Shown in pieces: positions 1 to 64,000 of a DNA stretch of 64,000 nucleotides; positions within the stretch are counted from its first letter, which is position 1, and every line of letters starts with the position of its first letter. The DNA is from Adineta vaga. Its lineage: Eukaryota; Animalia; Rotifera. The stretch spans positions 3,410,001 to 3,474,000 of the forward strand of contig CP075495.1 of NCBI GenBank assembly GCA_021613535.1, in the 5' to 3' direction. The position numbers were made by a program, and so were the translations under genes. The notes beneath the pieces were generated by a model. It saw nothing but the letters and a program-made list of their open reading frames with translations, made no database searches and was not told the origin of the DNA.

Positions 1-616
1 TGTAAATTAAAGAATAAATTAAGCTATGAAAAACCAATGTATTATTAATTCAGTAGTACTTGTCACTGAAACATAATTTTCTTCTCGAAGAAGAAAAAGA
101 GATTTATCATTTTTGACAATTCACAAGATACATAATCATGATGAATCTAAAATCTTTCAACAGAAATTAAGCAATATAAGATTTCATCAACAATACAGTC
201 GTCTACGTTCTACAATGCTTATTTCATACTGTCATCAAAGATATACATCTTTCTTTATGGAAGCAGAAGGACAAATTATAAACAAGTACAATAGAATGTT
301 ATAGTCGTTCAAAGAAATATCCTGATGAGAGAATGTACTTTATCTCTGGAATTTGCATTAAAATTGAAATATATATTGATTATATCTTAATGACATATTA
401 TGACCTGTTTTACAGTTTATTATCTAGAACTAGAGAAGAAAAAGACGTCCGCCAAAATGAAATTTTCTTCTATCAACACTAAAGATAAAAAAAATAAAAG
501 TTCGCCAAAAATAAATTGTATTATAATAAAAGTGTCGAAAAACTATATTTAGTTATAGTTTTCCGTCTAATATAAGTAATACTGTCTGTATTTTAAAACA
601 AAATCTTTGTACAACG

Positions 617-1642
617 ATGTATTACTCATTGTTCTTAGTTTCATCATTTACAATTATCTCGATTTTGAGTTCACCAATAGATTATGATCAAATTAATAAA
701 CAATTAAATGCACTTTCCGAACAACTCGATCGAGTCGAATTACAACTTAACAATAGTGTCAATCAATTAATAACTAAATTGGACGAAAATAATCATAATA
801 TTACACATCTGATCAAATCTTTACATTCTTCAGCAAACAATAGTAAGTAATATTTTATTTTGAATGAATTATTTTGTATCGTTATAATCTTAACAGATAA
901 TCATCATGGATCATCTCGACAAGTCAATGCTCTTTTGATTATCGATGTTCAATATGATTTCATTAATGGAACTCTTGCTCTTCGAAATTGTCCATCAAAA
1001 CATAATGGTGAAGAAGTTATTCCAGTTATTAATCAACTTCTCGATACACTAAAATTTGATGTCGTCGTTTACAGTCTTGATTGGCATCCTACAGATCATA
1101 TATCTTTCTTTGATAATCTTCATCTTCGTTCACATTTATTAGCAAATGATTCTATACCTTTAGCTGATCTTCAGATGTATTCGACAGCTACATTTGCTAT
1201 CAATGATCTTCCTCGTATGGAACAAACACTTTGGCCTCGACATTGTGTTCAAAATACTTTTGGTGCTAAACTACATTCTGATTTGAAAATACTCAATGAA
1301 GATAATGATCAAAATATATCGATTATTCATATACAAAAAGGAACAAAACCAAGTATTGATTCTTATTCAGCTTTTTGGGATAATTCTAAATTGAGTGAAA
1401 CAAAATTAAATCAACAATTACAAGACAATCATGTTACACAAGTTTTTGTTACTGGTCTTGCAACAGATTGGTGTGTATATTCAACAGCTATACATGCAAT
1501 GGAAAACGGTTATAAGACATTTATTATCGAAGATGCAGCTCGTGGAGTTGATGAAAAGGCTATAAAAGAAAGACTTGAAGATTTTAAGCAAAAAAATGGT
1601 CATGTTATTCAATCAAATCAAGTGAAAGACTATATTCAATGA
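617..1642 (+). CDS. PNC1: Nicotinamidase (isochorismatase family) with N-terminal signal peptide and coiled coil; 2 exons (617-842, 897-1642)
   Basis: The GTAAGT...TAACAG intron 843-896 joins ORF 617 to ORF 860 in frame. Catalytic and metal motifs are intact: IIDVQYDF, LDWH, WPRHCVQ, QKG, SYSAF, GLATDWCV. The N-terminus MYYSLFLVSSFTIISILSS is hydrophobic. Confidence 0.92.
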
Positions 1643-3074
1643 CTACTATCATAAACTTATTCTTTTCTAAATATCAACGAACAACTTATTTTTAGTTCTC
1701 TTTTTTTGTTTGCTTTTATTGGTAGTATTCAAATCTTTCTTTGAGTATACAGATTATTTTTATAGTTTCCTTATTCTAGTTTCACTTGAATAAATTGAAG
1801 TAAAACTAAATATAATTGTTATTTTATAACTGTATTTACGTTTATTGTTGAATTCAATTGTCTAGAACGTTAATGAGATGATTAAATCCTACGGTCAAAG
1901 GACACAAACGTAAAACAATACATGTTTCTATTGGTAAGATGATGATTCATACAGAATAGCGTGATGCTTGGAATTAATGTTTATTTTCGATGTAAATAAT
2001 CGAAATCATTTTGATTGCTTTCAATTCCTCCATTAACAAAACACAATTATTAGTAACATTGTATTATAATCAATAATTAGACACGTCGATGTCAGCTTTT
2101 ACTTTCAACTAGATCATCGTATAGTAAACAACTGAATGATATTCAACACACGATCAGAGTTATAGAAACGCAAACAACAACAAACTGTTCTCAATTATCT
2201 CCACCATCTGTTCAATGTCCTCGACTAATTAAGCAGTCTGAACTGAATCCCTAGAATAGAGTAACTAACAATATTACTATAATCTTCTATTCGATCTCAT
2301 AATTATATTCCTCTCGATTATCTGATAAATAGATGGTTAATATCTTTATTCTAATAGTTTCGATGATATTTCTGTTCAAACTTGAAAGCAAATGTATCCG
2401 CTGGTGATAAAAAAAAGAAAGGTAGGCGAAGACGCGATCTATATGAATAAAGAAAGAAAAAGATAAATTAGACTAGCAATAGATAAACCTTTCGTCAAGT
2501 GATAACATGGACAAAGCAATTGCTTTTCTTTCGTTTTTTTCTTCCTCTCCTATTTCGACAGCTCGTTGATTAGATAGAATCTATCTTCTAGATTATATCA
2601 TCTGCCAAATGAAGACTAATTATGTGCTGAGAAGTCTTTTTCTTTCTTTTATTTGATTGTTAATGTTAAATTTGAATGCACTTCATCATACATACATACA
2701 TGTACAATTGAATAATAATATATATATTCAAGAAAATTAAATTTCTACCTTGAAATATGTCTTAATTGACAAGTATGTTTACAATCATATTTTATCTGTT
2801 TATTATCGAATTAATTTGATTGATATTTCAATAAAAATTTTGTGATTTCATTCTTATTTGTCTTCGTTCTCTGGAGACCTGTTACGAACAAATGAGAGAT
2901 AGACATAGAACAGTAGATTGCTGTCAGCACTCGTTCGATGACAACGATTGCTTTTTTCTTTTATTAGTTTGAGATAGTGCGAGTGTATCTAAGGAAAAAA
3001 CAGAAGAAAAGTCGAGAAGGAGGGAGAGAGAGAGAAAAAAAGAAGAAGAAAAGACATATTAGCTTCGATTTTCC

Positions 3075-3081
3075 TATAAAA
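3075..3081 (+). promoter_or_regulatory. Possible TATA box (TATAAAA) after a GA-rich tract
   Basis: cctataaaaagac lies downstream of a GA/purine run (about 3000-3055) and about 75 nt upstream of a 38-aa ORF. The evidence is weak in an AT-rich genome. Confidence 0.25.
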
Positions 3082-4761
3082 AGACTGTATCTATACAGTG
3101 AGATTTATTATTTTCTTCTTTCTTCAATCAGACATTGATTTTCCAAGCAATAATGATCTACGAACAATCATACCATAAGAATTTTACAATCAAAGATCGA
3201 ACATCAATATCATCAACATTCACTAATGTTTCAAGTAATGAAGAACGCATTCTTTTTTTCCAAGACTAAATAGAAAACAGTGTATTACTAACATATACAA
3301 TATATATTATATGTTTGATTATATTTATTTATTGGATAATGATACTACGGATAAACTGCAATCAATTATTATTCGAAGAAATTTGCTACTGATCATGGAA
3401 TATATTATTAATGCATTATAGGACAAAATAAGAACTTGTGAAATGATTTCTATGGATTAAATGTGAATATTTAGAGATCAGTAAGGTATGTAAAATATAA
3501 ACTTGTATCATTGATAATTGTAATGAAAACATAAGATTTTTACGCTCTTAAATTGAGAATATGTCGTCATCATATTATTCTTTTATTTCTTTTAGAATCA
3601 TTTTTGAACAACATATGTTCGTACCATGAAAATACGATAAAGATTTTAGCTCAATTTACAATTACATATATTCTTTTTCAATTGTATAATTAAATTTTCA
3701 AATCAACTATTGAAAACTATGTTGGATATGCAATATAATATAAATCATGCTGAAATAGATTGATCAGGTTGGTTTTTGATATCGTACATCTTTTTTCTAC
3801 AGCCTCTTGTGCATTGTTGTTGCATTGCATTCATGAATTTCGATTTATGCAATGGAAAGGACAGTGCAACAAGAAGATGGAGATCACCAACAGATATACA
3901 TAAGAATTCATATGATCTAATGGTCTTCAATTTGATTATACAATTGTTTCTTTTAGACATTTCAAATTCATCATTACGACTTGATTTTCTTGCAATACGA
4001 TTCGTTTCTAATCTTCTTTCATTATTACTATATGTAAAACGTTTGCATCTGATATTTTGTAATCTATGTCATAATAACTGTTGTTAATAAACTTAAATTG
4101 TAGTTTTGTTTTCATTTAATTGAACTAAACGAACTTATCTGACTTCTTTCTTCCAGGTTCTTCTATATGAAACTAATATTTCAGTTGAGCAATGATATTT
4201 ATTTTCTTAGAAAAAGAAAAACATTTAAACATACATCCAATTAAAACATAGAAATAATATTTACTAATATCAAATCTATACATATTGATTTTCTAGTCAT
4301 TGACATATCTTTTCTATGTAATTATTGACTGTATTACTAACATTATAAATCAGTGATTATTATATATATTTTAACATATGTTTAGAAAATCATCAAAAGG
4401 TTTCATTTGAGATAGGTAAAGTACATGAAATTATCCTTATCATTCATTGACTTTTGCTTTTGAATCATCAAAGTATTCTTTCTATTTTCTTCTTCTTATT
4501 CGATCATTACGCAGTTATTCAGTTTATTTTTCTTACACAAATCAAATTCCCACAGGAAAAAATCTTTAGTATATAATACAGGTGTTTATTATCAGTTTTC
4601 TTCCGTCGTCTTTCTACGTGAGAAATTAACCGTCTGTTTATCAATATAAAATCTATTAAACTTATTTCGCATAACATACACTAATCTATATACCAAAGGT
4701 AAAGTTCTCATATGACTAATGATTTAATTTTGAATCTTTTTCCGTAGAATTTCATGAAGTT

Positions 4762-6080
4762 ATGATGAGCATTATTACAATAATTAATTTGTATAATCAG
4801 TTTAGTCAAATTATTTCACAATTCATTCTTAGCTGATAGTTACTTAACTTATCAAACTGATTCCTTTTCACAATTCATCACTTCCCGATATTGGGAATAT
4901 TGTTCCAATAAATGGATCAAATATTTCAATTTCAAATAATAAACAACGAAAGATATTCTTTATTTGTGAACCACTTATTGCTGCTTTCATTATATTTCCA
5001 TTAATTATCATTTTTTGGGAATCCGGTTGGAATTTTTTAGTTGATTGGTTAGATACATCCGTAGGTCAACATCCAGCAATAGCTCCAATCTTATACGTTT
5101 CATCTCAATTCATATTACTTCTCGTTTATATTAGTCAAGATCGTCTCTATGAATTTTTAAAACAACAAAAAAATCGATTTATTCGTAGAATTCTCTTACA
5201 ATTTCATTGTTTTATTACTTCATCAAATTATATTATTCAATGGGTATCTATGTGGACATTATGGGATTATTATACATCAGATGATTGGCTTATCATGCTA
5301 TTGATTAGTATTGCAGCAGTTTTAACAATTATTGTACTAGTTGGACATCCGTGTGATCTTGTTTGTGCACCATTTGCTATTAGTTATGATTCAATTGAAT
5401 ACAATGTCCGAATTGGAACACCTTTTGCAATTGGACAAGTAATCAATACTTCGTTTTTAGAGATTAGCATAGAAATGATTGTTTATTTCATATTTCAGAT
5501 GAATCAATATGTTTCACATCTATTAAATTATATTTTTTATGAACATATTACATCATTATTATGTATATTAGCTTGGCGTGGTTCATATAAATTTCTTGAT
5601 ATTCATTTATATCCGCAAGATGAAAAAATATCAGCAATTTTGAGTCTTGTAAGTGGTTATCTATTATATTTTATTCTGATGTATACACAATCATTACAAA
5701 ATACAAATTTCTATTTAACACCATTCATTGATATGAATTATCCATCATTTTTACAAAATCTTCGTCATATTTGTGCATTCTTTTCATGTGTATTATTATG
5801 GAGAGGCTTTTGGATCTTCTTCGATGATCTGATTGTTACTATATCGTTTATAAATGAATATCGTTTTAAATTTTATATTATCGCAATGATTATTTCATTT
5901 CTTCTTTTAAGTTTAATGAAAACAGCCTCATCAATTAATGGACCAATGTCACATATTGATGATGAAAATCAACTATTTCCAATCTATCCAAATTGTTTTC
6001 TTACAAAATGGTTTGAAAAAAAGAAATCAGCCAAAGAAATGAAATCGAATCATCATTTATTTACAATAACGATTTTTTAA
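4762..6080 (+). CDS. Fuseless-like multipass membrane protein; 5' end uncertain, possibly frameshifted near 4935
   Basis: The frame is open from about 4848 to 6080 with repeated helix-end motifs IIIFWESGWNFL, QWVSMWTLWD, AWRGSYKFLD and LLWRGFWIFFD, typical of the Fuseless family. There is a probable 60-nt in-frame intron at 5439-5498. Confidence 0.65.
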
Positions 6081-6886
6081 TAAAAAAAAATAAATTTCAA
6101 CTGATTTATTATAATCAGTTACTAAATGCAACGCCACTTTTTCAATATTAATCATTAGTTGTAAATGTATTAAAAGTATTGTATCATAAGCAAATCTTTT
6201 ATATAAGAAAATCTACCTTATTGATATCTGTTCTTTGAAGAGGAAGAGTTTCAACGTATGATATACATATATGACGATGGCAAAAGAAGCGAACGGAAAG
6301 ACTATTTGTTTATGCTTGGTACATTTATCATTAGAAACACTGTCTGATAACATATTTCTTTTATATTGTCCAGGATTTGATTTTCATCATTTTTTCAACT
6401 ATTTATCAATGGTATGATGAATATCTGATTTATAACGTTCAACTAAATTAAGAAATCCTTGTTTCGATAAAGTTGAATAATCTCCAATTGATTCATCTGT
6501 TTGTACTTCTCTTTTCACTATAACCATAAATGTTTAAACAATTCTGATTCGATTGCAATTGATTAAAAGTTGAATTTAATATACTCGCTAATCTTGTGTA
6601 ACATTTAATTGACTTTTTATCAGTAATTGTTCAGTGTTAAATCCATGAATGAATGAATAATGAAGTGTAAAACTATAACTAAACCGTCTTTCTGACATCT
6701 ATATTACATTATATTGAAAACTAACGCCATCTATTCATTTTTTTCATAGAGGCTAAGCGCATTCGATGTAATATGGCGATTCATTGAACGTAGTGCCGAT
6801 GGAATGTTCCTTCTCTCGTTCGACCGAGACATCATATTATATTGCATTTTTTTAGAGTTATCATCTCATTTGAGTATTCTTGTGAG

Positions 6887-9800
6887 ATGTTACGTCCTCG
6901 TCGTAGTGTTCGTAATGGTCCAATTGAGAAGAAACCAAGTGTTTCTTCGCCAGTATCAAATCCCATTCCATCTCCATCATCACCGCCTGAAAGTTCGAAT
7001 CAAGAAGAACCTGAACAACCACTTCGTTTACTTGAACCACGAGAATGTGTTGGACGTTCCATCCAAATTGGTTTAAATGAAGAAATTGAATTAATTTTTA
7101 AAAATCTTCCAACATCAGATAGACTTTCACCTATTCCACCCGAATTGAAAACACAAAAAACAGAAATTATATGCACTGAAATCAATTCATCCGATGATCC
7201 ACCCAAATTTCAACGTACAGAAACATTTATAAGATATATTGAACCAACACAAAATGAATTAGATGATATGATTGAATATGAAATGGATGAAATGGATTTA
7301 ACTTGGTTGAAACAAGTCAATCAAGAACGTGGAAAACGAAATTTACGTCCCGTGATTGAAGAAGAATTCGAATTATTAATTGATCGATTAGAAAAAGAAT
7401 CCCATTTTCAAGCACTTGTTAATGGAGATGATCTAGGACAATCAATTGATGAAGATGCTCTATGTGTTATATGTTTAGATGGAGAATGTTCAAATTGTAA
7501 TGCCATTCTATTTTGTGATATGTGTAATATGGCAGTTCATCAAGAATGTTATGGAGTACCTTACGTACCAGAAGGTAATATAGTGCTATAGACAAATATC
7601 TATTCATGTTATTATTCTCAAGATATATAACAGTCCTCAGTATTTCATTACTCAGTCAATATTAGTTGTTGCTGTATGACATATCGTCTTATACATATCT
7701 GATTTCGATAATATGCTATAATTTTGTTTGCTTGCAGAATACAATTTTGTTCTTCTTTTTAGGTCAATGGTTATGTCGTCGTTGTTTTCTTTCACCCTCG
7801 AAATCAGTTCAATGTGTGCTATGTCCAAATCGTTTCGGTGCTTTCAAACAAGTCGATGATGGTGAACGTTGGGCACATGTTGTTTGTGCTATATGGATAC
7901 CAGAAGTACATTTTGCAAATACTGTTTTTCTCGAACCAATATGTAATATAAATCAAATTCCAACTGCTCGTTGGCGATTTACATGTTATATATGTAAACA
8001 AAAGAACGTTGGTGCATGTATACAATGTGCCATTCGATCATGTTGTACATCATTTCATGTAACATGTGCTCAACAAGCTGGTCTATATATGGAAATCGAT
8101 GAAAATGATGAAAATGAATCGGTTGTTAATGATGACGTGTCGAACAGTGCAACAGCAAATAAATATAAAAAACAACCACCAAAAGGATCAACACGTTCAC
8201 CACCACCCATTCGACGAAGAGCTTATTGTCATCATCATACTCCATTGGAAGTTGTTCGATCGAAAACAAAAGGACGAACAAAAAGAGGTACGAATCGTGA
8301 TGAATTATTGATTTTTATGTATTGTTATTATCTAGATGAAAATGAAGAAGAAGCATTAGAACGTATTCAAAAAGAACGAATGAAAACTGCTCGAAAGATT
8401 CTAGCTGAACGACGTAAATGTGATCGATCCGTATCCGTACCTGTAGTACCAAAAGAAAAGTAAGTAGAAATAAACATTCACATATCATTTATGAATATAT
8501 TCAATTTGTTCTTAGAATGGAAAGTGTATTAAATAAAGTCACTTTTTCGGATCGTGATAATTTCTTCAAACGTATTCAAGCTTATTGGACATTGAAACGT
8601 ATGTCAAGAAGTGGTGTACCATTATTAAAACGTCTTCAAAATCAACGTTCAACAAAGAAAAAAGTAAAATTAATCATATTTTTCTTTTTCACTCGTAAAT
8701 AAAATACGAACTCTTTATAGTCCAATCATGGTCATGAATATACTGATAAACAATTATCTCAACAAATGATTCAATGGCGTCGACTTCGACAAGATTTAGA
8801 ACGAACGAGACTTCTTGTTGAATTAATTCGTAAACGTGAAAAATTAAAACGTGATTTAGTAAGATTCTTCGGACATTTTCTTCGAAGCTTACATTATTTG
8901 ATAATATTTCTAGATTAAAATCGATCAACAAGTACTCAATTATCAAATACGTCCATTGAATGTTTTTCTTCATCATTTACTTGAACAATTAGAACATCTG
9001 GATAATTATCATTATTTTGCTAATCCAGTTGATGAAACAGAAGTAAGAAAATATTCGTATTGCAAAGCTTCTCAAATATTCCTACATATTTCTAGGTTCC
9101 AACTTATTATAAATTTATCACTCATCCAATGGATTTTTTGACTATGAAGAAAAAAATTGATCGAGATGAATATTCTAATTTAGATCATTTTGAAAATGAT
9201 TTTGGTTTAATTATTAAAAATTGTCATTTTTTTAATGAAGCTAAATGTAAGAAAATACAAAATGATTACGAAATACATTGATCATTCATTTTTTGTTCGA
9301 TATTTTAGCGCCATTTTATAAAGCAGCAACAAAACTACGTGATAGAGTAAGATTCAGAAAGAAACGATTTGAAATCATCCTTGTTATTTGCATAGGGTTT
9401 GAATTTATTAAAACAAGCTCGACGAGTTTATGAAACAACAGACTATGATTCAAAAACTGGACTACTGAAAGAACAATCAACTCTCGAAGGTAAGATAAAA
9501 CAAATAATTGAACTTAAACTTATCAATGTGAATCTTTTAGAACTTGATAATACGTTTGAAGATCGTCTAGAAGTGTTACTTGAACGATTGAAAGAATATC
9601 AAGCAATTGGTAATGAATTGATGATAGATTTTCTTTTCTCTCTTAATTGATTGAAATATCTTTGTAGAGCCTCGATCAAAACATGTGGTGAATTTGAAAA
9701 AACAAATTGCTCAAGTTCGTCGAACAATAACAAAAAATCTCTCGAATTCTTCTCTAAATAATACAACAACGAATAACGATGAATCAATGCAATTACGAAC

Positions 9801-10083
9801 AACGAATGATGAATCAAGTATGTTTAAATGAAATTTTTCATCAGTAGAAATGATTTGTTCTATTTTTGTCTACTAGTGGAAACATTTTTATCATTATCAC
9901 CAAATGTGTCATCATTAAATGTGACAAAGAATCAATCCGAACTAGTTGATATACCATTAACATCTCAAATGTAAGAATTGAAATAATATTTTCAAATGAA
10001 TTTGATTATTTCGAATTTTCTTTAGTGAAAAATCGAAGACAACAGAATCAAAAACTGAATCAGATGATAGCAGTACTGAATAG
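6887..10083 (+). CDS. BRPF: BRPF/peregrin-like scaffold of MOZ/HBO1 HAT complexes (EPC-N, PHD, zinc knuckle-PHD2, bromodomain); multi-exon
   Basis: [13 protein letters not shown]...[12 protein letters not shown]; [38 protein letters not shown]|QWLCRRC; [13 protein letters not shown]; [10 protein letters not shown]; [18 protein letters not shown]; bromodomain [23 protein letters not shown]...NCHFFN. Stop TAG at 10081-10083. Confidence 0.92.
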
Positions 10084-10366
10084 TTTATTCGAACAAAACT
10101 TCTATCAATTTCATGATTTAGTTTTTCTCAATCATTTATTCTGATAAACTTTCTCTTTTTTCTTTCTTTCTTTCTTCTTCTTCTTGTTGCGCGCAACAAT
10201 GTTTCTAATATATACTTTTGTGTATTAATATTAATGTTATTTTGATGTTATAATGGACGCCTTTTCTTTTCTTTGTTTTTTGTATATATTGTAGAGTGTT
10301 CGTATAGGATGATTTCTTCTTTCTTTGGCGCGCATTTATTGATTCTAATCATATCTTTAGATAAAA

Positions 10367-11374
10367 ATGTCATGTTTTAAATGTGGTCATCTAGGTCATT
10401 TTGCTCGAGAATGCATGAATATTATTGTTACTAATTCGACAAATTTTTATTCATCTTGTGATATGAATCGAACTAATGACATATCAGATAATTTCGTACC
10501 ATTTGGTTATAATAGTACGCTACGTGATAGTACACAACGTTGTTATCGTTGTAATGCAATTGGCCATATTGCACGTGAATGTTCTTCAAATAATGATATT
10601 CGTATGTTTATTATATTAGACATAGAATCCATCGTTTAGGTACAAAATGCATACATATAGGTACGTGTTATAATTGTGGACAAAATGGACATATTCGTAC
10701 AGACTGTATTGCACCTTTAAATATGAATAGTACTTTAGAAATGAGTACGCAATGTTATCGTTGTGATCAGTTTGGACATTTGTAAGCTTTAGGTTTCTGT
10801 TTTTTTCTCGACGAGTGAAAGATTATGACATTCTATTAGAGCAAGAGATTGTTCTGTATCAATCGAAAATAATAGTTTACCAACATCTGGTATTTCTAGC
10901 AGTTTCCATAATGATCGAGGTTAGTTATTTTATCAAATTCAGGATGAAAATGATCTATTCTTAAAAATTTCATTAGTTTGTTTTAAATGTTCACGAACTG
11001 GTCATATTGCATCATGTTCAGACAATAATCGAATAGATATACGTGATATGATCTGTTATTGGTAGGAAAATATATACTTTTTCGTGAAATTTAAATTTAC
11101 TGTTCTTAATTCCTACATATTTCAGCTGTAATCGTACAGGTCATTTATCTCGCAAGTAAGATTCAATTTTTTTACAAAAATTCCCACATTTCTTAAATTT
11201 TCGAATTCTTCTAGTTGTCCAGATTCCAATATGAAATATTATTCATGTGGTTCTATGGATCATATGGCACGTAACTGTACCGAGAATGGTATCTTTTCTT
11301 CAGTGTCATTTCAACCGCGTTCATCGATTATTCTATTCCAATCAAATTTGATACAGACATCATTAATGAATTAA
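10367..11374 (+). CDS. CNBP: CNBP/Gis2-like CCHC zinc-knuckle nucleic-acid-binding protein (7 knuckles, two degenerate); multi-exon
   Basis: Spliced knuckles CFKCGHLGHFAREC, CYRCNAIGHIAREC, CYNCGQNGHIRTDC, CYRCDQFGHLARDC, CFKCSRTGHIAS-C, CYCCNRTGHLSRNC, YYSCGSMDHMARNC. The 3' end is approximate. Confidence 0.8.
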
Positions 11375-11512
11375 AACGAAAAGAATGTGTTTTATTTTTC
11401 TGTTTTGTTTTTATTGGTTAACTATTGTTATTCGATATTTAAATGAATTGAAAATATCGAAGAAATTCAATAAAAAAATATTAATTGGATTTCTCGTCTA
11501 TTTGAATAGATC

Positions 11513-12295
11513 ATGAATGAATTTTGTACTATTACACGTTACTATGGTAATCATGAAGAAGATCTCATCAAACTTTGGTATTTTATTGATCAAGCAAAAA
11601 CGTATTCGAATCGAATTCTTATTGGTGTGAATATTGAAAAAGATCGAACTGATTGTATTAGAAAATATTCTCAACAACAATCTTATCCTTCTCATATTCC
11701 AATAGAATTTATTCCAATTAAACCATGGAATGGCATATCAACATCCTTAAATATTCTTCTAAATCATATACCAATCCAACAATCATATGTTCTAATTCAA
11801 TCCATTGAAATTCAATGTACATCACAATATATTGCTCGTCTACGATCATATCTCAAGGACAATAATATACTTTGTGTTGGTGCTGTATTGGATGGTCATC
11901 AGATATTTAGTAGAGAAATCCATACGAAATATCTTCCTCTTTGTGGTGATACAAGTCCATGGAACACATTAGCAATTTGGAATTTAGAAAAATTACGTCG
12001 AACAGGTTTTCCATTATGTGCTGATCTTGTAAATCCATCAGGTATGGAAGATGCTGTTACTATTGCTTTACAACAGAAATTATTTGGTGGAATGAAAAAA
12101 AATCGTGCGTTACTAATTCATTTTAATGAGAATGTTCCCTGGTCTGTTCAATTTGAATATGATCAAAAGCGATATTTAAAACATCAAATGAAAATGAGCT
12201 CAAAAAATAGTCGAACTGAAGAATTATTACAAATTTTAGAAATATCGAATAATGATCAAGTAGGTACCGAATATATTAATGACCAAGTATGTTAG
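11513..12295 (+). CDS. Intronless 260-aa protein, probable GT-A-like (glycosyltransferase-like) alpha/beta fold, function unknown
   Basis: Long clean ORF with alternating beta/alpha pattern (RILIGVN, IEFIPI, YVLIQSIE, ILCVGAVL) and enzyme-like motifs SPWNTLAIWN..KL...GFP and GMED. Confidence 0.6.
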   Translation: MNEFCTITRYYGNHEEDLIKLWYFIDQAKTYSNRILIGVNIEKDRTDCIRKYSQQQSYPSHIPIEFIPIKPWNGISTSLNILLNHIPIQQSYVLIQSIEIQCTSQYIARLRSYLKDNNILCVGAVLDGHQIFSREIHTKYLPLCGDTSPWNTLAIWNLEKLRRTGFPLCADLVNPSGMEDAVTIALQQKLFGGMKKNRALLIHFNENVPWSVQFEYDQKRYLKHQMKMSSKNSRTEELLQILEISNNDQVGTEYINDQVC

Positions 12296-12428
12296 TAAGT
12301 TGAAAAATTTCGAGAATAAATCTTTTTTTTTATGAATTTTTAATCGATAAATACATGAATAACATATAATACTAAGCAAATTGTTTTCTGTATTAATACA
12401 ATTTTATGAAAAACATACGAGAAAATTT

Positions 12429-13007
12429 TCACTCTATTTGAATAGGATTTGTTGAAAATGATAGCATTTCTTCGGAAATATAGTCTTCATTTTCAACTGA
12501 TGAAATTCTCGATAGAGTCCTACTTTCATCTGGAAACATTCGTCGCTGTTGATAATTGATAGCTGTTGTTATACACATATGACAAAGATCAAATGTAAGA
12601 AGAGAAAAATTTTCATAACAATCCATACAAAATGGAATTAAATCTTTGTTTTTAAGAATAAAATCCGTTAAATTCGTCGATAAAATTGACATACGTCTCC
12701 AACGTTGATTCGCTTCTTTAACACGTTGACGAACTAATTGATTTCTCTGTCGAGAAAAATTTGGTCGAGATGCTTTTATCATCACATCATGTTTGGAACA
12801 ATGTTTATTCGTTATATCCATATCACGAAATGTAATTGTTGAGGGTTTCATATCGGTGAATGTTTGTTGTTGTTTAGATGATAGACAAGAAAAACATGTG
12901 AAAAACAAACGAAATGAATTGATATATCGAGAATATTTCGATTGTTTAGTTCGAATTTGTGTACATGTTGAACAGGAACAATAATAAGATGTTATTATTG
13001 TGGACAT
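12429..13007 (-). CDS. Hypothetical intronless 192-aa protein (Cys-rich N-terminus, CMDC/CHMC pairs)
   Basis: ATG-initiated 192-codon ORF in an AT-rich genome, divergent from ALG10. No family recognised. Confidence 0.55.
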   Translation of the reverse strand: MSTIITSYYCSCSTCTQIRTKQSKYSRYINSFRLFFTCFSCLSSKQQQTFTDMKPSTITFRDMDITNKHCSKHDVMIKASRPNFSRQRNQLVRQRVKEANQRWRRMSILSTNLTDFILKNKDLIPFCMDCYENFSLLTFDLCHMCITTAINYQQRRMFPDESRTLSRISSVENEDYISEEMLSFSTNPIQIE

Positions 13008-13268
13008 TCATTCTCAAATGAATTTATCTTTCTTTTCTCATATAACATCGAATAAATGTTCTTTCCTTGAATAAACAATCAAGGTAATTTAGCGGATTAC
13101 AATAGATCAATGTTTTACTCTTTTTCTTTTACAATTAGTTTTTAAAGGTTAATCTTAATATTCAGAGAAGAATGAGAGGCGGATAGACAATTTACATTGA
13201 ACGGATATTTTGGTCAATGTTGATTAAAATCAACAAAATTATTTGTTTTTTTTTCTTTTCAATTTCAG

Positions 13269-15292
13269 ATGACTCGTTTAATGATTATTGAGTTTCTATG
13301 TTATATTTCTTTCGTTTGTATTACACTTTATCTCTTTATTTACATTCATCAACAAGTACCAGAACCATACATGGATGAATATTTTCATTTTCATCAAGCA
13401 GCAAACTATTGTTCAGGAAATTATAGACATGTAAATATTCATTATTAATCAACACTCTGGAGATATTAAAGTGATCTTTTGTTTTGTTTTATTTAAGTGG
13501 GATCCAAGTATTACAACACCACCTGGATTATATTTTGTCACACATATTTTAGAAATAATATTAAATAGTATACAAATTTTAACTCAAACATTTGGACAAT
13601 GTTCATTAGGATTAGCACGATTTACAAATGTGATTTTTATTTTAATATTACCATTTGTATTCATGAAATATCTTCAAAAGATAAAGAAAGAAGATGGACA
13701 AGTAAGTTGAGAACATTTACGAAAATGATATGTACGTCTATAATTTCTTCACTCGGAAATTCTTATAACGATATGATTTTTCAAAGAAAATGAGAACAAA
13801 TATTTGGATAATTAATTATCATAGAAAAATGAAGAATATCAATTGTATTTTAGACTTCTCTGTTATCTGGAATTTGCATCACTTGTCATCCATTAATATA
13901 TTTCTTTACATTTCTTTATTATACGGATGTTGGCTCATTATTTTTCGCCATGATTTCCTTAACAAGTCATGTTTATCATTATCATCTATATTCGGCAATG
14001 TTCTCTTTAATTGCTTTAACTTTCCGTCAGACGAATATTATTATCGTTGCTTATGAAATAGGTTTAACTATTATTGAAGAATTTCGTTCCAAATCGAAAC
14101 AAAGTCATATTCTACATGTTTATACATTACGTTCAAGTGATACAATTGATACAAAAGAATATTTTCTTGTTCTTTGGAAATATGCTCGAACAGAAATGAA
14201 ACTTATTTTAGAACTTTTACCAACAATTCTTTGGAAATGTCAATATCATTTCTATGTCATTTTATTATTTTTCATATATTTTATTAAAAATAATTATTCA
14301 ATAACACTTGGTCATCAAGAACATCATCAAATGGTATTACATTTAGCACAAATGCATTATTATGCGATATATACAGCATTCTTTGTTAGTGCTCATCTGG
14401 TAAGTCGATTAATTAAGAAATATAGATCGACGAAATACACGTGAGCATTGAAGTAGACACGTGAAATAGTACTAGAAATAAATTGTAATACGTGCAAGAC
14501 TGTACTCACAGATTTCTCATAAATATAAATTGAAGTAAGATTATGCAATGTCGTTTTCTATTCTACTCAATCAAATGTCATTCAAGTCATGTTTTAATTG
14601 TGAAGAGTTGTTGTTTGTAGAAAAAAGCTCAATAATTAAGACATCTATACTATTTCAAAAACGTGTTTATTCGTCATTTACATCAATGAGTTCTAAAAAT
14701 ATCTTCAATTTTTCTAGTTATTTTTGCTCATTAGTTCTTAGTATCGAAATGAACTTGTATAACTCTATAATTTGTTCATTTCTAGTTAACGGTAACAAAT
14801 TTTCTTCGTTTATATCATTTTCTTCGTACACATCCATTTGTTTTTCTTCTATTATTGATCTTAATCAATTTAAGTATAAAATACTACACTTATGAACATT
14901 TATTTCTTCTATCTGATAATCGTCATTATACATTTTATATTTGGTCACGTTTATTCAAACGTTATACACAATTTCGTTATTTAATAACGCCATTTTATGG
15001 TATAGCAATAATTTTACTCTACTTTCAAATTTATGATCGATCATTATTAAATATTCTTCTATTACTTATCTCCATTATATTATTAACTATATTTCAAAAA
15101 TTATTAGAATTTCGATATTTTATCTTACCATTTATTCTTCTTCGTTTAGCAATAAATGATAAGAAATCAACGAAATTATATATTGAACTTAGTCAAGCAA
15201 TTCTTTTGAATGGTATTACAATTTATATATTTTGTCATCGAACATTTATTTGGTCAACACAACCGGATATTATTCAAAGATTTATGTATTAA
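13269..15292 (+). CDS. ALG10: Dol-P-Glc:Glc2Man9GlcNAc2-PP-Dol alpha-1,2-glucosyltransferase (DIE2/ALG10); multi-exon
   Basis: VPEPYMDEYFHFHQAANYC...|WDPSITTPPGLY, FLYYTD, FRQTNI, LLSDNRHYTFYIW, QKLLEFRYFILP and C-terminal QRFMY. Confidence 0.95.
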
Positions 15293-17185
15293 TGAGAATA
15301 GTTCAAGTAACTTTTGCTCTTTTTTTTTATCGAAGATATTTTTTGTTTGTTGTCAAAAGTGAACTGTGTTGTTAGGAGGAAAAAAAAGAAAAGAAAATAT
15401 CCGTTACCTACATATTCTTTTTTTCTTTCTTCTTTTCTTCTCTGGTGAGTAATTTTGTCGTCAGTCAATATTTGATTATAATGCATAGAATTTTAGTGAG
15501 TAAAAAAAAGGTGGAACGACATAAAATACTACTTGTTAAATTAACTTCATATGTACCCGTTAAAAACCTTGTCTCGATATGTTCGTTGCCAATTTTTCAC
15601 AATCAATAATGTTTATATTATTATTGACGTTTTCCTTTCTCATTCTTCTTCATTTTTTCTGCATGTGCGTACGTGCCTCTATGTTTATCAAGAGAATAGA
15701 GAGGCGCTACTTAATCATATCTTCGAATTACTTGTTATTCTTATTCTAACGAGATAGTTTATTTTATGTATTAATTAAAGAAATCTATTCGAGTTTCATC
15801 GATGTAAGTTAATGAGTAAGAGGAGAGAGATTCACGTGATCTCTTGGCTTTTCTTCTGTGTTAGAAAGTTCGTAACGATCTTCCGGAGAATTTCTTCTAT
15901 TAAAAGATGTAATTATGTATAATTTTTCTTTGATTCTCGATTTTGTCATCTATTCTGTTTAGTCTAACTAAGAGCGTCATCGAGAGAAAAAACGCCGACT
16001 GCTATAAAATGAGTGCATTGAGAACGGAAGAAAGAGATACAGAATGAAAAAAAAGAAAAAAAAGAAAGAAGCACAGATTCTTCGACCTTGTGCTATAAAT
16101 AATGGTGTGCAGCCACCCAGGATTTCTCTCATTCTCTCTATAGAGAGCATTTTGCTTTTCTTTGCCTCTTTTTTGAAGCTGCATGTTCGTCTACGCATGT
16201 ATAAGAGGGAGAGAGAGAACGAGCGAGGGAGAAAAGACGCAGTGTATTTTAGTTTATATGTTTGTTTTGTATGCATGTTATGTGTAGTCTTTGTGTTGCA
16301 CGTCAATGTACACATGAACTTAATCGACTTCATTCGATAGAAGACCTGTACCGGTAAATAGAATTGAAAACTTTTGAAATTTGATGGCCTTGTCTTTTTT
16401 AATTGAATAAATAAAAAATTAATGTTCCAATTTTAGAAAATATAGAAAAAAGTCGAGTTCGGTAGCATTTCTATCTCGTCTATTTTTCTTCTTTTTCATT
16501 ATTTTGAGCTAAGAATAGACAGTAGTAAGTGGACATTTACGCATCATTTTTAAGAGTTTATAACTATTATTTTTTCAGTAAATGTAAGCAATTTATCAGT
16601 ATAATAGACAGAATTTTTTGTTGATTTTATCTTATTTATTTCAGAGCACGTTCATATTAAGTAATAGAATCAAATTTTATTCGATCTAATCTTCTAGATA
16701 ATGTATAAATCAAGCATTGCTTATTATTCAACAGAAAATATTCAATTTTTCACGCCACCAGGCCAAAAGATTATATAACTAACGAATGAAGCTACTAATA
16801 CAAAAAATGTCCTCAAACGTATGATATATACATAGACAAACAATAGTATCTCTCACTATGACCTTTTTCTCTCGTATTGTCTTCTGTTTTTTCCTTTTCT
16901 TCGTGTCCTTTTCTTCATATGTATACTCACGCGCTCGCATTTTTGAGTGAAGTAAGTATGAAACTGTCCTTTTTTCTTTCTCTTTGACGATGAATTCATA
17001 ACTATGATGGAGAAAAAGAAATTCCTTACTTCCTTTAGAATACATTTTACAAAAAAATAAAAGAGAAAGAAAGATAATTTTACTATCTACAGGTTTCTGT
17101 TTTTATTCTAGATAAATTAAAAATGAACAGAATATTCTAACATTCAAAACAACAACAACAACAACAACAACGAGAAGAAAAGATT

Positions 17186-19407
17186 ATGAACAGTAGTACA
17201 AGTGATATAAATTCATCAATGATCGAAATCGATAGTAATGATGATGAAAAATCGAAAAATAGTAGTGGTGGTAGTGATCAATACGATGAGTTGAATACAA
17301 TGGATCAACAAAATCGAGCACATATATCTCGATCAAGTATTGCGAGCAGTAGTAGTACAAGTCTATCAAATAGTGGAAGCAAACGTCAAAAAGATATTTC
17401 ACCGTGTTATGTATGTGGAGCAAAAGCACATGGTTATAATTTTGATCAAAGTAAAAAAGGTTTTTGAAAAGAAAAAGAAAGAAAACGATTGATTTCTTTT
17501 AGTTACCTGTGAATCATGTAAAGCATTTTTTCGACGGAATGCTTTAAAATCTATGGTACGTATCTCACGTCGTTCATGGAATTTTGTTTTTGTTAATTTA
17601 AAATTCTGTTTTTTTTTATTAAGGATAAATTTCGATGTCGAAATAATAATAATTGTGCGATAACATCATTAACACGTAAACGATGTAAACGATGTCGATT
17701 ATCGAAATGTTTCAAAGTTGGTATGTATTATTATTGGTTTTATTGATTAAGAAAAACTCATTCATATTTCGAATTGAAATTTAGGTATGCGAAAAGAATG
17801 GATTTTAACTGATGAAGAAAAACGTTTAAAACGAAGAAAAATTGAACGTAATCGATTAATTAAACAACAAACGCACACCATTGTTCCTCAGCAAGTCAAT
17901 CAAGATTCAATTCCAGCAAATGTTCAATCAAATATACCTCTATTATCTACTACAGAAGTATGTGTTAAACACAAATCTGAATATTTTCTTTTTTTGTTTT
18001 AAATTTAGCAATCATCATTATCGAGTTCTTCATATCCAGTGTTAACAAAAGTTAACGAATCGCCTATACTTCCTTTACCAATCATGTATATTCACCGTTC
18101 ATCCGATCGACACTTATACGAACGCCAACAATGTTTATTAACAAAATTATCAGATGGATATCAAATGATATGTCAACAATATCCTCAACCACAGAAATTT
18201 GCTTATCGTAATGGATTAATCGCTGAAACAGTTGAGATGGAATCAAAACTCATGTTAGTGAAAGATCTAACACGTGAATTAACTCAAATGACAACATCAC
18301 GTTTATTATATTATTTTTCTTTAATACCAGAATTTCAATTATTAACAGAATTAGAAAAAAAATCGATACTAATAAAAAATATGTTATCCGTTTTTATGTT
18401 CCATGGAGCATTGACATATAATCCTGATAATGATACATTTGTTGATCGAACAACAGGTTCGTTGAATATTCTAGTTAAACTTTTGTTTTTTTCATTGATC
18501 TTGTTTTAGCGGATCAACCTTACGATGCGAAATACATCTTATTCGTTTATGGACCACGAGTTTATAAACATTTTATTGCATTAGCAACCAAATTAACTTC
18601 TGTTACTTATCAATCACCACATGATAAAGAATCTGATGAACGTGCACATACAATATTTCTATTGTTGATGATTGTCCTTTTATTTTCGGATGGATTCGAA
18701 GCAGAATTTAATCTATCTTCTTATGAAAAAGGATCACAAAAGGCAATGGAAAATGAATCATCATCATCATCATCATCATCATCGTCATCATCATCTTCGT
18801 CATTACCTTCCTCATCACCAATATCGAAATTAAATGAGAAATTAAGTAGAATTCAACAATCTTATGTAGAAATAGCATGTCGATATTTACGTGATGCTTT
18901 TGGTTTAACAGTTGGACGACGAATGTTTCAAAATCTCCTACCATTATTATTTGGTAAATAGGTTTCTATTCGTCTTTCTATTCAATTCTATATTCATTTG
19001 AGATGTACAGACAATCTTATCAAAGGTTTTTTTTTCTATTAATAGAGCTTCAAAAACTTTGTTCTACATTAGCACATGTGAATCTATGTGAATTAGCTGA
19101 AGAAGATGATCGATCATCTTCATCAAGACCAGTGACAGTTTCAAGTCGTGAATCATTGACTTCTGAACATTCAACAACTCAATTACCTTCATCCCATTTT
19201 AATTCAACAATGATTAGTGGTACATCTCATTTGAATGAATTACAAAAAGAAAATCGTGCACCATCACCATCATCTACACTTCTAACAACAGGTCGTTCGC
19301 CACTATCAACTAATAATTTATCAACAGCAGTACCATCATCATCATCACCATCATCGACTTCACCTACTGTTCTTTCATATACTGTATCAACTATTGAAAA
19401 TTATTAA
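17186..19407 (+). CDS. Nuclear hormone receptor, NR1J (HR96/DAF-12/NHR-8-like) group; multi-exon
   Basis: C4 zinc fingers CYVCGAKAHGYNFDQ|ITCESCKAFFRRNA with the CESCKA P-box, CRNNNNC...RKRCKRCRLSKCFKVG|MRKEWILTDEEK, and LBD signature FSLIPEFQLLTELEKKSILIK. Confidence 0.9.
18758..18801 (+). repeat. (TCA)n coding microsatellite encoding a poly-Ser tract inside the receptor LBD
   Basis: tcatcatcatcatcatcatcatcatcgtcatcatcatcttcgtca. Confidence 0.9.
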
Positions 19408-20149
19408 GTATTGAAGAGAAAAAAACATGAACGTTATCTTTTTTTTATCAATGTGATCAATTCTATCATTTTGTATACTTCGGATTTTCTCGTTTTCTTT
19501 TCATCTGTTATAGCATATCAAGTCATACATAGATATATGATTATGATAATTTCTTCTTCATTTGTCGTATAATTCTCTACATATTTATAAATATGTATGC
19601 ATACTGGCTTGTATGAGACATTCCTCGTTTCATTTCTACCTTTTCACATATGTTCCTTTTGGTTTTTCGTTTTTCGGTGTTACTGATTGTTGTTTGTCTT
19701 CGGTGTTTCGTTTGTTTTCTCTTTCTTTCAACGTTGTCTGTGTTACTGTTGAGATTAAGTTTCTATATCCTCTAGATTTTGTACTTTGTGCGCAAGTGTG
19801 CCATCTCTCTTTCTGTTTTTGGCTTGTTTCTTCTTTGTCTCCTTTTTCTTTTACAGTTTTCTTTTGTTAGTACTTTTGGCATCTGATCTAGTGCGCATTT
19901 GTATTGCACAGGTGCACATGATGTTGAAGATGAAAAGAAGGAGAAGAGTGAAAAAAAACACCAATTATTCATGAGCAAACAAAATTGAATAGCATTTTGT
20001 TGTCAAAACTAGTGAATTATAACGACAATAATGATTTAGAGTTACTAGAGATTGATAACTTTGAAAAATTATATGATTTAATTCTTGTTTAAATCGATAT
20101 ATTTATCTTTCGAGGAAGAATAGTTAAAAAATACATAAAACTAACTAGT

Positions 20150-21571
20150 TTATAAAGGATAATCATCAGATTTGGTTGTTTTTTTCCATTGTCCTATCAA
20201 TGGATTATAGAATAAAAAGAATTCATCTTCAAGTGGGATATGTTTTATATCGGTATATTTAAGCTCAAATGAAAGTTCATTGTAATGACCAAAGAAATGA
20301 AGTTGAATATCGATTGATTTTGTATTCTTTGTTGATATTTGAAATAAAAATGGCTCACGATTTATTTGTTTAATTTCTTTTCCTTCACTTTTGATTTGAA
20401 TAGTTTTAAAAAGACTAAATGGAATATCGGGTTTATCTGGATCACGACCTTCAATCAAAATTTCATCATTTTTACTATCAGATGTATGCTGGTGTGTAAT
20501 TCGTACACGTCGACGGACAATCCATGGTGGAATAGGTATTTCTAATCTTTCCATTAAACCTTGCATGATTGTATCACTAAATGCATGGATATTAACTGTA
20601 GCTAATGAATATAATGGTGTTCGTTGTAGATTACCAATGAATAATTTTTTACCACGTTTGCCAACTCGTCGTGGAACATCAGCTGCTGGTGTAACTGTTA
20701 AACTAGAACCTTGAAAAACAAAATCAATAGAAACGAATTACTTTTCTAGATAAAAACTATTCTTCATTACCAAGTACAAGGCAAAGATCAGCTTTTTCTG
20801 CATGTGTAAATGCTTTCGTTATTTCTTCTTCAGGTAAATTTTCACCAAAATTAATAATTGAATCTTTTAAATATCCACCACAATCAGGTTTATCACATCG
20901 ACGTCCTGTGAAATGATCAAGACGTCCAGCAGCTGCATCATAATCACGTAAATAGTTTGCATTACATGTTGAACACGTTTCTAAATTCATATTACCATGT
21001 AATTCAGCTAAATATTTTGGATTCATTCCACTGCGTAAATGTAACCCATCACAATTTTGTGATACTAAACATTTTAAAATTCCACGACGTTGTAATTCAA
21101 CTAATGCCCTAAATGACATAGAACAAGAAATTCTTTTCTATTAACAATAAATTATGAATTATACATATGTGTCAGTGATGGAATAGCTTTATGCATATCG
21201 TTGATCACAACAGCTTTTTTTGATCGTGATGAATTATGACTAATTGAAAGGAAGAGTGAAATGCGATTTTCAAAATAAGTTCCTCGTATAGTTACTCTCG
21301 TAATTCCCATGCACCTGGTCCAGTTGGTAGAACTGTATCCATTGAGCTACGAAAATCTGGTATGCCTGTTGAAGTAGATACTCCAGCTCCTATGAAATCG
21401 ATATACATTTGTGTATACTGAAGATCATTTGTTAAAAAACCTACCAGTAAATACAATGAAATGTTTACTGTCTTTGATCGATTGAGCTAATTGATCTAGT
21501 TTATCATCCAATTTTTGTTGATCATCAAAATATTCTTTCTTCATTTCGTTGTCTGATAATCCATGAGCCAT
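20150..21571 (-). CDS. NAD+-dependent deacylase, sirtuin class IV (SIRT6/7-like); multi-exon
   Basis: FIVFTG|AGVSTSTGIPDFRSSMDTVLPTGPGAWE, LVSQNCDGLHLRSG, LAELHGN, Zn ligands CSTC/CDKPDC, DSIINFGENLP, LG|SSLTVTPAA, NLQRTP. Confidence 0.93.
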
Positions 21572-23323
21572 TTTTCTTCAGAAAACAAATTGCACTCGAT
21601 GTCTTCTCAAGACGATAGAATTGACAAATGACTGCAACAAATATATGTAAAGATGCGTCATATTACTTTCGCAAGTCATTTGCAATGACACGTGTAATCT
21701 CGCTAAAACAAAAAAACTCCATCACTTGTATGAGTGTTGATGAAGTCTTAATTAAGGGAATTTTATTTATAGTTAAAAAAAATAAGAAAAAGAAAAATAA
21801 TGATGAATAATATACTATTTCTAATGAAATAATTAGAAAAGATTGAATCATAGATGGTATTACATCATAATAGAATGACTCATTTATATTTATAATTTTT
21901 GATCGACTTTTAACGCATGAGTCAAAAAGGAAAACGTCAAGGTTAAACATTGATTTGAAACTATTTTCATTGATATTTCATATGGACATGTCATTATGAA
22001 TAACTTTATTTTAGATATTCAATACGTCTTTCTTTTATAGAAACTCAATTAATTCATCTACTGTATGAATATATAATCGATTAATTCAATTTTTTCTTTT
22101 GAATAAAGATTTGAGAATAAGTATTGTGAATTGATTTATCTGAGAAAAAAACTCATATTCAAATAATTTAATATTTATTCAAGTTTATCCAAAGCAGCTG
22201 GTTGAAATGTATTCTATAAAAAAAACATCTGTTCATTGAAGGAATATTTATTTTAGTACCAGAATAAAATCAACATATAGACAGTTCCAATCATGTAACC
22301 TTCAATTTCATATACAACATGTTGTTCTCCATAACTAATTTTATATCATCTGAATAGAGAATTTTCCGATTCTGCCATTTATTAATCTAATCCCTTGTCT
22401 CCTCTTTTTTTCTTCTTCTTCTTTCTTTCTTTCTTTTCTCTCTTTGTTCTTCGTTCTTCTCGAGTTTTTCTCTCTCTCTCTCTTTTATGTGTACTAACCT
22501 CTAATATTACTATCACCATCGCTACAAGCTCTTCGTGCACACAACCTAACATGTAAGAAAGTATTCTAGGAAAGAAAAGAACACTACTATTACTACTCTT
22601 TCGAGATGATGAGTTCACAGAAATAGATGTGACATAGAAAACATACGCTTTTTCCTCGAAAGAAAGAAAAAAAAGAGAACTAGAACAAATCCATTAGATA
22701 AGAATTTTTCCTTAGAAAACATGGCACGTTCAGTCACTAGACTCGTCATCGTTTAAAAGAATTATTAATATTGACCGATTCATAAACTGTTTATTTGTTT
22801 TGAATTTATGACAAACTTTTTTATACAATTTTTGAGAATGAGATAGAATAAGAGAAGATCAAAGAATAGTGTTCTGCATCTTCTCATGTACATTGCTAAA
22901 CATGATCGCCGACAATGTGCAGCATATATGAGAAAGAAAAGTCTACATGTGACTATTGACATTTTAATACTAACGTTGTATTTGATGAGACAACATTGAT
23001 GCTATTAGATGAAAGATTGAGAGGAAGAGAACAAAAAAGGAGTTTAGAATTAAGAAATGATCGAATTTGATTTTTATAATACAAATAAGAGAAAAAAGAG
23101 CGAAAAAACAATCTCATCGATAATTCATGATTTAGCAGAAGAAAGTAGATTCACATGTTTTTTTTATTCTTTCTCTTATTTTACACATTTTTCATTTTAT
23201 GTCGTAAATATTATATATTTAAAATCAGTCGATTTAATTATTCAAAAATCTTCTCATTTCACAACTTTTTTTGCTTTCTTGTCTTTCAGTTAATCAACTA
23301 TCGTGTTCGCTATTCATTGATCT

Positions 23324-26300
23324 ATGTTATCACGTCGATATTTACGTCGTAGTTTTCTTGTTATTCTTATTTTACCTATTGTTCTTTTATTTTCACTTGC
23401 ACTTTATCAAAATCGTCATGTAATATTCTCAGAAAATTCATCCGATCATCATCATCCGGATACTCATGATTCTTATTTATCTCATGATACTCTTCCTAAT
23501 CATAATCTCAGATATGATTTTCATTCTAAACCTTTAATAACTGAAAATCCAATACAATCGATTCGAAAAATACCACAAACTTCGCAAAATTTTCAACCAA
23601 ATGATAATCGACCTATGCAAAATTTCGATTTTATTCAACAAAATCAAACATCAATATTACCTGTTATCAAAACAGCGAATCTTGATCGTTTTGTGCATCT
23701 GGATTTAAAAGGTGCTGCACCAAAATTAGCTTATTTGGAAAAATTATTTCCCTATTTAAAAAAACTTGGTGCTAATGGTTTACTTATTGAATATGAAGAT
23801 ATGTTTCCATATACTGGTCGATTACGTATTTTACGACATGGTCTAGCTTATTCAAAAGCTGATATTGAACAAATACTACAATTAGCAGAAAAAAATCATC
23901 TTCAAGTGATGCCATTACTTCAAGTTTATGGACATTTAGAATATGTACTTAAATTAAAAGAATTTATGCATTTACGAGAGGATGTTCGTTACCCACAAGT
24001 AATAACACCTTGTCTCGAAGAAAGTTATCAATTACTCTTTGGTAATTTTGAAATCATTTCATAGAAAAGATTTTAAATGATGAATTTTTTTCCTTTTTGA
24101 TATAGAAATGATTGATCAAATGTTAATTCTTCATCCATCTATTCCATATCTTCATATTGGTTGTGATGAAGTCTACTATCGTTTAGTTCATCCTCAATGT
24201 AGTAATTTACAAATTCGTGATGATGTTGAGTTGTTTATCAGGTAAAATGTTTTTTATTTTTCTTATCAAAAGAAAGAAATGTTGTTTACAGAAAAAATAC
24301 AAAACAAAATTCTTTTTTTTTTCATTTTCATTATCCAAAAACTTTTTCATCTGCATAACAAACGTACAAAAAGCCATCTGTATCTTTATTTTCATTATAT
24401 AAGGTTTCCATTGTTGCACTTAATACTGGTTGTTTACCATATACTCCAATATAGAAAAATAGAGCATGTTCAGCACGTAAACGTAAACGTCGTCGAATAT
24501 TATAAGCAAATTGACCGAATGAGAGTTCCGATGGTACGAGAAATTTTTCATTATCAAGACGTGCTAATGTTGTCTCATTGCATGATGATGAGGATGAGGA
24601 TGTAAATGATCGAAATAATGATGTTGATAAACTTGAGGATGATGCTGACGACGAAGATGATAATGGTTGAACAATAACAGGTATACGATCAGGATAACGT
24701 CTTCGAATACGTTCGGATTCGAATCGACGTTGTTCAAGTGAATTTTCATGTTTATATTGCCAGTTCATTGTATATGATCAGAGTGATTGTAAGCACGTTA
24801 GTCGAATTTTTTTTGTCGTATGTTGTATATTAGTAGTACCACTACCGGTTTTTTTTGACAGGTTGGAGAGGGCAAAGGGCGTGTTCACAGTTATGCAATG
24901 AGAAATAAGAAGAGGTTAGCAGCACCTAATTGCTAATACACATTTAATGATCGGATCCAAATCGCAGCAGCAATAATGACAAACGAACGAAGAAAAAAAA
25001 CCCGAAGAAAAGAACGAAAGAAAGAATACGAACGTGTCGTTGTATATGCATACACTTCACGTATACATACATGTCTTAGTTTTCTCCTCCTCCTTCTGCC
25101 TTTTATTTTATTTATTATGATAATTTTTTTCAATTGATGACAGTATAACGAAAAGAACAACGCAGAAGGTGATGACATTCTTCTTTACAATTTTAAAATG
25201 TTAAATAACCACAAATAAAAAGGTTAAATCTTCAATAAAAATAAAAATGAAAAAAAGAAAAAATGAAAGACTTAAATTAACCTTAGATATTCAACTCGTG
25301 ATTTCTTCTTACTATGGGTTTTGTTTTAATCTATTCTTAGACATGTTACTCGTGTCGCTAAATATATCAAATCAAAACGAACAACAGTTAAACTTTTCAT
25401 ATGGCATGATATGATTTCACAACTTGTCAATTCAGGTTCCAATAATGTAAGCAAGACATTTCTATTTATCTTTCGAGTACCGCTACTTCTATTGTTTTCT
25501 TTTTGATTGACAGATTACGGAATTAATTGAACTTGTTGTACCAATGGTATGGGCATATGTGGATGATGTTAAACCATGGTTTGATGATACAGTGTGGATG
25601 AAGTAAGATTTCGCTTTTCTTTTTCTAACTATACAAATCATCATAATCATTTCATTTCAATCGAATTCAATCAATGAATGTGAGCACATCAATGAAGGAC
25701 ATTATCGAATACTTCATGTCAATACACTTTGTTGATAAACTATAATATAGCATATGTAATAGTAATACGAAGAATTCTTGAGATAACAACTTTATTCTCT
25801 TCTAAGCTTGTCTCTCATCCTTTTCGTCTCTTCTGAGACATTCGACTTTTTTTGTCCAAGAATCATTATTCATATCAAGGTTTTATATCGATAGATAAAC
25901 ACTTCACTTACCATCAACACATTCATCATCGTCATCATCATCATAAGTACTATTCACGCAAACAGCTTATCTAAGAATACTTCTTACCTCACTCGTCTTT
26001 CTTTCGTTTTCACCCGGCAAAGATATCAAACTTATTCATATATTTAGATTTGCTATGTTTCCTGAAGTATGGGTTGCAAGTTCTTTCAAAGGTTCGTCAG
26101 GTGAAACAACAACAATGAATTATATTGGTCATCATCAACGAAATCAACAAACATGGCTCGAAACAATGTATAGCGCTTTTCAAAAGTATAAAGTCAATTT
26201 TACTGGCATTGCAATCACTGGTTGGTCTCGATACGATCACATGCTTCCATTATGTGAATTTCTCCCTTCGGCTATACCTTCACTTGTCTATACATTACAA

Positions 26301-26898
26301 ACTATTGTTCATGGTCATATCACTCAACAATTAAATGAAACCATATCTCTGACAATCTTAGGATGTACACAAATGCCATTATGGGAACGATCACCCATTG
26401 CCACATATCTTTCTTGTACATTTCCAGGTAAATATACATTTCTATTGATTTGTCTAATCGATTTGTACAAGTGATATTTTAGGTCATGAAATGTATGAAA
26501 TGATGTATAAATATGATAGTCTCATGCGAGAATATGATGAAACAATGGCATTTGTTCGTTTATTTATTACAGATATTCATCTTCGACAAAATTTTATTCA
26601 TTATAAACGTACAGAAGAATGTTTAGAACGTTTGTTTCCTCTTGAATCATCGATGATTCGTTTTACAGATGTATTTCAAAATGCATGTTCAATATTTTTC
26701 ACTGCAGACATCGGTCCTGAATGGTTACAAACCTATTTTATGCGTTCACTTAAAGAAGTACAAAAACGTTTAAATTTTGTTGAACGAACATTGAAAAGTC
26801 AATCATCATGGTCACAACGGCCAATGTCAAATAATATATCAAGAATTGTTGTTAAAAAACGCAATGCAACATACAGTAATATTTTACGAAATGTTTAG
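23324..26898 (+). CDS. HEXD: Hexosaminidase D-like GH20 enzyme with N-terminal membrane anchor; multi-exon, with a large intron 24242-25340
   Basis: VHLDLKGAAPK, GANGLLIEYEDMFPY, PLLQVYGHLEYVLK, catalytic HIGCDEV, IWHDM, WVASSFKG, TGWSRYDH...CEFLP. Confidence 0.93.
24331..24768 (-). CDS. ATG8: ATG8/GABARAP/LC3-family ubiquitin-like protein, intronless, nested antisense in a HEXD intron
   Basis: YKHENSLEQRRFESERIRRRYPDRIPVIV...KFLVPSELSFGQFAYNIRRRLRL...ALFF...LYNENKDTDGFLYVCYADEKVFG*. Confidence 0.93.
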   Translation of the reverse strand: MNWQYKHENSLEQRRFESERIRRRYPDRIPVIVQPLSSSSSASSSSLSTSLFRSFTSSSSSSCNETTLARLDNEKFLVPSELSFGQFAYNIRRRLRLRAEHALFFYIGVYGKQPVLSATMETLYNENKDTDGFLYVCYADEKVFG

Positions 26899-28987
26899 GA
26901 AGAATTTAATTGAATAAAGAAGGGTTATAAATCTAGTCATATTTAATCGAAAAACGAACAATGAGTAGACATTGACTTTTGATTTTGAAAACACAACAAC
27001 CATGTGATGTATGTTTATCGTGCATTCCAAACATGTTTTATTCTTTGTCTCATTTTTTTTATTCTATTGTTTTTATTAAGAAATTCTGTTTGGTTCTGAT
27101 CTAAGCGAAAAAATATATATCTAATTATTAGTGATTGATAATTAAATGTTATTCTACTGAGAAATAACAATGTATGATTTATCATTTTAATATTTCGCAG
27201 ATGAATATAGTGATCGTGCTCATTAATTGATCTTTTTATCAAAGTTAGATTCTTTTGCTCTTGCATTGTTAAACTATTGTGAATCTCGTTGTCGCACGTG
27301 TACTGTATACTACATCATTACTAATTCAATAGATCTTGTTTTTCTAAATTCTGTTTTGGAAGAAACAATTGCTAGTTTTCGACGACAAGTCGAAGAAATT
27401 AGTCAGTGACCAATGAAGCCACTTTCTGTACATTCTGTGATCTACTTGATACTTTATGTTTTGTTTAAACACAACTCAGTTTCTTGTTATCATTTTCTTG
27501 ATGCTGACGATTTATTACAATATTAGCCATATTCTGTTCGGTACCATGTCAATTTCGTCCAGTAGTTTGTTTCTGAACTCGACGATATGCATTTAGAATC
27601 GTGATGAGATCAAGAATAATATTCTATGTTTTTCTTTAAATTTCTTCATATTCTCATCTATCTTCAGACTCAAGAAGAAAGGAACATATCCTTCACCTTG
27701 CAAGACTATACATGTGTTTGAGTATGTTTGCAAAAAAAAGAGACCTTTTTTTCTATAAAATTGAGATCAATAGCAGTCGTACTTGTTATCAGAAATATGA
27801 CGCTCAACGTCGTCATACACACATGCTTTATTTTCGTATGTTCGATTTTATTGTACTGCGCAAGAGGGAAATATTTTGATTCATAGTTGCGCATCACCTT
27901 GCTGAGAATGTCATCAATTGTTAAAATGATTGTATACTTATAGACTATGGTAAAAACAAAAGATATTTATATCATGATAACCATCAGTACAAAGAGTAGA
28001 AATTCGTAGTGACCTACGCTGCAGTCCTGGTAGTTTGTTAATAATATATTCGTCATTCGTACATCACACAAGCAATTTTGTTTTGTCAAACATTAGCTCA
28101 TTATTTGTTTGTCAGATGTGTATAAAAACATGTCGATTGTGTAGATTGATGGGTCCCTATCTAATTCTCTTACCTTACCTGTGCTCAACAGACCATGATA
28201 GATATCTTAACAATGCTATCATAGATTGTGATCACTGTACAATTGACAAGGTGAAGTAAATCGTATTCTTCTTGCAAATGATCAAATACATAAATCACAA
28301 CTAAATCGACTAATTTGACATAATATTACTGTAATAATAAGAAAAAAAGCTCCTTTTAAATTCATTAATATAAACCGCATTCGATCGTGACTACTTGAAA
28401 AATATTCTTGACAAACATACGATGTGAAAGATTTAAAATTAAATGTTGCCAAAATACATTATGTACTAAGAATACTGATTATAAGATGAATCTTATCTAT
28501 CATTTTATAAATATCATACATGTATTTTTATTAGAATTGTACAACTATGCTGTACAATAGTTCGCTTGTTACTTCATATATATATATAGAGAGAGTATCA
28601 TTAAGATCTGTGAAGTTTGATATACATATCTTTGCAACATATTGGAAGTAAAGATTTTATGAAAGTATGTGATAAACATTCAACCTTGACACGTAATTAC
28701 CATATAAACAACATCAAAAATAAGTAATTAATAGCTATATGATATATGTTTTGTCTTTCTATTGTTTATGACTTTGTATGAAGTATAAACTGAAGAATAT
28801 AGTGACATTTCGAATGAACCAAGAGAGAGAGATCACGCTAACCTGGCATAACAATAGGATATATATATATAGTCAGCTATCTTAGTTGAATAAGAATACT
28901 TTTGTTTATACTTACCAGCGATCAGTTTAAAAAATATTTTGTATTATCCATTGTTCTATTTCAAATTACTTCATATCATCAATTAAG

Positions 28988-31297
28988 ATGAATGTTCCAA
29001 CGATTATGGTGAATAAAGAACAAATGAAAGATTTGCTCAGGTTTGTTCATGAAAATGAAGCACTGTTAAAACAATATGGTGCCATTAAACTCATTGCACC
29101 ATCTGAACTCGGCGATGTTTTGAAAACTAGACGAATTACATCATCTTCTTGTTCAACTATTCAACGATTGACACCATTAAATCGAAATAAACATATCTTT
29201 TCAGTCACTACTACAAATCAAATTAACAAAGAATCTCACAAACAATTGTCGACTTTAAATGAAGTTACTTTTTGGAAAATATTATCTCGTTCTATTGATG
29301 AACAATACATGTCAAATGTAACTGTTACACCTAATTCAAGTTTTTTTTTGAAAAACGTTTATCAATCTGATTTTAATATATATAAATTGCCTAGACAATC
29401 ACTTTTAAAACTCTGTCCTGATGAAATTTTGAACCAATTTGTTCCTTGTTTGATTCGAATGCATGGACCCGGTGCTATTATACCATTAGCTTCTGCTCGT
29501 CAACGTCTCTCTTCTTTCAATTATCATCATGAAGGTGGTACACGACATTGGTATATTATACCAGCTAGTGAACGAAAAGCTTTAGAAGATTTACTAGAGC
29601 AACAACAGAAACTAGATTCTATTTGTTTGAATCATGGACATATCTTTATAGATCCTTCAATATTGAATACACATAAAATTCGTTATTATAAAATAGTTCA
29701 ACAACCAAATGAAATCGTTATTCTATCAGCTGGAATTTTATCACAAAGTTTCAGTGAAGATGCAAATTGGAATGAATCTATTGATTTTGCATTACCAAGT
29801 TGGATTAATGATAAACATGCAACTACTGAAACATCATGTATGTGTAGATTTCATATTAATGCATTACCAGATACAATTGATACTAAAGTCTTCGATCGTT
29901 TATCGGTTCGACGATATGTTCGTAATGATCTAAATATATCTACCGATGATTTATCACTATCAGATTCAGGTTAATTTAGCAATACATATCTTTTTTTCCA
30001 TTTTTTTTTCTGTTGATTTATTTTAGATGATCAAACTACATATCCTTGGAATTTATCATTATTATCAAATATTTCAATCGGATCTCCAGGTGAATTCTAT
30101 ATTAATTCAATTGAATCTTCTCTCAGTATTCATGGTAACGATGAAGATGAATATACGAATTCTAGTAACCGTCCAAGTCCAATTAGAATTTCCATGTAAG
30201 TTTTTATATTACATCCGAACGAAAACAAATTTATTTATTTTTTCATGTATAGAGATGGCAGTAATCTCAATCCATCAAATGAAAATATGTCTCTTCACGA
30301 ACTTCATCGACGTCGTATTTTATCAGGATCACCGGATATGTCTGATCATGATATGTCACCAAATAATAAAAGACCCCATCATTTATCTTTTGAAGACATG
30401 TTTGATTTCATAGCAACTCCATTCAGTCCATACTATCCAGCCGATTTGTCGTCCAACGATGATTTAGATAGTCCACCTCACATATCAGTATGTATTTTTC
30501 TGTTCCTCAAAAATTAAATAATACGATCTGTTGTTGTTTTGTTTAGACTAATTCACCAGCGTATGATAATAGTTCGAATACCGTTGCACCTGAGAACTTT
30601 GAAACAATGACACATATTAATCGAACTCTATACATATCCAATATGAAACCAGACGTGACTAAAGATGATATTTATCGTCATTTTACTGGTTGTATCAAAG
30701 TTACAATCGGACAAAGTTATTTACCACCACATTTGAAGTATGAACATTATTTTTGTACATTTAATTGAAATGAATAACGTTTTATTTTAGTTATGCATTT
30801 ATTCTTCATTCTACAGAATCATATGCTGAATATAATCGAACAAAACCATTTGATCATCGACTTTTCGGTGCCAATTGTTGCATTGAATATGCTAAGGGAA
30901 AAATGAATCTTGCTTATGAAAATCCAAATTTCGATCAATGGAGTATTGTAGTCAGACATATACCTGAAAATGTTTCTGAAGAATCTATCCGTAATTTATT
31001 TTCTGATTGCGAATTTATGAAATATATTCCGGCACGTCATCGTATTAAAAGAACAAGGACATCATCAGTTAATCCAAACAAAATATTATGGGGGTATGTG
31101 TAAAACGATATCTTATAAAAAATAAGATTGAAACAATCTTAACTTATTATCATTTACTTATCTGTTTATTTAGATATGCTTTTCTATATTATACCGATTC
31201 CAACAGAATCAACAACATCATACAAAATTCCAATAGGTATAAAATTAATGGTGAATTCTTACATGTATCTCTATTCGAATCAACGACATCGCAATGA
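28988..31297 (+). CDS. KDM4-like JmjN + catalytically degenerate JmjC fused to two C-terminal RRMs (667 aa; exons 28988-29969, 30027-30195, 30253-30487, 30547-30737, 30791-31093, 31174-31297)
   Basis: All five GT-AG introns are phase-compatible (2004 nt CDS). JmjN: VPTIMVNKEQMKD...YGAIKLIAP. JmjC: SFNYHHEGGTRHWYIIP, KIVQQPNEIVIL, NESIDFA. RRM1: RTLYISNMKPDVTKDDIYRHF...YAFI. RRM2: SIVVRHIPENVSEESIRNLF...GYAFLYY...INGEFLHVS. Confidence 0.85.
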
Positions 31298-31711
31298 CTA
31301 TAGCAAGAGCAATGTATTTATTATTGAATGTGTATTACATGTTTTTTTTCTCTATCAAAGTAATGATAGAAACAAAAAATAAATTTTGTATAGAATAGCA
31401 ATTAGTCACAGATTTCGATTAGATATTCATTGAAAACATTTGCTGATAATAGATATTATTGGTATGTATGCCATTTAATTCTTCACAAAGATCGTCATAC
31501 GACAGAAAAATGACTTATTCAAAGAACAAACTACTAGAAATAAATTATTCTAAAAGAAAAAACCTATTGTTCGCGGTAAAACAAATGAACATATTTTAAT
31601 GGATATTTTCAACAGAAAAGATTATTATAATTCAGTCTAACAGTATTTTTGTATTGGTTGCCGAAAAAAACTTAGAAAAGAAGTTGTTAATTCTATGTAA
31701 TGATAAAAATT

Positions 31712-33032
31712 TTAAGAAACTTGCATGACATAAGAAGCAATACCACACATATTCTGTCCTCGTAACACAAGAATATATCCTTGTGCGCCCCATGTAACAC
31801 CTGTAAGCAAAAGATGACGATAAATACATTCTTAAATCAGTCTGTACGTACCCCAACTATTTTTACATATCCAATATAGATCTCCTGAAGATGTTTTTCC
31901 GTATCCAACAAGTTGCATCTATGAGCAAAGAGAAAGCTAAAGGCGGTGTGAGTTGTTTTTTCGATTAAATACCATATGATCGATTGTGGTTTTTGAACAT
32001 GATGAATCCTTGTAAATACCTAAAATAACATTAGAAAAATAAGAGTCAATATAACAATCTAAGAAAGATATGTCACACCAGATGTATAAAATTGAAAGGA
32101 TGTTTGACTAGCATCGATACCAACAAACAAAGTCGAATTTTGAATCCATGTGACCATTGTATCTTCATTTTGAGTCTTAAGTCGCATAACTTTATTAAAC
32201 TAAAATGACGATATAATGATTAGGAAAATATAAAAATTTAAAATCTACGTATACAAACGTGAGTAAATGGTGCACATTTTTTTGGTAAACACTGGTTAGT
32301 CACCGATGGATAATCTTCTTGTCGACAGATACCACCGAGTTTTGTAATACATTCAAAGACATTGATTTCTTCAGGACAACAATCATCAATACGTGCAAAA
32401 CTACCTTCTACAAGATTTCCTGTTTGAATAGCATACCAGCTTTCAGTCACTTCTGGAAAATAGTGAAATTGTTTTAAAGAAAGGTCTAGCGAACGTAGCG
32501 TCGTAGATATTCTCACCTACAGCAACGATTGGTTCTACTCGACCTACAATTCCTTGATCTTTTACCGGTGAAATAACACCTTTGGTGCGCCAATCAAGAG
32601 ACTCAGGTACATCATTAAATTCAAGAGAATTGCTCGTATTTGTTGAATGTAGTGTAATAAACTTTTTTGTTGAAGATACCAATTTCTAAATCAAGCAACA
32701 ACTCAATCTGTCAATCAATATTCATGATATGTAGATTTCGTTTACTTCAATACGTTGATCGGCCAAATGATTGATGCTAAGTTTAAATGTTGCATTTGGA
32801 TGTGTACGTTCATAATCGCGAATTCGATTCACATTTTTAAGAAAAATTAATTTATGCTCTGCTTCTTCTGCTGCTGATTTATAATGTTTATTAAAATTAT
32901 GTTTGAATTTAAGCCAATCAAATGAGGAACTACTAGCAGCAAAACCCAACAAAACAAGAAAAATGATCAACTATACAAAGATTTAGAAAAAATTATTGAT
33001 AAATAGTGTCGATGACTTACCTTTGTATGCAT
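31712..33032 (-). CDS. Cathepsin L-like papain-family (C1A) protein with signal peptide and I29 prodomain; catalytic Cys absent; multi-exon
   Basis: MHTK|LIIFLVLLGFAAS; ERFNIN-like EEAEHKLIFLKNVNRI; FKLSINHLAD; PESLDWRTKGVISPVKDQG; GIDASQTSFQFYTSG|IY; IDHMMQLVGYG; YWICKNSWG|VTWGAQGYI...NMCGIAS. Confidence 0.9.
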
Positions 33033-33352
33033 CTTTCTCGTTTTAACTGATAACATATACTGTATGTCACATATATACATACATGTATTGTCAAAAATAA
33101 ATATTTGATAAAGAAATGTATCAGATAACAGATAATGATGAAGTAGGATTAGATTGCATTGTTTTAATAACGTCAACGTATTTTACTTTATTAGTTACGT
33201 TGAAAGATACTTGAAGATAAATCATATGAAAAATAAAAGGTGATAAGATCCTTCTAATTTGTATATTTTTACAGGTTAGTGATGCGAGAATATATCGTGC
33301 TGATAACTACGAAAAATGAAAACTTATTCAAGTCTATTGCTCTACAGTTGTT

Positions 33353-33766
33353 TCAAATATCTTCTTGTGTTGATTGGATTTCAGATTTTCGTTCGTTATG
33401 ACGTATGCTAGATTTTTCGTGAACATCTTCATGTGAAGTATGTTTTGAGCTCATAGCTGCTTTCATAAGTATTGTTACACCAGCAAAATCTCTGAATACT
33501 TGTGTTCGTGATGCCTTGAGAACTAGGTCAAACAGAAACAATGAAAAATTGATTCGCTTTTACTGCATACCTTTCTCTGGTGTGTTTGTATCGACTGATG
33601 TATCTGGATTTGATTGATGATCTGTCTTTGTCTCTTTTGAATGATCAGAATCGTATGATTTATCTAATGTTCCACTTTTTGATGAATTGGTTTTCACTGA
33701 AAATTGATTTCTTTTAAGAACAGTAGAATCAGACGTGTTTTTCAATTTAGTTGGAGATGACGACAT
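33353..33766 (-). CDS. Small hydrophilic, low-complexity hypothetical protein, 2 exons
   Basis: ORF 33560-33802 (ATG at 33766) joins ORF 33353-33541 in frame through a GTATGC...CTAG intron. The protein is S/T/K/D-rich and no family was recognised. Confidence 0.55.
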
Positions 33767-34062
33767 TCTATTCTTGAAATGTTGTTCTAAATACAATAAC
33801 AATCAAAGTCGTAGGAATTATTATTTTTAGTTAAATATTTACAATTTATTCCGAAAAAAAAAGACTTATGTCCGAAGTGCAATTTTCTAAACATTAGAAG
33901 TAATAATGTTTAAGAAGATTAGTAAAAACAATCTTTAAATTAGTTTTTTCTCTTTTCATTCGTACAATTTATTAATGATCTCGATCACAAGAGAAACATA
34001 ACCTATTCAGTACATTTCTTTAAATAAAAATGATATTAATCAGATCAACATATACAAAACAT

Positions 34063-34331
34063 CGAAGTAAATATTGTTCGAATGAGCATGAAATCAATTA
34101 GTTACATAATTATATTTTGTACCATTTTTTAATGTTAATAGTACTAAACAGATGACCTATTATATCTTATAGGTCAGTTTGAGACTATGATTGTCTAAAC
34201 AAGTGATCAAATCTCGAATTTATCTTGTTATTTTCTTTCTCTTTCGAGATATTGGCAAGACAACAAGAAGTAATCATAGATATATAATTGATTTTTATGC
34301 TCATTCGGACAATATTTCCTTCATTACTTCG
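34063..34331. mobile_element. MITE-like non-autonomous inverted-repeat element or relic
   Basis: aaatattgttcgaatgagcatgaaatcaatta (34069-34100) is a near-perfect reverse complement of taattgatttttatgctcattcggacaatattt (34285-34317). The flanking cgaagta/tacttcg extends the pairing. There is an inner palindrome tgacctat...ataggtca at about 34153-34176. Confidence 0.55.
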
Positions 34332-35163
34332 CAATATTTTAACCGTTCGAGCTGAAATTTCTATCGGAAATAGACGATAGATTAGATACTTTCAAGACAT
34401 CGTTTTTTAGTTATAAACATTCTGATACAAGGAATTTTACTCGATTCAATCTTTTCTATACAAATCATTTATAATGTAATTAGAGGTATGTATAGATGAA
34501 TATTATTTATTCACATAGAATCATTACTAAGATTGATTAGAAATATGTTTGAAAGTGTAAGATACTGCTTTTTTAGCTATACACTATGTAGTTAATTCGT
34601 AGTATATATATATATACATGTACTTTGAGTAACATGAGCATGAAAAGACTATTTTAATAATAAATTTTACGAAGAAAAAGAAATCTTTTGTGAGGAAGTA
34701 CAATCTAGAAAACATCGGAAGAGCAGAAGAAAAAAATTAGTATCTGAGTAGTTTTACGTGACTGATTAAAACCTTTAATAACATATTTACATGTAAATAT
34801 TTGACATTGAATTTCATTCGAAATTGTTGAAAGTATTATTTTGTTAGTAAAATATATTTGAGTATAATTTTCATAATGAGTAACTTTTGAAATCTAAACT
34901 AGAAAGAATAATAGTGATGACCTTCATCGTGAAATGTTTATGTGACAAGCATATTCTTAATTGATATAACCGGAAAAAGAAAGCTCAACATAGAAATTAT
35001 GAGAAAAAGGCATATGAGAAGGAACCTTGATCACTTACGGGATCATTTTGTAAGACATTTTTAGAGTGCTTTATATAGAAACAATGAGTAGTGTAATATT
35101 CATATCAAAATTTTAAAACCATAAGATAAAGTCTTTTTTAGTTAATTCAGTACATTGTTTTAT

Positions 35164-35550
35164 CTATTGAGTGTTGTTTTCAACACATTCATTGAAACGA
35201 ATGCGATGTTTTTGACACGTATGCGGCTCACAGCATGGTACGATTCCCCATTTACATAAAACACAAATACGACCTTTTCTGTCTTTATAATGTGTTGTAT
35301 TCATTTGATCACGCCGTTGAAATGTTTGCACATGATTGAATGAATTATCATCTTGAGTACTAAGATCATTATCCATAATTAAATTACGTAAAAATGTATT
35401 TGATCGTTCACGAAGTATTTCAAAATCTCTTTCTTCATTGCTTGATTGACTGATGTCAGCGGAATTTTCTTCAAAACCAACACTCAATGATACGAGTATA
35501 AACAAGAGCACAGAACTAATCGTTACGAATTTCAGATGAAAAATAGTCAT
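35164..35550 (-). CDS. Secreted cysteine-rich prepropeptide with a C-C-CC-C-C (ICK/knottin-like) mature region
   Basis: Signal peptide MTIFHLKFVTISSVLLFILVSLSVG, acidic pro-region, dibasic RR and RK sites, then ICVLCKWGIVPCCEPHTCQKHRIRFNECVENNTQ*. Confidence 0.8.
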   Translation of the reverse strand: MTIFHLKFVTISSVLLFILVSLSVGFEENSADISQSSNEERDFEILRERSNTFLRNLIMDNDLSTQDDNSFNHVQTFQRRDQMNTTHYKDRKGRICVLCKWGIVPCCEPHTCQKHRIRFNECVENNTQ

Positions 35551-38500
35551 CGTTTTCTGATGAATAAATAAAATCGACAAAAAAAATATGCCATTATATA
35601 TGTCGATTTAATACTCTTTTTCTCTGAATAATTATACATTCAGATTGCTTATTCATCTAAATACTCTTGTATACATATTTTTTTCATTCTTCTTGTTTCT
35701 TACTTCAAATTCAATAAGTACTAGCAATCATATTGAATATACATGTACATATGTATCGTTCGAGTAAAAAAGAAAATCTTCTGATTATTCATGACCTTCT
35801 GTTTTTCAAGAAGCTATTGAAATTTATAATAAAGAGAGAAAGAGAAAAAATAACAACACTACATATACATATATGTCTATAATCACATTAGATTCATTAG
35901 TATTTCAAATAAGAAAGTGTTGAAGAAAAAGAAGAAAAAAAGACATTGTCAATCTGGACAATGGTTATATTGTTTTCAAGCATGTTTCATTCTAGCACGA
36001 ATTTGACTAGACAAGGACGTTTTGCGCTCCTATAGGCACACGCCCACATTAATTTGGTAGCAATTCATTCTCCATGATAACACATGAAGGATTATAAAAT
36101 ACGTGTGAACATTACTCATGAAATAATGGAAACTTCCGTCCATGTTGTGATGGTCACTCAATACTCATCTTTCATCATAGTGTGATAAAAATCTAAGTTA
36201 CTTTTTTTCTTTCTTTTAGTAATTTGAGAAGAAGGAGAAAACGGAAACGTATCTTTAATTATCCTTTTCTCTTTCTTTCTCTCTCTCTCTCCCTCTCGTC
36301 GTTTGAGTCAAAATGAAAGTTGACCGTTCCGTTTATTCAATGAATGACAAGTCATCATATTTTTCGATTAAATAGGTATCAAACAGATTGAAATCTCTAT
36401 TAACACATGATGATGAGTTTTTCAATAAATAAAAAGAAAGAATACATATTCATTCTTCTTTTTTTCAATGACAGACCTTCTTCAATTCGATTAATGATGA
36501 GAGTAAAAGAACAAGAAAAGACTCATGCCGAGCTAAGAAATTCAAGAACTGATCACCATTTGGTTCAATCATAATCACACGCGTCCATTCATTTATTTGT
36601 CGTTCTTCTATTTACGATGCGTGATAAAAATACTTGCTCGAGAGAGTGTGACAACAACACGCTGGTCATTCATTCATTAAGATCGAATTACATATACACA
36701 TATATATATATTTATATCCATACACATGCACAAACTTGGACAGATTTAGATTGGAGAGAGTTTTATTGAGCTTACAAAAAAACGGAAAGAAAATCTGTCA
36801 TTATTGATTTATAAGAAAGTAACATTCTCTTGAAAAATGTTAGTTTGATGAACGGAAATGGGTTAGTGTAAAAGCCTTGACGGAATGTGTAATGTTTGAT
36901 TTCATCGACTTGTCGCCGGCATTATCGTTGATGATGGCGCCGGCACTCTATATATTTTGACCAATTGAGACAATTTGGTTGACACTACATACAGATGGTT
37001 ACTGATTGTTGTCGTCGTCTTTTTAAAAATCAAACACGAAAGCTAGCGTCTTTGTCTCGTCTTGACTAAGTAATTGTATTTGAACGATGATGGACATAAG
37101 CGAATGTGAGTGCTAAATCAAAATAGGAAGTCGATTTTTCTCGCTTGACTAAAGTGTTCAAGAACATGTTCGTGCACATTTTCTCTTTGTCGTCGTCGGC
37201 TTTCTCTTGTAAATAGACAAGTAATGTCCACTATTACTATTTTTTCCTTTTTTTTTTACTATTTCAATACTAACATAGTCCGACTAATGGATTGCAAATA
37301 AGAACGAAAGAAAATGTCACTCATATCGTACTGTTGCCATCATGAATAAAGCCACTGGCATTCTCGATCTGTCTATGTCATTATAAATTGTTCTTTTTAC
37401 ATCGAACAAGAAGAAGAAAAGGGTGCGAACAACCTAAGAATCGTTAACTGCCTTTTCTAACAAGTTAATCAAGAAAACAGATTCAAGCAAGAAATCAGAT
37501 CCGATACGATCCTTGATTTATCTTTAGCATTTGTCGTCTGCTAGAAACGTTAATGACATCCTTGAATGGCCGAATTAATGATAATAGTTGGACCATACAT
37601 AGATAGATAGATACATACATACATGCATTACATACATATTAAAGTCTCTTATTACTTCTTCATTTATTTGCTTGTTGACGCATAGAAAAATATGTTGCGC
37701 CATTTTTATTGTTTTAGTATAACTAGAAGAAATAGATCGTAGAATAATCAATTATTCTCACTTAACTGCTTATGTCAATGGCGTCTTCTAGTTCATTAAA
37801 TTTTCTCCTCTTTTCTTTTTTGTCTTACTATAGCTCATCATTATCATTATCATTATCATTACATAAATCCATATGTTAATCACAATCTCACATGAGAATT
37901 AAATATGAGCTTGAAAAAAGAAAGAACCCTGAGGAGGTGTTGTCGTTCTTATCCTTCATTTCATCAAGATCGTTGTTCTCAAGCTGTTATTTTTAAATAA
38001 AGAATTTAGAAGAACAAGTTAACAAAATAGATACATAGTTGAGTAGGACAATTCAACGATGACTTTTATCAATTCATCAGGGTTCAATTATTCGAGCTTG
38101 AGCAATCAAGCAAATAGTACGTTTGTCATTCAATTCACAAATCATTGTATATGTATATATATGGAATAGAGATTATTAGCTCATCTACTCACTGATGTTC
38201 TGAGATAAATTGGCATTTAGATGATCTCTTATCAAACAACAGTACCAATAGCCTATGTGGTCAGCGAGATACTTCCTTCCTGATACATTTTTCTTGTTCT
38301 TCTCCTTATTCTTTACTAGTTCAACAATATTTTTCTTTTTCTCTCTTTCTCTCTTTCTCTATTACTTCTCTCCTTTTCCCTTTCTCTCCCTCTCTCTTTC
38401 TTTCTTTCTTTCTCATTCTTTACTTGCATTTTTTTGTTAAATAGACACTCGTCGATCATCGAATGCACATAACTCATTCATCACCAGTTTGTTGAATTGA

Positions 38501-38840
38501 TGGCATTTCAAGACAGGTATCTAGAAGATGATTTTGTGCTTCTTTAGTCTTTCTTATTTAATAGTTACCCAGAAAAAAAAAGGAAAACTAGAAAGGGCAT
38601 GAAGGAAAGATCATGGTCAGAGAAAACAAACGGAATTTATCATCAGCGAGGGGGAGAGAGAGAGACAGAAAAAAGAAAACGACAGTAACAAGGGAGAAAG
38701 AGAGAAGATAATCAGACCGGAAAAGAAATATAAACGATGCCATATAGATCAGCATCGTTGTCTTTTCTCATTATTCATTTATGATAAAAATAAATACATC
38801 TTCTTTTTTTTGCTAATGATCGTTTAGGTTCAACGAAAAA

Positions 38841-41800
38841 ATGTTACATTTTTTCTTCACATTATTTCTTTTATTCATATCTTCAACATTATCATCACGT
38901 TTAAAATATCGTGCGAGTGTTAAAGAAAATGCTGATTTATATTATACAATAACTACACTTGATAAAATGATATCTGTTAATTATCATCAATCGATGGAAT
39001 TTCTGAATTTAAATTCTCCATATACAACATATTTTCTTGTTGATGGACAAAAATTACGTACGAGTCGTTTAATTGATCGTGAAGAATTTTGTCGGATTAA
39101 ATTATGTGAAAATTCTTTATGTCATCCATGTGAAATTGAAATGGATTTTGTTTTAAAAGAAAATGGTCAACCACGTGATATTATTTCTCTTATATTAACT
39201 GTCGAAGATGTGAATGAATATCGTCCAGAATTTCTAGATGGTTCTTCCAATGGTCAACTTATTCAATTAAATATTAGTGAAGGCGTGCCTGGTATGTATG
39301 TTTGTTACACAACGGATGACCTTTAATGTATGAGTTGCTGACATTCTAGAAGCTAATTGGAGAGTCTGTGACGGACGGTTTCAGCGGATTTTCTTTTTTT
39401 TCTTCTTATTCTCATCTAAATAGCTTACGAGTCTCATTATGGAAGCAGATGTCTATTTCATCCTCTGTTTCTCTTAGTTGGACACGTGTTACCCATTCCA
39501 AGTGCTACAGATAAAGATGGTGAAGATGATGACCTTGTTTATTGGCTTGAAAAAACGAACAAAATTCCATTTGAACTTGTTTCATTTGGTTCAAATCAAA
39601 TTGGTAAAAGAAAACTAAGCCTCTTTTTCTTTCTATCTCTGACTTGATTGTATCTTCTAGCTTTGAATGTAACTGACCCATTGGATCGTGAGACACGCGA
39701 TTTCTATGAACTTAAATTAACTGCATGTGATCGAGGAAATCTTACATCAACAATACCAATACATATATCTATTAGTGATATTAATGATAATGTACCTTTC
39801 TTCGATCAACAAACTCCTTATAATATAACAATATCAGAAAATACACTTCCATCATTGACGAAATCATTACTACGTATTCATGCAATTGATAATGATTCCA
39901 ATGAAAATGGTCGTATTACTTATCATTTCAGTTCTCAAGTATCAGAAATCATTCGTCAAACATTTCAATTAAATTCTCAAACAGGAGAATTATTTCTTCT
40001 TCAATCTCTTGATTATGAACAATATAAAGATTATCGTATTCAAGTAACTGCACAAGATTCTGGTCCTGTTTCAGTTCCTGTTTATACTCTGATTATAATT
40101 AATATTGAAGATGAAAATGATAACGCTCCAATTATGAATATACGTGTATCTGAATATTTTCATTTAATTAATAATACATTATATATTAGTGAACGAACAT
40201 CGATAAATACTTTATTAATGCACATTATTGTTCAAGATTTTGATTCTAATTTGAATGGAAAAGTGAACTGTCGAATTGAACCATCGGAACCGAAATTAAA
40301 TTTAACAAATACTATTCATAATATGTTTGCTGTGTATACTAGTCAAGTATTTGATCGTGAAGAACGATCAAATTATTCAATTCGTATTATTCTTGAAGAT
40401 AATGGTTTAAAAAATCGTCATCAAACAGTACGTGAACTTCAATTAATCATCAATGATATCAATGATTCACCTCCCATATTTTCTCAACCATTTTATAATA
40501 TTTCTATTCAAGAAGAAGAAGATTATTTTCAAGCAATCATACAAATCCATGCTTCTGATGCAGATCTTGATGAAAATAGTCAATTATCTTATGAAATGAT
40601 TTCAAATGAATACAAGCATTTATTTTCTATCAATGAAAGTTCAGGTGAAGTTTTTCTTCTAAGAAAATTAAATCGAGAATTCCAAGCTGATTATAATTTA
40701 ACAATACATGTACATGATCATGGTACATATCCATCACAATTATCAACCAATGTTTCTCTTTATATCAATGTCTTGAATAAAAATGAATATTCACCAGAAT
40801 TTCAACAACAAAAATATATTTTTCCAGATATTGATGAAAATCTTCCGATAAATTCATCGATTGGTTTTGTTAAAGCAACTGATCGTGATGATAATTTAAT
40901 TCATTATTTCATGACATCAGCTGATTTGATGATTGATACGTTGACAGGAGAAATTTTTGTACGTAAACAACTTGATTATGATACAAGCCCTTGTATTAAC
41001 ACTATCGTTACTGCTAAAGATCAAGGTGATTTAAGTTCGACATGTCAAGTAGAAATTTGTCTAAATCCAATTAACGAATATTCACCTGAATTTCAACTAA
41101 CAACGCATCCAATTCATATCAATATAGATAATACAAGTTTTATACATTTAAATGCAAGTGATCGTGATCGTTCACCATCAAGTGCTATTTCATTTCATTA
41201 TGGACAAGTATCAAATTGTAATTTTACATTTACTCACTTATTATCGAATGGAACTATTTATTTCAATTTAAAAGAACAGTGTACGGGTGTAGTCAATCTT
41301 CCAATATCTATTAGTGATAATGATCAATATCCATCAGCAAAAATAACCAATAAAACGATTCAATTCATACTTTATTCAAATGATAAATCATTGAAAAGTA
41401 TTCTTTCTAGTTCATCACTATGGAAAGATTCCTATGGAAAATTTCAAGATTTATCTTTTAAAAATCTCACAAGAGAAATGATTATTACAATTATTGTTAT
41501 TACTATTTTAATTTCACTTTCATTAATTGTATGTTTAATCGTTTGTATTTCATATCGAAGAACAAAATTAATCAAACAAAAATCAAAACAAAATAAATTA
41601 CTTGTTAAACAATCACCATCACCATTAATAAATTCATCACAAAAACGCCTTACTCTTCTCTCTTCGTCATCAAGAGCAAGTAAAGATCGGATCTGTTTCA
41701 CTGAGGTAAGTTATTCCTGATTAGCTCCGATTTCAAAGTCATGATTTTACTCATTAGAAAATTGAGAATGATTGTATGAATATGAGAATATAAAAAGAAT

Positions 41801-43062
41801 CATGTTTGAAAATATAGATGTGTGTGTGTGCAATCAACTATACGTGTCTTATTACATGATTAGAAACCTTCGGATTCTTTTTTTTCTTCTCTACTTCTCT
41901 ACTATATAACATTATAATCATCGTATAAAATAAGCAACAGAAGTTTTATATACCGTATAGGAAGTATACATGATACATGTATATAAAAACAACATATTTT
42001 AAATAGAATATCTTAGAGGCTTCTGAGAAGAATAAGAAGAAATCTTATTCAATCAGTAATGATATATATCGAAAAATATATAAGAATGCGATACGATATA
42101 ACATCTAAATGGTTGCTTTAACCTTGAACTGGATGAGAAGCACTTGAGTCAATAGAGTGTAAGAAATAAGTTCAATTGAACATTAGTCCGATTTTACTCC
42201 GCCTACCTAATATGTTGATATGTAAGATGATAAATAAATGAGAGACAGAGTGAGAGAGAAAACGTTTGAACAAAAGATGATCGTATCTCATGTTTCATTC
42301 TACCAGACAGACACAAACATTCATATCTTTTCATATAAACGAAATGCACGTGCCAAATGGAGCCTTCCATTTATTCATTTACTAATTCAAGATAGAATAG
42401 AAAGTCAATCTGCTAAATGGGATTCATTCATTCATTCATTTATTTTAGAATCATTGTTTACTCAGTGATGGTAGTCTTACAAATGGTAAGTACTATTCTT
42501 TGTCATTTTTTCATTTGGAAACTAATTGATCATTTGTCTAGATATAAATACGAATAGTCCCTATTCAAAACTACAACAATCGATTAAAACAGCAGGCAAT
42601 AGTGATACAGGTTCATCATATAATGATTCTTGCTATGGATCATCAGAAATGGACGTATGTCATCATCATCAGTCAACAGGAAATAAATTAGTCAAACAAG
42701 ACATATCTATCACAACACCAACAACGGAAGCGAATGGCAAAATTCTCTTGTCATCTAATGAAAATTATATCATTCTCTGTCAAGATAGTAGTACGAACAG
42801 TGATGAGACAAACCCATCAGCTTCCATCTCCTCCTCTTCATCTTCTCCAACTGCTAATAATAACAGTCTAATAACAACATGTCAACCAAATAGACGGCCT
42901 GGAACAACACAACAATATCGAACACAATTAAAATCAACTCTCGACCAATCAAATAAGAATTTAGAATTCTTTCGAAATGATGATGAATATCGAAAAGTAC
43001 TCGGTTCAACAACATCATTCAATTGTCGAAATATTACACCCATGAACGAATATTATCTTTAG
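38841..43062 (+). CDS. Protocadherin (delta-like; about 7 cadherin repeats, TM helix, cytoplasmic tail); multi-exon including a 37-nt exon 42449-42485
   Basis: Signal peptide, IDREEFC EC1 motif, repeated LDRE/LDYE and DxNDNxP motifs, TM helix IITIIVITILISLSLIVCLIVCI, and tail motif NSDTGSSYNDSCYGSSE. Confidence 0.92.
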
Positions 43063-46000
43063 TAACAGATGTCATACACATGTTTCTTTTTTTATTCTCT
43101 CTGCCGGTGATTGAAATATGCCGAATGTCTATAAACCTTTGAAGATGATGATGATGATGATCTATATCCTGCTGTTTTCTACAAAAAAGTGCCATTTTTC
43201 TAGCTTAAGAATAAATTAACATTTCTTTTCTTTTCTTCTCATTTTTTAATCTATGTCTCTTGATGATAATCTTTATTTGTTTGTCGATATGTATTTGTGT
43301 GTGTGTCAGATACAATCGAGCTTTTATGTTTTTCTTTCATTCGATTTTTTTCTCTTCTTTAATTCTTGTACATTTGTTTTTCTATCATTTATTGGAATGA
43401 TAAATGATGATTGAAAAGAAAGAAAAAGAAAAAGAAGACATAAAAGATGTAGATTTTTCATTAACATTTCAAATGTAACAATTGGTTGTTTTACTACTTT
43501 ATCAAAATAGAAAAACGTATTTCCGTTCTCTCTCTTTTTTTTTGAGGTATCAATGTGAATTGTTACATCATCAGATTGAGTATGTGTACGTATGCTGCTT
43601 AAGTTAAATCAATATGATTTCTATGTATACACGTTCATTTCCTCGGGGAAAAAAGAAATATGAGTATAGGCATATAAGAAGTCTGTTAAATGACCATAAA
43701 CAACTTTTACTCTCTTTCATTTCTTTTCTCTTCTAATGACCTGTCCAAAGAACATTCCAAGGTTATTACCTACACATATCAAGAATCTCTATGGAATATA
43801 TTGCCTTTATTTTATTGGCACAGCGCTAATTTGATCGTTCTCTAGAAAAGATCATTGCTCAATACTCATCAATCATTAATATGCATATGTGTCACCATTA
43901 TTTCTAACGTACACAAAGATGTGTGTGATTTTGCCCTTTTCATTTGGCAGATATAGCTACTTTCAGTGTCATTGTGGCAATGAATTATATTGAAAAGGTC
44001 GACGATTTATTTATCAATCGACTTTTCTTTTTCTTATGTACAGCTTATCTTCTTTGTTAAACTTTATTTGACAGGTTGGATAGTAGAATTAAAGTCTCAT
44101 CCGTTTTATTCTTTTTAGTAATGCATAATCAGGTAATATAGACAGATCATTCAAAATAACGAGTTATGCAAAATATGTTTAGATGAATGTGACGTTCGAT
44201 TAAGATATGTGGCGCGTCATATATCATTCGAGACATATACTGTCTGCTATTATCAATGAACAAATAGGGTGTCTAGTTAACACCACCACCTCGAGCGACT
44301 ACTATAACCAATAATTACACTTTATATACATATATGTATATGATGGACATGGTATTGGAGTGCCTAAGTATAAGTGTGAAAAGTAGTGGTCTTGGCAGCA
44401 TCATCCACTTGAAAGTCATCACATTCTTACTGACAGGCTCTTCACTTTCGTCACCTAATGCCCTATAGTTATTTATAGAATCAAGAAAAACGTGAAAAGC
44501 GGCTTTCTTTTTCTCATTATCAATATTGCTTACGGTGTGTGTGTCTACCTGATGCTTTTTCATAAATCCCCTTACTCTCTCTCTTTCTCGTTCACTTCAT
44601 ACACACACACACACACGTATATATGATGTATAATCTTATCAATTAATCAATTATAAGGATTAAAACTTCTTGTTATTGTCATCTAATCTTTGATTAGATT
44701 AGAATTGGATCGGTAATCTTTCGGCAGTGACTTCCAGCAGAGATAAAAAAAAAGTAATGAACCTAGATACAAAAATGGAAACATCATGATGTAAGGAAGC
44801 ACTCTCGCATGTTTTTTACATAATGGATAAATGCTGATATATACACATACAATTGAATCAAATTCTCATTTTTTCTTCTCTGTCATCTACATTACCATCA
44901 TGTTAGTGACTTTTCCATTTATTTAATAAACGAAAAGAGAAGGAAAAAACGGCGAGCAATGCAGAGAAACTATTCGTCCTGAGGACATATTAGTTTTCTT
45001 TTGTTAGTTAAAAGAAAGATTCGGATGTGGTCAGTACACTTAAAAGTGCTATCTTTTTCCATTGTCAACGGAAATGTTTTACACCTCCTTGTGATTAGAT
45101 GAAAAAGTTTTGTCGATTCTATTGTAAATGACTTGCGTGATGGACATTTACGTAACATAAGGAAGCGCTATCCTTTATGTCTACGAATGCATTTGATGAG
45201 TTAAACGAGTCACTGTATGTATGCACGAATATGTGTACATACATATGGATGTCTACAACCACGCCCAGTTTAATCATAGTTATTAAATAGATGATTTATG
45301 AAAACGAATCGATTCATCATGTCACATACATTCATATACATACAAATACAGTAGTGAAATTTCTTTTTTGCTAGTTATTCTACTTGTCAATCAGAATTTC
45401 AAGAGCTTCATAGTGGTCACTTATAGAATTGACATTAATCTGTGCTCGACGAGCACTTTGAAGCAACAAATTCATTCATACATTGTATCTCAATGTGGTT
45501 TCTTTTAATTTATCTACATTCATTCACATAGATGATTTCGTACCATATTTCTTGTTCAATATGAAACTATGTATATCTAACTAAGATAAGATATTGAACT
45601 CATACTCAAATGTCATTCAGAAAGGCTAATTATAAGCACTGTTTGATACTACTGTAATACAACTAATTGTATGTAGTAGTATCCAAGAGTCAGTAGGCAT
45701 TAAAAACAAACATACAACACACCAGTTGTTCGAACCACAAGAGATGCCGATCAAATGATGTGTACGCGTGCAATGATGATAATAATAATGATACAGTAGA
45801 GAACTATAGTCGGTGAACTTTTGTATCATGTTTTGTTCATGCACGCATGCACATATCATTCTTCGGCATTCGTTAGAAAACGAATCGATAACATCAATCA
45901 ATGCGTGGCAATTAGCTACGATCATCATCGATACACACATATGTATGTCGTCTCTAATTGTACACATGCTCAAATATGGAATCTAATATAAAGATAATTG

Positions 46001-46199
46001 AGTTGTTTCATGAACATGGCTTGCAACATTCTATGAAACTTAATAGAAAATAGGAATTTCTCAATCATTCACAATACAAAATCTATTTGTTCACTAGATA
46101 ACCTATTATTTTATTCGAATTACCATCGATCACACGCACAAAATACTTGACATCACAGAAAAAGAACATATACTATACAGATTGTCAAAATATTTCTAT

Positions 46200-48965
46200 C
46201 TATTTTGCTCGCGCTTTTTTCGCAGCAGGTTTTGCTGCACGTTTCTTTGCCATTTTAATCATTGCATCATCTTCAATATCATCATCTTCACCATTAACAA
46301 TCTTCTCTTCATTTCCATCACCTTCTTCATCTTCATTGTCATCGCCATCTTCACCATCATCAAAATTTCCTTTGGATTTTTTCAATTTTTTCATATCAAT
46401 AACAGCATATGGTGTTCGATGGTTTGTTTTATTATAAATACGTGTTAATGAAGATTTCGTTTGTGTATCAAGTTGATCATATGGATTTCGACCTGTCTTT
46501 CCCCATGTATTTAATTCCATAATTGTTTGAAAATCATCTCGATTAAGATAATATTCATCGAGTAATGCAATACATTGTTCGACACCTTGTTGTTGTAATT
46601 TTTGTAAAGGTTGAATGAAGATTCGAGCTAAATATGACAAATAATCGAGATTAAATTGTTGTTTATTTGCCGATGCTATTTTCAAACAAATATGTTTTTC
46701 AATTTCATTTAATAATCGTTCATTTTTATTTGTACGAGAACGTTGACCAAAAAATGAAGAAAAATTAACCATACCACGAAGATGACCACGAACATAGGAA
46801 CATGGCGCAACTGTAGCAAATATTCCCTAAAAAGCAATTCGTTTGGAAAGATCAAGCTTTCACTTTTGTAACTAATGAAGAATAGATCAGTGAAACATAC
46901 CTGATATGGTAATAATGACCAACTTTCATTTCTTGCATAGATCATATGTGAGCATACATCACCAATACACATATTTTCGGCAGCTTTCGATAATAAAGTT
47001 AAATGTTGAAGATCAGTTACTTTTCGTTTTTGATTATCGGAATTTGATAATGTTGGAAGACATTGTAAATAATTTTCTTGAATTAATAATGGCATTAATT
47101 GATAATCATAGAAAAAGATTTCTAATTTGTCAGATAAAGATTTCTGACGTAATTCATCAGAAAATGATAGTCGACATAATTCAAATGGATTATTATTTAC
47201 TGCTTTATTAATCATTGAAGCTGCCTTAGTATTTGTTTCACCTTCAATTGCCCATAAATTTAATGAATGAAGTGTTTGACGAATATCTTGATTACATGAT
47301 TTGATAATTTCATCTAATGTTTCTTGTTTTATTTGATGAATATTTTCTCGATGAAGAACAGTTAACATTGCACCACGAATTTGTTGAATTGTTGGTCGAT
47401 AAAATCGTAAATCATAACAATAATTAGCTAATGAACGTATTTTCTTATGTTGTCGATCATTACAAATACAAATAATTGGTATACGAGATCGTTTAATAAG
47501 TAAAATTAATTCCTGAATACCACCACGATCTTCATTACCAGCGACACCATCAACTTCATCCATAATTAAAACACAATTTGACATCTTAGATTTCGTAGCA
47601 AATGATGCTACACTATGAGAATCATTAGACATAGTAGCAACTAACTTTTTTGAACGCTGATCAGATGCATTCTTTTCAATATATTCAAAATTTAATTGTT
47701 CACAGACAAGTTGAGCTGCTGTTGTTTTACCTAAAAGACATATAAAAGAAATAAATTTCGAATCAAGTAAAAATAACTAGATACTAACCAATGCCAGGTG
47801 GACCACTAAGTAATGCAGCTTTGAATAGAGCTGGATCTTCATTACGATTGAATCCATTCGATGGTTTAGCTTTGATTTTTTCATCACTACGTCCATGATG
47901 TGTATACCAATCGCGTAACCAAACCGTTAATTTCTGAACACAAGACTTTTCACCTTGTTGTCCGATGAGATTTTTAATCGTACGAGGTTTATATTTATCA
48001 GCCCCTAGAAAAATTCTTTCGAAGAAATATTCAATTTTCTTTTTCTTTTTGTAATGAATAGCGTACACATGAGTGTTGATTCATCAACTGATAGGTTTGG
48101 TGTCGTAGGTGAATCATTTGTTGGTGTTGGAGGAGTTGCAAGACTTGTCTTTGCTTTGTCCACATCATTCTTAGTAATCAGAGTAGTTGGTTTTAATTTA
48201 ACAGGCGATGCAGGTGGAGGTGGATGTGATGTTGGAATTGATTGTTTTTTCGGTGTAATATCATCACCTGGACGTGTTGCAATCATTTCGAGAAGATCAT
48301 CTTCAGATATGATTTTTACTTTTAAATCTCGAGCTTTTTCCTGTTTAGATTCACCACCATCACGACCAACAATAAGATAATTCGTTTTACTACTAATTGA
48401 TCCTGTTACTCGACCACCATATTTTTCTACTAAAGTTTTACACTCATCACGTTCTAATGATTCAAGTATACCTAAAATATATAATAATGATATGATTCGT
48501 TAGAACAGTTTTGTTTTCGTCATATCAATCTCACCTGAAATAACAAAAGTTAAATTTTTAAGACAATTTGGTGCACCATCTGGAATTGGTTTCGAACCGG
48601 GAGCATCAGCACCACCGCGATTCATAAATGTTTTATAATTTTCCACACGTCGTTGCTTCTCTAGTGGATCTACTTCTTTTGTTTTCAGTTTTTTCTTCGG
48701 TGTTATACTATCAGATTTGACTACAATTGGCATATTCTCATCGGTTGCTTCTTTTTTGGTTTTAATTGGTTTTGGACCAGCTTTCGGTATGAAAGCATCA
48801 TCTTCTTCATCTTCAATTTCAATCTCTTCTCGAACTCGCTATAAGAATTAAAAGATAAATATAAAGAAAATTGTTTAATTTTCTTCTTCTTGTTCATCAT
48901 ACTTTTTGAGTATTTGATGGTGATGAAGCAGAACCTTTTTTGAAAAAATTCCGAATATCAGCCAT
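46200..48965 (-). CDS. RFC1: Replication factor C subunit 1 (BRCT + AAA+); multi-exon
   Basis: MADIRNFF start, BRCT NCLKNLTFVISG|ILESLER...YGGRVTGSISSKTNYLIVG, Walker A LLSGPPGIG|KT, NASDQRSK, LIMDEVDGVAGNEDRGG, PIICICND, C-terminal KSSLTRIYNK. Confidence 0.96.
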
Positions 48966-49512
48966 TTTGTTATCCGTGTAAATAGATATGTTCTAGACTA
49001 CAATTGAGAATCGAATGAGAATAATCGTTTAGAAAGAGACTTTGTGAACAGAAAGACAAATAGAAATAACCAATCGAGATATATATAATCGATACATAGA
49101 TATTTATTCTTTAACATATAAAAATAATAATGCGTCAAGTGAGTTTTACATGGCTGCAAATTAAATAAATCGCTCATTATTCTATGACTTCTTACAAACT
49201 ATTCAAGTCAATTCAAGAGAAGAATAACATTAATCTTTCATATCTTTCCTGAAATGATATTATAACTAATTCAATAGAAGATGTGTATTCCAACTAATAG
49301 CGTCATCTGGCAAGTTTTACTACTTATTGCTTTGTATAGGTGAATCACAAGAATATGATTACATCATATTGATTTTGCTACTAGAGCGATAAAATGATTT
49401 GAAAAAAATGAATTGCTTTTGATATATTTATATATATTTCCTTCAATCATTGTTTGCTATTACAAATTGTATTAAGTGTGTGTATTTTATACTATTTCAG
49501 TATTTTGTTCAT

Positions 49513-49821
49513 ATGGCAACTAGTAATAGTAGTGGATCGTACGCTTCATGTGATTTTGAAATTTTTGGGACTGTTCAAGGTGTTTTCTTTCGTAAATATA
49601 CTCAACAACAAGCAACAAAATTAAAACTTGTTGGTTGGGTTAAAAATGCTGCTAGTGGGTCTGTTCAAGGACATATGGAAGGTCGAAAGGAAGATATTGA
49701 TAAAATGAAAAGTTGGCTCCGAACAACGGGTAGTCCAAAATCGAAAATTACCAAAGCCGATTTTGCCAATGAAAAGACAATCACAGAATTAACTGGAAAA
49801 TCATTTGATGTAAATAAATAA
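49513..49821 (+). CDS. ACYP: Acylphosphatase
   Basis: CDFEIFGTVQGVFFRKYT...LVGWVKN...GSVQG...WLRTTGSPKSKI. Confidence 0.95.
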   Translation: MATSNSSGSYASCDFEIFGTVQGVFFRKYTQQQATKLKLVGWVKNAASGSVQGHMEGRKEDIDKMKSWLRTTGSPKSKITKADFANEKTITELTGKSFDVNK

Positions 49822-50165
49822 ATGAAACAAACAATCTCAAATGTTCACTTCCGTCCAATCGTGTGTTTTACGTTCACATATGAGAATAAATTTATATCTT
49901 CTATATAGTAGTTTTTGACCTATTGTATTTATGTAAAACAAATATTACTCCAAAATACTATTTGTTCGATCTAGAAAAAGATAACCTTTGCTGTTGTATT
50001 TAAAACTCTTATTTGAAGATATGATGTCTTCTGAAAATAACTTATCTAAACTACATCGACATCTATAAAAAAAGAAGACCAGATTGATATCAACATCATC
50101 ATTACTGTCAGAATATCTTTACTTGAGTATTTTTATTTTTATTTCAGAAAGATATATAGAACAAA

Positions 50166-52321
50166 ATGCCTTCATCAAGTTCAAAATCGAATGTTTCCTA
50201 TGCTGTGCTAGGTACTGGCGCTTTAGCAGCAACATATGCAGGTGTGCGTGCATACAAATCAAGTGTTCCAAATAAACATGACGATGGTATTGATGTAAAT
50301 AATCAATCGATTGAAATTGATCCTGTCGAACATATTCGTCGTTGTACATTCTATAAAGATGTTGATATTTATTCTTATTATAAAAACATTTTCCCTAAGG
50401 TACAATTATTAGGTGATGTCTTTTATAGTGGTTATTCATCCTCAAATAATGGACCATGTGTGTCAAATGTTGATCTATCAAATAAAACCTCACCATTTCA
50501 TTGGATTTCATATGCAATGGCATTAGAAAGAATCCGTTACATTGGTTCACATCTATGGACGGATGTTCAACTCATTCCAATGCAATCGAAAGTTGCAATT
50601 ATATCTTTAAATCGTGCTGAATATTCATTTGTTGAATATGCTTGTTATATGTATGGTTTTATTGTTGTTTCTCTCTATACAAGTTATGATGCAGAAACGG
50701 TTTTATCCATATTAGACCGAACAAATACTGAAGTTCTTATTGTTGATAATATAGATCGTATTCAACCGTATAAAACTCAAATCTTACAAAATTCACGTGT
50801 TAAACAAATTCTTGTCATGGATGAAGTAACAAATATTGAACATGAAAAAATTCAAATAATTCCGACGATTTTAAAATCTATGCAACAAAGAGATGTTCGT
50901 CCATTACCTAAAATTGATCCTGAATGTACTGCTACATTTATTTTAACTAGTGGAACAACAGGTATGAGAAAATATACTTAATCATTGATTTAAATTATAT
51001 GTTGTTTAGGTGAACCAAAACTTGCAATGTTATCACATACAAATATGTTATCTACTACAAAATCCATTCTTGATCGACGTCAACGTGGAAAACTAAATCC
51101 TTCTTCTACTCATCGACATTGTTCATTTTTACCGTTAGCACATTTATACGAACGTATAATATTATTAGTAAACTTTATTGAAGGTTCCCAAGTTGCCTAT
51201 TGTCCAGTGCCAGAGAAAGTTTTTGATTATTACGCTATTATTAAACCAACGGGTGCATCGACAGTACCAAGAATTTTAAATAAAGTCTATGATACAATAA
51301 TGACTGAAGTAAATAAAAGTAAAATCAAACGATTTCTTATCAATCAAGCATTACATAATGAAAAACCTTCTCTATTTTCACGATTTATTTTTCGTAAAGT
51401 ACGAAATCTTTTTGGTGGAGAACTGACTGTGATGGTAACTGGATCAGCACCTATTACACATGAAGTTTTACATTTCTTTCGTATAGCACTCGATATACCG
51501 ATTATCGAAGCCTATGGTCAAACAGAATCAAGTGCATCAGCAACAACAACACATGCGACTGATTTATCATGTGGAATGGTTGGCTCACCTGTTGCCGTTG
51601 TCGAAATTAAACTTATAGATGTGCCTGGAACAAATTATCGTAGTGATAATAATCAAGGAGAAATTTGTCTTCGAGGACCCTGTGTTTTTAAAGGTAAATT
51701 TTATATCATGAAACTATTTTAATTAGAGAAAATTTTCTCATTGTAGGTTACTATGGTGATGAGAAGAAAACGCGTGAAACTATTGATGAAGGTGGTTGGC
51801 TCCATACAGGTGATGTTGGTGAATGGACATCAACTGGTACATTACGAGTTATTGATCGAACAAAACATATTTTTAAATTAAATCAAGGTGAATATATTGC
51901 ACCTGAACGTCTTGAAGATATTTATGTTCGTTCACGATGGATTGCTCAAATATTTATTGATGGTTTATCTACAGAATCAACGGTTGTTGGTATTGTTATT
52001 CCAGATGAAGAATATATTCGAGAAAAATTTCCAAGTAAAAAATCATTTGAAGAATTATGTAAAGATGAAAAATTAAAAGAAGCTATTTTCAATGATTTAC
52101 AACGATTAGCAAAAGAATATAAATTTAAATATTATGAAACTATAAGTAATATACATCTTCATCCTGAACAATTTTCTCAAGAAAATGGTTTGATTACATC
52201 TACTTTAAAAACTCGACGAACAGCCGTTCGACAATATTTTCAAAATATCATTCAATCCCTCTATGATCTTGGTAATAAAACGACAAAGCCGATTATTACT
52301 GAACTACAATCGAAATTATAA
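50166..52321 (+). CDS. ACSL: Long-chain fatty acyl-CoA synthetase (ACSL1/5/6-like); 3 exons
   Basis: TSGTTG|EPK, SFLPLAHLYER, TGSAP, EAYGQTE, GEICLRGPCVFKG|YY, GWLHTGDVG, IDRTKHIFKLNQGEYIAPE, ENGLITSTLK. Confidence 0.95.
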
Positions 52322-52445
52322 ATAGATGAGTTGTTTTGTTTTTTCTAATTCAATGTGATAGTTTAAATTACTAATTATCTTATGTGAAATAAAGAAGAAA
52401 AAGAATTTTTATTCTCAGTAAAAGAAATTAGAACTTGTCGTTATA

Positions 52446-52862
52446 TTATTTTTCCGGTTGTGTTGATTGTGAAGGTAAATTGATTTTCTGTATTGCAATG
52501 ACTCGTATACCATCTTTGGGTGCAACAACCATCACTTCTTTCTGTTTTGTACGAAGACGAAGTGAAACTAAATTATCCGTTGGACAAATATCACGGATAG
52601 CTGATCGAGCCATTTCTGCAAACGCAAGTAATTTTGGAGTTATTATAAATGTGACATTATTATCTAATGATGTATAATGAAGTTGACCTTCTTCATTAGT
52701 TAAAATGACGCCTTCAACGCCCCGATAAGTCGATAATCTTCTTAAAGTCGCTTCTTCAGCAGGTAATAAACCTATATAAGAGAGAGAGAAAGAGAAACAA
52801 AAATTAGGAAATAACGTTCATTATCTTTTTCTCAAAGAATTTCTACCAGCTGAATTATCCAT
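52446..52862 (-). CDS. DYNLRB: Dynein light chain roadblock-type (Roadblock/LC7), divergent paralog; 2 exons; not in ORF track
   Basis: MDNSAG|LLPAEEATLRRLSTYRGVEGVILTNEEG...ARSAIRDICPTDNLVSLRLRTKQKEVMVVAPKDGIRVIAIQ. Confidence 0.88.
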
Positions 52863-54107
52863 TGGTGTATTGTAGATTCTTTGAATTTTATTTTATATTA
52901 TGGATGTCGTTGAAAAATAAAATATTGACAAAGAAAAAAAAAGAAAAATGACGAGAATGAATGGAAGATAAAACTTCTGTTTGAAACTCTTTGTGGATGA
53001 GAAATGAATCTATGCGTGTTTTATTCAAATACAGAACAACACAAAACAGACGTTCGTATACGAGAGAGTATATCTTAGAGAAAAAGAAAGAAAAAAAAGA
53101 ATGAAGGAGACATTTATTATCAACACACAATCGTTTGCGTTCGATATACTCGACGTTCTCTTCAAGAAAAATGTTTAGACATTTCAAGTAGTTTTGACAT
53201 GAGCAACGGAAAAGAAAATTGAATATGTTTCCGATTGTTGTTATTGTTATTGTGAAAGAATAATTCTATTGTTGAAAAAGATTATTCAGAGAAAAATCTT
53301 TTCTTGATGAAGAAATTTAAAAGAAAAAAAAGAACCTTCTCCGACACATCTTCATTTCCTTTTCTTCTATAGAAAACGTGTCGTTCATGATGACGGATAA
53401 TACTTCGAAGATAAGTGCGGCATAAATGCGGAAGAAAAGAGAGAATGGCTGTTATTTGCAATCAGTATTTGATATGATTAGATTGAAAATGAGAAAAACT
53501 TGAAGTATATAGATATCCGTATCAAATAGATCGAATTAATCCTGCATGAAATTCAAATCAGACTTCTTTTTTGACTTTTAAAAGAAGAAAAAACGTTTTC
53601 TTTCTTTCTTTCTTTCTAATGGAAACATTGACGTAATTTTATACATTCAACAATCAAAATTCCATTAAAATATGACAAATATTCATCAGAGAAGAAAGAA
53701 TGTATTTATTATTCACATAGGTCAAATGTAGTTTATTTTACAAACAGTATTCTTTGCCCGTTTATATGTAAAATAGATTGAAGTATACTTTGCTTTGTTT
53801 TCATTTCTTCAAGTTAATGGATTTGTAAACAAAATGAAATACATCTCTTCAGCACTAATTCATTCTTACGTTAGTTGAAGAATGTGCATTGTACATCCTC
53901 ATCACCAGAATAATATCTCTATGAATAGCCTCTATTCAAAAGAAATTTTCATAGATGTCAGTATCATTATTCTTTATAGTGGTAAAATATTGTCTTATCC
54001 AACCGATGATTTACTAATCTATTGATTGGTTGTTTCTTCTGTTTAATAAAACTTCGATAGGAAAAAGAAAAAATCACAGTTAAATTAAATATTCGTAAAA
54101 CTACACA

Positions 54108-54746
54108 ATGGCATCGGAATCGACAATTATGAATGGTCTCGATCATCAAATTGAATCGTCTTCAACAAATGAAGAAAATCATTCATGTGACGATCAAGAA
54201 AATCAATCGACAAGCAAATTAGATAATGATAAAGAATTAATTTTAAAACTTGATCATCTTCTACTTGATGAAAAAAATGATCCTGACATTTATTTTCATT
54301 CGTATCAATCGGAAAAAGAAATGTCTTCAATCATGTCATTAATCAGTGGAACATTATCGGAACCTTATTCGATCTATACATATCGTTATTTCATACATAA
54401 TTGGCCGGATTTATGTTTTCTATGTTCAAATCGAGAAACAAACGAATTAATTGGTTCAATTGTTTCTAAATTAGATATTCATAAGAAAGTTTTACGTCGT
54501 GGTTATATTGCGATGTTAGCTATCAATAAAGAATATCGACGAAAGAAAATTGCTTCGAAACTCGTTCTTATGAGTATACGAGAAATGATACGACGTGGTT
54601 GTGATGAAATTGTTCTCGAAGCTGAAGTGACCAATGATGCGGCATTAAATCTTTATGAGAATTTAGGATTTCTTCGTGAAAAACGTTTATATCGATATTA
54701 TTTAAATGGTGTTGATGCTTATAGACTAAAACTTTGGTTAAAATGA
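54108..54746 (+). CDS. NAA30: N-alpha-acetyltransferase 30 (NatC catalytic subunit), intronless
   Basis: [70 protein letters not shown]. Confidence 0.96.
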
Positions 54747-55385
54747 AGCGAAAACAGAAAAGAAAACAACTTTCGTCAGATGTTTCGTTTCGTCAATAAA
54801 CTAGACACCGAAACCAACGTGATTATCATCTTTTACACTGATTGATGAAGAAAAATTCATCTCGAATTGTAAACATTGTTTGCGTTATTATTATTATTTT
54901 CTAATATAACTTCCTATCTAATTTATTTGTCTTTTGTTTTAATGATTAGAAATTGATTAATTTTTTCTATGTAACTCAGGACTTTTTTTTTCTCATCATT
55001 TTAGAATAATTCTTAAGAAAAAACATCTGATTATTCAATTGATTCATTCAGGTAAATTGCATTTCTTTATTTCTTTCTTTGGATATTCTTAAGATGCGAA
55101 AGTTTATTCTCGTACTTATCTATTTGATGAAGTAATAGCATTAATAGATGTTGACATATCTGTATTTTGATAGCGAAACTATTTTAAGATATGATTAAAG
55201 TTGACATCTTGAAAGAACAGATGTGAATTGTTTTTGATTGTCGAAGATAATTGAGAAAATCTTTTGCGTTGTTCAAAATCCTTTCTGTCGATTGAAATAA
55301 TTTCTATATGTTCTTATCCGTTTGATTAATCAATACTCTTATTTATATCAAAACAACAAGAAAAAAGAAGAAAACAAAATGAAAA

Positions 55386-58300
55386 CTATACAAGAACACT
55401 AAGTGAACAAAGTTGACACTGTTCGGGATTAGTTATTGTTGTCATATTTGTCGATGTAGATGTTGGTGGTGAATTTGTATCAACATGTAATGGACGACAA
55501 GTTCGATAATTATTTGATAGCCTGTGAGAATGAAAATCATCATTTAAAATTTCCTGATATATGTGATAATTTTGTCCGTGAGGAAAATTTGAACTAGTAT
55601 CAGTTGATGATGAGCCACTACTATGATAATGTGTTGGACATGTACATTGAGTAGAAAGACTGGGTTGATAACTAATGGGTCTTGCATGTTGATGATGTCG
55701 ATGAAGAGAATGTTGTTGTTGTGCTAATGTTAATGGTCCCGGTGGTGATAACCATGGAATAGTATTTGTAGGTGTTGGTCGTACTAAAAGTGTTTCACTT
55801 TTTGAATCATTTGCTTGATGATAGTTTGATGTATGTTTATAACAAAAGAATAATTGTGGACAACGTGTAATGATTAAAATAGCGAGAATGAGAAGAAAAA
55901 ATACGAATATAATACCAAATATTGAACCAATTAAAATACTTTTTGTTGGTTCAGTCATATACCATATTTGTTTGGAATCATTGATAAGTGAAGATTTAAT
56001 CATTTGTGGTGGTAGATCAGTTGTTGGAAAATGTATTTGTTTACAAAATTTTTCATAATCAATTTTTCTCAAAAGAAATAAACATATTTCACCACGTTGA
56101 ATATAATCAATTGTATAATTACGTTGTAAAACATCGAGTAAATCACTCATTTTATAAACAGGAGAATTTGAACTAATTTTAAAACCATGTAATTCATGAT
56201 TTTTATAATATATTCGACGAAAATTATCATTGGAATTGTCATCATTTAATAATGGATATAATTCCCATTGAATAAGTAATTGTGATCGATCATTTGTTGG
56301 TGTGATTATTAAATCTGATATACGAATTCTTTCAATAATTACTTCTTCAGTTATTGTTAATGTTGTTGTTGTTGTGGATGTTGATTGTTGATCATGCGTA
56401 TCTTCAATTAATTCTTCAATACTAAAATAAATAAGATTTTCATTAATAATCCTAAATGGAAAAATTCTTTTCTTCTCTATGATAATTACATCTTTGTTAA
56501 TGACACTTAACTCAAGGAAATCTAACATTTACTCGAGAAGGTCAAATAATAACTAAGAAGAGAAAGAATTTCGAATACTAAACTTACAAATTATCAGTTG
56601 TTAGTTTTGATATTTCACTCGTTGTTTCTAATACTGTTTTAATCAAAGAAGAACATTGTGATAAAGTTAGAGAACTACATGGTAATTGTTCATTTGGTAA
56701 ATCGATAAGATTTATATTACGACGTTCAGGTGGTGATTGACATTGACCAGTAACTTTTGCTTTTGAACGAAAAATTTCTTGAAGATTTCGTCCAAAATGA
56801 CAATCACAATGTAATGGATTTTGATCAAATTCTAATGTTTGTAATAATTGATAATAATTTACAATCGATTGATCAATTGTACATATTTGATTACGTCGAA
56901 GTGATAAACTTTGTAATGTTTCATTAAGATTGCTTAAAAATGGAATTGTTGTTAAACTATTATTAGTTAAATCTATTTAAATAAACAAATATTTATATAT
57001 ACATATGTCAAAGAAGATCTTTATCTTTACCAAGAAATTGTAAATGTGTATTTCGAAAGGCATTAATATCGATCGTTTGAATTTGATTATCACGTAACTG
57101 AAGTCGTTCAAGAAGAGGTAAATTAGCAAATGTTTTCTTTTCAATTTGTCGACTAAGAAAATTTCCATCTAAATTCAATTGTTTTAATTTCGGTGCATTC
57201 AATGATGAAATTAATGCTAGATGATTTCGATCAAGTTCAAGAATTTCTAATGATGGAAATATACTATTGATTGTTGATGACCATTGTGTTAATCGATTTG
57301 ATGAAAGATATAATTTTTCTAAATGTCCAAGTCGTGTTAATATCGATAGATTAATATAATTTAATCGATTATTTTTTAATGATAAAATTTTTAAATTCAA
57401 TGGTAAATATAATTGATTAATTGATTCAAGACGATTATAATCAAAATAGAATTCACGTAAATAATATAAATGTATAAGAAATGTTAAATGTTTTTCCGTT
57501 ACTAATTCATTATTACGAAGATTTAATATTTCAAGTTGAGAAGAAATTAATTCAAATATATGCTCATCAATTGTTTCAATACCTAAATAGAAAGGATTAT
57601 TGATATTTGATCGAGATATAGACAAAAGAAAAGAGAATGTCCTTCGCAAACTTCTTGATATTCATTTACTATTCGTTGTTATTTCGACATTCAGAAATCA
57701 ATTTATTTATCTTAACTCGATCGATTATCTTAAACAGGAAATGTCTATTGCTTTCGGATATGTAAATCAATGTTTTGTTTTGTTTTTTTGAAGAGTTTTC
57801 GACAAAAATCATCAATAGTATATTTACCATTATAGGATAAATCAAGTTCAATTAAGGAATTTGATGGATGAAATGTTGTTGTTGATAATGATCGATGTAT
57901 ATTTAAATGACGAATCTTATTTTTACTTAGATTTAAAATTTTTAATTTTTTTAATGATAAAATTAAAGGAATATTGAAATATTCGAAACGATTTTCTGAT
58001 AGATCTAATCGTTCTAAATTTGGAAAGAGATTCATAAATGTTTCAATATCATCGATTTGATTTATTGAACAAGATTGTAAGGATAATTGTGTTAATTTTC
58101 TTGATGTTAATATAGATTTTGTTGTTGTTGTAATATTAAATGAATTCGATAGATCAAATGAACGTAATAGTAAACGTTTTAAATTAGGTAATTCAGATAG
58201 AATTTGTAAGAATGTTGTTGTTGTTAATTGTGATGAAAATATTGTTGTTGAGAATATGAATTCTTCTAAATAATTTGATAAATCACTAAAAGCATGGCTT

Positions 58301-58655
58301 TCAATTGATTGAATTGGATTAGATTGAAATTCAAGTTTACGTAATTTCAAACCATTAAAAGCATTTTTATGTACAATTGATATACGATTACCGGATAAGA
58401 CAAGTTCATCAAAAATGATATTGCCTTGAGAAAGAGAAAAGGAAAATCCTGATTGAAATCTCGTACGTATCCGAATAACTTACTATTATTGAAACGAGGA
58501 ATATCAATTAGTTGTTTTCGAGCACAGTAAATATACACACGACCATTTTCAGTTATTGCGCATCGACATTTAGATTGAATATCAAATGGAATTGGACAAG
58601 TTAAAATTGGAATAATTAAAATAAATAAGAAGTTATAAATATGTCGAATAAACAT
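55386..58655 (-). CDS. Leucine-rich-repeat single-pass membrane protein (signal peptide, LRRNT, many LRRs, LRRCT, FN3-like region, TM, tail); multi-exon
   Basis: CPIP...CRC...IYC N-cap, repeated LxxLxLxxN, FDQNPLHCDC...CQSP C-cap, TM helix ILIGSIFGIIFVFFLLILAILII. Confidence 0.88.
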
Positions 58656-61600
58656 GATTATCTACAAAATGACATGTATCAAGTGTAATGAACGAGAAGA
58701 GAATGAAAGAGAAAAAAAAATTTCTGATTGTTCAAGGATTTTTCTTTCTTTCTGTCTCTTTTGTTGTATATCTCAACTGATGTTTATTACAGTGTACTTA
58801 ATGTTGTCATATCCTGTTCATCCCTTAGTTGCTAGTGTAGTATATATATATATATATATTTTCTCTCTCTCTCCTCCCCCTATTCGTTACGTGTTCGCTA
58901 CTGATTATGAAACAAGCAGTCGTTGTTAAGAGTGCTTATTTGCATTAGCGATAGATGGATTTTGACACCCCCAGCCTTGGCGGTATGAGCTTGTTACTGA
59001 TCTCGTTGTGCTATGCTCGAGAGACTTGTCACAGAACGATTGTTTCAGAAATCGAAGATGACAGTACCTTTATTAAAGTGGACGTACACGCGCGTGTATG
59101 AACGTTGTGATTGTGTTCAATTAGAACGATAATGAATAATTCACTATCATATATAAACGAAAGAGAAAGAGAAACAGAGGAGAGGGAGAGTGACGCGCGT
59201 GAGTTAATGCGCAATGTCCATCAAACTGAGTAAACGGTCAGCGAATGGTTATGTCATATACACTTGAATAGATAAGCATGCATATACTCAGACGAAAACT
59301 AGAGTTTGTCCCTCTAATTATTCAAAGGGAAACGAAGAAAACTAACAATTATTTCTTTCTCTTTCTTCCCAAGAAAAAAAATGACAGATAAATCTTTGTC
59401 GATGACATCTTTCTATATTGTGGTCAAGTGATTTTCTTTTTTTTCTTCTCTTCTTGTTACTGAACAAGAATGTGTCGATTAATGATGACACTTTCGTGTG
59501 AAACGGAAGAAATGCTCGCGCATATATCTGTATAAATATATACATTCCGAATGTCATTACGTGTAGAGAAGAAGAAGAAGAAGAAGCAGCATCTTTATTT
59601 TCTCTCTAGGGAAACAAGACGAAGAAACAGCTGGAAATCAACTAAACTCATCTTGATGCTGATGACGTCCGATTCACTAGAGAGAGAGAGAGGGAGAGAG
59701 AGGGAGAGAGAGAAAAGAAGTATGTTATTCGTTGATATTATTATTCTTCAATTACTTCTCTCTCTTACTTCATAGATGATCGTTTTACACTAATGTAATA
59801 TCTAATCTTTTCAACATTTAGTCAGTGAACCGTTACAGAAAAGTATTTTAGTTTAAATGAAGGTTTCATATTGAACAATAGTGTATTAGATGTGATATTT
59901 AGTAAAAAAGAAAAGAGAAAAAAACTTGTTCTGCTTCTAATTTGCTTAATCATGATTCGTCATGACATACTGTCTAGAGATTACAATACAAGAAGAAAAA
60001 GTATATATACATATACATATATTCGAATTAATCAATAATGAAGGTTCCTTCTTTGTTTCTCTATCATTGCGTATCACACAAGGAGATTGTTAAGATGAAA
60101 TATTTACATACTGTATCTGCATATCCTGCTGTTACGCCAAGTATGCAGTCGTCGAAGACCACTCATAGTCAATCAGTGACAAGTGCCTGCCGTGTGTGTA
60201 TATATGTATGTCTATATAAGAATACATAAGGTGGTCATTTGAGTAAAGGTTGCATCACATTAATCGAACTTAACAATGATAAAGCGTTGAAAGTGTGAAT
60301 GAATGAAGAGATACTTAGACATGTATTCTATGTATATAAAAATTCTTGGAAGAAAAATATAATCGGAAAACAATGTTTTTCATTATCACTGCATGCATTT
60401 CTACTTTGTTTTCTATTCAATTAACTGAAAATGCATGTTTCTTTTCTTTTACATGCATACACTTTACTTACCTCTATTGTCATTTGACAGAAGAAAGTAT
60501 TTCCGTTAATGTTGACATGTGATGATCTATGTGAATGTATGTATGTGAGAAGTGCAAATGACGTTAGTCATTTATTCATTCATTCATTTCCTTTTAATAA
60601 TCATGGTAATAGAAATTAACATGCACTTCGATACCATTGGATTGTCTAGCCAAATGTAGATTTTTCCAATAAATAAAAAAAGAAAACGACGCAATGTGAG
60701 AAGATGACTAACTCCTATCCGTCTTCTAATTAAATTGAAAGAGAGAGAGGAGAAGACTCTTTAATCCTCCCTTTACATTCTTTTCGACGAAAGTTATTGG
60801 ATACGCGATAAATACTGAGATATATATGAAAAAAAAATGAAGTCGGTCAGTTTCGATTTAATGAAGTATAGCAAGATATGTCTATATAGATAAAGAAACG
60901 AAAAAAAGGAGGACAACAAATATTCAATATATATATATACATAAATGTATATGTACAGAAATGAAAATTATAGTACACGTGTGTCGTCCTCAATTCTTTC
61001 GAGTAGAGAAATAATCAATAACCTTCTTTAATATACATACCTATCATATCGATCGGTCAACATATTGGTTTATTTGGTTCTTTCTTTCTTTCCTTCCTTC
61101 TTTCATCTAGTCCTTGATTTCAAATAGGTTTTTCATTGACTATGATTACAGTAGTTTAATCGACAAGCAAAGTACAATATATGCATTGTCTTATTTCTAT
61201 AGAACCGTTCAATGTATTTAACGTTTTTTTTCTCATACTCATACATACAATCGTTCCGTCTTTCTTTCTTTCTTTCTCAATGATGCGCGCAATCTGTTTC
61301 AACTATGACTACTTTTACTTTCAAGTTTTTCTTTTGTTGTTATTGTCTCATGTACGATTTGATTATTATTTTTTTATTTCATATACTAATAGCTATCGTT
61401 CAAAAGAAAAAAAAAGAGACGAAGGAGGGAGTTGACAATTGTGTCTTAAATACACACACATATATGTGTTCAAACATAATGAAGATTGCCTAATTATCAA
61501 TTTCTTTTCTTTTCTTTATACATTGCAACCATTACACATTTTTGATGACGTGTGAAACGGCATACGGTTCATTAGATGAAATCTTAAAAGAAAATGCATC

Positions 61601-63358
61601 AACTGACCTTCACATTTGGAGACTATTTTCTTTCTCAATGTTTATATTTATAAATAAGAGAAAGTTTCTAATTGTAAGCATATACAGAATCACACAATGT
61701 ATTCATCTCTATATGATCATCTTCTCATTATGATTAAAAGCACGTTTAGACGATTCAATGTTAACTTTTTTTCTTCTTCTTCTTCAGTGTAAAAGAAAAT
61801 GAGAAAAGATGTTGCACACTAAAGTATACTAATTTGCATCGATTAGAAACTTCTTGAGACGTTCGATTCACATATAAATAGCAGCAACTTGCCTAAACGA
61901 TCTGTTGCCATCACCTTCTATTCATAATTGCTCAATCGATATCTCTCCTTGTATTTTAATCCTTCTCTCTAATATTCGCCCTAAAGAATCAAAGTAATCA
62001 CAAGACGTTTTCACTCGAAAAGAAAAGAAAAACTTATGGCGGTCTTCTATAACAGATGTGTACGTGCGTTCGATTACTCAATTCTACTCATCTGTTTTGT
62101 CAACAGACAATTTTTAAGTAGACCGATAAACTTTCTTTGAAACATTGAAATAACAGAGAATGGATCAAAATCAATTTAGCTTCTATAGAGATTTGATTCT
62201 TTTGAACATTTTCTCTGTTTCTCTACAATCGAAAAGTAAACAGATTCGGTTTCGATTTCACACATTCGTGTAAATTGCAAGCCGACACTCAGATAGGAAA
62301 AAGAAAATATTCACCCTTATATTTGTATATTCAAAACTATCAAAGAAAGTATCTTGTGTTTATATACAGATCTATTACAAATAATTCATCCTGATGATGA
62401 TGATGATGATGATGATAATTACAAGAAAATCAAAGTCGTCTTACTTTTACAAAATGCTTATATATAGATATTTACATGTCGTCGAGGTGAAAATGTCTGT
62501 CTTTCAGTTTTCTTTTTCTGATGTGTTATTTGCTTATATAACGCCGACGAATATCAAATAGAATATAGACGGAGGAGGAAAAGAAAGGAGATTCGGCTCG
62601 TCATAGACAAATTAATCGACACATTCAATTGTTTTTAGAGTTCTTTTTCTGTCCGATGTTAAAGACAAATAATTTCTCTCCTTTTTTTTTCTTCTTTATC
62701 CGATTCAAAGAGTAGTTGACCGAAATGAACACTTGATTTCTTCTTTTTCTAAGGTTTGCGTCATATATATATACACAAACTTATAAGTTGACATATAGTC
62801 GCTACTTGAGACATACAATTGTACACACGCAATCTAATATATTTATGTATGTATATCTTTCTATTTGTCGGATTTATTAAAAATTTAAAAGTAGGAAAAT
62901 CTTTTTCTTCTTCTTCTTCTTCTCGTTTCAACAAAAGCACTTGGAATCAATTATTAGAAAAGAAAATAAAGTAGCAAGAAAAGAATTAAAAAAAAGAGGT
63001 CAATATATTATTCGTTCGATTCTAATCTTTCTATTGTTTTATGAACTTACTTTTCTCAAGAGTTTACGAGTCTTAATGAATGCATCAGTAAGGATGGTTG
63101 GATTCATCGTCAAAGAAAAGAACGATAAGTATGCATCGAGTGTACACACGTCAAATCGAATGCCGTTCATTCATCGTTTGTTTCTTCAATCTGATCGATG
63201 AATAGAGAAGTGCATATACAACTGATTAGATGTATTCGCGTTCAGCTTGTTTTACATCTCCATATCTCATTAAATTTGAATATATCAAAATAAAGAGCAA
63301 AAAAGAAAAACGTTAGTGTTTTTGTTTTTAGGCAAGACAAAAGAAGAACCCGAAGACA

Positions 63359-64000
63359 ATGCCTAAACGAAAAGCCACTATGCCAAAAATAGATAAACGT
63401 GAAAAGAAAACGAGTGAATCTGATAATAATACAAGTGAAAAAGAAGATGATATCAATGAGAAACAAAAGAATAAATTAGCAAACAAAATAGCAAATACAG
63501 AAACAAATACAAATATTATCGATTATTTTAGTATTACACCTCTTTTATCAGCTATTGATCATGTACGAAAAAATGTTTGTACGAATGTGAATGATTTTCA
63601 TTTTAATAAAACACGTGTTCGTCCAATGAATCAGATTAATTACATTCCACAAGATTCACAAACAATACTCTATTGGATGTCACGTGATCAACGTGTTCAA
63701 GATAATTGGGCCATGCTCTATGCTCAACGATTAGCATTAAAACAACAACTACCATTACATGTTGCTTTTTGTTTAGTACCAACATTTTTAGCGGCACCTC
63801 TACGTGCCTATCGTTTTATGTTGAAAGGTTTACGAGAAGTAGAAAAAGAATGTCAACAATTAAATATTATATTTCATTTATTAACTGGACAAGCAGAAAA
63901 TGTTTTACCGAAATTTGTCGAAAAATTTAAAGTTGGAACAATTGTGACTGATTTTTCACCTTTACGTGTACCACGACAATGGGTAGAGAATGTTTCGAAA
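63359..64000 (+). CDS. phr: Class II CPD photolyase, 5' part (runs off the window); not in ORF track
   Basis: Open frame [10 protein letters not shown]...FNKTRVR...[37 protein letters not shown]...[15 protein letters not shown]...[14 protein letters not shown]. Confidence 0.94.

What the first reader, a model, noticed from the sequence alone, without database searches (positions are those of the whole stretch)
28988..31297. Catalytically dead KDM4-type JmjC domain fused to two RRMs: candidate RNA-guided chromatin reader
Seen: six exons join in frame into one 667-aa ORF with JmjN, JmjC, an S/P/D-rich linker, RRM1 and RRM2. Aligned by eye to human KDM4A, WHTEDMDLYSINY becomes LASARQRLSSFNY (H188->A, E190->A) and YHAGFNHGFNCAES becomes LSQSFSEDANWNES (H276->S), so all three Fe(II) ligands are lost. 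KDM4-like structural Zn ligands (C..H in SICLNH, CxC in SCMC) appear retained and the frame is intact. Known: KDM4 proteins normally carry PHD/Tudor or C2H2 modules, and JARID2 is the classic dead JmjC, acting as a chromatin adaptor. I do not know of a JmjC-RRM-RRM architecture. Inference: a pseudo-demethylase that binds or shields methyl-H3K9/K36 and is recruited by RNA, or links nascent RNA to chromatin, possibly in transposon silencing.
Basis: partly seen in the sequence, partly recalled or inferred. Interest (0 to 1): 0.88.

Follow-up and report, generated by a model that had tools for sequence, protein, structure and literature searches.

The report
Dead KDM4 demethylase fused to RRMs
This bdelloid rotifer (Adineta vaga) gene encodes a histone-demethylase-like domain that has lost its iron-binding residues and is joined to two RNA-binding domains; it is one of at least eleven such genes in the genome, an uncharacterised rotifer-specific family whose function is still unknown.

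Summary
Window 28988-31297 (+) carries a six-exon, 667-codon gene with GT..AG introns of 53-80 nt. Exon 1 encodes a complete KDM4-type catalytic core: Pfam JmjC E 5.9e-19, and an AlphaFold model (pLDDT 86.5) whose 50 best PDB matches are all KDM4 family members (KDM4A/C/D plus the KDM4-like 2w2i), TM about 0.7. All three Fe(II) ligands are replaced (A168, A170, S252) and the Zn ligands are kept. Exons 4-6 encode two RRMs.

The organism is Adineta vaga. GenBank already holds a shorter model of this gene (UJR25494.1, 'hypothetical protein').

The gene is not a one-off. At least 11 paralogues lie in this genome, and homologues occur in other Adineta and Rotaria species. They form one clade in which the triad is lost everywhere, and 10 of the 11 have the same RRM exons just downstream. 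This scan noted paralogues on other pieces of this genome (s1-494441, s1-484915).

An orthologue pair of one paralogue gives dN/dS of about 0.3. The two haplotypes of the window gene itself differ at pN/pS of about 1.4.

No RNA evidence for the junctions could be obtained. The methyl-lysine and 2-oxoglutarate pocket residues are not conserved, so 'methyl-histone reader guided by RNA' remains a conjecture. I found no paper describing the family. I rate it a new variant of a known kind (JARID2-like pseudo-demethylase), with moderate to high interest.

The parts
28988..29969 (+). Exon 1: the whole KDM4-type core (JmjN-like N-terminus, JmjC, Zn-binding C-terminal part) in one exon. An in-frame TAA follows 5 nt after the donor site.
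   Evidence: ORF and splice sites; Pfam; AF2 pLDDT 86.5, pTM 0.89; Foldseek top 50 all KDM4 family, KDM4A/C/D plus 2w2i, TMq 0.64-0.75.
28988..29095 (+). JmjN-like segment (aa 1-36).
   Evidence: Pfam JmjN is only E 0.14. The segment is modelled at pLDDT about 95 and lies within the Foldseek alignments to the KDM4 cores, which span about 300-350 columns. The family-conserved 'PT' motif lies upstream of GenBank's Met13 start.
29498..29788 (+). Pfam JmjC match (aa 171-267).
   Evidence: E 5.9e-19, 69 bits; one search finds the same place in the genome search.
29489..29497 (+). Codons 168-170 (A-S-A) in place of the KDM4A H188-x-E190 iron ligands.
   Evidence: Alignments; family frequencies (position 168: S/A/T; position 170: T/A/S/N).
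29741..29743 (+). Codon 252 (S) in place of the third iron ligand, KDM4A H276.
   Evidence: S21, A14, T6; H in 1 of 46.
29624..29635 (+). C213 and H216, the retained first half of the KDM4-type structural Zn site.
   Evidence: C in 45 of 46, H in 46 of 46.
29837..29845 (+). C284-x-C286, the second half of the Zn site.
   Evidence: 43 of 46 and 44 of 46; aligned to the KDM4D C-S-C.
30027..30195 (+). Exon 2: first part of the S/N/D/P-rich acidic disordered linker.
   Evidence: No stop in 55 codons of 30% GC DNA. Orthologue proteins align through this exon. pLDDT is below 35. Composition.
30253..30487 (+). Exon 3: second part of the linker.
30383..30421 (+). Short motif in the linker, conserved across the family (L-S-F-E-D-M-F-D-F-I-A-T-P here). 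It is a candidate partner-binding peptide.
   Evidence: Linker alignment of 14 family proteins. Not predicted to dock on the JmjC core.
30547..30737 (+). Exon 4: end of the linker and first half of RRM1 (RNP2 L-Y-I-S-N-M from about 30625).
   Evidence: RRM_1 positions 1-22; homologous exon in paralogues; the beta-alpha-beta-beta-alpha-beta fold at P0001 477-547.
30791..31093 (+). Exon 5: second half of RRM1 (RNP1 Y-A-F-I-L-H, to about 30899) and first half of RRM2 (from about 30942).
   Evidence: family profile against nucleolin, Pub1 and PABP RRMs.
31174..31297 (+). Exon 6: second half of RRM2 (RNP1 G-Y-A-F-L-Y-Y) and the stop codon. It is missing from the GenBank model.
   Evidence: Homologous exon downstream of paralogues. 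It aligns to the C-termini of family proteins.

Best explanation
The locus is a real, intact Adineta vaga gene. It encodes a KDM4-derived pseudo-demethylase: a JmjN-JmjC-Zn core with no iron or 2-oxoglutarate site. This core is joined by about 160 residues of disordered acidic linker, which carries one conserved short motif, to two canonical RRMs.

The gene belongs to a bdelloid-rotifer-specific family that lost the catalytic triad once, then duplicated to at least 11 genes per haploid A. vaga genome.

Shown here: anatomy, fold, loss of ligands, family membership, linkage of the JmjC and RRM parts, and purifying selection on at least one paralogue.

Inferred: the protein cannot hydroxylate or demethylate. 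It acts as an RNA-binding adaptor. The RRMs would bind RNA, and the rigid dead KDM4 core and the linker motif would serve as binding surfaces for a protein or chromatin partner, as the dead JmjC protein JARID2 does in PRC2.

A role in RNA-linked chromatin or transposon control is the favoured guess, but it is not shown.
For: - Gene model: 5 GT..AG introns in frame. Four of the five junctions are shared with GenBank UJR25494.1.
- KDM4 core: Pfam JmjC 5.9e-19. PDB phmmer best hits are KDM4D/C/B/A. Family profile against KDM4D gives 8.5e-19. The AF2 model has pLDDT 86.5, and the Foldseek top 50 are all KDM4 family (TMq 0.64-0.75).
- Triad lost in all 42 family rows, which form one clade (SH-aLRT 100, stem length 1.01).
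- Zn ligands conserved.
- RRMs: the family C-terminal profile hits nucleolin at 2.6e-15, and also Pub1, Nop4 and PABP. RNP1 and RNP2 aromatic residues are present. RRM1 folds as beta-alpha-beta-beta-alpha-beta.
- One unit: all 10 genome-wide matches to the exon-5 RRM segment lie just downstream, on the same strand, of a dead-JmjC paralogue. Linker exons are open. Rotaria sordida (P0169) and P0014 proteins align through them. A linker motif is conserved.
- Selection: the paralogue at C5:16.78 Mb against its A. steineri orthologue gives dN 0.09, dS 0.27-0.33, omega 0.28-0.35.
- The genome keeps triad-bearing KDM4, KDM4-like and KDM5 genes, so demethylation is covered elsewhere.
Against: - No transcript evidence for any junction. 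The runs that hold the locus are DNA contigs with the introns present.
- Some A. steineri annotations split JmjC and RRM into separate models.
- In a published A. vaga RNA-seq table, two JmjC+RRM paralogues are almost silent, with TPM at most 0.27 (PMC12220480 Table S2).
- The two haplotypes of the window gene differ by 21 non-synonymous changes (one of them a stop) against 4 synonymous. This gives pN/pS of about 1.4; omega of 0.3 or less is rejected at p<0.001. One contig also has a 1-bp deletion in a T9 run. This copy may therefore be under relaxed constraint.
- Pocket residues for methyl-lysine and 2-oxoglutarate are not conserved. Nothing ties the core to histone tails.
Confidence: 0.55

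Rival explanations
1. This particular copy is a decaying or dispensable paralogue. The family is functional, but the window gene is drifting toward pseudogene status.
For: Allelic pN/pS is about 1.4, compatible with neutrality. A TCA>TGA change at codon 247 and a 1-bp deletion at 29341 occur in contigs of the other haplotype in run X3. No A. steineri orthologue is closer than about 44% identity, although another paralogue pair is 81% identical at dS of about 0.3. Paralogues are expressed at very low levels.
Against: The assembled allele has 667 open codons in 30% GC DNA and all ten splice signals intact. Family-conserved residues are kept. The stop is absent from the sister run X4 of the same sample. 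The deletion lies in a T9 run, where sequencing errors are common, though the platform is not on record. Coding divergence (about 2%) is lower than flank and intron divergence (about 4%).
Confidence: 0.17
2. Two neighbouring genes, or alternative products. One would be a 328-aa JmjC-only protein ending at the TAA just inside intron 1. The other would be a separately transcribed RRM protein. They would be linked but not fused.
For: An in-frame stop lies 5 nt after the exon 1 donor site. Split JmjC-only and RRM-only models exist in A. steineri annotations. No RNA evidence exists. Paralogue L008 (C1:16.92 Mb) has no RRM exons within about 7 kb downstream.
Against: The RRM type co-occurs with dead-JmjC paralogues 10 times out of 10, in the same order and on the same strand, across five chromosomes. 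Exons 2 and 3 are open in the frame set by exon 1, and homologues align continuously from JmjC into the linker. Independent gene predictions in A. vaga, A. steineri, A. ricciae and Rotaria fuse the two parts.
Confidence: 0.12
3. A cytoplasmic or granule RNA-binding protein in which the dead JmjC core is only a protein-protein scaffold. It would have no chromatin role, for example a lineage-specific factor in RNA surveillance or antiviral and anti-transposon RNA pathways.
For: Histone-pocket residues are not conserved. There are no PHD, Tudor, ARID or chromo modules. The family evolves fast and is expanded, and its loci are biased toward chromosome ends (median 1.2 Mb from an end, p about 0.002). 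Bdelloids have expanded Piwi and Tudor silencing genes (PMC12147562).
Against: Nothing direct. The only known biology of the KDM4 fold and of dead JmjC proteins such as JARID2 is nuclear (PMC11241480).
Confidence: 0.13
4. The core is still an enzyme that uses other ligands or another cofactor.
For: The fold, the Zn site, W208 and a basic residue at K206 (R/H) are kept. A conserved H-H-E stretch (aa 180-182) is present.
Against: All three facial-triad positions hold small non-ligand residues across the family. N198 and N290 are variable, and Y132 becomes F. The H-E part of the H-H-E stretch is already present in the triad-bearing A. vaga KDM4-like gene, so it is not a replacement site.
Confidence: 0.03

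Closest known systems
KDM4/JMJD2 histone demethylases (human KDM4A-D, yeast Rph1)
   Same: Best sequence and structure matches. The JmjN-JmjC-Zn core has the same length and topology. The Zn ligands, W208 and the 'ES' of the C-terminal strand are kept.
   Different: The H-x-E...H triad and the 2-oxoglutarate and methyl-lysine pocket residues are lost. There are no PHD or Tudor modules. Two RRMs are present instead. The core is encoded by a single exon.
A. vaga KDM4-like pair (C1:1.63 Mb and C4:8.36 Mb), the closest relative within this genome
   Same: Nearest non-family hits in the genome (E about 1e-14, against 1e-4 to 1e-5 for canonical KDM4). They share the M/H-H-E-G and F-A-L-P-S-W motifs.
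   Different: This pair keeps H-x-E/D...H. It has no RRM exons. The tree cannot name it as the sister group, because the tree is unrooted and based on 138 columns.
JARID2 (Jumonji), the classic catalytically dead JmjC protein
   Same: Dead triad under conservation. Acts as a non-catalytic adaptor and is reported to bind RNA (PMC11241480). The family profile scores JARID2 almost as high as KDM4 over the JmjC core (1e-16).
   Different: JARID2 has an ARID between JmjN and JmjC, a C5HC2 finger and PRC2-binding N-terminal regions. None of these is present here, and JARID2 has no RRM. The Foldseek top 50 are all KDM4 family, not JARID2.
Tandem-RRM proteins (nucleolin, Pub1/TIA-1, PABP, Hu/Sxl)
   Same: Two RRMs with canonical RNP1 and RNP2. 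The profile matches both RRMs.
   Different: None of these carries a JmjC domain. The RRM subtype here occurs only next to dead JmjC genes in this genome.

Membership tests
KDM4/JMJD2 demethylase subfamily | JmjN and JmjC domains close together, forming one catalytic core fold | tested here: met
   Pfam JmjC 5.9e-19 with JmjN weak. The AF2 model aligns over about 340 columns to KDM4A/C/D at TMq 0.64-0.75.
KDM4/JMJD2 demethylase subfamily | Fe(II) facial triad H188-x-E190...H276 | tested here: not met
   A168, A170 and S252 in the window gene. The triad is lost in all 42 family rows.
KDM4/JMJD2 demethylase subfamily | 2-oxoglutarate ligands Y132, N198, K206 | tested here: not met
   F120; N/D/I/V at position 178; R/H at position 186 across the family.
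KDM4/JMJD2 demethylase subfamily | Structural Zn site (Cys, His, Cys-x-Cys) | tested here: met
   C213, H216, C284 and C286 are conserved in 43-46 of 46 sequences. This is sequence evidence only; the metal was not modelled.
KDM4/JMJD2 demethylase subfamily | Demethylation of H3K9me3 or H3K36me3 | not testable with these tools
   Needs an enzyme assay. Predicted to be absent.
JARID2-type dead JmjC | ARID domain between JmjN and JmjC, and a C5HC2 finger | tested here: not met
   No ARID in any exon or in family proteins. Of the ARID loci in this genome, only C2:6.41 Mb lies beside a JmjC match; it is KDM5-like with the third ligand His present.
JARID2-type dead JmjC | Conserved loss of catalytic residues with retention of the fold | tested here: met
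RRM (PF00076) RNA-binding domain | RNP2 and RNP1 motifs with aromatic residues in a beta-alpha-beta-beta-alpha-beta fold | tested here: met
   RRM_1 at 23.5 bits on P0001; 37 bits on paralogues. Profile hits to solved RRMs. RRM1 topology in the AF2 model. RRM2 is complete only with exon 6, which was analysed separately.
RRM (PF00076) RNA-binding domain | Binding of RNA | not testable with these tools
   Needs EMSA or CLIP.

The most novel reading that the evidence does not exclude
Bdelloid rotifers evolved their own multigene family of RNA-tethered pseudo-demethylases. The RRMs would recognise nascent or small-RNA-marked transcripts. The dead KDM4 core would occupy or compete for KDM4 substrates or partners on chromatin. 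The effect would be to stabilise H3K9 or H3K36 methylation at transposons and foreign DNA near chromosome ends. This would be a lineage-specific arm of genome defence evolving in an arms race.
Probability: 0.15. Interest if true: 0.85.

Novelty: new variant of a known kind. Interest (0 to 1): 0.6.

Why it matters
Dead JmjC proteins are rare, and the well-studied example, JARID2, is a key chromatin adaptor. Here a KDM4 core lost catalysis once and gained two RRMs. It then became the largest JmjC group in a bdelloid genome: 11 genes, against 15 other Pfam JmjC matches (several of them exon fragments of the same genes), of which I checked six and confirmed a KDM4 pair, a KDM4-like pair, one KDM5-type gene and one further JmjC locus.

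Bdelloids are ancient asexual animals known for expanded RNA-silencing machinery and unusual epigenetic marks. A conserved, expanded, RNA-binding pseudo-demethylase family is therefore a concrete, testable candidate for lineage-specific links between RNA and chromatin.

The family also offers a natural experiment on what a KDM4 fold does without its metal.

The sequences are in public databases only as 'hypothetical' or 'unnamed' proteins. I found no paper that describes them.

Tried and rejected
- RNA support for the junctions. The look-up of sequencing runs listed no holder on record as RNA. The four runs laid gave only contigs that contain the introns (DNA) or do not cross a junction. Nothing can be said about splicing.
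- Logan-derived proteins. All are exon-1-sized ORFs or genomic contigs, not spliced transcripts.
- Joined spliced protein. Exons were searched by reference one at a time. For full-length work I used the public protein P0001, which lacks 12 N-terminal residues and exon 6. RRM2 of the window gene was therefore never scored or folded as one piece.
- Full-length fold. The mean pLDDT is low (58) and the linker is disordered. It gives no evidence that the conserved linker motif docks on the JmjC core, so I sent no complex prediction.
- A narrow regular expression for the linker motif found only the query. It was replaced by an alignment.
- dN/dS between A. vaga paralogues was not attempted, because 38-45% identity means saturated dS.
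- Placement against JARID2. The profile score is nearly equal to KDM4 over the JmjC core. JARID2 was rejected as the parent on architecture (no ARID), whole-core fold matches and motifs shared with the A. vaga KDM4-like genes.
- Pfam did not call the CCHC-like knuckle that I saw by eye at the end of the C4 KDM4-like ORF.
- Literature searches returned no description of this family.
Full report
**What is in the sequence**

The window is AT-rich (about 30% GC) eukaryotic DNA with short introns.
- The exons are 28988-29969, 30027-30195, 30253-30487, 30547-30737, 30791-31093 and 31174-31297 on the + strand.
- Every intron is GT..AG, with lengths 57, 57, 59, 53 and 80 nt.
- The CDS is 2004 nt, which is 667 codons plus a stop.
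- Exon 1 is a single 327-codon open frame, with an in-frame TAA 5 nt past its donor site.

Each exon was used by reference.

**Identity of the organism and the public model**

A HMMER scan of 1.84 billion representative proteins with exon 1 returned a 100% identical protein. This is UJR25494.1, 'hypothetical protein I4U23_006840 [Adineta vaga]', 617 aa. The genome has 100.8 Mb in 6 contigs, and the window is C2:3410001-3474000.

It differs in two ways. It starts at Met13, and it reads through the last donor site to end in '...ILWGYV*'.

A conserved 'PT' motif lies upstream of Met13, and residues 1-36 fold at pLDDT of about 95. Exon 6 supplies the RNP1 and C-terminal half of RRM2 that paralogues and orthologues have.

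**The JmjC part**

- Pfam finds JmjC at aa 171-267 (E 5.9e-19). JmjN is only weak (E 0.14).
- The best solved relatives by sequence are KDM4D/C/B/A (4e-8), and JARID2 scores 8e-6.
- With a 46-sequence family profile, KDM4D scores 8.5e-19 and JARID2 1e-16.
- An AlphaFold2 model of exon 1, built on the family alignment, has mean pLDDT 86.5 and pTM 0.89.
- The 50 best Foldseek matches in the PDB are all KDM4-family catalytic cores (KDM4A, KDM4C, KDM4D and the KDM4-like 2w2i). They align over about 300-350 columns at TMq 0.64-0.75.

Exon 1 is therefore a complete KDM4-type core, not a fragment.

**Loss of the active site**

HMMER and MAFFT alignments put A168, A170 and S252 at KDM4A H188, E190 and H276. 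In 46 family sequences these columns hold S/A/T, T/A/S/N and S/A/T.

The 2-oxoglutarate ligands are also gone or variable:
- Y132 becomes F.
- N198 becomes D/N/I/V.
- K206 becomes R/H.

The methyl-lysine pocket residues are changed too. Y177 becomes R/K, and N290 is variable.

The Zn ligands are kept: C213, H216, C284 and C286 are present in 43-46 of 46 sequences.

The core is a folded pseudoenzyme. Nothing in it preserves the histone-tail pocket. I therefore do not endorse 'binds or shields methyl-H3K9/K36' beyond conjecture.

**The RRM part**

Introns split both RRMs, so single exons score weakly. On P0001, RRM_1 passes Pfam's gathering score. On paralogues it reaches E 2e-9.

A profile of the family C-termini (alignment A2) hits nucleolin (2.6e-15), Pub1, Nop4, PABP and Hu/Sxl, covering both RRMs. 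RNP2 and RNP1 aromatic residues are present in RRM1 (L-Y-I-S-N-M; Y-A-F-I-L-H). RNP1 is present in RRM2 (G-Y-A-F-L-Y-Y).

In the fold of P0001, RRM1 has the beta-alpha-beta-beta-alpha-beta order at pLDDT 70-89. Residues 308-472 are disordered. They are S/N/D/P-rich, with 24 acidic against 7 basic residues.

Within that linker, one short motif (window 30383-30421) is conserved across otherwise unalignable linkers of 14 family proteins.

**One gene or two?**

There is no RNA evidence. The runs holding the locus are DNA contigs with the introns present, and the one 'RNA?' contig of organism A (28930-29121) crosses no junction. Some A. steineri annotations split the two halves.

Four observations argue against two genes:
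- All ten genome-wide matches to the exon-5 RRM segment lie just downstream, on the same strand, of a dead-JmjC paralogue, across five chromosomes.
- Exons 2 and 3 are open in the frame set by exon 1.
- The Rotaria sordida protein P0169 and the unnamed protein P0014 align continuously from the JmjC core into the linker.
- Independent predictions in four or more species fuse the two parts.

I put about 0.85 on a single gene.

**The family**

The genome holds 11 full-length paralogues of exon 1, at 38-45% identity. Each is a single open frame of about 340 codons.

Named homologues come only from Adineta (vaga, steineri, ricciae) and Rotaria species. The remaining homologues are unnamed metagenome or Logan sequences. 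No named hit is from a monogonont rotifer or any other animal.

On a 138-column tree, the 42 family rows form one clade (SH-aLRT 100) on a long stem (1.01 changes per column). This clade is separate from all triad-bearing JmjC proteins, which implies a single loss of the triad.

A. vaga also has these triad-bearing JmjC genes:
- Canonical KDM4 at C4:7.07 and C1:5.97 Mb.
- A divergent KDM4-like pair with an intact H-x-E/D...H at C1:1.63 and C4:8.36 Mb. This pair is the nearest non-family hit and shares the H-E-G and F-A-L-P-S-W motifs.
- KDM5 at C2:6.4 Mb, next to an ARID domain.

Family loci are biased toward chromosome ends. The median distance to an end is 1.2 Mb, with simulation p of about 0.002. 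This test was chosen after seeing the data.

**Selection**

For the paralogue at C5:16.78 Mb against its A. steineri orthologue, exon 1 is 81% identical. dN is 0.09, dS is 0.27-0.33, and omega is 0.28-0.35. The pseudoenzyme core is therefore constrained in the family.

For the window gene, the other haplotype seen in 2013 DNA contigs differs at 25 coding sites. Of these, 20 are missense, 1 is a TCA>TGA change at codon 247 (seen in run X3 but not in run X4 of the same sample), and 4 are synonymous. This gives pN/pS of about 1.4. Omega of 0.3 or less is rejected at p<0.001.

A 1-bp deletion in a T9 run at 29341 occurs in one contig. It may be a sequencing error.

No A. steineri protein is closer than about 44% to this gene. 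This copy is therefore either under relaxed constraint, under diversifying selection, or partly decaying. I cannot tell which.

**Expression context**

Table S2 of PMC12220480 lists two A. vaga models annotated with both PF00076 and PF02373 (FUN_000023 and FUN_000036). Their TPM is between 0 and 0.27 in whole animals. The stored file is cut and does not reach this gene.

**Comparison with known systems and novelty**

The protein works like JARID2 in the sense of a conserved dead JmjC adaptor (PMC11241480). It is not a JARID2 member, because it has no ARID and its core is KDM4-type. It is derived from KDM4 but fails the family's defining catalytic features.

Searches of the paper library for bdelloid+JmjC, JmjC+RRM and Adineta+demethylase found no description of the family. 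Two other first-stage notes of this scan flagged JmjC-RRM genes on other pieces of this genome. That agrees with the paralogue count.

**Verdict**

This is a new variant of a known kind, and my interest score is 0.6.

Noticed in passing
window 28988-29023 and 31094-31297: The GenBank model UJR25494.1 of this gene appears mis-annotated. It starts at Met13 and misses the last intron, which truncates RRM2. Two family models (P0004 from A. steineri and P0168 from Rotaria magnacalcarata) end at the same 'ILLG' point.
   Followed up: yes
window 29727 and 29341: Contigs of the other haplotype in run X3 carry a TCA>TGA change (codon 247) and a 1-bp deletion in a T9 run. Run X4 of the same sample lacks the stop. 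This may be a null allele or an error.
   Followed up: partly
L017:2276-3943 (-), G000:C4:8.36 Mb: A divergent KDM4-like gene with an intact H-x-D...H triad is one 560-codon open frame. By eye it ends in a CCHC-like knuckle (C-x2-C-x4-H-x4-C). Pfam did not call the knuckle. Its partner on C1:1.63 Mb (L018) has introns.
   Followed up: partly
P0037, P0055, P0057 (P0037 is from A. steineri; the other two were not looked up): Members of the triad-bearing KDM4-like group show loss of only the third ligand (H-E-N, H-E-Q). These look like partial steps toward a dead site, in the group closest to the family.
   Followed up: no
G000 paralogue loci: 9 of 11 family genes lie within 3.5 Mb of a chromosome end, and three lie within 0.3 Mb. 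Simulation gives p of about 0.002 for the median distance.
   Followed up: partly
L008/L015 (G000:C1:16.92 Mb) and L009/L016 (C3:19.49 Mb): One paralogue has no RRM exons within about 7 kb downstream (GenBank I4U23_005478, 609 aa, JmjC only). Another seems to keep only RRM1. C3:19.376 Mb holds a broken copy with stops.
   Followed up: partly
P0165 (Rotaria socialis, 1017 aa): This gene model joins JmjC-RRM to a protein kinase domain. It is probably two merged neighbouring genes, but this was not checked.
   Followed up: no
P0028 (Bemisia tabaci, 1604 aa): A whitefly protein matched in 16 stretches in the exon-1 search. In the one stretch I inspected, His is kept at the third iron-ligand position. 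It is unrelated to the dead family, but its architecture is odd.
   Followed up: no
window 20760-21119 (-), 24334-24768 (-), 39648-41717 (+): The neighbouring genes are ordinary host genes: a Sir2-family exon, an ATG8-like exon and a cadherin-repeat exon. No Pfam match among the nine largest ORFs scanned at 20-42 kb points to a transposon; six of them had no match. Other first-stage notes cover 31712-33032 (cathepsin-L-like) and 35164-35550.
   Followed up: partly
PMC12220480 Table S2 (FUN_000023): A JmjC+RRM paralogue is flagged 'HGT' in the published A. vaga annotation table. This is presumably because it has no metazoan BLAST hits, not because it is foreign.
   Followed up: no
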